From Chloroflexota bacterium (GTDB lineage: Bacteria; Chloroflexota; UBA11872; VXOZ01), in the NCBI GenBank assembly GCA_964291655.2, contig OZ219802.1, forward strand, positions 1,120,001-1,184,000: a DNA stretch of 64,000 bases. Direction: 5' to 3'. The notes below the pieces were generated by a model. The model was not told where the DNA came from. It did no database searches and was given only the letters and a program-made list of their open reading frames with translations. Shown in pieces: positions 1 through 64,000 of this stretch. Each line of letters opens with the position of its first letter. Within the stretch, counting starts at the first letter, position 1. The translations under genes and the position numbers were made by a program.

Positions 1-94
1 CAAGCCGGAAAACGGTACCGCCGAGCAGGGCAGCCGGGAGTCTTTTGCTGGACTGCAGGCAATCTTGGCGGCACAGGGGATTGTTCCTGACTAG
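1..94 (+). CDS. 3' end of a CDS truncated by the window edge, product unknown
   Basis: Open frame KPENGTAEQGSRESFAGLQAILAAQGIVPD ending TAG at 92-94. Confidence 0.4.
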   Translation, partial: KPENGTAEQGSRESFAGLQAILAAQGIVPD

Positions 95-130
95 AACTCG
101 TGCCCCAACTGCATCATTTTGGGTGGGACA

Positions 131-471
131 TACCCTTCGACCCTCCGGCAAGCTCAGGGCGAGCGGTAACTGCCTGATTAGAGGGTAAGCAGCGAAGCGA
201 GCACGCACGATCACGGCAGAATTTCGTTACGGCAAGAGATTCCCCTCACCCCCGTATCAAGCACGGGGCAGGCTCTAACCCTCTCCCCGAGGAGAGGGAA
301 CCGGAGGAGCCAACTACACGCTCAATTCCCGCTTGCTCGTCGTAGCGCGTGGGCTTGTCCCCCGCTGAGTTGGCTCATCCAAGGTAACGCGGGGGGGGGG
401 GGGGGGGGGGGGGGGGCTTGTCCCCCGCTGAATTGGCTCATCCGCGGTAGCGCGGGGGCTTGTCCCCCGCC
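131..471. repeat. REP-like mosaic: CCCTTCGAC..CTCAGGGCGA unit, CCCTCACCC..CCCTCTCCC hairpin, three GTAGCGCGGGGGCTTGTCCCCCGC-type REPs
   Basis: Same motifs recur many times elsewhere in the window; one copy has a G26 run at 391-416. Confidence 0.85.
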
Positions 472-602
472 TCTTGGCGAGAAGAGAAGATACCCAGAGA
501 GGCGATTTGCTAGAGCAAGATGTCGCAGAGGGTCGCACGATGACCACACATTTTCGTTACAATAAAGGCGTGTAGCATCTAAATTCCAGGGGAGAGCGCG
601 GC

Positions 603-1997
603 ATGAGCACGACAATCGGGACTTCCAAACGTACGCTTGACGAGCTCTTTGTAGAGCAATTCGCCGGTTCAGCCGTGCGCTTCAGAGAAGCAGTAGAAAT
701 CTTTCCCAACGGCGCGACCCACGACGGCCGCGCCCAGAAGCCGTTTCCGCTCTACATCGAACGCGCCCAAGGCGCGCATAAGTGGGACGTGGACGGCAAC
801 CGCATTATCGACTTTCTGGTCGGCCATGGCGCTTTGCTCTTGGGGCACGGGCATCCCGCTGTTGTAGAAGCCGTCACCGCGCAAATGCAGCATAGCACGC
901 ACTACGGCGCAGCCCACGAACGCGAGATTGAGTGGGGCCGCTTGGTGCAGAACCTCATTCCTTCCGCCGAGCGCGTGCGCTTTACAGGCTCCGGCACCGA
1001 AGCCACCTTGATGTGCCTGCGGTTGGCACGCGCCTACACCGGCAAGAGCAAAGTCATAAAGTTCGAACACCATTTCCACGGCTGGCACGACTATGTCGTC
1101 GTGGAAGAACCGCCCGCGCCGCCGCCCGCCGGCGTTCCGGCAGGCACCGCAGATTCGATGCTCGTGCTGCCGGTCCATGATCTCGATCGGCTCGAATCCG
1201 TCCTGCGAGACGACCCCGACATTGCCGCCGTCATCATGGAACCCACCGGCGCCGGCTACTCCTCCTATCCGCTTGATCCCGACTTCCTGGCGGCTGTGCG
1301 CAAGCTCACGCTCGATCACGGCGTGCTCATGATCATGGACGAAGTCATCACCGGCTTCCGCTGTTCACCGGGTGGCGCGCAGGCCGCTACCGGCGTGATC
1401 CCCGACCTGACAAGTTTGGCGAAAATCCTGGCTGGCGGCCTGCCGGGAGGCGCGGTGGCGGGGCGTGCCGACATCCTCGCCCACCTGGAATACCGTGATG
1501 AACCGGAGTGGAACTCGCGTAAGAAGGTCCGCCACCAGGGTACGTTTAACGCTAACCCACTCTCGGCGTCGGCCGGCGCCACCGCGTTGGCGATCGTGGC
1601 CGAAGGTTGGCCGGCGCGCCACGTGAACGATCTAGCGGCGCTGCTGCGGGATGAATTCAACCAGGTCATGGACGCCCACGGGCTCTCCGGCTGCGTCTAC
1701 GGCACGTACTCCATGCTCCACATTGCGCTCTACAACCCCCACAACCCTGACGAAAAGCTATCCCTCGCGGACTACGGCGCTAAAGGCCAGCCGCCCTTCA
1801 TCTCAATGCGGGATGTCGATCCGGCGCTCTACGGCAAGATGAAGCGCGGCTTGCAGGTGAACGGCGTCGATCTCATGGGCGACGGCGGCATGCTCTCCAC
1901 TGCCCATACCGAGGAAGACGTGCGCGAGGCTGCCGCGGCTTTCGACCGCACGGTCGACCTTCTGAAGCAAGAGGGCGCGATCCCCGGCGTGCGGTAG
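603..1997 (+). CDS. Class III PLP aminotransferase, glutamate-1-semialdehyde aminomutase-like
   Basis: WDVDGNRIIDF, GSGTEA, MDEVITGFR, SLAKILAGGLPGGA, GTFNANP motifs. Confidence 0.9.
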   Translation: MSTTIGTSKRTLDELFVEQFAGSAVRFREAVEIFPNGATHDGRAQKPFPLYIERAQGAHKWDVDGNRIIDFLVGHGALLLGHGHPAVVEAVTAQMQHSTHYGAAHEREIEWGRLVQNLIPSAERVRFTGSGTEATLMCLRLARAYTGKSKVIKFEHHFHGWHDYVVVEEPPAPPPAGVPAGTADSMLVLPVHDLDRLESVLRDDPDIAAVIMEPTGAGYSSYPLDPDFLAAVRKLTLDHGVLMIMDEVITGFRCSPGGAQAATGVIPDLTSLAKILAGGLPGGAVAGRADILAHLEYRDEPEWNSRKKVRHQGTFNANPLSASAGATALAIVAEGWPARHVNDLAALLRDEFNQVMDAHGLSGCVYGTYSMLHIALYNPHNPDEKLSLADYGAKGQPPFISMRDVDPALYGKMKRGLQVNGVDLMGDGGMLSTAHTEEDVREAAAAFDRTVDLLKQEGAIPGVR

Positions 1998-2100
1998 AAG
2001 GGTTGGCTACGACATGTTGAGCGTAACGGCAATTGCTGCGAGCGTAGACGAATGCCTCTGTTCAGGGTTGGGATGAGCGACCCGGAGAAGGGAGCGAATT

Positions 2101-2334
2101 ATGGCAGTTTTTGACACTCACAAGGCGTTTGAAACCTTGACGAGTGGAGGCTTCAGTGATGCCCAGGCGCGGGCTCTGCTTAGCGCTATGGGCGAATCTC
2201 GTGAATCCTTGGCCACTAAAGCCGACTTGCGAGAACTGGAGTTGCGGGTACGACTACACTTAGGAGCTTACGTTTTCGCTGCGGCCGGCTTAGTGATAGC
2301 CGTACTCATCGCCTATATGGAGCTACGCGGCTAA
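2101..2334 (+). CDS. Small DUF1640/CCDC90-like protein with C-terminal TM helix
   Basis: FDTHKAFETL..GFSDAQA..LATKADL pattern, hydrophobic tail, GGGAG RBS. Confidence 0.75.
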   Translation: MAVFDTHKAFETLTSGGFSDAQARALLSAMGESRESLATKADLRELELRVRLHLGAYVFAAAGLVIAVLIAYMELRG

Positions 2335-2386
2335 CGTGGGACGAACCCTGAACTGAGCCCAAGGCGTCCGCCTCAGTGCCGCTCTC

Positions 2387-3412
2387 ATGTCGGCGTTGCA
2401 ATACTGGAGTAGAAACAAAATGAACGCTACTTCTGCCAATGAACAGACCTATAGCGGGCCGGATCAAGAGATCTTCAAGCACGCCTTCTCAGATCCGATT
2501 ATCGAGAACGAAATGCTCTATCCGGCGCTCACCACGCTGGACTGCATCTATGAGGCGAACTCCACGCTGCTCATGCCGGTCGAGCACTTCTTCACGGCGT
2601 ATGAAAATCTTCAGATCGAAGCGGCGGAGACGTTGACACTCGACGGCGGCGCTACCCACCTCTTGCAGGTCACCTATACGCTGGGCGGCGCCACGTATCA
2701 CGGCCACGCCTATGCGCCCGCCGCGCCTGACACCGGCAAACCCGCCTCGCTCATAATTCCGGGGAGCGGTCTCAACTGCTCCGAGCCGATCTACCGCCAG
2801 GACCCGGCCAGCTATCACGACGGCATAATCGAAGCGCTGGGCGAGGGCATCACGAACTACGTGTTCATCAAGCCCAACGAGGACTGCCTGGCCTTTCACA
2901 ACGGCGAAGGCAAGGTGGACGTCAATTTCTTCGTGAACTGGCTGCTCAATAATGCCACGTCCTATTCCGCCGCCTACATCGTGAGCGCCATGGCCATCAC
3001 CAAGTACCTCCAGGGCCGGCATGACAGCGTGGTGGTCGCCGGGCTGTCCCAGGGCGGCGGGGCGGCGCTGCTCACGTCGCTGCAGTCGCAACCCACGGCG
3101 GCCGTGATCGCCTCCGGCTTTTCGGTCATCATGGAGCGCATTCACTGGTCGGGGCACAACCAGATCATCATCCCCGGCATCGGGCAGGCCTACAGCAACG
3201 AGAACGTGCGCGAGAAGATCAAGGCGTCACCCACGCAATTCCTCTTCACGTACGGCAAACAGGAAAGCGTCATCTACCGCCTTGAGGCGGAAGAGCACTA
3301 TAGTTGCGACTTCCTCGCCGAGTGCCCCAACGTGCGCTGCGAATCCCACGACGAGGGCCACATCTTCCACGTCGCGATCACCAGCGACTTCCTCCGCAGC
3401 CTCGGCTTGTAA
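2387..3412 (+). CDS. Alpha/beta-fold hydrolase (start may be ATG 2420)
   Basis: IIPGSG oxyanion region, GLSQGG nucleophile elbow, C-terminal EGHIF. Confidence 0.7.
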   Translation: MSALQYWSRNKMNATSANEQTYSGPDQEIFKHAFSDPIIENEMLYPALTTLDCIYEANSTLLMPVEHFFTAYENLQIEAAETLTLDGGATHLLQVTYTLGGATYHGHAYAPAAPDTGKPASLIIPGSGLNCSEPIYRQDPASYHDGIIEALGEGITNYVFIKPNEDCLAFHNGEGKVDVNFFVNWLLNNATSYSAAYIVSAMAITKYLQGRHDSVVVAGLSQGGGAALLTSLQSQPTAAVIASGFSVIMERIHWSGHNQIIIPGIGQAYSNENVREKIKASPTQFLFTYGKQESVIYRLEAEEHYSCDFLAECPNVRCESHDEGHIFHVAITSDFLRSLGL

Positions 3413-3520
3413 TTGGTAGATGCATTCTGGGCGACTTTACCGCCGCAGTCGCGGCGGCAGTTTGTGCAGTTCTTGAACAGGCCATTCTAAATTGGCGCGA
3501 CTCATTTGGACTAACCATCT

Positions 3521-5473
3521 ATGGATGCAATTGAGCACTACACTGATGAGTGGACGCCCCTCAATCCCGTCATCCTGGAAGCCCATCGCCCGCAGTCCGA
3601 CGCGGTTGTAGCGGCGGTTTGCACGCCGCAGCAAGCCATCGTTGGTTCGTGGCAAAGTGTCTCGCTGCAGCTCACACTCGGCCCGGACGGCCTACGTCAG
3701 GGCGATGCGATTGTCGTGCAGTCCGCCACGCGAGGCTTGCAATCCTGGCCGGCCCTGCAACACCTCATGCCCGCTGAAGCGGGCTATTCGAGCGCTGCAT
3801 CGGATTCCGGCAGCCGGGTAACGTGCCTTGTGGTCGGCCCGCATGTGCGCGTGATCGCAGCAGAACCGCTGCCGGCGGGAGATATCCTCCGTATCTCTTA
3901 CGGCGATCAGAGCGCCGGGGGTCCGGGAGTACGCATGACCCTAGCGGCGCTACGCCACTGGTTCCGCATTCTCTTCACTCCCCAGGACGGATCAGCCGTG
4001 CGCGAGGTGGTCGCGGAGCCGCCCTACCTCGATCTGCTGCCGGACGCACCGGAGAGTCTTGACGTTCTGGCGCCGAGCCACATGCGTCGCGGGGAGATGT
4101 CCACACTTGTCATCAAGGCAGTAGACGCCCACGGCAACACCGCAAGACCGCCGGCCGAACCCTCGATTGTTTCACCAATAATCGGGGTGGAGTGTCCCGG
4201 AGACGTCCAACTAGACGAGCGGGATCGGGCAGCACGTCGAATAGACGTGGTTCTCACGGAGGCGATGCCGCCCGCGGTGCGGCTGCGCCTTCGCGTGCGC
4301 CATCCGGCAACCAAAGACATAGGTATCAGCAACGCGGTGGAAGTCCTGCCCTCAGGTGATGATAGCGATCGTGTCTATTGGGGCGACCTGCACGCGCACA
4401 CGTCCCACGGCCACGCGTACGGGGAAATCGAAGACCTCTACCACTACGCCCGGGATGAGGCGCGCCTCGACTTCGTGGCGCACGTGGAGCACTACACCCG
4501 TGCCGGTGAGTGGCTGCACCCGTGGTGGCGGCGGCGCTATCCGGACTGTCACACAGTCGCGGACTTCGTCGAGCGTTCGTGGCAAGAGCGGTTTGAGCAG
4601 GCGCGGCGGTTTGACGACCCGGGCAAGTTCGTGCCGCTGCTGGGATTCGAATGGGCGCACACTACAGGACACCTCAACGGCTTCTTCCCCGGCTTAGAAG
4701 CGCCGCTGGTCCATCCCACGAGCTTTCGTGATCCGGCCATGACGCCTGCCCACCTCAAGGGGTTGCTCAAAGACCATAGCTGGTTCGGCGTGCCTCACCA
4801 CACCGCGTTTCCGCTGGGACGAGGCACCTTGGGCGGCTTCCGCTGGGAGCACTTCGATCCGGAAACCATGCCGTGCGTGGAGATCGCGTCCAAACAGGGA
4901 AACGGTGAACACTTCGGCGCGCCTTACGCTGCGCTGCCGATGGGAGTGGGCGGCACGGTGCGCGAGGGACTCGCCCGCGGGTTGCGCTTTGGTTTCGTGG
5001 GCGCGACAGATACGAACATCGCGCGTCCGGGCTCATTTACGGCCCAGGAGAAGCGCCAGCGCCTGCCGGGTCTGACGGCGGTGTCTGCGCCCGCCTTGGA
5101 GCGTGAGGCGATCTACAACGCCATCCGCAAGCGGCGCTGTTACGCAACGTTGGGTGGCAGACCCATACTGCGCTTCACAATCAACGGCGCGTTCATGGGC
5201 GAGTCGTTGCAGCTACCCCGCGCCGACGCTGTGAAGCATATCGTATGCGATGTTGCCGGTTCGGCAGAACTCGCCCGGGTGGAAATCATCAAGAACGGCG
5301 AGACGTTCTTCCAATTCGTCACGACGGACATGGGAAGCCAAAACCGCACCTACGACTACCGGGAGGAGTTTCCCGACACCGCCTCCAGCCAAGCGGGCGA
5401 CTATTACTACCTGCGCATCCAGCAATGCGACGGCGCGCTTGCCTGGTCCAGCCCAATCTGGATCGACCTATAG
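3521..5473 (+). CDS. DUF3604/CehA-McbA-like PHP-fold metallohydrolase
   Basis: YWGDLHAHT, GFEW, GHLN, GATD, CYATLG, YYYLRI..DGALAWSSPIW. Confidence 0.85.
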   Translation: MDAIEHYTDEWTPLNPVILEAHRPQSDAVVAAVCTPQQAIVGSWQSVSLQLTLGPDGLRQGDAIVVQSATRGLQSWPALQHLMPAEAGYSSAASDSGSRVTCLVVGPHVRVIAAEPLPAGDILRISYGDQSAGGPGVRMTLAALRHWFRILFTPQDGSAVREVVAEPPYLDLLPDAPESLDVLAPSHMRRGEMSTLVIKAVDAHGNTARPPAEPSIVSPIIGVECPGDVQLDERDRAARRIDVVLTEAMPPAVRLRLRVRHPATKDIGISNAVEVLPSGDDSDRVYWGDLHAHTSHGHAYGEIEDLYHYARDEARLDFVAHVEHYTRAGEWLHPWWRRRYPDCHTVADFVERSWQERFEQARRFDDPGKFVPLLGFEWAHTTGHLNGFFPGLEAPLVHPTSFRDPAMTPAHLKGLLKDHSWFGVPHHTAFPLGRGTLGGFRWEHFDPETMPCVEIASKQGNGEHFGAPYAALPMGVGGTVREGLARGLRFGFVGATDTNIARPGSFTAQEKRQRLPGLTAVSAPALEREAIYNAIRKRRCYATLGGRPILRFTINGAFMGESLQLPRADAVKHIVCDVAGSAELARVEIIKNGETFFQFVTTDMGSQNRTYDYREEFPDTASSQAGDYYYLRIQQCDGALAWSSPIWIDL

Positions 5474-5502
5474 GGCTGAGGCAGCCACCGAAATAGCGGA
5501 AG

Positions 5503-6384
5503 CTAAACAAATGTCTCCAATGCCACGAAGACGAAGAACACCGCCGACAGGGAGCTATTCACGTGGAAGAAGGCGGTGTTGACTCGGGAGAGATTGCCCG
5601 GGCTGACGAGCAAGTGTTCCCAGATGAGCAGGGCTGCCACGGCGGCGATGCCGAGCCAGTAGAAAAGCCCGAGGCCAAGCAGCACACCAACTGCCACGAG
5701 GCAGAGCGCGGTGGCTGTGTGGGAAAGGGCGGAGAAGATTAGCGCTCCCGGTATGCCGAACCTCACGGGGACGGAGAAGAGCCCCTCTTTCAGGTCGATC
5801 TCGTAGTCCTGGCAGGCGTAGATCATATCGAAACCCGCCATCCAGGTAACTACTGCCGCGCCCAGCAGCACCGTGCTCCACGCGAATTCGCCCGTGACCG
5901 CGATCCAGCCGCCCATGGGCGCCATGGAACCGGAGACGCCCAGCGCAAAGTGGCTGAGCCACGTGAAGCGCTTCGTGTAGGAATAAAACACCAGCCAGAA
6001 AATCGCAATCGGCGAGAGCAGCACGCAGAGCCAGTTGAGCATGGCCGCGGCCAGCACCATAAGGGCAATGTTGAAAATACTCGCGCCCCACATGAACTGC
6101 GGCGTGAGTATGCCTTGCGGCAGGGCGCGAATTGCCGTGCGGGGATTGCGGCTGTCGAGGTGACGGTCGATGATACGGTTGAGCGACATGGCCGCGGTGC
6201 GCCCCGTAGTCATCGCTACCGTGACCCAGATGAACTGCCACCACGTCGGCAGACCCTCCGCCGCCAGCAGCATGGCGAGATAGGCAAACGGCAGCGTGAA
6301 GGCCGCGTGTTCGATCTTGATCGCTTCCAGGAACACGGGCACCTTGCGGATGACTGACCCCACGGAGGTTGAAGTCGCGCTCAT
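5503..6384 (-). CDS. UbiA-like polyprenyltransferase (MqnP-type, menaquinone pathway)
   Basis: NRIIDRHLDSRNPRT, YSYTKRFTW, GFDMIYACQD; multiple TM helices. Confidence 0.9.
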   Translation of the reverse strand: MSATSTSVGSVIRKVPVFLEAIKIEHAAFTLPFAYLAMLLAAEGLPTWWQFIWVTVAMTTGRTAAMSLNRIIDRHLDSRNPRTAIRALPQGILTPQFMWGASIFNIALMVLAAAMLNWLCVLLSPIAIFWLVFYSYTKRFTWLSHFALGVSGSMAPMGGWIAVTGEFAWSTVLLGAAVVTWMAGFDMIYACQDYEIDLKEGLFSVPVRFGIPGALIFSALSHTATALCLVAVGVLLGLGLFYWLGIAAVAALLIWEHLLVSPGNLSRVNTAFFHVNSSLSAVFFVFVALETFV

Positions 6385-6416
6385 GCTATCGCTCTCCCGG
6401 ATCCACTTCCGTGTCG

Positions 6417-7007
6417 CTAATCATCGTCGAGCATCTCCGCGAGCAGCGTTTCCATGGTGGTGATTGGCAAGGGTCCGATGAACTTGGCAGCGATCTCACC
6501 GTCCGGCGTAATGAAGAAGGTTTCGGGAATGCCGGAGACCCCGTATTCGATAGCGATCTTGCCGTTTGGATCTGGCCCACTGGGGTAGGTCTGCCCGAAT
6601 ACCTTGCGGAACTCGGCCGCAGCCTCCTCTGAGTCCCACAGGTTTATGCCGAGAATGACAACGCCGCGGTCTTGATAGCGCACATGCGTTTCCTGCAAAG
6701 TTAGCGCTTCGGCACGACACGGCGCACACCAGGAGGCCCAAAAGTTGATGATCACAGGCTGCCCTCGATAGTCGCTCAGCCGCACCTCACGGCCATCGCT
6801 GAGCGTGAGGGTAAAGTCCGGCGCCGGCCGGTTGTCCTGGCAAAGAAGGGTCGGCTCCAGGTTGATGCCGGGCGAGAAGCCGGCCAGTTGCCCGCTCTGG
6901 GAAAGGACATAGAAGAGGAGCGCCAGCAGTCCCGTAACCATCGCGACAAAGAGCGGTATGAGGATGTACCGCAGCGGAATGCTCCGCGGCGGCGCTGCTG
7001 AGCTCAC
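6417..7007 (-). CDS. TlpA/ResA-family thiol-disulfide oxidoreductase, membrane anchored
   Basis: APDFTL, NFWASWCAPC, YGVSGIPETF; GTG at 7007 overlaps upstream stop (GTGA). Confidence 0.9.
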   Translation of the reverse strand: MSSAAPPRSIPLRYILIPLFVAMVTGLLALLFYVLSQSGQLAGFSPGINLEPTLLCQDNRPAPDFTLTLSDGREVRLSDYRGQPVIINFWASWCAPCRAEALTLQETHVRYQDRGVVILGINLWDSEEAAAEFRKVFGQTYPSGPDPNGKIAIEYGVSGIPETFFITPDGEIAAKFIGPLPITTMETLLAEMLDDD

Positions 7008-7807
7008 TGCACGATCTCCCAGATGTGCTCGATCAGGTACACCAGATCGTCGCCGCGAAAGACGGCAGTTCGCCCGTCCAGTCGCTCCTGGCGTGGAGAA
7101 CCAAAGACGCTCTGGTCCCAAATCTGCGTGTTTGTGACGGTAACCTGAATCTCGAATGGTGGCTGCAGCGACCACACCGGCGGCGGAGAAGCGGCGGTGA
7201 GCACGCCATGCGCCACCTCGCCAAGCTCCTCCCGCACCTCAGCAGGAGTGCGCAGCTTGGCGGCCTGAAATCCAAAGCCCCACTTCGTGGTGCACGTCCG
7301 CACACCCGGCAGCAGGCCCTCCGCCTCGGCGCAGGCGTGATTGTCGCCGCTCACCAACACCACAGGCACGTCCTGTGCGCCGCAGAGCGCGGCGTGGAGG
7401 CCGATCGTGCCCAGGTCCTGCCCATTGACCAGCACACGTGAAATACTCGGCGTGAGCGTCTGACACAGCACCGCGCCCCACGTGCCGGCTTTGGCGGGGT
7501 GGCCCAGCAGCATAGCGGCATCGGCATTAGCAAGCTCGCCGAATCGCACCTCTTGGTGTTCGCCAAAAACGTAGCTTGCGCCAAGATGCAAGAGGTCTTC
7601 GTGAAACGGTACGAGACCCGTGGCATCGTGCACGACGATCTCCTGCGCACCGGCGTTCTGAGCTCCCGCAACGGCTGCTGAAATCTCGCGGGCCATCAAC
7701 CCGCGCGCTTCTTCATAGAGGAATGCGGCCTCACTGTGCGGGTCTACCTGGTGACGATGCACAACGCCAGCGGTACCGGCGAATAGTGCGATGATGACAA
7801 CTTTCAT
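7004..7807 (-). CDS. M55 (DppA-like) D-aminopeptidase homolog, metal ligands apparently lost
   Basis: ARGLM..E..AAV.GA, GA.EIVVHD, DVPVVLVSGD..AC.EA, TKWG, ERLDGRT. Confidence 0.8.
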   Translation of the reverse strand: MKVVIIALFAGTAGVVHRHQVDPHSEAAFLYEEARGLMAREISAAVAGAQNAGAQEIVVHDATGLVPFHEDLLHLGASYVFGEHQEVRFGELANADAAMLLGHPAKAGTWGAVLCQTLTPSISRVLVNGQDLGTIGLHAALCGAQDVPVVLVSGDNHACAEAEGLLPGVRTCTTKWGFGFQAAKLRTPAEVREELGEVAHGVLTAASPPPVWSLQPPFEIQVTVTNTQIWDQSVFGSPRQERLDGRTAVFRGDDLVYLIEHIWEIVQ

Positions 7808-8005
7808 GAAAGAGTCTCTTGTCGGAAACGCTGCAGTGATGCCTGTTTGCGGTCATGCGCTACCCGGCGCGGTAGCAAACTGCGGTACCGCGTGAAGATA
7901 GATTCCGCGCCCCCGCGCGGGGGCGAGCTTTCGCGGGAACCACCATCTCCCTATGTAAGCCACACGAGGAAATGAATGTGGCGACTGGCTTCCTGATGTC
8001 ATTCC

Positions 8006-8261
8006 TGTAAGTGTTGAGTAAATCGTTGACAGATTCCGCTTTCCATTCTGAGGAGTTGACGGTGCATGTCATTCCGAGCGCAGCGAGGAATCTAGAGCCA
8101 ATGTCGAACATGGTCCATACGGCACAGTACTCTAGATTCCGCGAACAGGGTTCGACACTCCGCTGCGCTTCGTTCGGAAAGACATGTGTACTTGTCATGT
8201 CTAGCACTGCGGAAGGTTGCTTTTGTTCTCAAATCTGTCAACGAATTACCTGACATCTACA
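8006..8261. mobile_element. MITE family B copy 1 (256 bp, TGT..ACA ends, ATTCC target duplication)
   Basis: TGTAAGTGTTGAGTAAATCGTTGACAG / CTGTCAACGAATTACCTGACATCTACA imperfect TIRs; ATTCC at 8001-8005 and 8262-8266. Confidence 0.8.
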
Positions 8262-8441
8262 ATTCCGGCGCAGGACGGAATCCAAGGTGTGGGCGGCGAG
8301 GATAGAGTCCGCGCCCCCGCGCGGGGGAGAGCTTTCGCGGGAATGACGGAGTCCCTCGTGCTGTTTTCATGGAAACGACGGTTGAGCAGCGTAGTGGCGG
8401 CAGCATGGTCAAGCAGCCAAGCAGTCTGCGTGATCGGCAGA

Positions 8442-9656
8442 CTACATCGTCGGCCCAATTCGGTGGGGAGCAAACTCACGATGACCCAGGATTTCCGTTG
8501 CAGTTAGCAGGCCGTTGACGGTATCGAGCGTAAGGTCGAACAACTGCTCGCCCAGCTCGCGGATGCTGGCCGTGCCTTCCAGCACCGGCACACCGGAGAA
8601 GTCGATGTTGTCCTGCATCTTCTCCACAGTCTGCGGATTAGCACACACCTTAATTACCGGCGCTACCGGGTTGCCGAGTGGCGAACCGCGACCGGTGGTA
8701 AAGATGCAGACCTGCGCGCCGCCGGCCACCATGCCGGTAACCGATTCCGAGTCGTAGCCCGGGGTATCCATCACCACCAGGCCCTTTTTGCTGGGGTAGT
8801 CGGCATAGCCGATCACCTCTTCCAGGACGGTCGTGCCGCCCTTGTAGATGCAGCCCAGCGACTTTTCTTCAATAGTCGTTAGACCGCCCTGAATGTTGCC
8901 CGGTGCGGGGTTAGCGCCCCGAATCGACACACCCATCTTCAGCGCGTCCTCTTCGGCCTTGCGTACCACCCCGATGAGTTGCTCGCCAATCTCCGGCTCG
9001 CGCGCCCGCTGGGCAAAGATGTGCTCCGCGCCGATGAATTCCGCAGCTTCGCTAATCATCACCGTGCCGCCGGCTTCCACCAGCATATCGGAGACTACAC
9101 CGGTAATGGGATTGCTGGACAACCCGCTGGTAGTGTCGGATCCGCCGCACTCGGTTGCCAAGACGAGCTCAGAGAGGGGGAATTCTTCCCGCTGCATCGT
9201 GGAGAGCTTGGCGGACAGCTTCTGCGCCATTTGCGCGCCTCCCTGGATAGTCTTGATGGAGCCGCCGGCCTCTTGTATCACGATGAGCTCCACCGGCTTG
9301 CCGGTCTTGGCGATGCCTTCGGCAATGAGAGGCGCTTCTGCTGTCTCGCAGCCCAGCCCAACCACGATGACAGCCCCGACGTTTGGATTGCTGCCGGTGC
9401 CAACCATGGTTTGCACAAAGAGGTCCGCATCAGCCCCCAATTGACCGCATCCGTATTGGTGAATTGTCGTCACCGCTCCGGGCACGAGCTCTGTGATGCG
9501 CTGGCCCACGGTAGACGAACAAATCACTGATGGCAGAATTGCCAGGTGGTTGCGAATTCCTACGCGACCGTCCGGCCTGCGGTAGCCCTGAAATGTCTCT
9601 GCACGTGCCACGGTGTTCACCCCCTTCCGGACTCTCTTGATGCTACTACCGACCAA
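8442..9656 (-). CDS. UxaA/GarD/SuyB-family dehydratase large subunit (true start probably a GTG about 9611-9620)
   Basis: GYRRPDGRVGIRN, HQYGCGQ, VGLGCE, ECGGSD, GGLTTIEEKSLG, FTTGRGSP. Confidence 0.9.
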   Translation of the reverse strand: MVGSSIKRVRKGVNTVARAETFQGYRRPDGRVGIRNHLAILPSVICSSTVGQRITELVPGAVTTIHQYGCGQLGADADLFVQTMVGTGSNPNVGAVIVVGLGCETAEAPLIAEGIAKTGKPVELIVIQEAGGSIKTIQGGAQMAQKLSAKLSTMQREEFPLSELVLATECGGSDTTSGLSSNPITGVVSDMLVEAGGTVMISEAAEFIGAEHIFAQRAREPEIGEQLIGVVRKAEEDALKMGVSIRGANPAPGNIQGGLTTIEEKSLGCIYKGGTTVLEEVIGYADYPSKKGLVVMDTPGYDSESVTGMVAGGAQVCIFTTGRGSPLGNPVAPVIKVCANPQTVEKMQDNIDFSGVPVLEGTASIRELGEQLFDLTLDTVNGLLTATEILGHREFAPHRIGPTM

Positions 9657-9718
9657 TCTAGCGTTGCATTCCTTCGTATTGTACTCTTCTCGTCAAAACA
9701 GTGTTGCCACTCCGCTAG

Positions 9719-10194
9719 GAGACCATTGCGTAACCCCACTTTCAAGCAGGGGCACTCCCTCTCCTTGGGAGGACTCTGTGTAACTCCGTCATTCCGGCGA
9801 AAGCCGGAATCCAGAGTTTATTTACAACTAAAGATAGCATGATGTTAAGTCGTTTCACCCCCATCCAAACCTTTCCCACAAAAGTGAAGGGTTATGCAAA
9901 GGTCGCTCTGGGTAGAGGGACCCGGGTGAGGGCATTTCAGCTTAACCCGTCCTTTTATCTACAAGACCGACACGCAAGAGCACAATGACGGCAAAGAAGC
10001 TCCCCGAATGCGGGAATTTCCCCCTCACCCTAACCCTCTCCCGGCGGAGAACTTTGCAAAACTCCGGCCGGAGGCGCAAGAAATACCCCCTCTCCTTGGG
10101 GAGAGGGGACAATCTCCCTTCCACATGGGTTTTGCAATGGTCTCCAGAGGGAGAGGGGACTTTCCCGCACCGGCAAGAGTTACGCAAAGGTCTC
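9719..10194. repeat. Cluster of GAGACC/GGTCTC-ended mini-elements and REP hairpins
   Basis: 45-bp unit 9719-9763, ~138-bp unit 9770-9907 (copy at 48955-49093), 98-bp unit 10047-10144 in a hairpin loop. Confidence 0.75.
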
Positions 10195-10394
10195 ACTAGG
10201 GTGAAGTCGGCCGGATACGACGTTCGCGCCCAGTCTGAGCATGCGACGAGAAAGACTACGACATGGTTCGCTCTGCCGAGCGCTGCAAGTTGCACTCTCC
10301 CTTATGCCAAAGTGTTGAAGTTTAGGCGATACTGCACGGCTGAACCGCATTTCAGCAAAAATCTCGCGCGCATCCTGCAAACTTTGCGGGTAAT

Positions 10395-10423
10395 TTGACA
10401 TTAACGAGCATGTAGCATACAGT
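10395..10423 (+). promoter_or_regulatory. Sigma70-type promoter upstream of groEL (second candidate TTGACA-N17-CATAAC from 10452)
   Basis: TTGACA-17 nt-TACAGT. Confidence 0.55.
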
Positions 10424-10548
10424 GAATCCCTGTGCTACTGCACAATTTTGCTTGACACGATGAATGAGCAATTCCATAACACAGAATCTGCAAGCACGAA
10501 TCGCCAAGTAGCTACGACTCTCGCCGATTGAATGAGGAGACGATATAC

Positions 10549-12171
10549 ATGCCCAAGATCGTAATCTTTAGCGAAGATGCGCGTAACGCCATGATGAGCG
10601 GTGTTGAGCAAGTCGCCGACACGGTTCAAGCCACTCTAGGCCCCAAGGGGCGCAACGTGGCGCTGAGCTACAAGGAAAAGCTCCCTATCGTTACGCACGA
10701 CGGTGTCACCGTTGCCAAGGAAATTGAGCTGGTCGACAACTTCGAGAATATGGGCGCTCAGCTCATGATACAGGCCGCGAGCAAGACCAACGACGTTGCC
10801 GGTGACGGCACGACTACCGCCACCGTGCTTGCCCACACGCTCATAACTGAAGGACATCGCCACATCGTCGCGGGCGCCAATCCCATGATTCTGAAGCGCG
10901 GTCTGGAGAAGGCCGCTCGGTCAGTGGTCGAGGAGTTGAGAAAGTCTTCCACGCCGGTAAGCGGCAAGGACCAGGTTACCGAAGTTGCCACTATTTCGGC
11001 TGGCGATGCCGGCATCGGTGAACTCATCGGCGAAGTGATGGACAGAGTGGGTAGAGACGGCCTTATCACCGTGGAAGAGGGACAGAGTCTTGGCATTTCA
11101 GTCGAATACGCGGAAGGGATGGAATTCGATCAGGGCCTTCTCTCTCCGTACTTCATTACCGACTCCCTCAATATGCATGCCGTAATCGAAGAGCCATACA
11201 TCTTCATTACCGACCAGAAAATCGACTCACTGGAAGAGATCTTGCCGCTCTTGGAGCGCATGGTGCAACGCGGCGAGAAAAATCTGGCCATCATTGCCTT
11301 GGAAGTAGATTCCCATGCCCTGGCAATGCTCATCACCAATAAATCACGCGGTGTTTTGAATTGTATCGCGGTGAAGGTGCCTGGGTTCGGCGACCGGCGC
11401 AAGGAAACGCTGCGAGATATTGCTATCGTCACCGGCGGCCAGTTAATTTCTGAAGAGGCCGGGAAACGCATCGAGGAAGTGGAGATTGAAGATCTTGGCC
11501 GCGCGCGCCGGATTGTCGCAGATAAAGACACCACTGCCATTATCGAGGGGCATGGAGACGTCGACGAGATTGCCGCGCGTGTGAACCAGATCAAGTCGCG
11601 ATTGCAGGATGGCGCCCCTGAATTCGATCGTGAAAAGCTGGAGGAGCGCGTAGCCAAACTCTCCGGCGGCGTAGCAGTCATTCACGTGGGCGCAGCCACC
11701 GAGATTGAGTTGAAGGAGAGGAAAGACCGCATTGACGATGCCCTTTCTGCCACGCGCGCCGCAGTCGAGGAGGGCATTGTGCCTGGCGGCGGGATTGCCC
11801 TCATTAACGCGGCGTCCGGCCTGGATCGCCTGCGGTTGAAAGGCGATGAAGCGGTGGCGATACCGGTAATGCGCAAGGCCCTGGGAGCGCCGCTCAAGCG
11901 CATCGCCCACAACGCCGGACTGGATGATGCGGTTATTGCCCAAGACGTGCAGCGCTTGGCGAAGAACCGGCGCAACAAGAACACGGGCTATAACGTGCTG
12001 ACCGGTGAGTACGTGGACATGATAAAGGCGGGGATTATCGACCCCCTCAAAGTGGCGCGCTCAGCAGTCGAAAATGCGACCTCGGTCGCATCTATGGTGC
12101 TCACTACTGAGGCGCTGGTCGCCGACGTGCCGAAGGAAGATGTCGAAGTTGAGGGAACGCCTGAGTTTTAG
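10549..12171 (+). CDS. groL: Chaperonin GroEL (paralog, no adjacent groES)
   Basis: TLGPKGRNV, DVAGDGTTTAT, PGFGDRRK, EEGIVPGGG; GAGGAG RBS before ATG 10549. Confidence 0.97.
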   Translation: MPKIVIFSEDARNAMMSGVEQVADTVQATLGPKGRNVALSYKEKLPIVTHDGVTVAKEIELVDNFENMGAQLMIQAASKTNDVAGDGTTTATVLAHTLITEGHRHIVAGANPMILKRGLEKAARSVVEELRKSSTPVSGKDQVTEVATISAGDAGIGELIGEVMDRVGRDGLITVEEGQSLGISVEYAEGMEFDQGLLSPYFITDSLNMHAVIEEPYIFITDQKIDSLEEILPLLERMVQRGEKNLAIIALEVDSHALAMLITNKSRGVLNCIAVKVPGFGDRRKETLRDIAIVTGGQLISEEAGKRIEEVEIEDLGRARRIVADKDTTAIIEGHGDVDEIAARVNQIKSRLQDGAPEFDREKLEERVAKLSGGVAVIHVGAATEIELKERKDRIDDALSATRAAVEEGIVPGGGIALINAASGLDRLRLKGDEAVAIPVMRKALGAPLKRIAHNAGLDDAVIAQDVQRLAKNRRNKNTGYNVLTGEYVDMIKAGIIDPLKVARSAVENATSVASMVLTTEALVADVPKEDVEVEGTPEF

Positions 12172-12494
12172 TGACAGCCCCGCACAATGAATGCTATGGC
12201 CCCTCCAGCGCGGAGGGGCCTGCGTTTTCCCCACCCCATCCCCGAACGCTCGCTCGCCGACAGTGTGCCTCCCGCGCGCGTGAGACACGCTCGTGTTCGC
12301 ACACGAATGCGGCCCTGCATAGCGCCTGCGCCGGCTATTGATACCTTTCCCAAGATCGTCTTCCCTAATCGGTACTTGGCGTAGATTCAGAGGATGACGG
12401 CCCTAAAGACAACTAGATTCAGAACGTGTTTGGCAAGAACTGATGATACTATGTAATTAAGGACCGAATGTGCCGCTACAAAGGAGTAGAACTC

Positions 12495-13109
12495 ATGAAT
12501 AGGCGGGCATTGCTGATTGCAATTGGCTTGATCGTCGTCGTGGTTGGTGGCGCGGGGGCTTGGTGGCTCGGGTCGCCCTTGTTCATCAACACGGTTGTCG
12601 AAGAGGAACTCCCATTCGAGATCCCGACCGCCGCAGAAATGGATGAGATGTCGGAGGACGAGCGTGAGAAGGTAGCCGCAGACGTAATGGATGCGGCGGC
12701 CAAAATGCCGGATAAAGAGATGGAAGAAGATATGCCGGAGATGGCGAATGACGCCCAACCGGTGGTGGTTGCGGAGGGCCAGTTCCAAGATGCCGACGAA
12801 TTTCATAAAGGTACCGGCACTGTGACGCTCTACCGCTTGGCGGACGGCACGCACCTGCTGCGGTTCGAGGACTTCCGCGTGACCAACGGCCCGCAACTGC
12901 ATGTATTGCTGGCAAACCATGCCGACCCTGTCAATCGTGCCGACCTTGAGGAAGGATACATCGATCTGGGTGGGCTCAAAGGGAACGTAGGCAGCCAAAA
13001 CTACGAGATTGCGGCTGACATTGCCATCGACCCCATCAACAGCATCGTAATCTATTGCAAGCCCTTCCATGTGGTCTTTTCCACGGCTGCGCTTAGCAGC
13101 GGAAGCTAA
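12495..13109 (+). CDS. DM13 domain protein with N-terminal membrane anchor
   Basis: GQFQDAD.FH.GTG, LRFEDF.VTNGP.LHV, DLGGLKGNVGSQNY, IYCKPF; AAGGAG RBS. Confidence 0.9.
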   Translation: MNRRALLIAIGLIVVVVGGAGAWWLGSPLFINTVVEEELPFEIPTAAEMDEMSEDEREKVAADVMDAAAKMPDKEMEEDMPEMANDAQPVVVAEGQFQDADEFHKGTGTVTLYRLADGTHLLRFEDFRVTNGPQLHVLLANHADPVNRADLEEGYIDLGGLKGNVGSQNYEIAADIAIDPINSIVIYCKPFHVVFSTAALSSGS

Positions 13110-13208
13110 CATCGGGGCGCACGAACTAGCCGTACCGGACGCAGCGAGGAACCTTGAGCGAATGCACGAGGTTCCTCGCTGCTCTGCATTTAAGACAAGA
13201 GACAAAAC

Positions 13209-13505
13209 GTAGCGCGGGGGCTTGTCCCCCGCCCGCATGGCGTGCCGGCAAAGCAGAGTCGATAGTTTCCCTCTCCGTTTCCAGCGCGGGGCAAACTGCT
13301 CGAAAGGGTGGCAGACTGCCCTTTGGTCTGGTGTGACGGCAATGCAGTCCCGTGGTCCTCTGGCCCTGATCAGACGCAGGTTGCAAACCTGCGCTACTGG
13401 AGAGGAAGGGCATATAGAGACGTAGCGCGGGGGCTTGCCCTCCGCCCGCATGGCGTGCCGGCAAATGAGAGTCGATAGTTTCCCTGTCCATTTCCAGCGC
13501 GGGGG
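13209..13505. repeat. Two direct ~85-bp copies headed by a GTAG-REP, with an inverted GTAGCGCAGGTTTGCAACCTGCG REP between them
   Basis: 13209-13292 is similar to 13422-13505. Confidence 0.8.
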
Positions 13506-13787
13506 CTTGTCCTCCGCTAGGGGCAGCACGCAGGGCGTAATGAGGAGATGGGATGGCGCTTGCGCGGGAACGGTAAGTGACAAGCGCTTCGCCGACAGAA
13601 ATAGAAAATGCAACAGAGAGATGCCACGACCGCATGACGGCTAACTTACACAGGAGGTAGCTCTGTAGAGTAGGCGTGACAGCTCAAGTAGCGATAACGA
13701 ACGTGGCGGGCGGCACATGAAACGTCACTCCGGCGAAAGCCGGAGTCCAGGGTTGAGACAAAGATTGATTCCGTCTTTTGCCGGAAT

Positions 13788-13919
13788 CGTAGGTGTCTGG
13801 TATTTCATTGAGAGCTTTGGCAGAGGAAACATGGGATCTAAACCCTGTGCTTGCCTGCCTGCATGTCAACACTGCAAATTGGGGAGAGGATTCTGTCAAC
13901 GAATCACTCAACACCCACA
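13788..13919. mobile_element. MITE family B copy 2 (132 bp, degenerate)
   Basis: CGTAGGTGTCTGGTATTTCATTGA .. CTGTCAACGAATCACTCAACACCCACA; GGAAT at 13783-13787 and 13920-13924. Confidence 0.65.
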
Positions 13920-14047
13920 GGAATAGCGGGACGGGTTGCGGGAATTTCTCACTGCAAGGTGATCGGCTAACCTAATCGATCAGGCAAGTCGCAGGCTGCA
14001 AACATATCCTGAGTCTTGCCGAAGGGCCTGTGCTACCGGAGGAAAGC

Positions 14048-14078
14048 AAAACGAGCGCCGACGGTCGGCGCTCGTTTC
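14048..14078. terminator. Rho-independent terminator downstream of the CtaA-family gene
   Basis: AAAACGAGCGCCGAC-G-GTCGGCGCTCGTTT inverted repeat. Confidence 0.8.
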
Positions 14079-14103
14079 GTACGTGATGCCGGTTTTCACA
14101 TGT

Positions 14104-15093
14104 TTATGCCGGGTCGGGTGCAGCCGATTCAGTGTGCGACGCGACCGGGGCGGCGATTTCTTGCGTCTGCTCGGCTTCGCGGGTAAGCGGCCAGAAGAAG
14201 AGCGCCGTTCCCGCAGCCATGATCAAGGAGGCGGTGAAGACGTGGGCGACGCGCAGCGCCGTAGGCAAGCCCATGAGCACCTGCGTGAAGCCAAGTGTGA
14301 TCTGCAACGCCAGGAGTGCGATCACGAGAATTCCCAGGTATTTCGCACTGGTCTGGTCCACGCGCAAACGCCAGCCCGCCAGCAGCGCGAGGGCAATCGC
14401 GAAGACGTAGGAAGCATACCTGTGGCCCATGTGTACTTCCTCGAGGACACGGCTTGAGCCGCCCCCGCCATCGCAGCTCAGCACGCCGTGGCAAGCAATT
14501 CCGGCTCCCATGCCGACGACCAATGCGCCGGAGACCACGACGAGCAGGCCGGCCATCAGGGCGGCAATACCCCGCCATTTCGGCATTCCATCTATACTCA
14601 GCGCACGATTCTGCACATGTACCGCGCCCATTACAGTCGCGGCGATAAAGAGCATGGATATCGTGAGATGGGAACCCACGAGCAGAGCCGGTAGTTCTGT
14701 GAGTACCGTCACTGCGCCAAGCACAATCTGCACAACGAGTAAGAGTGAAAAAGCAAGCACGATGGGTCGTATCTGGCGCAGGCTGCCTTGACCGAACCAC
14801 GCCTTAATCAACACCCAGACGACGCCAACGGTCAAGAACAACGCCAGGAAGCGATGCACAAACTCAATGACTGCTGCCGTTTCGAAAGGCGGAATCACTT
14901 GACCTGAACAGAGCGGCCAATCGGGACACCCCAGTCCCGAGCCCGTTGCCCGTACCACCGCTCCCCATAGAATGTGAATGAGGGCCAGTGCGACGACACT
15001 CCACATTACCCGCTTCACCCACGTTTCGGGGTGTTTCATCGCATTACTCACGCTTTCCTCCTCTTGTGTACGATCCTGCTTAAAGTGTAGCAC
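14104..15093 (-). CDS. ctaA: COX15/CtaA family heme A synthase (start probably GTG about 15051 or ATG 15039)
   Basis: GAVVRATGSGLGCPDWPLC, IEFVHR, HMGHR, eight TM helices. Confidence 0.85.
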   Translation of the reverse strand: MLHFKQDRTQEEESVSNAMKHPETWVKRVMWSVVALALIHILWGAVVRATGSGLGCPDWPLCSGQVIPPFETAAVIEFVHRFLALFLTVGVVWVLIKAWFGQGSLRQIRPIVLAFSLLLVVQIVLGAVTVLTELPALLVGSHLTISMLFIAATVMGAVHVQNRALSIDGMPKWRGIAALMAGLLVVVSGALVVGMGAGIACHGVLSCDGGGGSSRVLEEVHMGHRYASYVFAIALALLAGWRLRVDQTSAKYLGILVIALLALQITLGFTQVLMGLPTALRVAHVFTASLIMAAGTALFFWPLTREAEQTQEIAAPVASHTESAAPDPA

Positions 15094-15299
15094 TAATCCT
15101 GCTTTGATGACACTATTTCACGGAAAGATCGAGTTGCCAGGGGGGTGCATCCGTGTCATTATCATGGGCAAAGCAGTTGCCGCCCTAGAATCGGCTTGAA
15201 GTCGCCTACTCCCACATAGATTGCAGTCTCGGAGCGTAGGCAGTCCGGCAAAATGGGCATAGCAGCGGGTAGATTACGTTATTCAGCAAGGAGGCATCC

Positions 15300-16322
15300 A
15301 TGTCGGGAAAAGTCAAAATTGTTGCCCTCGAATCGGCACACCCCCACATACACAGCTTGATCAGGCAGGCGCAAGAGCAAGAAGGCGCCGAGTTTGTCGG
15401 CTTTGCCGATCCCAATCCCAAACGCCGCGCTCTCACCAAGGAGCGCAACGAGTTTGACGACGACATGGTCTTTGCCGACTATGAACAACTTCTCGACGAG
15501 CGCCAGCCGGATGGTGCGCTCATTTGTTCCACCAATGCCGATCACGTCAAATACGTGGAGGCGCTGGCGCAGCGCGGCATTCACATCATGTTGGAGAAAC
15601 CGTTTGCCGCGAGCCTCTCGGATGCCGACCGCATGATCGCCGCGTGCGAACAGCATGGTGTGACGCTAATGATCAACTTTCCCACGGCGTGGGGTCCGGC
15701 CTTGCGGCGGGCGCGCGAGATTGCGCAGTCCGGTGCGTTGGGGCAGGTCTTTCAGATCGCGTTTCGGGGCGGACACATGGGACCCACCGGCGACTTTGAC
15801 ACGTGGTGGTACCGCCCGCAGGACGGCGGCGGCGTGTTGCTGGACTACTGCTGCTATGCGGCCAATGTCTTTACATGGATTCTCGGCAAACAGCCCCGCC
15901 AGGTCTGCGGCATGGCCGATACCCTGGTGAAGCCGGTAAGGTCCGAAGACAATGCCGTACTGCTGCTGCGTTACGACGACGCGCTCTGCGTCAGCCAGGC
16001 CACCTGGACCCGCTTCGGACCCGAGCCGATCCACGGGCCGGTCATTAACGGCACCGAAGGCAGCGTGACCATGGTTGGCAGAGAGCAACTCAAGCACTGC
16101 ACGCAGGAGAACCCCGAAGGCGACATCATTGACGTGCCGCCGCTGTCGGAACCGCACATGCAGAACGGACCTGCGTACTTCGTCCACGCGCTGCTGAACG
16201 GCACCGCCATCGAAACGCCGTGCGACCCCGCATTCAACCGGGACGGACAGGAAATCCTGGAAGCGGGCAAGATCGCGGTGCAGACCGGTGTGACCGTGAA
16301 TCTGCCCATACTGCCGGCCTAG
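15300..16322 (+). CDS. Gfo/Idh/MocA family oxidoreductase
   Basis: HIMLEKPFA, GGGVLLDYCCY, EDNA. Confidence 0.92.
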   Translation: MSGKVKIVALESAHPHIHSLIRQAQEQEGAEFVGFADPNPKRRALTKERNEFDDDMVFADYEQLLDERQPDGALICSTNADHVKYVEALAQRGIHIMLEKPFAASLSDADRMIAACEQHGVTLMINFPTAWGPALRRAREIAQSGALGQVFQIAFRGGHMGPTGDFDTWWYRPQDGGGVLLDYCCYAANVFTWILGKQPRQVCGMADTLVKPVRSEDNAVLLLRYDDALCVSQATWTRFGPEPIHGPVINGTEGSVTMVGREQLKHCTQENPEGDIIDVPPLSEPHMQNGPAYFVHALLNGTAIETPCDPAFNRDGQEILEAGKIAVQTGVTVNLPILPA

Positions 16323-16572
16323 GCTGAACATCCTAGCAACTCAGTTGGACGATGGAGAGGGAATGCGACGCATTCCCTCTCTCGGTATGGATGGGAGTTT
16401 GCAATGGCGCGCCGCGCGAACACATCCGTTTGGCCATTGAGTTCTGAGAATGGGTGCAATTGACCGGGATTTCTCATACTAGAGCGCCAGACCAGTTCGA
16501 ATTAGCCATGAGACTAGATTCAGTGTGGAGGCACGGGCAAGATTACATTAGACCTGCAATTCGTTCAGGCTG

Positions 16573-16631
16573 CGCGCAGCAGGATTCACGTAGCAGGATT
16601 CGCGTAGCAGGGCTCGCGCAGCAGGATTCGC
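16573..16631. repeat. 4 x 14-bp tandem repeat C(G/A)CG(C/T)AGCAGG(A/G)(T/C)T
   Basis: Units at 16573, 16587, 16601, 16615. Confidence 0.85.
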
Positions 16632-16697
16632 TCAGCCCTCAACACGAACGGTACCAGAGGAGTACATGCTAGTCTGCTACAGGTCTTGACCATCGAA

Positions 16698-16716
16698 TAT
16701 ACCCCCCAGTAGTATA
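16698..16716 (+). promoter_or_regulatory. Candidate CsoR-type copper operator overlapping the copA promoter
   Basis: TATACCCCCCAGTAGTATA pseudo-palindrome with C tract, just after TTGACC, upstream of copA. Confidence 0.5.
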
Positions 16717-16848
16717 AAGATAGTGATGTAGTTGGTGCGCGCCGCTGGAGGCTTGTGCATAGAGTGGCGCCAACAAGCGGCAATTGACTGGGCCAGGTTC
16801 TTTCTGCCGGCTCCGCTGCCAGGTTCTCAATTCCAAGAAAGTTGATCC

Positions 16849-19326
16849 ATGGCAATTGCTGAACATACTAAGCGAAAAGAGTCTCTTGCGCTGGCCGTAG
16901 AGGGCATGACGTGCGCGGCCTGCGTATGGCGCATCGAAGAAGCCATCACGCGCCTGCCCGGCGTGCATGAAGCGGCCGTTAACTTGGCGACGGAACGCGC
17001 GCAAGTGTCATACGACCCGGACGCAGTGACACCCGCCGCCGTCGCGCAGGCCGTGACAGCAGCGGGCTATACTCCTGCCGTCGTCAAGCGTACGTTGCGC
17101 GTGCCCGGCATGCAGGACGGCTCGGCGGTCAGCCGCGTTGAAGCGGCGCTCCACGCTGTGCCGGGAGTCCTGACTGCGAACGTCAATCTGGCGGCAGAGC
17201 AAATTCTCGTCTCTCATCTTCCCGACGTAACTGAAGTGAACGCGCTCAAAGTAGCGGCCGCTGCTGCCGGTTATACGTTGGAAGACGAAGAACAAGATCC
17301 GGCTGCGGACCAAGAGGTAGCCGCGCCTGCGGCGAGGAGTGCGGCGCAACGCGACTTGCGTGTCCAATTGGGCGTCTCTCTGGCGCTTTCTCTCGTGATC
17401 CTGCTTGGCAGCATGGGAGGCCAATTCCTGCCCTTTGTGCGCGGCTCCATAATTGAAAACCCCTTCCTGCTGTGGGCATTGGCGACTCCTGTGCAGTTCT
17501 GGGCGGGTTGGCGCTTCTACCGGGGCGCGTGGGCAACGCTGAGGCATTTTGCCTTCGATATGAATGTGCTCATCGCCATCGGAACGAGCGCAGCCTACTT
17601 CTTCAGTGTGGCGACTGCGCTGGCGCCGGAGTTCTTTGCCGGCCAGGCTGTAAGCGGCGAAGCCCCGCGCTATTTCGATACGGCTGCGGTCATTATCACC
17701 CTGATTCTGCTGGGGCGTTTCCTGGAGACACGCGCAAAGCGCCAGACCGCGACTGCTATCCACGCCTTGATGGACTTCCAACCGCAGATTGCGTTGGTCG
17801 TACGTGACGGCACACCCGAAGAAATTCCGCTGGCTCAGGTAGCCGTGGGCGATGTCATGCAAGTGCGACCTGGAGATCGCGTGCCGGTGGACGGCGTTGT
17901 GATTGAAGGGCAGAGCGCAGTCGATGAGTCGATGCTCACGGGCGAGAGCATGCCGGTAGAAAAAGGCCCCGGCGCTGAAGTCGTGGGCGGTTCGCTGAAT
18001 ACGACCGGAGCTTTCACCTTCCGCGCCTCGCGAGTAGGCAAAGACACCGCGCTCGCGCATATCGTGCGCTTGATTGAAGAGGCCCAGGGATCTAAAGCGC
18101 CGCTCCAACGACTAACGGACCGCATAGCCGCTCACTTTGTGCCCGTCGTAATCGGTGTTGCCCTGCTCACGTTTCTCGTTTGGTTTCTCGTTGGACCCGA
18201 GCCGACGTTTACGCCTGCGCTGCTGGCCTTTGTGGCGGTCCTCATCATAGCCTGTCCCTGCGCGCTGGGCCTGGCGACACCTACGGCTGTGATGGTTGCC
18301 ATGGGCGCGGGCGCCGCCAAGGGCGTGCTCGTGCGCGATGCGGAGGCGCTGGAACGCTTACACAGTGTGACCACGGTAGTCCTGGACAAGACGGGCACGC
18401 TGACCCAAGGTACTCCGGAAGTTACGAATACAATCGCAACGGGCATATCCGAATCCGAGTTGCTCCGTCTCGCCGCTGCGTCGGAACAGTCCAGCGAGCA
18501 TCCCTTGAGCCAAGCGGTGGTGCGGGCAGCGCAGGCCAGAGGCCTGGCAATCCCTCCCGCCATGGGCTTCATCGCAGCGCCGGGACGGGGTATCCGCGCA
18601 GAGGTAGCAGGCAAGCTCGTTCGGGTCGGCAATCAAGCCTACATGGCAGAGAGCGGGGTGGACCAACAATCGCTCGCCGCGCTCGAAGCGCAGGTGCAAG
18701 CATTCAACGACGTTGGCAAGACCGTGCTCTTGGTGGCTCTCGATGGCGCGGTGGTAGGCACGATCGCGGTAGCCGACGCGCTCAAGCCAAGCGCCCAGGC
18801 AATGGTCCAAACGCTGCGCGCCCGGGGACTGGCGATAGTGATGCTCACGGGTGACGCGATGCGTACTGCTCACGCCATTGCCGCTCAGCTCGGCATTGAA
18901 AGCGTGTTGGCAGAGGTTATGCCCGGGCAGAAAGCGGCGGTCATTCAGAAGCGGCAAGAAGCTAATGAGGTCGTCGCCATGGTGGGAGACGGCATAAACG
19001 ATGCTCCTGGGCTCGCCCAGGCCGACGTGGGCATTGCGCTGGGGGCCGGCGCCGACGTGGCGCTGGAAGCCGCGGACATTACCCTCAAGGGCGAGAACCT
19101 CGGCGCCCTGGAGACCGCCTTCACGCTCTCCCGAGCTACGCGCCGCACCATTTGGCAAAACCTGGGCTGGGCGTTTGGCTACAACGTGGTGCTCATCCCG
19201 GTGGCGGCAGGCGTTTTATATCCTCTATTCGGGATCGTCCTTAGCCCCATGCTCGCAGCAGGGGCGATGGCGCTTTCATCGGTCTCAGTGGTGACAAACT
19301 CCCTGCGTTTGCGGAGCATCGTATGA
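16849..19326 (+). CDS. copA: Cu(I)-translocating P1B-type ATPase
   Basis: [45 protein letters not shown] and MALSS motifs. Confidence 0.95.
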
Positions 19327-19403
19327 GGACCTTCTTGGGGTAAAGGGGGAGGAAGGCAGAGTTGCAATCAGCCTTTTTGGAAGCGTCCGAGGAGCGTCAT
19401 TCC

Positions 19404-19671
19404 TGTAAGTGTCAGATAATTCGTTGGCAGATTCAAGTACAAAAGCAACCTTCCGCAGTGTTAGACATGACTAGTAAACATGTCATTCCGAACGAAGCGC
19501 AGCGAAGAGTCGCTCTTAGCGCGGAATCTAATGTGCTGAAGCCGCTATAGTGCGTTGAGCAGGAACCCTAGATTCCGCGAACATCGTTCGACGCTTCGCT
19601 CGGAATGACAAGGCCTTGTAGCGCTTTCTACGGGGAAGCGAATTCTGTCAACGAATTACTCAACACTTACG
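19404..19671. mobile_element. MITE family B copy 3 (268 bp, inverted relative to copy 1)
   Basis: TGTAAGTGTCAGATAATTCGTTGGCAG .. CTGTCAACGAATTACTCAACACTTACG; ATTCC at 19399-19403 and 19672-19676; interior is largely the reverse complement of 8006-8261. Confidence 0.8.
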
Positions 19672-20213
19672 ATTCCGAGCCCAGCGTCGAACTCTGTTCG
19701 CGAAAAACTCGGCCTCTAACAGAGCACTCAAATTGCGGTCAACTGCTTACGCGTTAGGCAGCGGGGGGAAAAGTCAACATGCAGTCGCACAAACCACTGC
19801 GGCGAGGAAGACGAGACTCTCGATCCGCCCACATCCTCGGTAGCGCAGGTTTGCAACCTGCGTCTGCTGCAGTGAAGACCTCTATGTGCCCTATTCTCTC
19901 GTGTGACAATGTTGGAAAATACGCCCTATGCTGCTTACTCCGGCGGCAAGCCCCCTTGCTGGTTTAACGCGACAGCACTTGAACGCAAGTCCCCGCGCTA
20001 CGGCAAGTGCAAGAGTCTCGTGGGCAGCACCGGCAGACCTGCAAGAGTCGATCAATTTGGAGACACGGTCACTGCGACATCCAATGGGGAAACTGCGTAG
20101 AATGGACGTAGCATACAGAGGCTTACGCCTTGCCACTGGCCGGACGGCAGGAGCAAGTCCACTCTCATGAAGACACCGGCCACGATCGAATAGACGCTGT
20201 AAGGAGCGCCACA

Positions 20214-20360
20214 ATGGCAAAATGCGCAACCTGTAATGAATCAGTAGACACAGCTACTACCGAGACCAAGGTAGAGTACCGGGGCACGGTCTACTACTTC
20301 TGCTGCGGCCACTGCCAGGCCGCCTTCGAGCAGGAGCCGGAGCGGTACGTCGAGGCCTAG
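20214..20360 (+). CDS. YHS/TRASH domain small metal-binding protein
   Basis: CATC..EYRGTVYYFCCGHC..AFEQEPERY; AAGGAG RBS. Confidence 0.85.
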   Translation: MAKCATCNESVDTATTETKVEYRGTVYYFCCGHCQAAFEQEPERYVEA

Positions 20361-20787
20361 CCGGAGCAGTGGAGCGGAAAGGCCCCACCGCTGCCTCTCC
20401 TTTTCACACGCGTGAGATGTGGTGGTCTTCGCGCACGATCTTTACAGTGATACTCGCGTAATGTCTAGATTCTTAGCTGTTTCTTAGGCAGCATTGCAAT
20501 GACCTCCGATTCCTTGCTATATGAGGGATCCACGGCGTGTCTTGCCTTCAATATGCCGTTTCAAGTCCTGCCCAAGCGGCAGGACTTAGTCTTTTAATGC
20601 TTGACATACTGCATCTCTGTGCAACCATGGATTCAATACCCGGCGCCTGGATGGGAGTCAATTGAAGGTTGCTGATGGCGTCGTTGAACTAAGGCGTCGT
20701 TTGGCGTTCGTGTCGTCAGGCAGGAGTGCCATCACAAACGACCGTCCACCCTTCTAGCGCTGCACTTTGGGGGAAAGGAGCAGAGCA

Positions 20788-22137
20788 ATGCTTACGCGTC
20801 GTTCATTACTGGGAAGTACAGCCGTGCTCGGAGGCGCGGCGGCGCTCGCCACCGGCTGCAGTTCGCTGGGGATCCCACTTTCGCCGCCCAGCACGCCGCA
20901 GGGCAACGTGATCAAAGTGGCAGCGTCTCCGCGGTCTATATACCTCGTCTTGCCGTACGGAAACTACACTGATGACGACGAAGCCGAAGTCCGGTTCGAA
21001 CGGGCCCGCATGGCGCTCGAAGAGGACGAGACAAACGCGTATGGACCTAAGCGCGGCGGCTACTCGCTTGACCTGCGGCTTGTCAACGATTTCTACCCGC
21101 CGTACGTTGAACCCAAGACCGAGGAAGAGACAGAAGCGTTCATAGCGGCCAGGCTCGAATCGGTTGCGACCGTGCTCGACGATCTCGACGCCGACCTGGT
21201 GACCGTCTGGCCGGAGGAGGCACGGCACTGGGGCGAGAATGGACTCTTACTGCCCTTGGACCGTTTCAGCGGCGCGGGGGAATCTGAGCTCAATCAAGAG
21301 TTTTTCCCTACCGTGGTCAGTCAATTCCGGCGCGACGGCGCGCTCTACGCGCTGCCCGTAGACGCCATGCCGCAGATGCTCTTCTACGACGAGGGGTTCC
21401 TCAATCGGCAAGGCGTGCCGCCGCCCGACAGTAACTGGAGTTGGGACGATCTGGCGAGAAGTGCCGCTACCCTCACGTCATCAAAGCAAGACGGCACGGT
21501 CTCGCGGTGGGGCCTGATTGCACACGGTCACGGTATTTCGTGGGCGTTGTGGCAGAACAAAGCGAATATCGTCAACTCGGACACGGCGCAGTGCCGTTTA
21601 CAGGAACCGGCGGCAGTGGCAGCACTGCAGTTCGTGCACGACCTGTTGCACAAGCACCGCGTTTCCCCACTGGCGGAGATGCGGGACCTATGGGACTACC
21701 ACTGGAGAACACCACCAGCTATGTTCTATGATTTTCCTCCCATTGTTCACAATCAAAGAAATGACTTTCGCATGGCGGCGTTGCCCCGGGGCAAGGTGTC
21801 CGCCACACCGGTACGCACCAGGCTTGGCATCGGCATTGCCGCCCGGACGCAAAGGACAGAAGCGGCATTCATGGCGCTAAAGGGATTCAACCGCGCCATG
21901 CAAGCGCACGTGGCGATACCCGCCGGTAGAGAGGCCGTCGCGCGCCTGGCAGACCTCCGCCCGGACATCAGCCCGGAGGAAGTCACCGCCGTGCAGCACT
22001 CCCTGGAGCACGGTCGCGAATGGCCGCAACACGGGCTGCCATTGACCATCTTGTACGAACTCGCCCAAGGCCTCGGCCGCGGCGAAGACGTGCCTACCAT
22101 CGTTAATCAGGCCTGCAGTATCGCGCACGAGTACTGA
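20788..22137 (+). CDS. Tat-exported lipoprotein, ABC sugar-type solute-binding protein (orphan)
   Basis: TRRSLL Tat motif, LATGC lipobox, LLPLD, DGALYALP, LFYD, PPDSNWSWDD. Confidence 0.85.
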   Translation: MLTRRSLLGSTAVLGGAAALATGCSSLGIPLSPPSTPQGNVIKVAASPRSIYLVLPYGNYTDDDEAEVRFERARMALEEDETNAYGPKRGGYSLDLRLVNDFYPPYVEPKTEEETEAFIAARLESVATVLDDLDADLVTVWPEEARHWGENGLLLPLDRFSGAGESELNQEFFPTVVSQFRRDGALYALPVDAMPQMLFYDEGFLNRQGVPPPDSNWSWDDLARSAATLTSSKQDGTVSRWGLIAHGHGISWALWQNKANIVNSDTAQCRLQEPAAVAALQFVHDLLHKHRVSPLAEMRDLWDYHWRTPPAMFYDFPPIVHNQRNDFRMAALPRGKVSATPVRTRLGIGIAARTQRTEAAFMALKGFNRAMQAHVAIPAGREAVARLADLRPDISPEEVTAVQHSLEHGREWPQHGLPLTILYELAQGLGRGEDVPTIVNQACSIAHEY

Positions 22138-22217
22138 AAAACAGGCAGACCGCTATTGCCAGTCGACGAGAGCGTGTTTCCTGTTTAGTTGCTTCTCTCA
22201 GTCCTCGCGTGACTTTA

Positions 22218-23648
22218 CTACGTCCACTCCGGGCCGATCATGTCCAGGGGCGGCGTGGTGGTGGCGAGCAGGCGTTCGGTGAGCAGGCCGTGGTGTTCGC
22301 GGATGCGGGCTTGGGAGGCGGGATCAAGGGCAAGGTTGCGCATTTCGTGGGAGTCTTCCTGCAAGTCGTAGAACTCGCTGCCATATTCCTGTCCCCAATA
22401 TGCGTACTTGTAGCGATTGGTGATGACCGCCGTGCCGCGCGTGACGCGGTCGCCGTGGACGTAGTCGGAGAACGCCATGCCGGGCAGTTTGGCTGTTCCT
22501 TCGATGACGGGTCGCAGGCTAGTGGCGGCCATGGCCTCGGGGACGGGGACACCGGCGTAGTCGAGGATCGTGGGGGCAATTTGAAATGTCTCCACCGCGT
22601 CCTCCACCACCGGAATGCGTTCGTGACCGGCCGGCGGCACGACAATCAAGGGCACCCGGGCCGACGGCTCCCAGAACGTGCCCTTGCCGCCGCGCGACCA
22701 ATCGCCCATGTGGTCGCCGTGGTCGCTGACGTAGATGATGAGCGTATTGTCCAGCGTACCGGCGTCGGCCAGCGTCTGCACCAACTGGCCCACCATGTCG
22801 TCGATCATGGTGCAGAGACCCCAGTACTTGGCGATGGCGTTGCGGATGATGCGGTCGTCGGGCTCTTTGGCAAAGCGGCCGCCGCCATTCTGCAGGTGCT
22901 TGGGCTTATCGCTATCGTCAGCGAGATACGTCACCGGCATGTCTACCTCGGCCGGATCGTACATGCTGGCATACGGTTCCGGCGGGTCAAGCGGGCCGTG
23001 AGGACCGCAAATGCCGCACCAGGCAAAGAAGGGCCGGTCGCGGCTCTCGCGCATGAAACCGGCGGTGTTATTGGTGATCCAGGTGTCGATATAGTCTTCC
23101 AGCGGCAGCACGTTCGTGATGGCCTTCATCTCTTTGTACTGCGGCTCGCGCCGCTGGGCGTAGATCTTCTCATAGCCTCCGGGATGCCGCTCTTCCAGCC
23201 AGGCGGCGTAGATGGGTCCCAAGGGACCAGGCCCCAACGACAGGCCGGATGATTCCGTCCAGCGGGAGCCCTTGCCCTCGGTCAGCACCGTAAAGCGGAA
23301 GCCTTTCGGCGGCCACATGTGGATTTTGCCAAAAGCGGCGGTGTAGTAGCCTCCCACGTCGTGGAGATGCTCCATGAAGGTCAACTCATGATGAGGCAGT
23401 CCCGGCGTGCGGTCGATGGGATTCGCCTGAAAGGTGACACCGTGCTGGTGAATGTAACGTCCTGTCTGCAGACAGGCACGGGCCGGCGTGCAGATGGTGT
23501 TCTGCGTGTAGGGACGTTCAAAGCGGGTTCCCTGAGCGGCCAGCGCATCGATGTTGGGCGTCTTGACCTTCTTGTTCCCATAGCAGCCAAGCGTATCCCA
23601 GCGCTGCTGGTCGGTGGTGATAAGCAAGACATTCGGGGCCTTAGCCAT
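22218..23648 (-). CDS. Sulfatase (Cys/FGly type)
   Basis: PNVLLITTDQQR, TPNIDALA, CTPARA, GKIH, SDHGD, EFYDLQED.HE. Confidence 0.95.
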   Translation of the reverse strand: MAKAPNVLLITTDQQRWDTLGCYGNKKVKTPNIDALAAQGTRFERPYTQNTICTPARACLQTGRYIHQHGVTFQANPIDRTPGLPHHELTFMEHLHDVGGYYTAAFGKIHMWPPKGFRFTVLTEGKGSRWTESSGLSLGPGPLGPIYAAWLEERHPGGYEKIYAQRREPQYKEMKAITNVLPLEDYIDTWITNNTAGFMRESRDRPFFAWCGICGPHGPLDPPEPYASMYDPAEVDMPVTYLADDSDKPKHLQNGGGRFAKEPDDRIIRNAIAKYWGLCTMIDDMVGQLVQTLADAGTLDNTLIIYVSDHGDHMGDWSRGGKGTFWEPSARVPLIVVPPAGHERIPVVEDAVETFQIAPTILDYAGVPVPEAMAATSLRPVIEGTAKLPGMAFSDYVHGDRVTRGTAVITNRYKYAYWGQEYGSEFYDLQEDSHEMRNLALDPASQARIREHHGLLTERLLATTTPPLDMIGPEWT

Positions 23649-24078
23649 AGAGCGCCTCCAATCTGGTGCCAGAAGCAAACAAACACTCGTGCCGATTTCG
23701 ATTATATACCCTGACGCCACTTGGTTTCTTGGCGCGCAAAACGGAAGCGTACGAGGGATTAGCCGCCGAGGTCTTTCGCTAACGCAACTACCACGAGCGA
23801 TGATGCCCCATTGGCGTCAGGCATCTCACCCAGATAATCGTCGCTTTACCAAGAGTGCCACTATTGAGTGAGCAACAAAGTGTGAGCAGTCGAGAACAAT
23901 TGAATGACATAGTCTCTTTGTATTCTTCGCGCATTCTAAGGGAGACAAGAGTCAATTTGCTTTTCTGAGTCTATGGTCTCGAGAGGAGAATGTAGTCTCC
24001 CATAGGCTTGCAAGAGATATACTGTTAATGGAAGCGTAGTAGTTACAGGAGAGGGTGTTTGTGGCATCCGCAATTGCA

Positions 24079-24429
24079 ATGGATCACTTGAATACAAGCT
24101 ATCGATTTATCGAACAAGCGCAAGAGGAATTTGACAAAGGTGACATTCTTCAAGCCTCGGAGAAGGCCTGGGGTGCAGCAGCACGGGCGGTCAAAGCTGC
24201 TGCTGAGCAAAGAGGCTGGGAGCACAGGAGCCATGCCCACCTCTTTGAGAGCGTGACAAAGATTGCAAACGAGACTTCAGATGGCGAACTGAGAATGCTC
24301 TTCTCAGCGGCGAACACGCTTCATCAGAACTTCTATGAGGGTTCGCAGAATGAGGAGTTTGTCCAAGACAACATTCAGCATGTGCTGGTGCTAGTAAACA
24401 AACTGACAAAGTTCGTGGTCGAATCCTAA
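24079..24429 (+). CDS. PaREP1/HEPN-like family protein
   Basis: GDILQASEKAWGAA..KA, H.SH, A..LHQNFYE. Confidence 0.8.
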   Translation: MDHLNTSYRFIEQAQEEFDKGDILQASEKAWGAAARAVKAAAEQRGWEHRSHAHLFESVTKIANETSDGELRMLFSAANTLHQNFYEGSQNEEFVQDNIQHVLVLVNKLTKFVVES

Positions 24430-24441
24430 GGAGAAGAGAGT

Positions 24442-24693
24442 GTGAACCAGTTTCTTGTAAGTCAACTCGAATTGAATGACCCCAATTGGTCATCCAACAC
24501 TGAGGTCATACAAGGGTCGCATGGAGAAATCACCGCTGTCAAGATCACTCTTGTAGTGAAGCGCCGTACGCGTACTGGTCTGGCCAGAGTGCTGTACGAT
24601 CGAGTATCGCATACACTTGACGCAGTGGAGGAGGCCACAGAGAAGGCATTTGCACAAGCTGCAAGCCAATTTGGGATCGTCGCGCCACAATAG
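24442..24693 (+). CDS. Hypothetical 83-aa protein
   Basis: AAGGAG RBS, co-oriented 12 nt after the PaREP1-like gene. Confidence 0.5.
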   Translation: MNQFLVSQLELNDPNWSSNTEVIQGSHGEITAVKITLVVKRRTRTGLARVLYDRVSHTLDAVEEATEKAFAQAASQFGIVAPQ

Positions 24694-25016
24694 GTCCAAA
24701 GACAAGACGCTCCACATGAGCGGGAAGCGGGCCTCTAAGGCGCACAAACCCAAAAAGGCAAAGCACCTGTCTTTCTACCTCCGCAGACAGTTTGTCGCGG
24801 GGAGTAAGTAGAGAGTAAAACGATGCCCGGTCTTGGCTGCTAATCCCTGTGTTTATGTGAGGGATTGTAGCCGCTGCAACTGGAGAATTGTATGAATCTC
24901 GGAGGCTGGCTCGGCAGCCTCATAATCCGGCCTTCGCGACCGACTGCCAACTGCAACCCTCTGCGCTACACTCCAGCTTTCTCCAAATCCAAGGGCTACC
25001 CGTGACTGGTCTGCCG

Positions 25017-26072
25017 TTATGCGTATTCCAATGCCACGCCAAGTGCTTCCGCGGGCAGATTGATGGCGACTTCCGCTGCTTCCGGCGCTTGGTCGAATGG
25101 GAAGCGGTGGGTGAGCAGCGGGTCCACGCGCACCTTGCCGGCCGCTTGCAGGGCGAGGAGGGCTTGAAGGTTCTGCTCCTGGTCCCAGCGCACAAAGCGG
25201 TCCGGGTAGTCCGTCTCGCCACGCAGGTAGTCCCGTTCCCGGCTGCCGGGGCCGCGTCCGTTCACCCAGTGGATGTTGATTTCCTTCGTGTGGGGGTCGG
25301 CGTCCGGGTGGGTGGGGGTGAGGTCCCAGATCACGCGGCCGATAAACAGCAGCCGGCCGCCCTCCCGCACCAAGCGCACGGCCAATGACGCCGGACCGCG
25401 GATACGGGCCGAGGTCGCCACGAAGACCGCGTCCGCGCCCCTGCCTGCGGTGAATTCATCCACTGCAGCAGCCACTTCGTCGTCGGTGCCGCTCGCCGTG
25501 GCCGCCGCGCCAAGTGCACGGGCTTTCGCCAAACGGTATTCGTGCAGGTCCACGCCAATGACCTGTCCGCCCACCATGCCGACGAGCTGCGCCGTGATCT
25601 GCCCCACCATGCCGAGACCGAGCACCACCGCCGTCTCGCCCGGCTGCAGCACCGCGCGGCGCATGGCGTGAAATGCCGTGAGTCCCACGTTCGTGGTCGC
25701 GGCTTCCAGGGGCGACAGACCGTCCGGAATCTTGGCAAATGAATGCTTCCACACGAAGCCTTGCTCGGCGTGAAAGCCGAACCCGCCGCCTGCCGCCGCC
25801 ACCAAGTCGCCCGGCTGGAAGCGGTCCTGCAAGTCAGGCGACACCTGCAGAATCTCACCGGCTGATTGATAGCTGTGGGCCTTTTCTGAAAATGCGCCGG
25901 GGTCTTGGCCCTCCGCCTGCGCCTTTCTCCGACGTCCCACGCCCGCCATCTCGGAACCGGCCCCAAAGACCGACGCCATCGTCCGAATGACCACGCCGGA
26001 GCCCTGCAGTGTGGGCTCGGGGACTTCTTTGAGATACATTTCGCCGCGATTATTCGAGTAAAGAGCGCGCAT
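25017..26072 (-). CDS. MDR-family (zinc-binding alcohol dehydrogenase-like) oxidoreductase
   Basis: VLGLGMVG Rossmann motif, GRGAD, LLTHRFPF. Confidence 0.88.
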   Translation of the reverse strand: MRALYSNNRGEMYLKEVPEPTLQGSGVVIRTMASVFGAGSEMAGVGRRRKAQAEGQDPGAFSEKAHSYQSAGEILQVSPDLQDRFQPGDLVAAAGGGFGFHAEQGFVWKHSFAKIPDGLSPLEAATTNVGLTAFHAMRRAVLQPGETAVVLGLGMVGQITAQLVGMVGGQVIGVDLHEYRLAKARALGAAATASGTDDEVAAAVDEFTAGRGADAVFVATSARIRGPASLAVRLVREGGRLLFIGRVIWDLTPTHPDADPHTKEINIHWVNGRGPGSRERDYLRGETDYPDRFVRWDQEQNLQALLALQAAGKVRVDPLLTHRFPFDQAPEAAEVAINLPAEALGVALEYA

Positions 26073-26148
26073 TGTGACTTTCCTTGAGTAGTGTCCGGCC
26101 TCTTGGTATGACGGTTGCAATGCAATCATTGTACACAGTCACCCGATC

Positions 26149-26386
26149 ACCCTTCGACAGGCCTGTACTGAGCTTGTCGAAGTGCTCAGGGCGAACGGAA
26201 CTGCTTCCAGCTTGCCTTCACGCCGTTCCTGCTGAGCTTGTCGAAGTACGTCCGGAATCACTCCCACTTCGCCTTCACGCCTCTCACCCTTCGACAGGCT
26301 CAGGGCGAACGGAATTCCCTCCATTTTGCCTTCGCTCCGTTCGTGCTGAACACTTCGAATAGCCCAGTTCAGACCTGTCGAAGTAC
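26149..26386. repeat. Cluster of CCCTTCGACAGGCTCAGGGCGAACGG-type palindromic REPs, some nested
   Basis: Copies near 26150 and 26288 plus inverted CTGAGCTTGTCGAAG units. Confidence 0.8.
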
Positions 26387-26523
26387 GATCGGCGGAAGCG
26401 TCTCTCCATGCCAAGCACAGAGCACGTCCAGCATGTTTCAATCGAAAGAGCTACCTAGATGCACCCGTGGTCTCTTTCTTGCAAAGTGGACGGTCAACAT
26501 TTCTTCCAAGCGAAATCGAGCAC

Positions 26524-28236
26524 CTATTGCGGTATCACCGGCAGTGTCACGTGCGACGGCCGGCTGTGATCGTGAAAGATCGTCTCACGCGCGGTAACCA
26601 GCGTCCCGTCGGCGTAGTCGTCCAGGCCCGTGTTGTGATTGCGGTCGAAGTTGGGAAAGTCGCTGCTGGAGATGTCGATACGCAGGCGATGACCGGCCCT
26701 GAAGAGGTTGCTCGTTGGATTTACATGGATCGTGTACTTGTAGACCCCATTCGGCTCGATGAGCGTGGGTTCCGTGTAGGACTCCCGGTAGCGGGCGCGG
26801 ACGATGCCGTGGCAGAGCTCTTGCGCAAAGCCGTCCGGCCACACGTCGATCAGCTTGACCACAAAGTCGGTATCGCAGGCAGATGATGCCGCCCACAGCG
26901 TGACCGTGATCGGCCCGGTGGCCTCCAGCGGCGTCTCGAGCGGCGGCGTGGCAAAGGTGAGAATGTCCGGCCGGTGCGCCAACGCGCTTTGGTCGTGGGG
27001 CTCTTGCTGGCCGGGACCGGAATAGAGGGTCATCACAGGATCGCGCGGATCGTAGGTGTAGTGGTCCGGCGGCTCCTCGCTGGGCGCTGCCCGCGAAAGC
27101 ACGCCGTCACCAGCAGGCGTATTGGCGTTGCCGCCGCTGTGAAGATAGAAATCCGTGTACTGCGTCCGCGCCAGCGGCCACTCGTTCTCGCCCCGCCATT
27201 GGTTCGCGCCCATCACGAAGAGCTGGATCGGCGGCCAATTTTCGATGCCGCTGGGGTCGTCCTTGAGCCAGGCGCGAAACCAGGCATCGGCAATTGCGTA
27301 GTAATCGCGCACCGCCTTCGGGCCGAAGTCTACCGAACCCACCGTACGGTGAAGATCCACGGCGGTGTGCGTCCACGGGCCGACGATGAGCTTTTGGTTC
27401 TCACGCGCATGTTGGGTCATGCCATTGGCCGTCATGCCAGTAAAGTGCTTGATGGTGCCGATCTGCTGGTCGTACCAGCCGGTAACGCTAAGCACCGGCA
27501 CGTTCACATCCTGGTGCTTCTGCAAGAAGCCAAAGTGGTCGAGCGTGTGGTCTTCCAGCCAGTAACGAAAGTGCGGCGCGACATCTGACAGAACGTGGTC
27601 GGGAATATCCAAAAACGGCAGGAACCACAGCCACTTGGAGCGGTCCTGCTCTTCCCAGATACGCTGGGCCTCCTCAGTGGTGATGGGCCCATCGGTTCTT
27701 CCTGCGCGCAGTCGCAAGTCCGGCGCCAGCGTGTTGACGGACCACCACAGCACACGCCCGAGTCGCAGTACAGCGGAGAGCTCGCGGTCAAGCAAGTTGG
27801 CGGCAATACCGCTGGCGTACATGGTCTTGAGACTTGGCGGCCGGGTGGGGGCAAGTTCCCACTGCGTCCAGCCATTGTACGAGTTGCCAAAGGTACCGAC
27901 CTTGCCGGTGGAACCCGGCAGCCGCGCCGCCCACTCGACCGAGTCGTAGCCGTCCGCAGCGTCATAGGTGTCGCCGCGATAGAAACCGGGGCGAAACTCG
28001 CCATCGGAAGCGTACCGCCCCCGCACGTCCTGCACCACGGCGATATACCCACGCGCGGCAAGCCCTTCGCTGAGACCGTGAGGGCTCTTATTGTACGGCG
28101 TGCGGCACAGCAGCACGGGATACGCGCCGGGCGCTTCAGGACGATACACGTCGGCGCGCAAAATCGTCCCGTCCCGCATAGGTACGGGGACATTTTCCTC
28201 TCGCGTCACGTCGAATGTGCGGTCAGTTTGTGCCAT
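26524..28236 (-). CDS. CocE/NonD family hydrolase (peptidase S15)
   Basis: VPMRDG..L.ADVYRP, RTPY, QDVRGR..SDG, GNSYNG, GWYD, GPWTH, SSSDFP.FDRN.NTG. Confidence 0.95.
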   Translation of the reverse strand: MAQTDRTFDVTREENVPVPMRDGTILRADVYRPEAPGAYPVLLCRTPYNKSPHGLSEGLAARGYIAVVQDVRGRYASDGEFRPGFYRGDTYDAADGYDSVEWAARLPGSTGKVGTFGNSYNGWTQWELAPTRPPSLKTMYASGIAANLLDRELSAVLRLGRVLWWSVNTLAPDLRLRAGRTDGPITTEEAQRIWEEQDRSKWLWFLPFLDIPDHVLSDVAPHFRYWLEDHTLDHFGFLQKHQDVNVPVLSVTGWYDQQIGTIKHFTGMTANGMTQHARENQKLIVGPWTHTAVDLHRTVGSVDFGPKAVRDYYAIADAWFRAWLKDDPSGIENWPPIQLFVMGANQWRGENEWPLARTQYTDFYLHSGGNANTPAGDGVLSRAAPSEEPPDHYTYDPRDPVMTLYSGPGQQEPHDQSALAHRPDILTFATPPLETPLEATGPITVTLWAASSACDTDFVVKLIDVWPDGFAQELCHGIVRARYRESYTEPTLIEPNGVYKYTIHVNPTSNLFRAGHRLRIDISSSDFPNFDRNHNTGLDDYADGTLVTARETIFHDHSRPSHVTLPVIPQ

Positions 28237-28532
28237 TAGATCTTCTGAACTCTCGAGGAAACCTGCCACTCAACCCCTTGCGATATGGCCTTTGGCCCAC
28301 TTGCTCCGGCAGCGCAGACTTGCAACCTGCGCCTTCTTCCGTCATTCCGGCGAACGCCGGAATCCAGTTCTCCGCGAAACGGCCTCAGTGTCTCGGAAAG
28401 CATTCAATCGGTAGAGCTCTTGGATCGGATAGTGCACTGACTTGACCATTCCTGTCATTCCGAGCGCAGCGAGGAATCTAGAGTGCTTTGCAAAAGAGAT
28501 TGAATACCGAGATTCTCAAACTTCCCAATCAC

Positions 28533-28820
28533 TTAGTGCATTGCACGAGGCATGATGTTTGCAACAGCCTCACTGGTAAGCCGCATATAAGACGCATCGG
28601 GGCAAAGCTCGATGTATTCTCCCCAAGCGATTCCACCTGCCTGCGTAACATGCAACGCCACGAAGAACGAGCGGCTTGACCATTCCTTGAATACACCACG
28701 TCCGGCCAAGTCCGACAGATCGATCTCACCGGCAGCCCCATCTGAGAAACGAATCCAAAAACAGTACCTCTCGAGTGCCTTTACTGCAGTTGGCCTAACT
28801 AGCAACTTTGACGGAAGCAT
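28533..28820 (-). CDS. DUF2442 domain protein
   Basis: VKAL..Y...IRFSDG..GEIDLS..GVF..W, IAW..IELCPD..Y. Confidence 0.75.
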   Translation of the reverse strand: MLPSKLLVRPTAVKALERYCFWIRFSDGAAGEIDLSDLAGRGVFKEWSSRSFFVALHVTQAGGIAWGEYIELCPDASYMRLTSEAVANIMPRAMH

Positions 28821-28871
28821 AACCCTGCTCCCAAGCTAATCAATGCTGAACAGCAGCTATTTCATTTAGGG

Positions 28872-29948
28872 TCATTTTATAGAATTCTCAATTCGAGAAA
28901 CCTCAGCCCGGATTCTGTCCGCATGGCTGAAGAGATCGTCCAAGTCTGCCAAGCGAATTCGCTCCTCCGACCTGTTCTCGTCAAACAAAACGATTCTAAG
29001 GGTTGACGTTCTCAGGAGCAGTCTGCAAACGGTCTTTCGATTGTTGTCGTCAAGGAGCACACCACAATAGTACTTCGTAGATCGGAGCCCCAGGCGTCGA
29101 ACATCAATCACATCACGCAAGACTGCCTTGATGATATTGAGAGCATCTACTTCAAGCGAGGTGTATTCCGGTTCATCTACTGAATCGGAAGCAGGTGGGA
29201 ATTCTTCCTCCTGTAGCTTTTGGTCTTCCTGCTCACCCTGTTTCAAGGCAGACTTCAAGCGATCGCTAATTCGATCGTTTATGAACTGCATGAACGCGTG
29301 TCGGACAAGAGGGCCAAACTGCTCTCGAATCGCCTGAGTTGCGAGACCTTCGTATACTCGCTTCACAACAAAGTAAACGAATTCTTCGGACGGATTCTCA
29401 AGTTCACGGGAGATTAACCGCTTGATTTCTGTCGTATACTTCAGTTCCCTGGCAGCATCAACGATCTCATCTAAATTGAAGGCTGCTTTTGTGAATCGCT
29501 TTAGCTCTTCTACCTCCCCCTCGGTAAAGTCGAGCATATTGAACTCGAAGAAGGGCTTCTTGTCCATGACGTTGGGTTGGTCAAGGTCAGCGAAGAACCG
29601 ATACACGACTCCATCAGTGAGAATGCCGAATCGGGCGTCAGTTACCGTGAAGTAGCGAGTGAGTTGGGAAATCTCTGCTTCATCGAGGTTATTGCCGAAT
29701 ATCTTGCACTCAATTAGAATTGCGGGCTTGCATTCTTGCATGAGGGCGTAGTCGACCTTTTCGCCCTTCTTCGAACCCACGTCTGCTGTGAATTCCGGTA
29801 CAACCTCAGTTGGGTCGAAGATTGAATAGCCCATCATCTGTAAGAACGGTAAAACGAGTGCGTTTTTGGTAGCCTCCTCGGTGTCAAGGTGATCGGTTCG
29901 CTCGGCGAACCTGCTTGAGCGTGTACGTACTTCGTCGATGAAGTCCAT
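28872..29948 (-). CDS. Stand-alone HsdR-N (type I restriction R N-terminal) domain endonuclease-like protein
   Basis: TEEATKNALVLPF..GY..FDP.EV.PEF.ADVG.KKGEKVDYA, IECK, QL.RYF, LLDDNNRK. Confidence 0.9.
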   Translation of the reverse strand: MDFIDEVRTRSSRFAERTDHLDTEEATKNALVLPFLQMMGYSIFDPTEVVPEFTADVGSKKGEKVDYALMQECKPAILIECKIFGNNLDEAEISQLTRYFTVTDARFGILTDGVVYRFFADLDQPNVMDKKPFFEFNMLDFTEGEVEELKRFTKAAFNLDEIVDAARELKYTTEIKRLISRELENPSEEFVYFVVKRVYEGLATQAIREQFGPLVRHAFMQFINDRISDRLKSALKQGEQEDQKLQEEEFPPASDSVDEPEYTSLEVDALNIIKAVLRDVIDVRRLGLRSTKYYCGVLLDDNNRKTVCRLLLRTSTLRIVLFDENRSEERIRLADLDDLFSHADRIRAEVSRIENSIK

Positions 29949-30174
29949 GTGTAGTGCGTCCTCGCTGATCGCCTAGTGATTTTTTTGTACTTAACTTCGT
30001 TGTGACATAGAAGCAGAAGAACCTCACGGACACTTCTCTTCAAACTTCATAATAGTCAAACCCTTACAGAGGGTCAAAGCACTTTTGACGCTATTGCCCG
30101 TACAACTCTTGGATGCGCCAGGGGATCTAGGAGAACCCCATCAATTGGGACCTCGATCTAGTAGCAGGGACACT

Positions 30175-31365
30175 TCAAACAACCTCCACCGCCGGCGGGG
30201 TGATAAAGTCGTGGTACCGCTCTTTCACTCCCGCATCTTGGGTATTGCCGGTGTGCAGGTAGACGCGGAATTTGCAGCGTAGGCGCGCGCCTTCCGGCAG
30301 GACATAGCTGCCGTCCACGCCGGGATGACCCAGGAACTCGCGCCAGGCGAAGCAATTCGCGTGCATCAGGCCGTAGTTGCGCACGTGCCAGTAGGTAGGG
30401 TAGCGGAAGCTGGTCGGGTGATCGAACACCGCAAGGCCCACCGTCGTGCCGTCCACCGGCCCCACGTAGTCCATCCACTGGGCGCGGAAGCCGAAGCACT
30501 CGTCCTCGCCTCTGCCGCCGTACGCGTTCTCAATCGCGCCGCCGGCGTCCGCGTCCATGCTGCTGGCAACCCGCACCGAGAGCATGGCGCCTTCCTTCGT
30601 ATCGCCAAAGCGCACCGGCCCCTCGGTGGCGTGCAGGGTCACGGCGATATCCATGATGCGCGCGTGCGGCGCGGGGGCATACACCACCACCTGCTTCTCC
30701 TCCGTCACCACCGGCTGCTCGTTGCGGCTCACCCACCGGCTGCGCGAGCGAAACCCGCCGCACACCGGCCCGCTCACATAAGCGCTCCCCGCACCGAAAA
30801 CCGGGGCAAAGGCCGCGTGGCGCTGGTAGCCGTGGTCGTCCAGCTCGCTCCACAGGTCCACGCCGTTCACGTCGCCGTGGGCCACGTGGATCGACTTGTG
30901 ATGCGGGTGGTCGTGCTTCTCGCCCGGCACGTCGGTCACCATGGGATAGCCCCGCGTCATGCCCTGGCCGGTGGGGCCGATCACGGGGTAGAGGAATTGC
31001 TTGTTATGCCGCGCGGCATGGTGATAGGTGGTGAAGAGTTCGCCGTCCAGGTGCACGTCCAGGCCGTATGCACCGTCAGCAACGGTTACGCCCACGTCAT
31101 TGCCGCTTTTGCGGGAATCCAGATTGTCCTTCCCGCTTTCCTCCAGCGTGAACGTCTCACTGGCGTACGCCGCTAGCTCCGGCAGCAGCCAGACCAAGCG
31201 CACGCCGTCCGCCGTCTCCACCGCCTGCGCAGGCAGCACCGCCTTGCTCTCAGCAGACACCACCACGTAGTCCCGCGCCGGATCAAGCCCCGCGCCATTC
31301 ACCCAAACCGGACAATGCCGCCGCGTGTGATTACCGGCGTGGACCGTGAATTGCATACGTGGCAT
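30175..31365 (-). CDS. PmoA-family (DUF6807-like) protein, function unknown
   Basis: YPV.GP.G..MTRGYP, DHPHH, FGDTKEG, DHP.SF..PT.WH.R.YG. Confidence 0.8.
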   Translation of the reverse strand: MPRMQFTVHAGNHTRRHCPVWVNGAGLDPARDYVVVSAESKAVLPAQAVETADGVRLVWLLPELAAYASETFTLEESGKDNLDSRKSGNDVGVTVADGAYGLDVHLDGELFTTYHHAARHNKQFLYPVIGPTGQGMTRGYPMVTDVPGEKHDHPHHKSIHVAHGDVNGVDLWSELDDHGYQRHAAFAPVFGAGSAYVSGPVCGGFRSRSRWVSRNEQPVVTEEKQVVVYAPAPHARIMDIAVTLHATEGPVRFGDTKEGAMLSVRVASSMDADAGGAIENAYGGRGEDECFGFRAQWMDYVGPVDGTTVGLAVFDHPTSFRYPTYWHVRNYGLMHANCFAWREFLGHPGVDGSYVLPEGARLRCKFRVYLHTGNTQDAGVKERYHDFITPPAVEVV

Positions 31366-31521
31366 AGAACTAATTCTCTCTTGTTTGAGCGTACTGCACG
31401 TTGCCGCTTATCCAAGGTACTCGCAATGAACATATGCGCTGGCAGCGCCATTGTCAACAAAGCCCATACTTCAGTCGCTCCATTCAATAGAGCGAGAACA
31501 GCACAGAGTAAGGAAAGGCAC

Positions 31522-31642
31522 AGCCTTCCAGAGAAGGAAGTCAGCCTTCAAGACAAGGAAGCCGGCCTTGACGACAAGGGCTCCGTCTACAAGAGAAGAA
31601 TGCCAGCCCTTTTGAGATTAGACAGCCGTTCTTCAAGACAAG
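31522..31642. repeat. Degenerate ~21-bp tandem repeat (AGCCTTCAAGACAAGGAAGCC)
   Basis: Units near 31522, 31543, 31564, then decaying. Confidence 0.55.
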
Positions 31643-31689
31643 GTCACCGGCATTCGGGCTGGTCGCAAGTGCCGCGCCGCAGACATACC

Positions 31690-31723
31690 AAGAGCCGGTG
31701 CCTTGTTACGGGCACCGGCTCTT
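31690..31723 (-). terminator. Terminator-like hairpin after surface protein A
   Basis: AAGAGCCGGTGCC..GGCACCGGCTCTT; homologous to 36074-36109. Confidence 0.8.
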
Positions 31724-31845
31724 TCTTATTGTCTCGCGAGGCTGTGCGGGCCCCGTGGCCGTTAGTGCGGGGCGGCTACGCCGTCACACTGCCGGTCACT
31801 GCGGCAAGGTTGTTGCCGCGCGCCCGTTCAGCCACTGTGCGCCGG

Positions 31846-33366
31846 TCACTCGCGGCAATTTGGATAGCCGGCAATCTCATCGGTGCCGCTCGACTGCAAC
31901 GGTCGTCCGATGCGGACGCGACCGCGCCAGCCCGTGTCCGCCGAAGTCATGTCGCACCAGTAGAAGCTGCGCGCCTGGAACGTGGCAATATCCGGAATGT
32001 GCCGCCATGCGCCAGCCGTGAACACATAGTAATCCCCATTAGAATCCACCAGTTGATTCTCGGCAGGATGCATTTCATCCAATGGGATCGCGTTCACAAT
32101 GCTCTGCGGGAACGTCCAGAAGTCCAGCACGTCTTGCCACGGCACCTGGTACCGCTCGGCGCTATCGGGGGCAATCCAGACACGGACCACCCGGTTGTCG
32201 GACTCGCGAACTACCACTCCGTAGGTCTGGCCCAGGCCCTCATCGCGAATGTAGCCATTGCGATTGAAGCCGCGGGAGCCGTCCGGACCAATGTAGCCAA
32301 TGTTCATGAAGAAGTCCTGGCCTCGGCTCAGGTCGAAGTGGATGCGACTGTCACCCACTCGCGTAACCCGTGCCGCGCTGGTTCTCCCAACGAGTGTGAC
32401 CGGCTGCGGGGTCGGACTCGCAGACGGCCCCGGTGTCGATGTTGCTGCCGCTGTGCCAATAGAATCGGACCACTCGAAGGTTTCCTCAAAGTCACTCTCA
32501 AGGTCAGGAGGATTACCATCGTCGTCTCGCAGGTCGGCAAAGGTGATATCGAACTCATAGGAGAATTCAATCCGCGCGGCAGCGGCGTCATCCTCGGTCA
32601 ACGTGTACTTCTTCGATTCCGGCGTGCCTTGGGATCCCGTTCTAAGCGGCCGAATGATGAACAGCAATCCCCTGGGGCTGCTCGAAGACCCAATCTCGTC
32701 GCCATTCGCGTCATACAACTGCTTGCGGATACGTACCAGCTTTGTTCTGAACAGCCAAAACTCGCCGGTAGTCACCGCCAACGTGAACGTAACATCCTCG
32801 CCCTCGGCAAACCTCCTAGGCGGGGTCATGTCCATGACCACACCCACTTCCGATATTTCCTCGGTCGTGGTTTCGGCCTTTCTGACCACGACCACGGGAA
32901 CCTTGTTGCTCTTGATGGTGACAGAATTATGGATTCTTGTGTCTGCGTGACCAGGCACGAAATTAAGTTGGAATTGAATGAGCGCAGTACGACGCCCGGC
33001 AGCGCCGAGATCCGCTGGCTGAACCAAATACTTTACTTCCTTGGAGAAGAAGATCTTTCCCCCCTCAAGGCTGTCTGATAGGGTATCGCCAAGCATTTCG
33101 GGACCAAATCCACCGCCGGTAACACTACTCAACTGAGCCTTGAAGGGGACAGAATGTTCAGCGTTCCGACTCACAAAGACCTCAAATGTCAGTACTGTCC
33201 CAACCTTTACCGTTGTCTTGTTGTCTATACGACCGATCGACAACGCTATGCCGTAGTCATCGTCATCCTCGACATCAATGGGACCATGGGCGGACACCGT
33301 TAGCAGCGAGGCTCCCAGCAGCACAAGCGCCAGCAAGATGCTCAACAAACGAGACACAGGTCTCAC
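31846..33366 (-). CDS. Secreted surface/S-layer-like protein A, unknown family
   Basis: Sec signal peptide, T/P-rich linker, C-terminal ~170 aa shared with 36230-37813; GAAAGGA RBS. Confidence 0.8.
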   Translation of the reverse strand: MRPVSRLLSILLALVLLGASLLTVSAHGPIDVEDDDDYGIALSIGRIDNKTTVKVGTVLTFEVFVSRNAEHSVPFKAQLSSVTGGGFGPEMLGDTLSDSLEGGKIFFSKEVKYLVQPADLGAAGRRTALIQFQLNFVPGHADTRIHNSVTIKSNKVPVVVVRKAETTTEEISEVGVVMDMTPPRRFAEGEDVTFTLAVTTGEFWLFRTKLVRIRKQLYDANGDEIGSSSSPRGLLFIIRPLRTGSQGTPESKKYTLTEDDAAAARIEFSYEFDITFADLRDDDGNPPDLESDFEETFEWSDSIGTAAATSTPGPSASPTPQPVTLVGRTSAARVTRVGDSRIHFDLSRGQDFFMNIGYIGPDGSRGFNRNGYIRDEGLGQTYGVVVRESDNRVVRVWIAPDSAERYQVPWQDVLDFWTFPQSIVNAIPLDEMHPAENQLVDSNGDYYVFTAGAWRHIPDIATFQARSFYWCDMTSADTGWRGRVRIGRPLQSSGTDEIAGYPNCRE

Positions 33367-33744
33367 AGTTTCCTATCCTTTCACTAGAACGTCTGCTTCC
33401 TTAGAGCAGAACCGTTTCCAATTGCAAAGCAGAAGAGAGATCGAAAGAGACACCCGATTCCGGGTAATTGGAACGCGTTGGCGAATAGGCTCCCTTCTTA
33501 ATGGCTATTCCGCGCGCAGGCGGAATCGTGCGGATATGTCACAGTCTCCGGAAGGTAGACTAGTGGGGAGATCGTTGCTGACCTGGTCGGTAGCGCCAGG
33601 AGCACGGTACGCTAATGCAGAACACATCTCTCTGATCTTCATGCGCACCTACAGCGTCCACCTCCGCACCGCGGAGTGCGGCATGGCGGGCGTACGCTTT
33701 GCGGTCTTGCTTAAAAGTGTAGCAGAGTGGCCTGTTTGCTGCAA
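33367..33744 (-). promoter_or_regulatory. Promoter TTGCAG-N17-TACACT (extended -10) and ~340-nt structured 5' leader of protein A
   Basis: -35 at 33744-33739, -10 at 33721-33716; homologous to 37814-38151. Confidence 0.65.
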
Positions 33745-33995
33745 GAGGTACACACGTCGGCGGAATTGACGGGTATGTAACCTCAATCTCATGGTACCTT
33801 CTCACTATCGCCGCGTTGCACGGCTATTCTGCGACGCATTGGCATCACCCTCACCCCTGTATCCAGTACGGGGGTGAGGGTGAATCTACCGAAATCTCTC
33901 CATATGCACACCGACTCTGCCCTGATACGTCTTGCCACTACCCAGCGTAAAGGGCCATTGTAGCAAAAAGACCCCCCTCACCCCGGCCCTCTCCC

Positions 33996-34283
33996 TGTAC
34001 AGACCGGGGACATAGGTAACAGTTGTTCGGGGACATGGGTTACACATTTTACTGATTGACACCTACGAGAGCATTGGGTTGGTCCGGGTTTGATAAGAGA
34101 CTGGCGACACAGTGCACTCACTTTCAGCCTGTCAGCTTGTGCCAGAGAAACAAACTGTGTGCATAAGGATATTGAGCGGATCTAACTTTCAAGGCAAGGA
34201 CATCGCATACTACGAAAATCCCCTCGTTCTATGGTGTAACCTATGTGCCCGAACATGTGTAACCCATGTACCCGGTCTATACA
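33996..34283 (-). mobile_element. IS481-derived MITE A1 (288 bp)
   Basis: TGT..ACA ends matching the IS at 40501-41765; CTCCC duplication. Confidence 0.92.
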
Positions 34284-34350
34284 CTCCCCCAGGAGAGGGA
34301 GTGCCTCTGCTTGCAAGTGGGGTTGTGCAATGGTCTCCCCAGGGAGAGCA

Positions 34351-34489
34351 AACTGGATTCTCATTCCCCTCTCCGACTCCCTCTCCCCGGGGGAGAGGAA
34401 ACTGGAGACTTATTCCCTCATCTGACTCCCTCTCTCCAGGGGAGAGGAAACTGAACACTTACTCCCTCATCTGACTCCCTCTCCCCGGG
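34351..34489. repeat. About 3 x 49-bp tandem hairpin repeat
   Basis: AACTG..TCCCTCATCTGACTCCCTCTCCCC..GGAGAGG at 34351, 34400, 34449. Confidence 0.8.
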
Positions 34490-34777
34490 TGTATAGACCG
34501 GGTACATGGGTTACACATGTTCGGGCACATAGGTTACACCATAGAACGAGGGGATTTTCGTAGTATGCGATGTCCTTGCCTTGAAAGTTAGATCCGCTCA
34601 ATATCCTTATGCACACAGTTTGTTTCTCTGGCACAAGCTGACAGGCTGAAAGTGAGTGCACTGTGTCGCCAGTCTCTTATCAAACCCGGACCAACCCAAT
34701 GCTCTCGTAGGTGTCAATCAGTAAAATGTGTAACCCATGTCCCCGAACAACTGTTACCTATGTCCCCGGTCTGTACA
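34490..34777 (+). mobile_element. IS481-derived MITE A2 (288 bp), inverted to A1
   Basis: Appears identical to A1 and A3; only GGG shared by the flanks. Confidence 0.92.
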
Positions 34778-35250
34778 GGGAGAGGGTCGGGGTGAGGGGA
34801 TTTCTGCTTTGCCCATCCTCTTTAACAGGTAGACCGATACGCCAATGTGCAGTAACGGGAAATCTTGGCTCCCAGTTTGCGGGACTCTCCCCTCTCACCT
34901 CCGTATGCGGAAATCTCCCCCTCACCCTAGCCCTCTCCCCGAGGAGAGGGGACAAGATGCTCTCGACCGCTATTGATCCCTCTCGCCGGCCACTGGGGAT
35001 AAGTCCTCTCCCGGCCGCTCTTGCTCCCTGTTCCCGACCGCTGGGGACGAGTCCTCTCCTGGCCATTCTTCCTCCCCTCACCCTAGCCCTCTCCCCGAGG
35101 AGAGGGGACAAGATGCTCCCGGTCACTCTTGCTCCCTATCGTTTGCCACTGGGGCTAGATTACGCGTAGTCTCTCTTGTTCCCTTTACCCGGCCGCTGGG
35201 GATGAATCCTCTCCTGGCTGTTCTTCCTCCCCTCACCCTAGCCCTCTCCC

Positions 35251-35538
35251 TGTATAGACCGGGTACATGGGTTACACATGTTCGGGCACATAGGTTACAC
35301 CATAGAACGAGGGGATTTTCGTAGTATGCGATGTCCTTGCCTTGAAAGTTAGATCCGCTCAATATCCTTATGCACACAGTTTGTTTCTCTGGCACAAGCT
35401 GACAGGCTGAAAGTGAGTGCACTGTGTCGCCAGTCTCTTATCAAACCCGGACCAACCCAATGCTCTCGTAGGTGTCAATCAGTAAAATGTGTAACCCATG
35501 TCCCCGAACAACTGTTACCTATGTCCCCGGTCTGTACA
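35251..35538 (+). mobile_element. IS481-derived MITE A3 (288 bp)
   Basis: CTCCC duplication; empty-site copies at about 34916-34962 and 35073-35120. Confidence 0.92.
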
Positions 35539-36073
35539 CTCCCCAAGGAGAGGGGACAAGACCCGGAGCTCGCTTTCCTCCTCTTCCCGGCCGCTGGGGA
35601 TGAGTCCTCTCCCGGCCGCTCTTGCTCCCTCTCCCGGTGGAGACCTTTGCGCAACTCAAGCGGTAGCGAAATAGTTCCCTCTCCCTCGACGGGAGAGGGC
35701 TAGGGTGAGGGTGAGTCTCCTGAAATCTCTCCATATGCACACCGATTCTGCCCTGATATGTCTTGACACTGCCCAGCGTAAAGGGTCATCGTAGCAAAAG
35801 CCCCCCTCACCCCAACCCTCTCCCCCAGGAGAGGGAGTGCCCCTGCTTGAAAGTGGGGTTATGCAAAGGTCTCCGGTGGGAGAGGGTTGGGGTGAGGGGG
35901 AGAACGAAGATGTGCCTATGGCATACGCAGTGGGTACGCCTAGGCACATGGAATGGACGCGCGAATTATACGATTACTGCGTCACAATGGTGACACGCTT
36001 CACAGAGGATGCATTCCGATCTGGACGCCCTCCTTCGAGCAGGCGCTCTGAGGAGCACGTCCAATTAAATATA

Positions 36074-36109
36074 CAAGAGCCGGTGTCCTGCCACAGACAC
36101 CGGCTCTTG
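36074..36109 (-). terminator. Terminator-like hairpin after surface protein B
   Basis: CAAGAGCCGGTGTC..GACACCGGCTCTTG. Confidence 0.8.
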
Positions 36110-36229
36110 CCGTAGCATAAGGAGACTGTACAGACCCCCCGGGCCGCTAGCGTGCGGTCATCACGCTTCTGCTGTCCCGGATACTGATAACACTAAGTGT
36201 AACCTGCCCATACAGCTTTAATGCATCCT

Positions 36230-37813
36230 TTACGAGTGGCACACAGGATAATCGGGATCCTCAGTGTCACCACTGGAAGGCAACGCCTGTCCAAGTTGGA
36301 TATTGTCGGCCCAGCCCTCAGCAGCCGTCGTCAAGTCGCAATAGAAATAGCCACGCGACTGGAACGTCGGGATGTTGGGGATGTGCCGCCATGCGCCGCC
36401 TGTGTAGGCGTACCACGTGCCGCCGGCATCAACCAGTTGGTTCGGCGCCGGTGCCGTGTGATCCAGCGGGATGGCATTCACAACGTCCTTCGGCACGTTG
36501 TAGAAGTCCAGCACCGCAACCCAGTCAATGTCACCCACGTGAGGACTGGCCGATGAGATCCAGACACGCACGATCGCGCCATCGGACTCACGGGCCACCA
36601 CCGCGTAGGTCTGACCGAGGTTACTGTCGCGGATGTAACCGTTGGAATGCGGCTCGAGCGTGCCGTCGGCAGCCAGAACACCAACGCCAAGGCTGAAGTT
36701 GGTGCCGCCGTCATGCCGCTCGACGTCAACGAGGTTGCCCGCGCCCTTCGTCACCGTGGCCGCTTCGGTCATACCGACCGGCGGCTCCGGCGTGGCTTCC
36801 GGCTCAGGAGCAGCGACAGGCAACGTCAGAAGGATACCCTCTGAGGTCTCTATCGTGTCTAGCGTGTCATCGTCCTTGTTGAAGTCAGTTCGCTCTTCCT
36901 GAGGCAGAGCGCCGGTGTCGAGCACGGCAGCATCATTCTTTGTGATATCGGCCTCATTGATGTCGAGCTCATAGGAGAACTCTATGGACCCACCCTCATC
37001 GAGGGCGTCGACGTCCGCTTGCGACAGCGTGTAATCCGCCTCAATGGCGGAACTCGTCGAATTGGTCTTGAGGTCATCAATCTGCATCGCGGCTACCGGC
37101 AGCGCAACGCCGTCATCCTCGCCGTCAGCGTCTTTCACCTGCTTCATGATGAGGAAGCTGCCGCCTCTGTACCGGTAATCGGCTGTCGAAACTGTCAACG
37201 AGAACTCGATCTCGTTGCCCTTTTCAATCTCAGGCACCACAGGATCGGCAAAGTCCAGCACCACACCGGTAGCGCCGCCCTCTGCAGCCGGCCTAGTTTC
37301 AATCAGGATGGCATCTGAGGCCGTAACCTCTGAGTCAGCCGCAGCAATTTCATGTTCGTCGTCGGCGTTGTTAGCGACAAAATGGTCAGCCGTAAACGCG
37401 AGCGTCCACTCCAAGGTGAGCGTGCGGCTGGAAACACCTGTATCCAAACCAGGAACCTCGTACGTGACTTCCGCTTCATGGAACGTCGACGTGGCGATTG
37501 TACCCGCGTCTACCACAGTGTCCTCGGCGTATATTGCGAATGCCGCAACATCGTCGGAGCTATCAGCAGTTCCATCAGGCCCCACCACTGTGGCGCTCGT
37601 GATACTATGGTCACCAAGCCGGTAGACAGTGATCATGAACGTCAACTCATCACCGGGATAAATCGCATCCGGCGGATCTACCATGACGACTGACATGGTG
37701 GCATACGATTCACCATCCGCGTCGGTAGTTGCATCTGCTGACGCCGTCGCCATCGACAGACCCATCAGTATGAGCGCTATAAAGACGCTCAACAAACGAG
37801 ACAATTGTCTCAC
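36230..37813 (-). CDS. Secreted acidic surface/S-layer-like protein B, paralog of A
   Basis: MRQLSRLLS signal peptide, D/E/T/A rich, PEPEATPEP linker, shared C-terminal domain. Confidence 0.8.
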   Translation of the reverse strand: MRQLSRLLSVFIALILMGLSMATASADATTDADGESYATMSVVMVDPPDAIYPGDELTFMITVYRLGDHSITSATVVGPDGTADSSDDVAAFAIYAEDTVVDAGTIATSTFHEAEVTYEVPGLDTGVSSRTLTLEWTLAFTADHFVANNADDEHEIAAADSEVTASDAILIETRPAAEGGATGVVLDFADPVVPEIEKGNEIEFSLTVSTADYRYRGGSFLIMKQVKDADGEDDGVALPVAAMQIDDLKTNSTSSAIEADYTLSQADVDALDEGGSIEFSYELDINEADITKNDAAVLDTGALPQEERTDFNKDDDTLDTIETSEGILLTLPVAAPEPEATPEPPVGMTEAATVTKGAGNLVDVERHDGGTNFSLGVGVLAADGTLEPHSNGYIRDSNLGQTYAVVARESDGAIVRVWISSASPHVGDIDWVAVLDFYNVPKDVVNAIPLDHTAPAPNQLVDAGGTWYAYTGGAWRHIPNIPTFQSRGYFYCDLTTAAEGWADNIQLGQALPSSGDTEDPDYPVCHS

Positions 37814-38151
37814 AGTCCTTTCCTTTCACTAGATTGTCTGCTTCCGTGAAGCAGACCTAGAAATCTCGAATTAACACCCAACATTACCGGGCTATTCCGG
37901 CGCGTGCATGAAGATACACTCCCTTCTTGAATTGCTATCCCGCGCTGAGGGGGAATCGTGGGTGTACGTCACACTCCCCAGGGTGGCAGACCAGGGTGGT
38001 CATTGCTGACCCGACCGTTGACGCCAATAGCACGGTATGTTGATACGAGACAATACATGCTGACATTACTGTGCGCCCACGGCGTCATTTATCGTGAGCG
38101 TGCACTCGTCAGCTCGCCCTGTAGTGTAACAGACCACCCCAGGCCATGCAA
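37814..38151 (-). promoter_or_regulatory. Promoter TTGCAT-N17-TACACT (extended -10) and ~300-nt structured 5' leader of protein B
   Basis: -35 at 38151-38146, -10 at 38128-38123. Confidence 0.65.
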
Positions 38152-38287
38152 GAGGTAATCGCGAAAAAACAGCAAAACGACCGGGCGACAAAATAGGCTG
38201 ACTCGCTCCGACCCGACGGGTGTCGCTGTTCGCACGGTACACTTGTAGGGACAAAGCCAATGGACTTTCTCCTGCCCACGAAGGCTG

Positions 38288-38344
38288 CGCAACTATAATT
38301 TGCGCTCGCAACTATAGGTTGCGCCCGCATCTATAAAGATACGC
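38288..38344. repeat. 3 x 19-bp tandem semi-palindromes (CGCAACTATAGGTTGCG)
   Basis: Units at 38288, 38307, 38326. Confidence 0.7.
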
Positions 38345-38531
38345 CTGCATCATGGGTGTGCGCTTGTCAGCGCATTCCAGTGTAGCAAAGGGCCAAGACC
38401 AGTGCAAGCACAACTCATTGCCAACCTCAGGGTATTGCTGCATCACCACCTGGCGCGGTCCCGCAGCCGCCCTTGCCCGACCCAACCACAGAGACCCCGC
38501 GACCAGGGGACGGGGCGGACTTGGCGAGACC

Positions 38532-40223
38532 CTACCTTGCAACTGCGCATCTCTGCCATGCAATCGTAGGCCGGAGCGGGACACATTTCCCCTCACCCCG
38601 GCCCTCTCCCCCAGGGAGAGGGAGCAGAGTACGGAGGCGAGAGGGGGGGAATCCCCTCTCCTGGGGAGGCTGTCTCAATATTTTGGTGCGGGGCACGGTG
38701 AATGGGGTGAGAAGGACAGACAGATGGCGGGTGGTATGAACAAGACGGTGCCAGTGAGAGACTCGTCCCCGGGGCGACGCTGGACTACACCCAGACCGCC
38801 ACAGGGCGTGGAGGCTCTTGAGATTGAACGCGGTGGCCAGCAGGTGCCATTCGGACGTCACGTGGCTGCGGCCTCTGAGCAGGAAGCGCCTGGCACTGTG
38901 CCACTCCTTGAGCAGGCCAAAGACCGGCTCGACGATGGTACTCCGGCGGCGGTACACCTGCTTGGCAGGCGCGGTGGCCATCAACTGCCTGTGCCGTTGC
39001 AGTATTGGCTCGTAGGCGCTGATCTTTATGGAGCGGCCCCTCTGGGAGGAGGTGCAGACGCCGAAGGCCGGACAGGTTCTGCAGTCCCGGCCGTTGGCTT
39101 GGTACCGCTTGACCCGGTAGCCGTTGCTGTGGGTCAAGCGGTGCGTGTAGGTGAGCACCTTTTGCTGGGGACACAGGTAGGTGTCGGTCTCTGGACGGTA
39201 GGTGAAGTGGTCTTTATGGTAGGGGTTGCGGCGTCTGCGCTCGTGGGTCGTGGGCATCAATACCGTGTGGCCGCCGGCGTGGCACGTGGCGAGGTTGGCC
39301 CCCGAATGGTAGCCGGCGTCCGCAACGGTCACCACGTCCCGCGCGGCGTCGATGTTCTCCTGCGCCGCCTCGATCAGCGGCGCCAGGTGGGGATGGTCGT
39401 CGGCACTGGCGCTCACGTCCACGGCTGTGATCAACCTCCCCCCTGCGCCCTCGTCCGGGGACGCAAGAGGGGAGACCAGCGCCTGGGCGTTGTAGCCGGT
39501 GATGAAGCCACCCATGCCAGTCTTGAGCAGGGCCGCGTCCGCATCAGTCAGGTTCGTGTAGCGCGGCCCGTCCTCAGCCGCGACGCGGGCGAGCGCGTCG
39601 TCCACCCGCCGCCGCAGGGCCTGGGCATCGGCAAGTTCCTGCGGCAAAGTCGCTGGCGGCGCGTCGCCCCCCGTGGCGTTCTGCGCCTCCAGGTCCGCGA
39701 TCGCTTGCTCGGTGCGGGACAACAGCCGCTGCAGCCCCTGCGCGTCGTGGGTATGCCGCGTCCCGGCGTTGGCCGCGATCCTGGTGCCGTCCACCGCCTG
39801 GATTGCCAACTCCACCAGGCCGGCTCGCACCGCCGTGCGCACCGTGCGCTTGAGCAGCGTCCGCATCCGGTCGCGGTGCGCCTTGTAGAAGCGCCACAGC
39901 GTGTTGTGGTCCGGCTGCTGCATCCCCACCAGCCACAGGTACGGTACCTGATCCCGGCAGGCTGCCTCCAGCTTGCGGCTCGAGCGCACGCCGGTCATGA
40001 AGCCGTAGACCCATACGCCCAGCAGCGCGCGCGGATGGTAGGCCCCGGCGCCACGCGGATCGCCTTGCAGGTCAATCTCCATCGCCTCCCAGGCCGCAGC
40101 ATCGAGGCTGTCCACGAACGCTGCCGCAAACCTGACAGGATGGTCGTCCGGGATCAGTTCGTCCAGCGTCGGCGGCAACAGCCAGGCCTGTTCACGACTA
40201 AACGGTCTCAACGGCATCGTCAC
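38532..40223 (-). CDS. IS1182-family DDE transposase (frame runs past the TIR)
   Basis: Q..LLPP.LDELIP.DHP, YHPR.LL, SSRKLE, PDH.T..RF, AVDGT.I.ANA, TDADA, ADAGY, VEPVFG. Confidence 0.93.
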   Translation of the reverse strand: MTMPLRPFSREQAWLLPPTLDELIPDDHPVRFAAAFVDSLDAAAWEAMEIDLQGDPRGAGAYHPRALLGVWVYGFMTGVRSSRKLEAACRDQVPYLWLVGMQQPDHNTLWRFYKAHRDRMRTLLKRTVRTAVRAGLVELAIQAVDGTRIAANAGTRHTHDAQGLQRLLSRTEQAIADLEAQNATGGDAPPATLPQELADAQALRRRVDDALARVAAEDGPRYTNLTDADAALLKTGMGGFITGYNAQALVSPLASPDEGAGGRLITAVDVSASADDHPHLAPLIEAAQENIDAARDVVTVADAGYHSGANLATCHAGGHTVLMPTTHERRRRNPYHKDHFTYRPETDTYLCPQQKVLTYTHRLTHSNGYRVKRYQANGRDCRTCPAFGVCTSSQRGRSIKISAYEPILQRHRQLMATAPAKQVYRRRSTIVEPVFGLLKEWHSARRFLLRGRSHVTSEWHLLATAFNLKSLHALWRSGCSPASPRGRVSHWHRLVHTTRHLSVLLTPFTVPRTKILRQPPQERGFPPSRLRTLLPLPGGEGRGEGKCVPLRPTIAWQRCAVAR

Positions 40224-40310
40224 TACCTCTCTACAAACTATCCCACCACCTCACCTTGCTTCTCTTCACACCAGTATATATCCAGTAGATCTATTTTTGA
40301 GACACCCTCT
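38666..40310 (-). mobile_element. IS1182-family insertion sequence in a REP hairpin
   Basis: TIR GAGGCTGTCTCAA / TTGAGACACCCTC (12/13); probable TGGG duplication; right boundary uncertain by 1 bp. Confidence 0.88.
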
Positions 40311-40500
40311 TGGGGAGAGGGAGCAGAGTACGGGGGCAAGGGGCGGGGGAAGTCCCCTCTCCTTGGGGAGAGGGTTAGGGTGAGGGGGAGATTACCGCAA
40401 ACTGGGAGCCTCTTTTCCCGGTTATTGCACTCTTGCGTATCGGTCTTGCAGTTAAGGTGGATGGGGTACGCAGAAATCCCCTCACCCCGGCCCTCTCCCC

Positions 40501-41765
40501 TGTATAGACCGGGTACATGGGTTACACATGTTCGGGCACATAGGTTACACCTTAAGGCATGGAGATTCTTACAGATGGAGGAGCGCCATGCCTTGGAAGG
40601 AGAGTACGGTTGTGTCTGAACGCAAGGAGTTCATTGCACTGGCACTGATGGAAGGGGCCAACATCAGCGAGCTGTGTCGCCGTCTGGAGATCAGTCGCAA
40701 GACGGCGTACAAGACGCTGGAGCGGTATGCGAAAGCTGGCGAAGACGGTTTGCACGACCGGTCGCGGCGGCCGCACACGTGTCCGCACCGCACGCGCCCG
40801 GCGCTGGAGGAGCGCATCATCGCCTTGCGCCTGGCGCATCCGAAGAAAGGCGCACACGTGCTGCGCCGGATGCTGCAGGACCAGGGGGTCACCGACGTGC
40901 CGGCCAAGAGCACCATCAATGCCATTCTCAAACGCCATGGGCTCATCGATCCAGCCCAGAGCGCCAAGCACACGCCCCATGTGCGCTTCGAACGACCCCA
41001 GCCCAACGAGCTGTGGCAGATGGACTTCAAGGGACATTTCGTCATGCAGCAGAACCGCTGTCATCCTCTCACCCTCCTAGACGATCACTCCCGCTTCAAC
41101 CTCGGGTTACAGGCCTGTGCCAACGAGCGGGGAGAGACGGTCCAAGACCGCCTCACCGCTGTCTTTCGCCGCTACGGCTTGCCCCAGGCCATGCTCATGG
41201 ACAACGGCTCTCCCTGGGGTAACGACAGTGCCCAGCCCTTCACGCCCCTCACCGTCTGGCTCATGCAGCTGGGCATCAACGTCCTGCACAGCCGACCCTA
41301 CCATCCCCAGACACTCGGCAAGCTGGAACGCTTCCACCGCTCCCTCAAGAGCGAACTGCTGGCAGGGACCACCTTTACCGACCTGGACCATTGCCAGCGC
41401 GCCTTTGACACCTGGCGCCACTTCTACAACTTGGAACGCCCACACCATGCCCTCGATCTCGACACTCCCATTACCAGATACACGCCTAGTCCTCGCCCTT
41501 TCCCAGAGACCTTGCCTGCCCTCGCCTACGCTCCCGACGACCGCGTACGCAGCGTCGATGTCTCCGGCCGCATCTCCTTCCAAGGCAGACGGCTCCGTGT
41601 GGGCAGGGCCTTCACGCACAAGCAAGTCGCCCTGCGACCCACCCGAACGGACGGTGTCTGGGACGTGTACTTCTCGATCCAAAGAGTAAAAACCATAGAC
41701 CTCAGAGCACAAAATGTGTAACCTATCTACCCGAACATCTGTTACCTATGTCCCCGGTCTGTACA
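40501..41765 (+). mobile_element. IS481-family insertion sequence (1265 bp) in a REP hairpin
   Basis: TGTATAGACCGGG..CCCGGTCTGTACA ~50-bp TIRs with two internal repeats; TCCCC duplication. Confidence 0.95.
40588..41721 (+). CDS. IS481-family transposase
   Basis: MPWKE, ISELCRRLEISRKT.YK HTH, PNELWQMDFKG, DDHSRF, DNG.PW, HPQTLGKLERFH; GGAGGAG RBS. Confidence 0.96.
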   Translation: MPWKESTVVSERKEFIALALMEGANISELCRRLEISRKTAYKTLERYAKAGEDGLHDRSRRPHTCPHRTRPALEERIIALRLAHPKKGAHVLRRMLQDQGVTDVPAKSTINAILKRHGLIDPAQSAKHTPHVRFERPQPNELWQMDFKGHFVMQQNRCHPLTLLDDHSRFNLGLQACANERGETVQDRLTAVFRRYGLPQAMLMDNGSPWGNDSAQPFTPLTVWLMQLGINVLHSRPYHPQTLGKLERFHRSLKSELLAGTTFTDLDHCQRAFDTWRHFYNLERPHHALDLDTPITRYTPSPRPFPETLPALAYAPDDRVRSVDVSGRISFQGRRLRVGRAFTHKQVALRPTRTDGVWDVYFSIQRVKTIDLRAQNV

Positions 41766-42147
41766 TCCCCCCAGGGAGAGGGAGTGCCCTTGCTTGAAAG
41801 TGGGGTTATGCAGAGGTCTCCCAGGGGAGAGGGTGCAGAGTACGGATCCGAGTAAACTTGGAGCAATTCCGATTCCCTCTCCCTGGGGAGAGGGTTAGGG
41901 TGAGGGGAACCCCATCTCAACACACCGCAGACCCTCCCGCAGGGACGACTTACGCGATAGTCCCTCTTTAAAGGAAGCGACCGTGCACCTCGCTTCCACG
42001 GCGCGCCCTCCGCAGGCGGCGCGAGAGAGCAGCCGCGCGGTTGCCAGCCACCAAAACCGGGCGCGCAATGATACAATCATCCATATCAATCGTGAGCATG
42101 TTGGCGCGGCGACGATCCGGCTGCATTAAAGAAGAGGAGTGGGTGTG

Positions 42148-43383
42148 ATGGAACGACTGGCCCTGCACGGCGGGACACCGGTACGCGACGGTACGAAGCG
42201 TTGGCCTAAGTGGCCGCAGTTTGACGAGACGGAACTGCGCAACGTGCGCGCGGTCTTCGAGAGCAACCTCTGGGGCGGCACGTCGCACGGTCCCATGAAG
42301 ATGGCGGCGCAGGAGCAATTCGCCGCCTACCATGACGCGAAGTTCGGCATTGGGCTCATCAGTTGTACCGCCGGCCTGGAAATCGGGCTGAAGGCGTTTG
42401 GCGTGGGCGCGGGCGATGAGGTGATCGTGCCGGCGTTTACGTTCATCGCCACGGCGTTTGCGCCCATGTACCTTGGGGCGACGCCGGTGATGGCGGACAT
42501 TCACCCGGGTTCGCTCTGCCTGGACCCCGACCGCACGGAGGAGGCGATCACGCCCCGCACCCGCGCTATCAGCCCGGTGCACTACGGCGGCTATCCGGCG
42601 GATATGGAGCGGTTTGCGGAGATTGCGCGCAAGCACGACCTGGCGATCATCGTGGATGCGGCCCACGCCCACGGGGCGGAGTGGAAAGGCACGAAACTCG
42701 GCGGCATGGGCGACGCCAGTTCCTACAGCCTGGGCGGCGGCAAGAATATGAGCACCGGCGAGGGCGGCATGCTGACCACGGATAACGAGGAACTGGCTGA
42801 GCGCTGGCTGTATACGCTCTCCAGCTTTGGCCGGGCCAAGGGCGAGCCGGGTTACGTGCACTACGAGCTGGGCGGCCACTACCCGATGAATGAGTTCCAG
42901 GCGGCGATCCTGCTGGGACAGATGGAGCGGTTCGACGAGCAGACGAAGATACGCAACCGCAACGCGCGGTATCTCAACAGCCTGCTGGCGCAGATTGACG
43001 GCATCGAGCCGCCGCCGATTCCGCCGGAGGTGACCCAGCACGGCATGCACATCTACACGTTCCGCCTCAAGCCGGAAGAGTTCGGCACGGACAAACGGAC
43101 GTTCCTGGACGCCGCGCACGCGGAGGGCGTGCCGGTCTCCGGCGGGCACCCGCGGCCGATCTACGACAATCCGATGCTGGACCTGGAAACGGGCGACATC
43201 GCGGGCGGCGCGGGCAAATTCCGCGTGATGGAGTGTCCGGAGTCCGAACTCCTGACGCGGGAAGAAGGCATCGCTATGGGCCACGTGACCCTGCTGGCGG
43301 ATGAGTCCGATATGGACGACATCGCCGAGGGCATCGCCAAGGTGCGGCGCAACGTGGGCCAACTGCAACGAGTCGCGGTGTAG
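42148..43383 (+). CDS. DegT/DnrJ/EryC1/StrS aminotransferase
   Basis: GDEVIVPAFTF.AT, PVH.GG, DAAHAHG, K..STGEGG. Confidence 0.93.
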   Translation: MERLALHGGTPVRDGTKRWPKWPQFDETELRNVRAVFESNLWGGTSHGPMKMAAQEQFAAYHDAKFGIGLISCTAGLEIGLKAFGVGAGDEVIVPAFTFIATAFAPMYLGATPVMADIHPGSLCLDPDRTEEAITPRTRAISPVHYGGYPADMERFAEIARKHDLAIIVDAAHAHGAEWKGTKLGGMGDASSYSLGGGKNMSTGEGGMLTTDNEELAERWLYTLSSFGRAKGEPGYVHYELGGHYPMNEFQAAILLGQMERFDEQTKIRNRNARYLNSLLAQIDGIEPPPIPPEVTQHGMHIYTFRLKPEEFGTDKRTFLDAAHAEGVPVSGGHPRPIYDNPMLDLETGDIAGGAGKFRVMECPESELLTREEGIAMGHVTLLADESDMDDIAEGIAKVRRNVGQLQRVAV

Positions 43384-43770
43384 GACTACTCAAGGCGGTC
43401 GTTGGCGTGGCGCGAGTTGGACAAAGGCGTGCCGGGGTAGCGAGGACGCGGTGGCTCTCTCTAATGGTCAGACCGCTGAGTGCCTTGCCAGTCAGCCTTG
43501 GCGCCCGGCTGTTGGCTGGGCAAGGGTGCGGGGCTTTCCTTTAATGGGGTCACCGACCGGTGTCCTACCTCTATTGAGGGAGAATCTGCTGCTCAGAGGC
43601 TAGTCCCTCTTTAGAGGCTGGTCCCTTAATTGATGTAAGGAAGATGGCTTGGCGGAAAGATGGATTCCCGCTTTCGCGAGAATAACGGACGACGCGCCCC
43701 TCGCGTTACCCTCTCACCTTCGCTCATCTGTAGCCCTTCTTCAACATACAAATGACAGATCGTGTTCGGT

Positions 43771-44185
43771 CTTCCTCTGCGTAGCGCGGGGGCTTGTCCC
43801 CCGCTCTTCAAACATAGCCGCACTTCCAACCTGACCGACTCCGCCACGGCATGTCTTGCGGCACTCGCCCTGGGCGGAAGTGACGCATCGTATACCGCTT
43901 TCCTCTGCGTAGCGCGGGGGCTTGTCCCCCGCTCTTCATCCTTTCCCGCACTTCCAACCTGACCGATTCTGCCACGGCATGTCATGCGGCACTCGCCCTG
44001 CGCGGAAGTGACGTATCGCAAACCGCCTTCCTCTGCGTAGCGTGGGGGCTTGTCCCCCGCTCTTCACACTTTCCCGCACTCCCAACCTGACCGACTCCGC
44101 CACGGCATGCCCCGCGGCACTCGCCCTGCGCGGAAGTGACGCATCGTATACCGCTTTCCTCTGCGTAGCGTGGGGGCTTGTCCCT
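43771..44185. repeat. 128-bp tandem array carrying a GTAG-REP (3.2 units)
   Basis: TTCCTCTGCGTAGCG at 43772, 43900, 44028, 44156. Confidence 0.92.
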
Positions 44186-44354
44186 CAATTTTGTGGCATC
44201 TACCGCCGGGGTGAAGAATGTGGTGTTCTCGGTGCCCTGCCCGGTAGCGCAGGTTTGCAACCTGCGTCCTCCTGCTGGAACGCAGTCCTTGTGGTTGCAT
44301 GTCTTTTCTTATTGCCGCAACGCTGCATTTCCCCCTCACCCCGGCCCTCTCCCC

Positions 44355-44641
44355 TGTATAGACCGGGTTGATGGGTAACAGGTGTTCGGGTTGATAGGTT
44401 ACACCATCGAATATGGGAGTTTTCGTTGTATGCAGTGTCCATGCCATGGAAGTTAGACCAACTCAATACCCTTATGGATACGGCTTTTCCCCTGGCACCA
44501 GCTCACGAACTGAACATGAGTATGTCGTGGTGCCTGGAACGTCTATTTCTCTGCCCAACCTAAAGCGCCCAAAGGTGTCAATCAGTACAATGTGTAACCT
44601 ATCAACCCGAACACCTGTTACCTATCAGCCCAGTCTGTACA
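44355..44641 (+). mobile_element. IS481-derived MITE, divergent subfamily (287 bp)
   Basis: TGTATAGACCGGG..GTCTGTACA; CTCCCC duplication; retains ATGCCATGGAAG (MPWK). Confidence 0.88.
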
Positions 44642-44746
44642 CTCCCCCAGGGAGAGGGAGCAAGACACGCCTCTCGAGGAGATTCGCGTTCCCTATGAGC
44701 GAAGGCGCTGCCAAACGTTCCCTTGTGCTTTTAGTGCGACAGCATT

Positions 44747-45093
44747 GGGGCTTGTCCCCCGCTCTTCATCCTTTCCCGCACTTCCAACCTGACCGACTTC
44801 ACCACGGCATGTCTTGCGGCACTCACCCTGCGCGGAAGTGACGCATCGCAAACCGCCTTCCTCTGTGTAGCGCGGGGGCTTGTCCCCCGCTCTTCACACT
44901 TTCCCGCACTCCCAACCTGACCGACTCCGCCACGGCATGTCATGCGGCACACGCCCTGCGCGGAAGTGACGCATCGCAAACCGCCTTCCTCTGCGTAGCG
45001 CGGGGGCTTGTCCCCCGCTCTTCATACATTCCCACACTTCCAACCTGATGTACTCCACTACGGCATTTGGCCGGGCACACGCCCTGCGCGGGA
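44747..45093. repeat. Second block of the 128-bp GTAG-REP tandem array (about 2.7 units)
   Basis: Unit starts at 44858 and 44986. Confidence 0.9.
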
Positions 45094-45342
45094 ATGGTAG
45101 ATTGCTTGGACAGAGACGAACTCACGGCTCCGGTGGGCAATCTCTTACCCAATAGGCCTGTCGCTGGCGGCGTCCAGCACAATACTCCGCCGGCAACATG
45201 AGACCCACTTTCATTCCCGAACAGAGCCTTCGGCAAACTCTGCCAAGAGATCGGTCTCGGACAGTGTGGACGTAGCTTCCAGTGTGGACGGAGCTTCGCC
45301 CTCACGTCAGCCCTTGCTTGCCATCCCATGCTCGTTCCGGGG

Positions 45343-45461
45343 GCGGAGTGAGCACACCTAGATTGTGAGCACACTTACAACGTGTGCACGATTATAGCTT
45401 GAGCACGTAGACAACGAGTGCAAATCTACAACTTGAGCACCTCGACAACGTGTGCATGCCT
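45343..45461. repeat. 7 x 17-bp degenerate direct repeats (ACAAC-K-TG-W-GCAC core)
   Basis: Units at 45343, 45360, 45377, 45394, 45411, 45428, 45445. Confidence 0.7.
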
Positions 45462-45555
45462 GCCGAGCCGCGGTGGAACCGAGCGCGCAGGCGCGCTACG
45501 GGTGGTAGAATGAAATTAAGGCAACCCACTAATTGAAAGCGAGCGTCATAGCCAA

Positions 45556-46731
45556 ATGCGTGTATGGAGGCGGTGGAGGATAGCACTAGCCAGTGTCTTG
45601 CTTACGCTGGCTCTCGGCGCTTGTGCGCCAAGTATTCCGTTCTTTTCCGGCGATGATGTCGGTGTTGATGAACTCTTGGCGCAAGGTCAGGAAGCTCTGC
45701 AAAAGGGCGACCTGGAGTCGGCTATGGACATTTACAATGAGGCCGTTGATAAGTATCCTAATGAATCCCACCCGTATCATCAGCGCGCTCTTGTACACGC
45801 GCAGTTGGGAGACATCGCCAGCGCGCTGCGGGACATGGATCGCTCGATTGAAAGCGATCCCAACGACGCCAGCCACATCTTCTTCCGGGCCGGCATCTAC
45901 CTCAACATAGGAAACCTGCAAGGGGCGCTCGATGACTTAACGCGGCTTATTGAACTCGATCCGAGTTTTGTTGAGGCCTACTTGGCACGCGCTTCAATCT
46001 ACTATGCGCAGAACCGCATGGACGAGGCCCTGGCTGACGTGGGCATGGCCATAGAACTTCGTCCCAACGAAGCGGAACTCTACTTCCGTCGCGCCAGTTT
46101 CCTTTTGACGCGAAACGACTACCAGGGCGCTGTTGACGACCTTACCAGAGCAGTGGAAGTCAACCCCGATTATGCTGAGGCGTATTACCTGCGGGGTCTG
46201 GTGGAGCAGGTGGAGGGCAACTTGGAAGCCGCGCTCGCCGACCTGAGCAAGGCCGTGGAATTGGCGCCGGAACAGCCGCAGCCGTACGTGGCCCGCGCGG
46301 GCATCTTACAAGAATTGGAACGCTACGACGATGCTCTGGTAGACCTGCAGCAAGCGGTAAACATAACCCCGCAAAGTCCGGAGCCCTATGCTGCCCGCGC
46401 TGAGGTCTATCGAGCCATGGGCCAGCTTGCGCGCGCGCTCGATGACGCGAATCGGGCTATCGACCTAGGTGAAGGCGACCCGCGGTATCTCTTGACCCGC
46501 GCGGCAGTTCTCGCCGCTCAGGACAATACGACCCAGGCCCTGCGTGACTTGGACAACGCGGTGGAGGCGGACCCAGGCTTGGCGCAGGCGTTCTTGCAAC
46601 GCGCCGAGATATACGAAAAGCTAGGCGAAACAGAAAAGGCAATAGAAGACTACACCCGGGTGCTCTCTATTCCCGCTTCGGACCAGATGCTCGAGCAGGC
46701 CCGCACGGCGCTGGAACGATTGCGCAGTTAG
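45556..46731 (+). CDS. TPR-repeat lipoprotein
   Basis: LGAC lipobox; about 10 x 34-aa AY..RA..A..DL..A.EL.P repeats. Confidence 0.93.
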   Translation: MRVWRRWRIALASVLLTLALGACAPSIPFFSGDDVGVDELLAQGQEALQKGDLESAMDIYNEAVDKYPNESHPYHQRALVHAQLGDIASALRDMDRSIESDPNDASHIFFRAGIYLNIGNLQGALDDLTRLIELDPSFVEAYLARASIYYAQNRMDEALADVGMAIELRPNEAELYFRRASFLLTRNDYQGAVDDLTRAVEVNPDYAEAYYLRGLVEQVEGNLEAALADLSKAVELAPEQPQPYVARAGILQELERYDDALVDLQQAVNITPQSPEPYAARAEVYRAMGQLARALDDANRAIDLGEGDPRYLLTRAAVLAAQDNTTQALRDLDNAVEADPGLAQAFLQRAEIYEKLGETEKAIEDYTRVLSIPASDQMLEQARTALERLRS

Positions 46732-47139
46732 GCGGATACGTGCTCTCGTCTCTTCTGCATCTGACGCGCTGCGGTTGAGCGCGTAACCCGAACAGGATCG
46801 CACGCTGCGGCGAGCGGGCGATCCTCTGGGGACATCATTGGGCATTCCACTCCGGACTATTAGGGCCCCCCGAATCCCTCGTTGAGACCATTGAAGTGCT
46901 CCGCCGAGTGCGCCGGCATAGGCTGGATGCGGCGAATGTGCTCCCTCACACCGACTCCTTCCCCAGGAGACCTCCGCATAACCCCACTTTCAAGCAGGGG
47001 CACTCCCTCTTCTGTGGGGGAGGGTTGCCCTTCGCGCCGAGCCGGAGGCCTCCACTGGGACAACACAAGCCTTTCTGCCATGGGCAGATGTTGTGTGCAG
47101 GTCCCCTTGTTGGGACGCCAGTCGGACTGCGCTGTGCCT

Positions 47140-48660
47140 CTAACGCGCCAGTTCAGCCGCGCCGCTTGCGGTGGAGCTTTGGTCCCATTGTGGTGAAGAT
47201 GGGGATTCATCCCTGGCGTTCACGCCCGCCAATGCGGAGAGGACCCCAAGGAGTACGCCGAGCAGAATGCCGATACTATGCACGAAGAGACTATCCACGA
47301 GACTGTGGGCACAGAAGGCAGCCAGACTGCCCATCAGTCCGAGTGCGAGCAAGCGCCCCCACGCGTCGGAAGTTTGCCGCCAATTGTGAGCGGCCAATCG
47401 CCAAGCGAGACCCAAGAAGAGCAGAAAAGCGGTGAGTGTTAGCAGCCCCCCTTCTGCCGCTAGATTGAGGTAGTAGTTATGCGCGTGGCCGACGCCGGTC
47501 GGCCAGCCGGGCAACGCATAGGTTGCATATGCCTTGGGGTAGTTGCCAATGCCCACACCGAGGAAGGGATTTTCGGCAAACATCTGCCAGCCGGCATACC
47601 ACTGCGAAACCCGTTCTAAGATGGCCCAGTTGTCGGGATTCGGTCCGGCGCGCAACTCTTGCACCAGACGCGAGCCATACGTGAACAAATCAGTCACACG
47701 GGTTAGCAAGGCCTCCGGTACTAACCCAAACACCAGGACAACCAGCGTTCCCGTCATCCCACCGTATGCCAGCGCGATGGCACGCAATCGGTTGCGTTGG
47801 CTGTCGAGCAACCAAACTATGCTAAGTGCCGCCAGCGTTCCCAGCCACGCGCCCCGCGAAAGGCTGAGCGCAATACCGACTGCCAGTGCGATACTTGCAC
47901 CCCAGCCCAATAGGCGTATGTTGCCACGGGGCGCTGAGAGCGCTATAGCAAGTGCAATGGGGAGAATCAGCGCCAGGTAGCCCCCGTACGGGTTGGGTTG
48001 TCCAAACGTGCCGTGGGCCCGCATCAGAATGCCTCCGGCGAGAAAGTGCGGCGGACCGATCCGGAAGGCTACCTGAAGCAAGCCGATGCCAACCTCTGCC
48101 AGGGCAACGAGCAACAGCACCCCGACCAATGCAGCGAGCACGCGGCGGCTACGCACCGTCGTGGCGGTGACAAGGTAGATCACAAAGAGCTCGGCCCACT
48201 TGCTAACCTCTTTTATGCTCAGCAACAGACTGTCCGCGGCGAGCGCGGAGAGTCCCATTGGAATCAATACAATGATGATGGATATAGTCAAAGATGGCAG
48301 CGAGGGCGTGTACCACCGCCCCACGAGCATACCGGCGAGCCAGGAGAGACCGATGAGCGCGACAAGGGGCTCGTTAACCGTTATGTCAACGTTGTCCGGT
48401 AGGCTGATGGTGCGGATGCTGCCAAAGGGAACAGTCAACAGGAGCATGCCGACACCCAAGACCGGATAGGCAAAGACGGCCACAGTCCCCGCCACCGCGC
48501 CGATTGTCAGAAGCGCCCATAGTGGAGGCAAAAACCACGCCACCAGGAGCGCGGCGAGCACACCGCAGAAACCAAGCAAACGCCATCTTTGCATCGAAAG
48601 GCGTTGCCGAGCGTAGATCCGTTCGGAGATCGCGGTGCTGTACTTGATCATGGTGTTCAC
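47140..48660 (-). CDS. O-antigen ligase (Wzy_C) family membrane protein
   Basis: RAHGTFGQPN.YGGY, LSRGAW, P.LGVG.GNY, HAHN.YL..AEGG. Confidence 0.9.
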   Translation of the reverse strand: MNTMIKYSTAISERIYARQRLSMQRWRLLGFCGVLAALLVAWFLPPLWALLTIGAVAGTVAVFAYPVLGVGMLLLTVPFGSIRTISLPDNVDITVNEPLVALIGLSWLAGMLVGRWYTPSLPSLTISIIIVLIPMGLSALAADSLLLSIKEVSKWAELFVIYLVTATTVRSRRVLAALVGVLLLVALAEVGIGLLQVAFRIGPPHFLAGGILMRAHGTFGQPNPYGGYLALILPIALAIALSAPRGNIRLLGWGASIALAVGIALSLSRGAWLGTLAALSIVWLLDSQRNRLRAIALAYGGMTGTLVVLVFGLVPEALLTRVTDLFTYGSRLVQELRAGPNPDNWAILERVSQWYAGWQMFAENPFLGVGIGNYPKAYATYALPGWPTGVGHAHNYYLNLAAEGGLLTLTAFLLFLGLAWRLAAHNWRQTSDAWGRLLALGLMGSLAAFCAHSLVDSLFVHSIGILLGVLLGVLSALAGVNARDESPSSPQWDQSSTASGAAELAR

Positions 48661-48954
48661 TATAGCACGGGGCGGAGCGGTGATCGGAAAGGCACGAGAG
48701 AAGGGTGGTAGTCGTTCGCGATTGGCTGTTATTAGCTGTGACTTGGAGCCTCTTTACTTGAGTCTGATAGCTGAGAGGATGAGCCCGGATTAGGGATAAA
48801 TCTGCCTGGCCCTGGCGCTTTCGCGCATCGGGGCGAGAACTGTGCGGCTAATGTCGGCCCAAGTTCGTCAGAATGGTTGCGTTGCACACAGACGCCACCG
48901 GGAGCGATATCCGACAATGCGAAAACCACCCCTCACCCCGACCCTCTCCCCCAG

Positions 48955-49093
48955 GAGACCCTTGCGTAACTCCGTCATTCCGGCGCAAGCCGGAATCCAG
49001 AGCGCGTTTACAACTAAAGATAGCATGATGTCAAGTCATTTCACCCCCATCCCAACCTTCCCCCTCAAAGGTGAAGGGTTATGCAATGATCTC
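48955..49093. mobile_element. 139-bp GAGACC-ended MITE inserted in a REP loop
   Basis: GAGACCCTTGCGTAAC..GTTATGCAATGATCTC; CCAG on both sides; copy at about 9770-9907. Confidence 0.7.
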
Positions 49094-49262
49094 CCCAGGG
49101 AGAGTGAGCAAAGCGACGGAGGGAGCTACGCAAGGTTTGAGGTTATTCCTTTCCTTGCGACCAGGGCAACACAAGATTCTCCCCAGGGAGTAGAAGATTC
49201 CCCATGTCCGATCTAGTACGTACTGGAGGATTCTTGGAGCGCAACACAAATTACGTCACTGA

Positions 49263-50087
49263 TTGCCAAGAGCAGCGAGAGCAGTGAGTACTCCGACCAA
49301 GTCCGATAATGAACCGCTGCGCTGGCGGGAAGTAGCCCAAGCGGTGCGGCAGCAACAGATAGGCCACAGTGTGGTCTATCGCACGGAAGTAGATTCCACG
49401 ATGGAGGTCTGCCATGCGCTGGCACGCGCCGGCGCTGAGTCCGGAGTGGTTGTGGCGGCCGACTCCCAGAGTGCCGGCCGGGGCAGACAAGGCCGGGCTT
49501 GGCACGCACCGCCCTCTACCTGTCTGCTCTTTTCCGTGCTCTTGCGGCCCACGTTGCAGCGCAATCAGTGGTTGCACGCGCTATGGCCGCTGGCGGTGGC
49601 GCTGCAAGAAGCCACGGAGCACGTGACAGGCTTGCGCGCAGCGATCAAGTGGCCGAACGACCTCATCCTGTGCGGCAAGAAGCTGGGGGGTCTGCTTGCC
49701 GAGACAACGGCGGACGCCGTGGTAGTCGGCGCGGGTCTAAATGTGAATTTTTCCACAGAAACCCTCTCGCTCGACCAACCGGTTACTACGGTTTCAGACG
49801 CGCTTGGCCGTTACATCTCCCGCGAAGAACTCTTGGTCGCCAGCCTTCGTTCGTTTGACCGTTGGTACCGTCGCTGGCTTGCGGCGCCCGACGAGGTGTG
49901 GCAGGCCTGGCGAGACGGCGCGTATTTGATCGGTCAGGCTGTGGACGTATCCGTTGGCGGGAACACGTTCAGCGGAATCGCGGAGGACCAGGACCGCAAC
50001 GGGCGCCTCTGCGTACGCGCAGCCGATGGGCGCGTGCGTCGATTCACGGCTGGCGATGTGAGCGTCCGCCTAATGCGTGCGCGGTAA
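49263..50087 (+). CDS. birA: Biotin-protein ligase without HTH (start uncertain)
   Basis: DST, Q.AGRGRQGR.W, IKWPND, KLGG.L. Confidence 0.92.
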   Translation: MPRAARAVSTPTKSDNEPLRWREVAQAVRQQQIGHSVVYRTEVDSTMEVCHALARAGAESGVVVAADSQSAGRGRQGRAWHAPPSTCLLFSVLLRPTLQRNQWLHALWPLAVALQEATEHVTGLRAAIKWPNDLILCGKKLGGLLAETTADAVVVGAGLNVNFSTETLSLDQPVTTVSDALGRYISREELLVASLRSFDRWYRRWLAAPDEVWQAWRDGAYLIGQAVDVSVGGNTFSGIAEDQDRNGRLCVRAADGRVRRFTAGDVSVRLMRAR

Positions 50088-50667
50088 CGGCACCGGGAGC
50101 TTGCCTGCGGCTGACCGGGTGATGTGCCACTCCCGGACTGGGAGAGCATGCGGACCCATCGAGCGGCGCGGTGTCCCAGGAGCGAAGGATTCTATCCTGC
50201 GCTAGCCATTAGCAAGCTATCGCGCCACTCTACCAAACAGTCGGAAATGGGCCGGACCGGCACCGACTTCCCTCTCGCTAGCTGACCCTTGCGCAATTCT
50301 GAAGGCGGAGGGCAAATTTGCTGGAGAGAAAGAGAATTCCCCTCACCCCAACCCTCTCCCCCAGGAGAGGGAGTGCCCCTGCTTGAAAGTGGGTCTATGC
50401 AAAGGTCTCCCCAGGGAGAGGGAGTGTTCTCGCCTGTAGGCATGAGTCTTGCAAGGGCCTTCCCAGGGCGAAGGAGTACTCTCACCTGCAAGCCTGGGCA
50501 ATGCAGAAACCTCCCCAGGGCGTGGGAGGTCTCTTCATCAGCAGGGACAACAAGCTGTGCAAGGCATGCCCCGTACGTGGTACGGGGCTGTCTTCGACGG
50601 AGAGTTGGATTGGATCCCAATTAGGTTTGATCGAGGAAAACCCGGAATGGGACTGTTGTTCGAGCTG

Positions 50668-51402
50668 CTACGCCTGCGCCTCGGCCTCCGGCTGTTGGAG
50701 CTCGATGACGACGCGCCGCTCGTCCCCGGTGCCGGTGGAGTGGGTCGAGACGTCGTCGTCTTCAGCGAGGGTCAGATGGATGATGCGCCGCTCGTGGGGC
50801 GGCATCGCCTCCAGCGTGATTGCCTTGCCGTTTTCGCGAACCAGGTCTGCCAGACGGCGGGCCATACCGGTGAGCAACTCCTCACGGCGCTGGCGATAGC
50901 CGCCAATATCGACCACGACGAGATCGTGCTCGCCAAGCTGTTTCGTCAGCATGAGATTGAAGAGGAATTGGATCGAACGCAGCGTGGTACCGCGCTTGCC
51001 GACGAAGGCGTCAGTGCCGTCGCCGGAAACGTTGAGGCGGAGTGGCTCGGTTCCGGTCACCTCAACTGTAACGGTGCTGCCAAGATGGTGGAAGAATTCG
51101 CGGAGGAGTTCCGTAGCATCGTCAAGCTGTTCCTGCGCCAGCGGCAACTCCGGGGTCTCCGGCGCCGGTTCGGGGGCGGCCGCTTCCACAGGAGTTTCTT
51201 CCTCGACGGTCTCGTCAGCAGCGCCTTCCGGTTTCAATTCCACGAGCACACGGGTTTCTCCACCGCCAAGGCCGAAGAGACCTCCGGTGCCCGCGCTAAT
51301 GACCCGAACGGTCACGGCATCGCGTGAGGCGCCGAGTTCCTCGAGGGCGTTCTGAATTGCATCTTCGACTGTTTTGCCGGTTGCTTCAACGCTTTCCGCC
51401 AC
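50668..51402 (-). CDS. jag: Jag/EloR (KhpB) RNA-binding protein
   Basis: VEATGKTVEDAI, GKRG.TL.SIQ, ERRIIH R3H domain; GTG at 51402. Confidence 0.92.
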   Translation of the reverse strand: MAESVEATGKTVEDAIQNALEELGASRDAVTVRVISAGTGGLFGLGGGETRVLVELKPEGAADETVEEETPVEAAAPEPAPETPELPLAQEQLDDATELLREFFHHLGSTVTVEVTGTEPLRLNVSGDGTDAFVGKRGTTLRSIQFLFNLMLTKQLGEHDLVVVDIGGYRQRREELLTGMARRLADLVRENGKAITLEAMPPHERRIIHLTLAEDDDVSTHSTGTGDERRVVIELQQPEAEAQA

Positions 51403-52462
51403 CTTTTTTCTTCTCCCTCTTGCGCGACCTTGATCTGCCAGTGTTGGGCGCTTCTTTGGCAGCGCCTTCTCCCTGGTCGTCGGCATCATCCAGGCCGAGT
51501 TCTTGTAGAGTCGTTTCGGTGAGATCAGGAATGGACGAACGTTTCACTCCCCCAAATGATAACCCACCCAGGAGTCCGCCGGGACGCTCCGGCGCGACCT
51601 CTTGCTGACTCTTTGCGGGTGCTTGGGGCGTCTTCTTTTGGCCGTCTTCCTTGGTCGCTGGCGGGGCAGCGGGCGATTGCGCCGGTTTGGCACTTTGGCT
51701 GTTGCTGTTCTGGGCAACCGCTGCCGGCGCCGTTGCCGGTATGTTCAGGCCCTTGTCCCGCATGATGAACCACTGCTGCCCGATGCTGAAAACATTGGAA
51801 ACCACCCAATACAGGGCAAGACCCGATGGAAACTGCATAGCAAAGAAGACAATCATGATGGGCATGAATTGCATTACGTTCTGGATCATCTGCTGCTGCG
51901 GGTCTTTGGTCATTCGATTCATCATCATGCGTTGCACGACCCACTGGGTGGCGCCGGCGGTGAGCGCCAACGCGCCGGGCAGCTTGAACGGCAAGTCAAC
52001 GCCCGGCGGCAGCCAAACGTCAGGTACGGCCAAGTCGGAAAGCCAAAGGAATGCCATCTCCAGGCCGGCCATCGTCACCTCGTCGTTTGTCACACCAATG
52101 ATGGCCCAGTAGAGTGCGAACAATACGGGCAACTGGGCTAGTTGGGGCAGACATCCCATGAGCGGATTAACGCCGTGCAGCTTGTAAAGCTCCATCTGGG
52201 CCTGCGCCATGGCTTGACGGTCACCCTTATGTTGTCTCTGCAATTCCTTCAGGCGGGGCGACAACAACTGCATGCGACGTGAAGAGCGCAGACTTGTCAC
52301 ACTGAGCGGAAAGAGAATGAGTCGTACGATGACTGTGAAGATCATGATGGCAATGCCAAAGCTCGGCACGCCCGCGTATTCGGTCAGATCGTAAAGACGG
52401 AGCAAACCGTTTTGGAGGCCACCAACGAGTATGTCGTTCCAGAGTGTGCCGAAAAATTCCAC
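51386..52462 (-). CDS. yidC: Membrane protein insertase YidC
   Basis: GIAI..FT..VR.IL.PL, GCLP.L.Q.P, PSGLALYW..SN. Confidence 0.95.
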   Translation of the reverse strand: MEFFGTLWNDILVGGLQNGLLRLYDLTEYAGVPSFGIAIMIFTVIVRLILFPLSVTSLRSSRRMQLLSPRLKELQRQHKGDRQAMAQAQMELYKLHGVNPLMGCLPQLAQLPVLFALYWAIIGVTNDEVTMAGLEMAFLWLSDLAVPDVWLPPGVDLPFKLPGALALTAGATQWVVQRMMMNRMTKDPQQQMIQNVMQFMPIMIVFFAMQFPSGLALYWVVSNVFSIGQQWFIMRDKGLNIPATAPAAVAQNSNSQSAKPAQSPAAPPATKEDGQKKTPQAPAKSQQEVAPERPGGLLGGLSFGGVKRSSIPDLTETTLQELGLDDADDQGEGAAKEAPNTGRSRSRKREKKKGGGKR

Positions 52463-52600
52463 TGGAACCGCTTTCTCTTCCTAAGTGTTGCCGGGATACT
52501 TGATATTGTCTCTGTGCCTACCCACCACGGCTGTCACCGGGGTGCTTCGCGGCACTCACGAGCGCGGTGTCATCCAAACCTGCCGCTTTGTGTTTCTACT

Positions 52601-52867
52601 CTACGTCCGCCGCGTTCGGCTGCTCACGGCAGCGTCATCGCGAGCAATCTCGGGCACCGGATCGGCGCCGCCGGGATGGAACGGGTGGCACCGCGCGACG
52701 CGCTTGATGCCCAACCAGCCGCCCCGGAGCAGTCCATGCTCCACGATAGCGTCGTAGCAGTACTCCGAGCACGTAGGCGCGTACCTGCAGCTTGGCGGCA
52801 GCAGCGGCGAAATTGCCAGCCGGTATCCTTGAATAAGCCGCAGCGCAACCGAACTGCCGAGGGACAC
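52601..52867 (-). CDS. yidD: Membrane protein insertion efficiency factor
   Basis: [31 protein letters not shown]. Confidence 0.95.
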
Positions 52868-52917
52868 GAGACATCTTCTCCCGGTTTCTCAATCTTTCGA
52901 GGCCCTGTCAGCAAGTC

Positions 52918-53322
52918 CTACTCTTGATGCGCCTTGCACTCCGAGGGCAGCAGATGTGCGCGCATGAGCACGGCATGAACATGCCGGTGAAGCTCCCAGA
53001 ACAAGACCCTGACTGCGTCTCGACGGGCAATGAATACAAGGTCCATTCCCGGTCGTATGTGAGGATAGTGCTTGCGCACAGACTCACGCAGCCGCCTCCG
53101 GACACGGTTTCGGGTTACAGCATTGCCAAGACGCTTCGATGTAATGAAACCGCACCGGCTGAGCGAGAGGTGGTTCGGTTGGACTATGAGTCTAACAGTT
53201 TGCGCCGACCTAGTCGCAGCCGTCGATTTCGTCGTAGGCTTCGACCCTGTCGCAGGCGGCGACCACGCCTTGCCCTGGGTCAGGACAAACGTAAAATCAC
53301 GTTGTTTCTTAATCTTCTCCGT
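52918..53322 (-). CDS. rnpA: Ribonuclease P protein component (no canonical start; absent from the ORF track)
   Basis: Manual translation: KIKKQRDF..GKAWS..SRCGFITSKRLGNAVTRNRVRRRLRE..DLVFIAR; located between rpmH and yidD. Confidence 0.88.
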   Translation of the reverse strand, partial: TEKIKKQRDFTFVLTQGKAWSPPATGSKPTTKSTAATRSAQTVRLIVQPNHLSLSRCGFITSKRLGNAVTRNRVRRRLRESVRKHYPHIRPGMDLVFIARRDAVRVLFWELHRHVHAVLMRAHLLPSECKAHQE

Positions 53323-53452
53323 TTGGTTCGATCCTCATGCGGAGCCTTCTCGACGGCCCTGCGCTTTAGCGCCTCTCGCCTTCGCGCTTCCATTAGGGGA
53401 CACGCGGCAAACGCGTGCGTTACACGAAAAGGAAAGAGAAGGTCAAGCAGGC

Positions 53453-53590
53453 TCAGACGGTAAGCCGTGTGCGATGCTTATCTCGTCTGTGCTTTATGAT
53501 TCGTCGCCCCGCTCGCGTGGACATGCGCGCACGAAACCCGTGCCTGCGCAGCCGTCGCCGCACTTTCGGTTGGTAGGTTCTCTTCGGCAT
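53453..53590 (-). CDS. rpmH: 50S ribosomal protein L34
   Basis: [45 protein letters not shown]; GAAGGA RBS. Confidence 0.96.
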
Positions 53591-53839
53591 TCAGAATTAT
53601 CCTTCTTTCCTTTATCTGACTTTACTATAACATTCCGCTGAATCTACGGTCAAAGCACCGCTTGCGGCCCCTCGAAAAGCGGTCGCTCCACTTTTTCACG
53701 GCAGGTTCTTTTCTACCAGTCCACCAAGTTCGCGCAAGACTCGCTCTTGCGAGCAGGCAGAGATTGAGAGTGCGGCGCGAGCGGCAGGCCGACGGCTGCC
53801 GCTGACTTAGTTTTCCAACGTGTAGCGATAGGCGGAAAA

Positions 53840-54184
53840 CTACCCGCTGGTGCGGATAACCAGATACGTTATCGGGAACTCGCCACTGTTGCGCAGACCG
53901 TGGCGCGTGCCCTCCGGCGCAAAGAGCGCAGCCATGGCCTCCATCGGGTGCTCCTCCTCGCCCAAGGTCGCCATGCCGCTGCCGGAGATGAGAAACATGA
54001 TCTCTTCGCCGCCATGCTCGTGTGGTGGATGGGCTGCCTCGCCCGGATTAATGGAAGAGAGGTGGAGTTGCAGGACCTCTGCGCCGGCTTCCTCGCCTAC
54101 AAACGGCAAGGAGAAACCGCGTTCGTGCACGCGTTTGCGCGCTTCGTCCCAAGAAATAACGACCGGCTGTTTCATAAGTGTCAT
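53840..54184 (-). CDS. Cupin domain protein
   Basis: HPPHEH..EE..G.G, P.G..HG..N. Confidence 0.85.
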   Translation of the reverse strand: MTLMKQPVVISWDEARKRVHERGFSLPFVGEEAGAEVLQLHLSSINPGEAAHPPHEHGGEEIMFLISGSGMATLGEEEHPMEAMAALFAPEGTRHGLRNSGEFPITYLVIRTSG

Positions 54185-54322
54185 CCTTTCAACATGCCTA
54201 CCGTGCGGCGTGGTACTCTCTCTTCCTCCCGCTTGTCGCTCCAACGCGCCCAACTGTCCATTGCGCAGGTTGCACACCTACGCTACCGGAGTACAGTCGC
54301 CCTACCGCGCATCGGGTCCAGC

Positions 54323-55513
54323 TTAACCGCGCGGATAGAATGTATCCACGAGACGGTCTACGTCCGTCGGCTCGCAACCGTACTTCTCCGTGAAGCTCTC
54401 ATGGACTTTCTCTTCATATTGTGTGGTCTCCTGCAGGGGGAATGAAATGGTCGTCCGATCCTTCCCACCAGACTCCAACATCGCGATGTCCATCTCCTGG
54501 TCGAGCCGCGCGGCGCGCGCGCCATACGCGGGCTCGGTGTCTTCCCGCACTGCCGCAGCAATGCTCAGCAGTTCGTCGGCGACTTGCACCTGATTCTCGG
54601 TCAAGGAATACTGCTGGAAGGGACTTTCCCACGTAACGCGCCGGTCGGGGAGCGCCACCTCGAGCCGCTCCAGGATCTCCACACCGTCACGTTCGCTCGT
54701 GACCCGCTGCGGCAAGGCCGGCCTGCTCTGCGCGCCGGTGAGTAATTCATCAGCGGGCACGGCGTGGACCTCGTCACCCACAATAGTGCCGTGCGTTCCG
54801 TCAATTTGCGAGCAGCGAAAGGCACCGCGACCCAGGGAATGCGCATGGATAACGTTGGAGTACGCAGAGAGCGCCGTCACCCCGTTCGCAAAGTCAATGA
54901 TGCCGATGGAGAGTCTTTCGCTCTCGTGGTGACGCAACATGCGGTCGATGATCGGCACCACCGGGCTGGTATGGGAGACACCCATCACCGCCGTGGGGTC
55001 CGCCCCCGCCCAGATGCGGAGGACGCTCATGCCGTGGTAGCCGCCCTCCTCGAAGATGCGATAGATGCGGCTGACCGTGCCGATAGCGCCGGAGTTGATA
55101 ACTTCCTGCATGAGGCGGATGAGCGGCTGGCGGTAGTAATTCTCCGCCACTTCCAGTTTCACCCGGTTTTGTTGTGCCGTCTCGATCATCAAGTCGGCTA
55201 GTGGCAGAGTCCTCGCGATTGGCGTCTCCACGATTTGGTGGATGCCGTGTGTCGACAGAAAGCAACTCAGCGCATGGTGGGCGTCGCCGGGCACCACCAC
55301 GTCGGCAATGTCTAACGATTCGTTCGCTACAAGCTCCCGCGCAGAGGTGTATGCTCTGCAGCCATACCGCGCCGCCACCTCTTGGGCCCGCTCCTCCGTG
55401 GCGTCGCACACGGCCACGAAGTTGAATACGTCATCCAGCGCAGCAAGCACCGGAGCGTGGGCACCTGCACCCCGGCGCCCGGCGCCGACCAGAGCGACAT
55501 TGAGACGTTCCAT
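54323..55513 (-). CDS. Gfo/Idh/MocA family oxidoreductase
   Basis: VALVGAGRRG, VAVCD, VETPI, AENY. Confidence 0.88.
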   Translation of the reverse strand: MERLNVALVGAGRRGAGAHAPVLAALDDVFNFVAVCDATEERAQEVAARYGCRAYTSARELVANESLDIADVVVPGDAHHALSCFLSTHGIHQIVETPIARTLPLADLMIETAQQNRVKLEVAENYYRQPLIRLMQEVINSGAIGTVSRIYRIFEEGGYHGMSVLRIWAGADPTAVMGVSHTSPVVPIIDRMLRHHESERLSIGIIDFANGVTALSAYSNVIHAHSLGRGAFRCSQIDGTHGTIVGDEVHAVPADELLTGAQSRPALPQRVTSERDGVEILERLEVALPDRRVTWESPFQQYSLTENQVQVADELLSIAAAVREDTEPAYGARAARLDQEMDIAMLESGGKDRTTISFPLQETTQYEEKVHESFTEKYGCEPTDVDRLVDTFYPRG

Positions 55514-55662
55514 GGCTTCGGCCTCCTTACCCTAAACTAACTGGGAGCTATTCACAGTCTAGTCCGCAACGGTCTCAGGATGAATGCCTGGCATACGTAC
55601 GGTGTCAGTCACGTTACCGTTATTCTATGGTACGCTGGCAAATGTTGAAAGGGACAGAGGAG

Positions 55663-56706
55663 ATGAATATGCGAGAGCCGCTGTATATTGAGGTTACGCG
55701 CGGCGCGCTTGTAGAGAGCGTACATCGTGCCCACGCTGCGGTTGTGGATAACGCCGGAAACCTACTGTACGCCGCTGGTGATCCGGAGCGGGTTACGTTC
55801 TTGCGCTCGTCGGCAAAGCCGATCCAAGCACTCGCCATGGTTGAGAGCGGCGCCGCAGGACGATTTAGTTTCACCGACCGTGAAGTAGCGGTGATGTGCG
55901 CGTCGCACTTTGGCGAGCTGTTTCACGTAGCCGCCGTGCAAAGCATTTTGCAGAAGATTGGCTTGGATGAAGAAGCATTGGCGTGCGGCACGCACGCACC
56001 CACCCACGCGCCGAGCGCGGAGGCGCTGGTCCGCGCGGGCGAGTCTCCCCGGAAGATTCACAATAACTGTTCCGGCAAGCATGCCAGCATGCTCTCGCTC
56101 TGCCGGCACGCCGGGTGGCACATTGAAGGCTATACCGCACCCGACCATCCGGTGCAGGTGCGCCTGCGGACGGTTCTGGCGGAGATGGCCGGGGTTCCCA
56201 CGGAGGATGTTTACGTTGCCGTAGACGGCTGCAATGCGCCGGTATTTGCCATTCCGCTCCGCAACATCGGCCGCGCATTCGCTCAGTTAGCACAGCCTGC
56301 CGCCGTCTCGCCTACCCGGGAGGCCGCGATCCAACGAATATCGCAAGCAATGCGGGCTCATCCGGAAATGGTGTCCGGCACGAATGGCTTTACCACGGAC
56401 CTCATGCGCGTGGCGGGTGACAACGTGATGTCAAAGAGTGGCGCCGAAGGGCTCTTCTGCGCAGGCGCCCTGTCCCAAGGCTGGGGCGTCGCGGTCAAGA
56501 TTGAAGACGGGGATGCTCGCGCCCACCCGGTGCTGGTGCCCGAACTCCTCGCTGCACTGCACGTCATTAACTCGGATCAACGCGATCGACTGCGCGAACT
56601 GCACGCTCCGGGCGTCCTTAATACCGCTGGGGTCACGGTGGGAGCAATACGGCCGCGCTTCACGCCAACGGGCGAAATATTGTCCAAAGTAGCAATGCCC
56701 AGGTAA
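55663..56706 (+). CDS. Asparaginase, Rhizobium etli AnsA-type
   Basis: RG..VES.H, RSSAKPIQA, HNNCSGKH, DGC.AP, KSGAEG, KIEDG. Confidence 0.93.
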   Translation: MNMREPLYIEVTRGALVESVHRAHAAVVDNAGNLLYAAGDPERVTFLRSSAKPIQALAMVESGAAGRFSFTDREVAVMCASHFGELFHVAAVQSILQKIGLDEEALACGTHAPTHAPSAEALVRAGESPRKIHNNCSGKHASMLSLCRHAGWHIEGYTAPDHPVQVRLRTVLAEMAGVPTEDVYVAVDGCNAPVFAIPLRNIGRAFAQLAQPAAVSPTREAAIQRISQAMRAHPEMVSGTNGFTTDLMRVAGDNVMSKSGAEGLFCAGALSQGWGVAVKIEDGDARAHPVLVPELLAALHVINSDQRDRLRELHAPGVLNTAGVTVGAIRPRFTPTGEILSKVAMPR

Positions 56707-57415
56707 TTGCGCCGACCGTTCCGTATTCGAGAACTACCGCCATGCCCATTCTCTTGGCGCGGTACGCGCGGGCCAAGCCAAGCACCACGTGGACGTGCAG
56801 CAAGAGCGCCAGCGCCTCTTGGAACGTCGGCAGCGGCCAAAAGTTCAGCGCCCACGTGATCTCGCCCACGATCAGAGCCGTCAACAAGCTGTATGTTTGA
56901 ATTGCGGCCCGGGGCATACGTTCGCGAAACAGTATAGACATGCTCCCAGCGTGCGCGGCGATGGCGGCAAGCGCCGCATGCAAGACGATATTGATATGCC
57001 ACGTATCGAGTGTGACAAAGAGCATGGCAATCGCGACGTAAACGGTCGCTTGGTTGGGCCATGTGATTGAGCGCCTCGCACTGTAATAGCGACTCTGGTG
57101 GTAGTCCATGATCGCCAGGAAAAAGAGAACGCCGAACAGGGCGCTGCCGATGAGAGTTGCGCGTTCGTCGGGGATCGTGCGCCAGAACAGCGCGCTTGCC
57201 AAGGTGAGCAAGAGCGGCGCTAACATCCACGCCGACTCTTCACGCCGGGCTCCCACGATTTGTCGTAATGCGGCAAGCACGACACCGAGCAGGACGAACA
57301 CGGCAACGATCAGCAGCGGCATGGTCGCGCGCGACGTGAGCAGTACGCCAACGGTAGCAATCGCGCTCAATACGATGAGCCGGTCGAAGAGGAGCCGCTG
57401 ATACCAATTCTGCAC
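56660..57415 (-). CDS. Multi-pass membrane protein, DUF5656-like
   Basis: About 8 TM helices, GE.TWALNFWP and EY motifs. Confidence 0.65.
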   Translation of the reverse strand: MQNWYQRLLFDRLIVLSAIATVGVLLTSRATMPLLIVAVFVLLGVVLAALRQIVGARREESAWMLAPLLLTLASALFWRTIPDERATLIGSALFGVLFFLAIMDYHQSRYYSARRSITWPNQATVYVAIAMLFVTLDTWHINIVLHAALAAIAAHAGSMSILFRERMPRAAIQTYSLLTALIVGEITWALNFWPLPTFQEALALLLHVHVVLGLARAYRAKRMGMAVVLEYGTVGAITWALLLWTIFRPLA

Positions 57416-57861
57416 GTTGTTTGTCTACTCCCTAGGAAGACCTTTGCATAGCCCATGCCGAGGCGGGCAAAACCCCTCTTCCGGCTGAGACCCATGCGTA
57501 ACTCTTGCCAAGGCGGGAAGGTACCCTCTCCCGGTGGAAGAGGCCAAGAGCCTGCCCCGTATTCGTTACAGCGTATCGACACGTTACGGGGGTGAGGGGA
57601 AGCACCCGCAAGCCGGGCGCCTTCTTGCCGATGTTGCTCATCTATGTATGGATCCTATAGGTAAGAGGGACGGAATAAGCAAAACTCCCCTAATTCCGGC
57701 CCGCTCTCCAGAGAGAGGGAGCAGTTCTTGCACCTCCGGCCCAAGGTACGCACAGGTCGCTTAGAGGCAGGATAGCACGTCTTAGCTTTTGACTTGGTGC
57801 ACTTCCAAGACTATACTTTAGGTGAATGAGAAGTGGGAGAATTCCCTTCTTATCTGTAGAC

Positions 57862-57936
57862 GGCGACGTAGCCAAGTGGTAAGGCGAGGGTCTGCAAAAC
57901 CCTTATACAGCGGTTCGATTCCGCTCGTCGCCTCCA
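57862..57936 (+). tRNA. tRNA-Cys(GCA)
   Basis: GGCGACG acceptor stem, AGGGT-CTGCAAA-ACCCT anticodon arm, GGTTCGATTCC, encoded CCA. Confidence 0.97.
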
Positions 57937-57976
57937 GCGGTCTTGCCATTGCAGCCACAGTAAGCAATTTGCTCGA

Positions 57977-58000
57977 AAAGCGCCCGGCGAGGCGCCTTTT
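57977..58000. terminator. Terminator after tRNA-Cys
   Basis: AAAAGCGCC-CGGCGA-GGCGCCTTTT. Confidence 0.6.
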
Positions 58001-58259
58001 CATTTAACGCTGATTGCCGATACAGGCGCACTGTTGACGTCGCTTCGCGATCGGCAACAGCAGAATTGGATGGAAGATAACTCTCCGTGCCAACCGCAGG
58101 TACCCAGTCTGTGGCTGCTTCTGCTATTCGCGCTGTGCCCTGGTCTTTCCACCCTTCCGGTCTTAAACGGACTCCACCTGAAGCCGTGTCCGACAGAACG
58201 CCCCGCCTGAACGGCTCAACTTGAGGAATCTGCGCGCCGGCTGGCAAGCGATCGTAATC

Positions 58260-59048
58260 CTACACGAGGAATGATCGCAGCACGTGGCGGAAGGCGACCT
58301 GCTGCTGGCGAATACGGTCGGTCAGGGGTTGTAGGCCCGGCGTTTCAAATCCCACCACGCGCCGAATGATCCCGTGCCGCAGAAGTGTCGGCTCGAGGGC
58401 GCCGGAACGGCTGACGCGCACGGAACCGGGGTTAGACACGACGAGGCCGCTGCGATTGTAGTTGCCGTCCACGTGGTCGCCCCTGCAGACGGCGTATCCG
58501 TGGGACTCGAGGGTATCCAGCAGCGCGACGTCATCAGCGACAATCCGCGCAAAGAGAGTGCGCTCCCGCATGCCGCTTTCATACATGTAGAAGCACTGGG
58601 AGGTCACATCTTCGTGCAGCGAGACGAGCAGCTCCGCTCGGTGCTGTAGGAGATAATTCAGGACGATCTTGTTCTCGGGCTGGGCAGTGGGACGCTCGAA
58701 GTGGCGGTTGAGGTCTATGACGCCGTTGCCGCGAATGCCGCGCGCATAGCCGATTGGATTTATGAGAGGCAAGAAGATGAAGCGGATGTGCTGAGCCGCG
58801 GCATGGTTAGCCTCATCCTCCCAGAACTGAAGCAGAGCGAGCGGCCCGGCAATCTCATCGCCGTGCGTGCCGGCGAGGACAATGGCGCTACGTTCGCCAT
58901 CGCCTACCGCTCCGGCATAAATCGGGAAACGAATGCCAAATCGCTCTACCGCGCCTATTTCGGTGAATGAAAACTGGGGGAACCGGGCAGCGAGCGCCTG
59001 GTACCGGTGGATAAGCTCCCATACACGGTTTGGATCGCGGCGGGGCAT
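58260..59048 (-). CDS. M14/AstE-AspA family metallocarboxypeptidase
   Basis: AGTHGDE.AG, NPIG, DLNR, SLHED, ETP. Confidence 0.88.
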   Translation of the reverse strand: MPRRDPNRVWELIHRYQALAARFPQFSFTEIGAVERFGIRFPIYAGAVGDGERSAIVLAGTHGDEIAGPLALLQFWEDEANHAAAQHIRFIFLPLINPIGYARGIRGNGVIDLNRHFERPTAQPENKIVLNYLLQHRAELLVSLHEDVTSQCFYMYESGMRERTLFARIVADDVALLDTLESHGYAVCRGDHVDGNYNRSGLVVSNPGSVRVSRSGALEPTLLRHGIIRRVVGFETPGLQPLTDRIRQQQVAFRHVLRSFLV

Positions 59049-59051
59049 AGC

Positions 59052-59660
59052 TTAGGCGTTATCCTGACGCCCTTGCAAGGCGCTTGCTATGGTCTCCTCG
59101 TCGGCGTATTCGAGGTCTGCGCCGGTCGGCAAGCCCCGCGCCAGCCGCGTAACGCGCGTGGCGAACGTCGCGGAAACCTGAGCCACGTAGCTAGCCGTCG
59201 TGTCACCTTCGTGGTCGGCGTCCATGGCGAGAATCAATTCCTCTACCGGTTGCGCTTGCAACCGCTGGACGAGTTCAGCGATTCTCACGTCTTCCACGTT
59301 ACGGCCTTCCAACGGCGACAAGGAGCCGTGCAGAACGTGATAGAGACCGGCGTAGAGGCCGGTTCGCTCGATTGCCAGGAGGTCCAGCGGCTCTTCGACG
59401 ACGCAGATGCGACTCCGGTCGCGGTCCGGATCCTGACAAATAGGACAGGGATCGTGCTCACTGAGATTGAAACAACGCGAGCACCATACCGTCTGGGCGC
59501 CCATATTCTCGAGGGCTGTCGCGAGGTTGCGGGCGAGATCCGGAGATGAGCGGAGCAAGTAAAACGCCAGTCGTTGTGCTGTACGAGGGCCGATGCCGGG
59601 CAGCCGGGATAGCTCTTCGATGAGCCGAGCTACGGGCGCGGGGAGGCTCATCCGGGCCAT
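59052..59660 (-). CDS. recR: Recombination mediator RecR
   Basis: LPGIGPRTAQRLAF, C4 zinc finger, ICVVE, EYADE. Confidence 0.97.
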   Translation of the reverse strand: MARMSLPAPVARLIEELSRLPGIGPRTAQRLAFYLLRSSPDLARNLATALENMGAQTVWCSRCFNLSEHDPCPICQDPDRDRSRICVVEEPLDLLAIERTGLYAGLYHVLHGSLSPLEGRNVEDVRIAELVQRLQAQPVEELILAMDADHEGDTTASYVAQVSATFATRVTRLARGLPTGADLEYADEETIASALQGRQDNA

Positions 59661-59697
59661 CGCTACGCTGTCTCCTTAGATTGAGAATACGGTGGCG

Positions 59698-60024
59698 CTA
59701 CGTCAGACCGGGAATATTCATGCCGCCTGTAACGGCGGAAAGACGGCGGCCCGCAAGCTCCTGCGATTTGCCCACGGCATCATTGACAGCGGCGACGAGC
59801 AAGTCCTGCAACATGGCAACGCCCTCTTCGTCTACCTCACCCTCCGGGGTGACGGTGGACTCCAGGACGTCGGGTAGGATTTCGATGGCATGCACTTTCT
59901 GATGGCCGGTCATTACGACCTTGACCGCTCCGCCACCGGCGGTGCTTTCCACCAACTCTCTTTCCAATTCTTCCTGGATTTTCGTCATCTTTTGCTGCAT
60001 CTGCCGCAGCATCTTCATCGACAT
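59698..60024 (-). CDS. ybaB: YbaB/EbfC nucleoid-associated protein
   Basis: AGGGAVKV..G, MLQDL..AAVNDA, TGGM..PG; upstream of recR. Confidence 0.95.
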   Translation of the reverse strand: MSMKMLRQMQQKMTKIQEELERELVESTAGGGAVKVVMTGHQKVHAIEILPDVLESTVTPEGEVDEEGVAMLQDLLVAAVNDAVGKSQELAGRRLSAVTGGMNIPGLT

Positions 60025-60212
60025 GCGCAGTTCTCCTCAATGGTGGCTGTGTATTCACAGCATACCAGATGGGCAGCAGGACGAATAGGCACGAAACTGT
60101 TCTTTACTTTTCCGTCTGACAATGCCTATAATGGTGCCAGGCCACAATACGTGTGTGGGCATGATGTGTCTTTGCCAAAAAGAGTAAAACGTGAAGAGGG
60201 TGAAGGTAACCA

Positions 60213-61397
60213 GTGCAAGAATCACCAACGACAGAAGTTCCAATGACGATGGAGTCCTTGCTGAGCGAGATTGAGAGTTCAATTCGCACAGTGCGGCGCG
60301 GCGACGTGGTTGAAGGCGTTGTCGTGCAGTCTGCCTCTGATGAGATCATGGTGGACATCGGTCTCAAGGCAGAAGGAATTGTCTCCGGCAGGGAACTCGC
60401 GCGCATGGATGAAGCGCTCGACATAAGCGTGGGTGAGAAAGTGCTGGTGTACGTAGTAAACCCTGAAACCGCTGAAGGTCATGCGTTGCTTTCCATCCGA
60501 CGCGCGATGGCAGAACGTGCCTGGCGGGAGATCGAAGAGCGATACAACAACGGCGAAATCCTGGAAACCTCCGTTATCGACGCCAACAAAGGCGGCGTAA
60601 TCGTAGACATCGGGTTGCGCGGTTTCGTGCCCAGTTCCCAGCTTGTTTCGTTGGAACGGCCGCCGAACCGGGATGCGAGTGAGGAAGACCTCTTGGCGCG
60701 CCTCTCGGAGCTTATCGGACGGGAACTAAAGCTCAAGATCATCGAAGTGGACCGGCGCCGAAACCGGCTGATTCTCTCCGAACGCCTGGCGGAACGTGAG
60801 ATGCGCGCGCAACAGCGCGAGCAGTTGCTTAAAGAACTCGAAGTAGGCCAGACACGCGAGGGTGTGGTGAGCAACCTTTGCAGCTTTGGCGCGTTCGTAG
60901 ACTTGGGCGGCGCCGACGGCCTGGTGCACATTTCTGAGATTTCCTGGAGCCGCGTGGAGGACCCAAGTGAGGTGCTGGGCGTCGGCGAGCGCGTAAATGT
61001 CAGCGTACTCAGCCTGGACCATGAAAGTAAGAAGATCGGCCTCTCCATTAAGCGCACGGAAAAAGACCCCTGGGAAGGCATTGAGGCACGGTATCCCGTA
61101 GGCAGAGAAGTGCCTGGCATCATCATAAAGATTGCACCCTTTGGCGCATTCGTGCGTGTTGAAGACGGTATCGAAGGACTGGCACACAATTCCGAAATGA
61201 CGCCGGAAGGGCGAGACCTCTTGCAGGAAGGCTATGAACTCACATTCCGGGTACTGAGTGCCGATCCGCAACGTCATCGCATGCGCCTATCACCCATAGA
61301 CCTGGAAGAGAAGCTTGGGCACTTGATGGATGAGGCCGACGACGAGGAACCTGAGCACACCGAATTAGAGCCTGAATCCGAAGCACAGGACGACTAA
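60213..61397 (+). CDS. rpsA: 30S ribosomal protein S1 (4 S1 domains)
   Basis: VDIG.KAEG, NKGG..RGFVP.S, FGAFVDLGG.DGLVHISE, FGAFV..GIEGL.H. Confidence 0.92.
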   Translation: MQESPTTEVPMTMESLLSEIESSIRTVRRGDVVEGVVVQSASDEIMVDIGLKAEGIVSGRELARMDEALDISVGEKVLVYVVNPETAEGHALLSIRRAMAERAWREIEERYNNGEILETSVIDANKGGVIVDIGLRGFVPSSQLVSLERPPNRDASEEDLLARLSELIGRELKLKIIEVDRRRNRLILSERLAEREMRAQQREQLLKELEVGQTREGVVSNLCSFGAFVDLGGADGLVHISEISWSRVEDPSEVLGVGERVNVSVLSLDHESKKIGLSIKRTEKDPWEGIEARYPVGREVPGIIIKIAPFGAFVRVEDGIEGLAHNSEMTPEGRDLLQEGYELTFRVLSADPQRHRMRLSPIDLEEKLGHLMDEADDEEPEHTELEPESEAQDD

Positions 61398-61516
61398 GCA
61401 AGAAAGAGAAAGAGTCGATCAAGCATATTACTGCCGCTGTTCCCATGTGATGTGGCAAGTACGGCGGGGCCGGCTTCTACGAAGAAGACTGCGACAATTG
61501 AGCCAGGAGTATTGTC

Positions 61517-62197
61517 GTGAGTCCTATGTTCGACAAATTTACGATTCGGGCGAAGCGGGTTCTCATGTTTGCGCACGACGAGTCTCGCCGCCTTAATCAC
61601 GACTATATTGGTACCGAGCACTTGCTCCTTGGCTTGGTGCGTGTCAAGAAAGGGAGCGCCGCGAAGGTGTTGGCCGGCATGGGGGTGGATCACGCCAAAG
61701 TGCGCGATGCGGTAAAGGCAGTTACGGAACGGGGAACACATAGCGTTGTTGGCGACATAAGCCTCTCAAATCGCGCCAAGAAGGTAATTGAACATGCCGC
61801 CGAAGAATCACACCTGATGGGACACGACTATATCGGCTCCGAGCATTTTCTCTTGGGTCTCGCGCGCGACACCAACAGCACAGGCGCAAGGCTCCTAAGC
61901 GACATGGGAGTGGGGCCGGACAAGATCCGCGGCGCCGTGGAGTTTGCCGCCGAACGTGGGAAGCAGATCAAAGCATCCAATCTCAGCTTTACTCCGGGCG
62001 CAAGCAGAGCACTTGGGTTAGCGGCAGAAGAGGCGCGCCGGTTAGGGCATAGCGAAGTTGGCACCGGGCACCTGCTCCTTGGTCTTGCAAGCGAAGGTGA
62101 AGGGCTCGCGGCGGGTGAATTGCAGGGCCTCGGTGTGGACCTGCAAAGGGTGCGCCGACAGGTTAGACAAGCGGTCAGCCAAGGAGAAGCCTCGTGA
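61517..62197 (+). CDS. Clp N-terminal-domain-only protein (three Clp repeats)
   Basis: [39 protein letters not shown]; no AAA domain. Confidence 0.88.
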
Positions 62198-64000
62198 GTC
62201 CCCTGTTCGACAAATATACGGATCGAGCGAAGCGGGTTCTCATGCTTGCGCAAGAAGAGGCGCGCCGCTTCAACCACAATTACATCGGCACCGAGCACCT
62301 CCTGCTGGGCCTCGTGCGCGAAGGCGAAGGCATTGCCGCGAAGGTGCTCTATGACATGGGCGTGGACCTCACCAAGGTGCGCAGTGCCGTGGAGTTTATC
62401 ATCGGCCGCGGCGAGCGCGTAAACGTCGGTGACATCAGCCTGACACCCCGCGCGAAGAAAGTCATCGAACTCGCGGCAGAAGAGGCCCGACGCCTGGGTC
62501 ACAACTATATTGGCACGGAGCACTTGCTGCTCGGCTTGGTCCGCGAAGGCGAGGGAATCGCGGCCGGCGTGCTGGAAAGCCTTGGCGTAAGTCTGGAAAA
62601 GGTCCGGCAGAAGGTCATCCAATCGGTGAGTCAGCAGCCCTCGCGTCCTATCCAAGAGAGCAGCGGGCGCCAGTCTTCCTCGCGCACTCCCCTTATCGAC
62701 CAGATGGGCATCGATCTCACGGCTGCGGCGCGTGCAGATAAACTCGATCCAGTGATCGGGCGCCAGCAGGAGATTGAGCGCGTCGTGCAAATCCTCTCCC
62801 GCCGCACGAAGAACAATCCGGCACTTATCGGTGAACCCGGCGTCGGCAAGACGGCCATTGTGGAAGGTCTGGCGCAGCGGGTCGTGTCGGGCGACGTGCC
62901 GGAAACATTGCTCGGGAAACGCCTGCTCACCCTCGACATCGGCGCGCTTGTTGCCGGCACGAAGTACCGCGGCGAATTTGAAGAACGCCTCAAGAAGATC
63001 CTCGAAGAAATTCGCGGTTCCGGTGACTGTATGCTCTTCATCGATGAGTTGCATACTCTCGTTGGCGCCGGAGCGGCGGAAGGTGCGGTGGACGCCGCCA
63101 ACATCCTCAAGCCCGCGCTGGCGCGCGGAGAACTGCAGTGCATCGGCGCGACCACATTGGACGAATACCGTAAGTACATCGAACGTGACGCAGCGCTGGA
63201 GCGCCGCTTCCAACCGGTGCACGTGCGCGAACTCGACATTGAAGAGACGATTTTGGTGCTCCAGGGCGTTAAGGAACGCTATGAGGAACACCATAAAGTA
63301 CATATTACCGATGATGCCGTCAAAGTAGCGTCAGAGATGTCCGGCCGCTACGTGACCGACCGCTTCCTGCCGGATAAGGCAATCGACTTGATCGATGAAG
63401 CAGCTTCCCGCGTGCGTATCCAGCAGGCCAACACCTCCAACGCGCTGCGCAACGCGGTAAAGGACCTCGACGGCGTCGTGCGCGAAAAAGAGGACGCCAT
63501 TGAGAGTCGTCAGTATGACGAGGCGGTTGGGCTGGGCGAAAAGGAAGCGGAGCTGCGCAAGAAGATCGAAGACCTCGAGTCGGATTGGCCGAACACCGAA
63601 GAGAAGTGGCCCGAAGTTACAAAAGAGGACGTGGCGACTGTGGTCTCCATGTGGACGGGCATCCCGGTCACGCGCATCGCCCAAGAGGAATCAGCACGAC
63701 TGCTCCACATGGAAGAGAACTTGCACGAGAAGGTGGTGAGCCAGGAAGAGGCCATCAGCAACGTATCCAAAGCTGTGCGGCGGGCCCGTGCCGGTCTGAA
63801 GGACCCCAAGCGGCCGATTGGCTCCTTCATTTTCGTCGGCCCCACGGGCTCCGGCAAGACCTACCTCGCCCGAGCGCTGGCGGAGTTTATGTTCGGCAGC
63901 AGCGACGCCATGGTCCGGCTGGATATGTCGGAATACATGGAGAAACATACGATTTCTCGTTTAGTCGGCGCGCCGCCAGGTTACGTGGGGTACGAAGAAG
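62194..64000 (+). CDS. clpC: ATP-dependent Clp protease ATPase ClpC (runs off the window)
   Basis: GTG 62194 after AAGGAG; [35 protein letters not shown]-like region, GPTGSGKT. Confidence 0.95.

Follow-up and report, generated by a model that had tools for sequence, protein, structure and literature searches.

In this Chloroflexota genome, a clade of IS481-family DDE insertion sequences (ISs), together with MITEs that carry their ~52-bp ends, very probably transposes in a site-specific manner, with the tripartite BoxC/PIT/TM repeat as its target. The elements are joined to the target by ordinary DDE strand transfer, with cuts staggered by 5-6 bp; they enter in both orientations, and the insertions centre on the final bases of the central block, where it borders the loop. 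The repeat predates the insertion, the target is duplicated by it, and occupancy follows the presence of all three blocks. The window, a stretch of 64,000 nucleotides, contains one intact IS and four MITEs of this kind (Table 1), and the counts given below were made across the whole genome (3.5 Mb).

Table 1 Elements and target motifs located in the window
Feature	Positions	Strand	Description
IS481-family IS, 1265 bp	40501..41765	+	Imperfect terminal inverted repeats of ~52 bp (TGTATAGACCGGG... / ...CCCGGTCTGTACA); ends and flanks read
Transposase gene	40588..41721	+	377 aa from ATG at 40588; open frame from 40528 = 397 aa
Left half of interrupted TM/BoxC at IS	40478..40500	+	Block 3 CCCTCACCC, spacer CGG, block 2 CCCTCTCCCC; ends in TSD TCCCC
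Right half of interrupted TM/BoxC at IS	41766..41782	+	TSD TCCCC, loop, block 1 GGGAGAGGG
MITE A1 (288-bp family)	33996..34283	-	Inverted relative to A2 and A3; TSD CTCCC; TM halves 33974-33995 and 34284-34299
MITE A2 (288-bp family)	34490..34777	+	TM reversed: block 1 34477-34489, blocks 2 and 3 34778-34799; duplication of 3 bp (GGG)
MITE A3 (288-bp family)	35251..35538	+	TSD CTCCC; TM halves 35229-35250 and 35539-35554
MITE B (287-bp family)	44355..44641	+	TSD CTCCCC; TM halves 44331-44354 and 44642-44658; cognate is the 86%-identity IS subfamily
Unrelated IS1182-like IS	38670..40305	-	DUF772 + DDE_Tnp_1_6 transposase; in CCCTCTCC...GGAGAGGG hairpin
Unoccupied three-block TM motif	35805..35835	+	CCTCACCC-CAA-CCCTCTCC-CCCA-GGAGAGGG
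Further unoccupied TM motifs	34920-34950, 35076-35106, 38591-38622, 50341-50371	+	
Further unoccupied TM motifs	35677-35710, 40355-40385, 41875-41905	-	

The transposase is clearly an IS481-family member, as the first-pass annotation had proposed. It scored 290.2 bits against the IS481 model NF033577 (cut-off 224), and the next-best family model, IS3, gave 116 bits, under its cut-off of 160. The Pfam domains HTH_28/HTH_32, LZ_Tnp_IS481, rve and rve_3 are found in a single ORF with an N-terminal HTH and an rve (DDE) core, without programmed frameshift, and this long ORF is intact in 24/24 copies of the 1265-bp IS. Elements of the IS481 family are ~1-1.3 kb long, produce a short TSD and have terminal inverted repeats whose first letters are TGT. 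Here the inverted repeats begin TGTAYAGACC, the left and right ends are alike at 45/55 positions, and the TSD is 5-6 bp long in 61/71 elements. The copy in the window is one of 11 letter-identical copies.

The two end motifs were found 79 and 79 times in the genome, with ~8 expected for each. Matches were paired into 71 elements, of which the 1265-bp IS accounts for 24, a second IS481 member (1287 bp) for 4 and MITEs for 43; 16 unpaired matches were excluded from every count. The MITEs are short (287-289 bp) and non-coding, possess IS terminal inverted repeats and a TSD, and lose their likeness to the IS ~54 nt in from each end. They form two families, each matching one IS subfamily at its ends (49-54 of 55 positions). 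The two ends of the 288-bp family match IS subfamily 1 at 51/55 and 51/55 positions, and those of the 287-bp family match IS subfamily 3 at 49/55 and 54/55.

All five elements of the window had been named in the first-pass annotation and were verified by sequence. The claim that ~50 bp of the A1-A3 left end is identical to the IS also held, since A2 and the IS left end share an unbroken run of 51 nt and differ once within the first 54 nt; the right ends have a run of 27 nt in common and differ at 4 of the last 55 positions. A1, A2 and A3 are the same letter for letter, A1 being inverted, and the 288-bp family includes letter-identical sets of 16, 7 and 5 copies. Together with the 11 identical IS copies, these sets fit the recent activity that had been suggested.

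The target repeat is the BoxC/PIT/"TM" intrastrand-triplex motif, CCCTCNCCC-loop-GGGNGAGGG-N3-GGGNGAGGG. The three-block consensus is given by Holder et al. (2015, NAR 43:10126, PMC4666352) as 5'-CCCTCNCCC N3-6 GGGNGAGGG N3 GGGNGAGGG-3', with three 9-nt blocks. On the C-rich strand, block 3 (CCCTCACCC) comes first and is separated by a 3-nt spacer from block 2 (CCCTCTCCC); a loop then leads to block 1 (GGGAGAGGG). In the genome, 217 loci match this pattern (at most 1 mismatch per block, elements removed). Architecture and block sequences are like those of Holder et al., and the spacers given there, CCG and TTA, read on the opposite strand as CGG and TAA, which occur here. The target had been described earlier as a REP hairpin; the hairpin repeat stands, but a RAYT-type (strict) REP was rejected, because the single RAYT gene in the genome (NF047646, 82 bits, cut-off 80) is flanked by a different repeat, of the GCGGGCGAGACGCCCGC type, and not by the TM motif.

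In all five window elements one flank is CCCTCACCC-N3-CCCTCTCCC and the opposite flank is GGAGAGGG. Their TSDs, read at each element, agree with the earlier reading: CTCCC (A1 and A3), TCCCC (IS) and CTCCCC (B), with A2 the exception at just CCC/GGG. For genome-wide mapping, each element and one TSD copy were excised in silico, and a hairpin was defined as CCCTCTCC-loop-GGAGAGGG with up to 1 mismatch per arm. When these parameters were applied, 68/71 junctions fell inside such hairpins, which together make up 0.22% of the genome (binomial p about 5e-177), and the predicted enrichment of the flanks and insertion in either orientation were borne out well beyond the window. According to the legend of Table 2 in Tobes and Pareja (PMC1525189), a type 1 association is an IS with at least 4 copies, more than 45% of which are inserted in the repeat; here the repeat holds 68 elements of 71.

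Orientation is balanced (MITEs 20:20, IS 11:12), and 52 of the 63 oriented insertions of the 1265-bp IS and the MITEs lie within one nucleotide of each other. The central-block side received 61 insertions, the block-1 side 5 and the spacer 1. The TSD is 5 bp long in 45 of the 71 elements and 6 bp in 16; no exact TSD was found in eight, four of which have the form TCCCC-element-TCCCA.

Insertion could in principle be random or CTCCC-biased, with selection keeping copies in harmless repeats, as REP-like repeats are intergenic and presumably neutral. However, this is very improbable given the share of elements held by so small a part of the genome, the one-nucleotide precision, the same pattern in letter-identical and hence recent copies, and the sparing of block-deficient variants of the same repeat. 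CTCCC alone occurs 7,780 times in the genome (both strands). This number, set against the 68/71 elements in hairpins and the spared block-deficient repeats, refutes a plain CTCCC preference, and the earlier claim of targeting beyond any CTCCC is upheld.

Empty sites were sought in a sister genome (G008, ~95% identical) at seven MITE loci. Three were clean empty sites with the motif intact and the target present once (CTCCC, CTCCCC and GGGAG), and one more was empty and without block 3. Beside the same left flank as that of MITE B, the sister genome has an intact TM motif and no MITE. Motif clusters with nested ISs also vary between genomes that are ~95% identical. The arms CCCTCTCCC and GGGAGAGGG around each element form an inverted repeat, and the repeat halves might accordingly belong to the element, or the IS might spread by gene conversion between repeats rather than by transposition. 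We consider this hardly credible, as 148 three-block motifs are empty, orthologous empty sites carry a single target copy, and identical IS copies occur in different spacer/loop subtypes and in both orientations, with TSD length and position varied.

All three blocks appear to be needed for insertion, and the hairpin alone appears to be insufficient, which qualifies the earlier view of the hairpin as the target. Occupied hairpins numbered 67/215 when block 3 was present and 1/86 when it was absent (Fisher p = 1.6e-10). Similarly, blocks 3 and 2 followed by block 1 were occupied in 68/210 cases, against 0/38 for the variant without block 1 (p = 2e-6). These tests are observational, and subtypes of the repeat are not alike in age or context. 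Occupancy was 42-50% with the spacers CGG, CAA and CGA, 12-17% with TAG and TAA, and 2/34 with the loop CGTCGAG; features beyond block presence therefore also matter.

The motif is not private to the 1265-bp IS. The second IS481 member, with 55% aa identity, uses the same motif at a different cut offset. The unrelated IS1182-like IS also sits in the hairpin, which makes the motif a shared landing site; 23/23 paired genome copies of this IS are flanked by CCCTCTCC-N4-(A/G)AGG on one side and CCTC-N4-GGAGAGG(G/A) on the other.

Relatives of the IS share the targeting habit, both within the genus and elsewhere in the Chloroflexota, down to ~62% aa identity. A perfect stem of at least 7 bp across the insertion point was present in 9/10 evaluable loci of other species of the genus, in 17/22 loci at 71-85% aa identity and in 19/26 loci at 62-65%, compared with 2.7% of random genome positions; the loci are the best 80 of 567, and a small number of genomes contributes many of them, which makes them non-independent. 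Among distant relatives (57-60% aa identity) a hairpin location was found in just 5/27 loci. Related clades use palindromes of varied stem and loop, with a GGCCT TSD in the 7-nt loop of a 15-bp stem in one case and ACGGG/CCCGT TSDs in 5-nt loops in others.

The use of the motif by the IS1182-like IS (23/23) is easier to account for if the motif has some general feature, be it a structure or a host protein bound to it, than if every transposase recognises the sequence for itself. With regard to structure, the transpososome might recognise a non-B form, namely an extruded hairpin or cruciform, or a triplex with the third block folded back, instead of duplex sequence. This would be consistent with the association of occupancy with all three triplex-defining blocks, with the differing stems, loops and TSDs of the related clades and with the presence of an unrelated transposase in the same hairpin. 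The empty motif as single-stranded DNA is predicted to fold into an 8-bp hairpin of -9 kcal/mol (z = -3.2), with only Watson-Crick pairing predicted, and Holder et al. (2015, PMC4666352) showed stable triplex formation by the E. coli motif in vitro. However, a 5-6 bp TSD fits the normal staggered cut of a B-form duplex, and the dependence on spacer and loop subtype points to sequence reading, so that we hold recognition of a non-B form to be possible but rather unlikely. That the three-block need reflects the reading of a hairpin stabilised by its third block (an intrastrand triplex) is a slightly more doubtful proposal.

Alternatively, a host protein on the repeat could recruit transposition complexes of several unrelated families, as the shared use by two IS481 members with different offsets and by the IS1182-like IS might suggest. 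We regard such tethering as improbable; no such protein is known, and clade-specific precision at the nucleotide level better fits element-encoded recognition.

In the preferred reading, that of element-encoded, site-specific transposition, one transposase would act in trans on the common ends and so move both the IS and the MITEs. The transpososome itself would read the motif, most likely as a duplex with three 9-bp sites (one inverted, two direct), and the tandem block 2-block 3 side would set the cut position. The benefit may be a neutral intergenic landing site, where copy number (28 ISs and 43 MITEs in 3.5 Mb) could rise while genes are spared.

Our literature search found no paper linking IS481 or BoxC to such targeting, in line with the first-pass annotation, and among the papers listed in the library searched that pair IS481 with repetitive extragenic palindromic sequences, none appeared to be about targeting. 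The IS3-family elements IS1397 and ISKpn1, which target the palindromic units (REP/BIME) of enterobacteria, are alike in having an rve-type DDE transposase, of the family closest to IS481, and in inserting at or next to the loop of short palindromic repeats between genes, with a short duplication. The elements described here differ in their single ORF without frameshift, in their target (BoxC/TM, not PU), in the apparent need for a third block outside the palindrome and in abundant MITE derivatives with the same specificity. Tobes and Pareja (2006, PMC1525189) attribute the specificity of IS1397/ISKpn1 to the transposase itself. The IS110-family elements IS621, ISPpu9, ISPpu10 and ISPa11 similarly have all or nearly all copies at one REP position (Table 2, PMC1525189), and the REP-targeters of this family are described as DEDD recombinases guided by bridge or seeker RNA. 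In contrast, the present elements have a DDE transposase, inverted repeats, a 5-6 bp TSD and both orientations. Those four IS110-family elements are not known to duplicate their target and reportedly enter it in one orientation only.

The prototype IS481 of Bordetella has the same transposase family, small size, terminal inverted repeats and a short TSD. Its target is reportedly a short NCTAGN-like sequence, whereas the target here is a 30-nt repeat. That triplex DNA can attract a transposition machine has a precedent in Tn7, whose insertion next to a triplex in vitro was reportedly observed by Rao, Miller and Craig (PNAS 2000). The Tn7 case, however, involves an artificial intermolecular triplex and a different transposase system in vitro only, while the motif here is natural and intrastrand, with a putative role of structure.

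REP-targeting ISs are known from the IS3, IS110, IS4, IS256 and IS5 families (PMC1525189), to which our results add IS481 together with two MITE families of the same specificity. It also describes a natural, guide-free DDE transposase with a site selectivity of ~30 nt. For the E. coli motif, Holder et al. (PMC4666352) report no transposon association and transposase remnants never found nearby, whereas roughly one motif in three is occupied by an IS or MITE here, so that a motif reported there as unconnected to mobile elements serves as their landing site. In both cases the motif is tied to locus variability between close strains, and the occupancy of about one third, with clusters varying between ~95%-identical genomes, offers a concrete and testable route from the motif to genome instability. 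As E. coli K-12 has 23 natural copies according to the same source, the target rules are testable there directly. If a non-B form were indeed read, BoxC/TM motifs, which hundreds of bacterial genomes contain (that of E. coli among them), would act as natural landing pads coded by structure and exploited by unrelated transposase families (here two IS481 lineages and an IS1182-like IS), and this would provide a mechanism for the link of these motifs to genome instability.

Five related elements lie in this stretch (table below), exactly where the first-pass annotation had placed an IS481 element and four MITEs. The ORF of the 1265-bp IS (IS1265) codes for an IS481-family transposase (NF033577, 290 bits; cut-off 224) with the Pfam domains HTH, LZ_Tnp_IS481 and rve. 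MITEs A1-A3, described as looking identical, do not differ by a single letter once the inverted A1 is turned round, and their left end, said to share about 50 bp with the IS, does so in an unbroken run of 51 nt; at the right end the two have 27 nt in common without a break, and 4 of the last 55 nt differ. All five elements are flanked by CCCTCACCC-N3-CCCTCTCCC on one side and by GGAGAGGG on the other, and the duplications are CTCCC, TCCCC or CTCCCC as first described, A2 being the exception.

Features discussed in the text, by position (window coordinates unless a contig or locus is named; G000 is the source genome)
Feature	Position	Remarks
MITE A1, 288 bp	33996-34283	inverted relative to the other two 288-bp copies
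MITE A2, 288 bp	34490-34777	letter-identical to A1 and A3; duplication of only 3 bp
MITE A3, 288 bp	35251-35538	letter-identical to A1 and A2
Motif doublet (example)	35805-35905
ORF of IS1182-like IS	38532-40223	minus strand
Block missing in sister genome, 3.3 kb	38618-41916	motifs, IS1182-like IS and IS481 element
IS1182-like IS, 1636 bp	38670-40305
IS481-family IS, 1265 bp	40501-41765
MITE B, 287 bp	44355-44641
IS1287, four mutually identical copies	G000:C2:1707063-1708349, 1755174-1756460, 1906013-1907299, 2408023-2409309	within TM motif
MITE pair, 9 kb apart	G000:C2:1511277-1511564 and 1520257-1520544	one with two long arms, the other with two short arms
MITE in ATACG palindrome	G000:C2:1507574-1507861
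Insertions flanked TCCCC-element-TCCCA	G000:C2:1435983, 2239312, 1464678, 835518	four independent insertions, no exact duplication
RAYT gene	L001 1399-2079 (G000:C2)	minus strand; NF047646, 82 bits

By its block sequences the repeat matches the "TM" motif (formerly BoxC or PIT) of Holder et al. 2015 (PMC4666352), whose available text gives the consensus 5'-CCCTCNCCC N3-6 GGGNGAGGG N3 GGGNGAGGG-3'. The spacers reported there, CCG and TTA, correspond to CGG and TAA on the opposite strand here. According to the same text (PMC4666352), over 260 genomes contain the motif (E. coli K-12 has 23 natural copies), its DNA adopts an intrastrand triplex in vitro, and it goes along with variable loci; its authors state that they saw no association with transposons and that no transposase remnants ever turned up nearby in E. 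coli. On the C-rich strand its order is block 3, N3 spacer, central block 2, loop and block 1; blocks 2 and 1 form the hairpin, and blocks 3 and 2 the long arm. The first-pass annotation had called the target a REP hairpin family. Targeting of the hairpin held; a REP of the RAYT type did not, since the only RAYT gene of the genome adjoins a different repeat, tandem units with a GCGGGCGAGACGCCCGC hairpin, which may be the true REP of this genome. An Rfam scan of window positions 33000-45500 gave no family matches. A loose motif search (2 mismatches) was discarded because 283 of 493 long arms were false, and stricter definitions were used. Two composite forms were seen genome-wide: a doublet, roughly 100 bp long, whose two inverted long arms enclose AGTGCCCCTGCTTGAAAGTGGGGTTATGCAAAGGTCTCC, and a form with GGAGACCTTTGCRTAAC in place of block 1 (38 copies, none holding the IS481 group).

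The source genome (3.47 Mb, 59% G+C, two contigs) yielded 71 elements when the end motifs TGTAYAGACY and RGTCTRTACA were paired throughout: 24 of 1265 bp, 4 of 1287 bp (IS1287) and 43 of 287-289 bp. Sixteen unpaired end-motif matches were excluded from every count; some are truncated copies, and by eye these also adjoin the repeat. The 1265-bp copies fall into three subfamilies (17, 2 and 5 copies; 11 copies identical) and all 24 keep the long ORF. IS1287 encodes an IS481-type transposase with 55% amino acid identity to the main one. The MITEs form two families, one of 288 bp (32 copies, with identical groups of 16, 7 and 5) and one of 287 bp (11 copies, 7 identical). The ends of each match one IS subfamily (51/55 and 51/55 for the first pair, 49/55 and 54/55 for the second), the similarity ending about 54 nt in from each end, and we infer that the MITEs are mobilised in trans.

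Each element and one copy of its duplication were removed in silico, and the junctions were scored against a hairpin defined as CCCTCTCC-loop-GGAGAGGG with at most one mismatch per arm. Enrichment for the hairpin at element flanks was evident genome-wide: 68 of 71 junctions fall in hairpins, whose share of the genome is 0.22% (binomial p about 5e-177). Insertion into any CTCCC, irrespective of the hairpin, was rejected, since CTCCC alone occurs 7,780 times in the genome. Three junctions fall outside: that of one 1287-bp copy, where a further IS has split the partner arm of the hairpin; that of a MITE which seems to have exchanged flanks with a copy nearby; and that of a MITE in a different palindrome. 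The mismatched flanks of the MITE pair 9 kb apart would follow from inversion by recombination between the two. The palindrome CCCCGTACTCGATACGGGG followed by GGGTGAGGGTG, with the duplication ATACG, holds one MITE here and one IS in another species (L028), and looks like a secondary target type.

Within the motif the cut is precise: of the 63 oriented insertions of IS1265 and MITEs, 52 agree in position to within one nucleotide, immediately following CCCTCTCCC or CCCTCTCCCC. IS1287 cuts 4-5 nt upstream of that site and duplicates CCCTC or CCCTCT. The elements themselves are inserted in either orientation relative to the repeat (MITEs 20:20, IS 11:12). Despite the palindromic hairpin, 61 insertions are on the central-block side, with 5 at the mirror position of the other arm (duplication AGGAG) and 1 in the spacer.

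Seven MITE loci were compared with G008, the closest genome at hand (about 95% identical). Three have clean orthologous empty sites with colinear flanks, an intact repeat and a single target (CTCCC, CTCCCC and GGGAG). A fourth site is empty, 12 nt shorter and devoid of the third block. For the remaining G008 loci, the flanks are at contig ends (L111), the contig begins within an element copy (L112) or the sequence is not colinear (L114). The site of MITE B in G008 carries an intact motif plus about 170 nt of additional sequence and is not a clean empty site. Nor is the site of the window IS a simple one, because the whole 3.3-kb cluster of motifs and two nested IS, bordered by inverted long arms, is missing in G008 (L095, G008:C34), which has no motif at this position. 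Doublets of the motif seem to be mobile in their own right (REPIN-like), or at the least prone to indels. Regions upstream of the neighbouring aminotransferase gene in 15 genomes of the genus were too variable in motif content for site-by-site comparison. Contigs assembled from the sequencing runs break at the repeats, and the short sides of joints that skip the IS (21-22 nt, within the motif) may derive from other motif copies. These elements are shown to undergo DDE-type insertion into a pre-existing motif, in either orientation and with a 5-6 bp duplication.

Insertion depends on the completeness and subtype of the motif, as seen in occupancy contrasts that are observational. Of 215 hairpins with an adjoining third block, 67 were occupied, against 1 of the 86 that lack it (Fisher p = 1.6e-10). 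Long arms followed by a complete block 1 were occupied in 68 of 210 cases, and those followed by the GGAGACCTTTGC variant in 0 of 38 (p = 2e-6). Occupancy was 42-50% with the spacers CGG, CAA and CGA, 12-17% with TAG and TAA, and 2/34 with a CGTCGAG loop; loop length had no predictive value (58/166 vs 12/51, p = 0.17). We favour a reading in which the transpososome itself would recognise the motif as duplex DNA with three 9-bp sites, the tandem blocks 2 and 3 setting the cut. Recruitment by a motif-binding host protein is an alternative.

The motif also has other users. Of the 286 long arms, 68 harbour an element of the IS481 group and 26 harbour other IS ends. The IS1182-like IS (DUF772 and DDE_Tnp_1_6 transposase) has 23 paired copies, all within the CCCTCTCC...GGAGAGGG hairpin, with N4-(A/G)AGG before and CCTC-N4 after the IS and, by eye, the third block on one side in about 20 of the 23. 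Its ORF runs about 46 codons beyond the IS end, which was set by copy comparison. Two more IS-like end types (Z and W) abut the motif loop on contigs C1/C2, CTGTCTCATRRGTCGAC in 4 places and CCGTCTCATAATTCCGCTACAG in 2. The alternative that a hairpin, cruciform or triplex form is recognised instead of the favoured duplex stays alive, because the motif serves an unrelated transposase family as well and the block that forms the triplex seems to be required.

The IS was present in 15 of the 16 other genomes of the genus, mostly in many copies, at 78-89% nucleotide identity; with one locus per genome, 9 of 10 evaluable loci had a perfect stem of at least 7 bp across the insertion point. A wider scan with one genome per species covered the best 80 of 567 loci. 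These belong to MAGs of uncultured Chloroflexota and Dehalococcoidia and to a few other phyla, and since a small number of genomes contributes many of them, they are not independent. Such a stem was found in 17/22 loci at 71-85% transposase amino acid identity, 19/26 at 62-65% and 5/27 at 57-60%, and a TM block within 40 nt in 19/22, 24/26 and 8/27, respectively (random positions in the source genome, 2.7% and 3.9%). The cut position differs by clade: one clade duplicates ACGGG/CCCGT at hairpins with 5-nt loops, and another GGCCT at the centre of a 7-nt loop on a 15-bp stem. The targeting habit is inherited across the transposase clade. In MAGs labelled Desulfobaccales and Desulfurivibrio (L064, L092), relatives of the IS are flanked by C-rich/G-rich, motif-like sequence, which hints at spread beyond Chloroflexota.

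REP targeting had been taken as established for some IS3 (IS1397) and IS110 (IS621) elements, and both are among the families (IS3, IS110, IS4, IS256 and IS5) named by Tobes and Pareja 2006, in whose available text the term IS481 is absent. It was also not known to be characterised for IS481 with a MITE family, and our search of the published literature likewise found no paper linking IS481 to REPs, to palindromes or hairpins, or to specificity for a target. In the same search of main texts, no paper on BoxC, PIT or the intrastrand triplex was found that ties the motif to insertion sequences or transposases. Targeting of the motif by the IS481 group is strongly supported. The group is a REP-targeting IS type, which is a known kind, with the IS481 family and its MITEs newly linked to it, and its target is a well-known yet unexplained motif that the available text of the earlier report describes as free of mobile elements.
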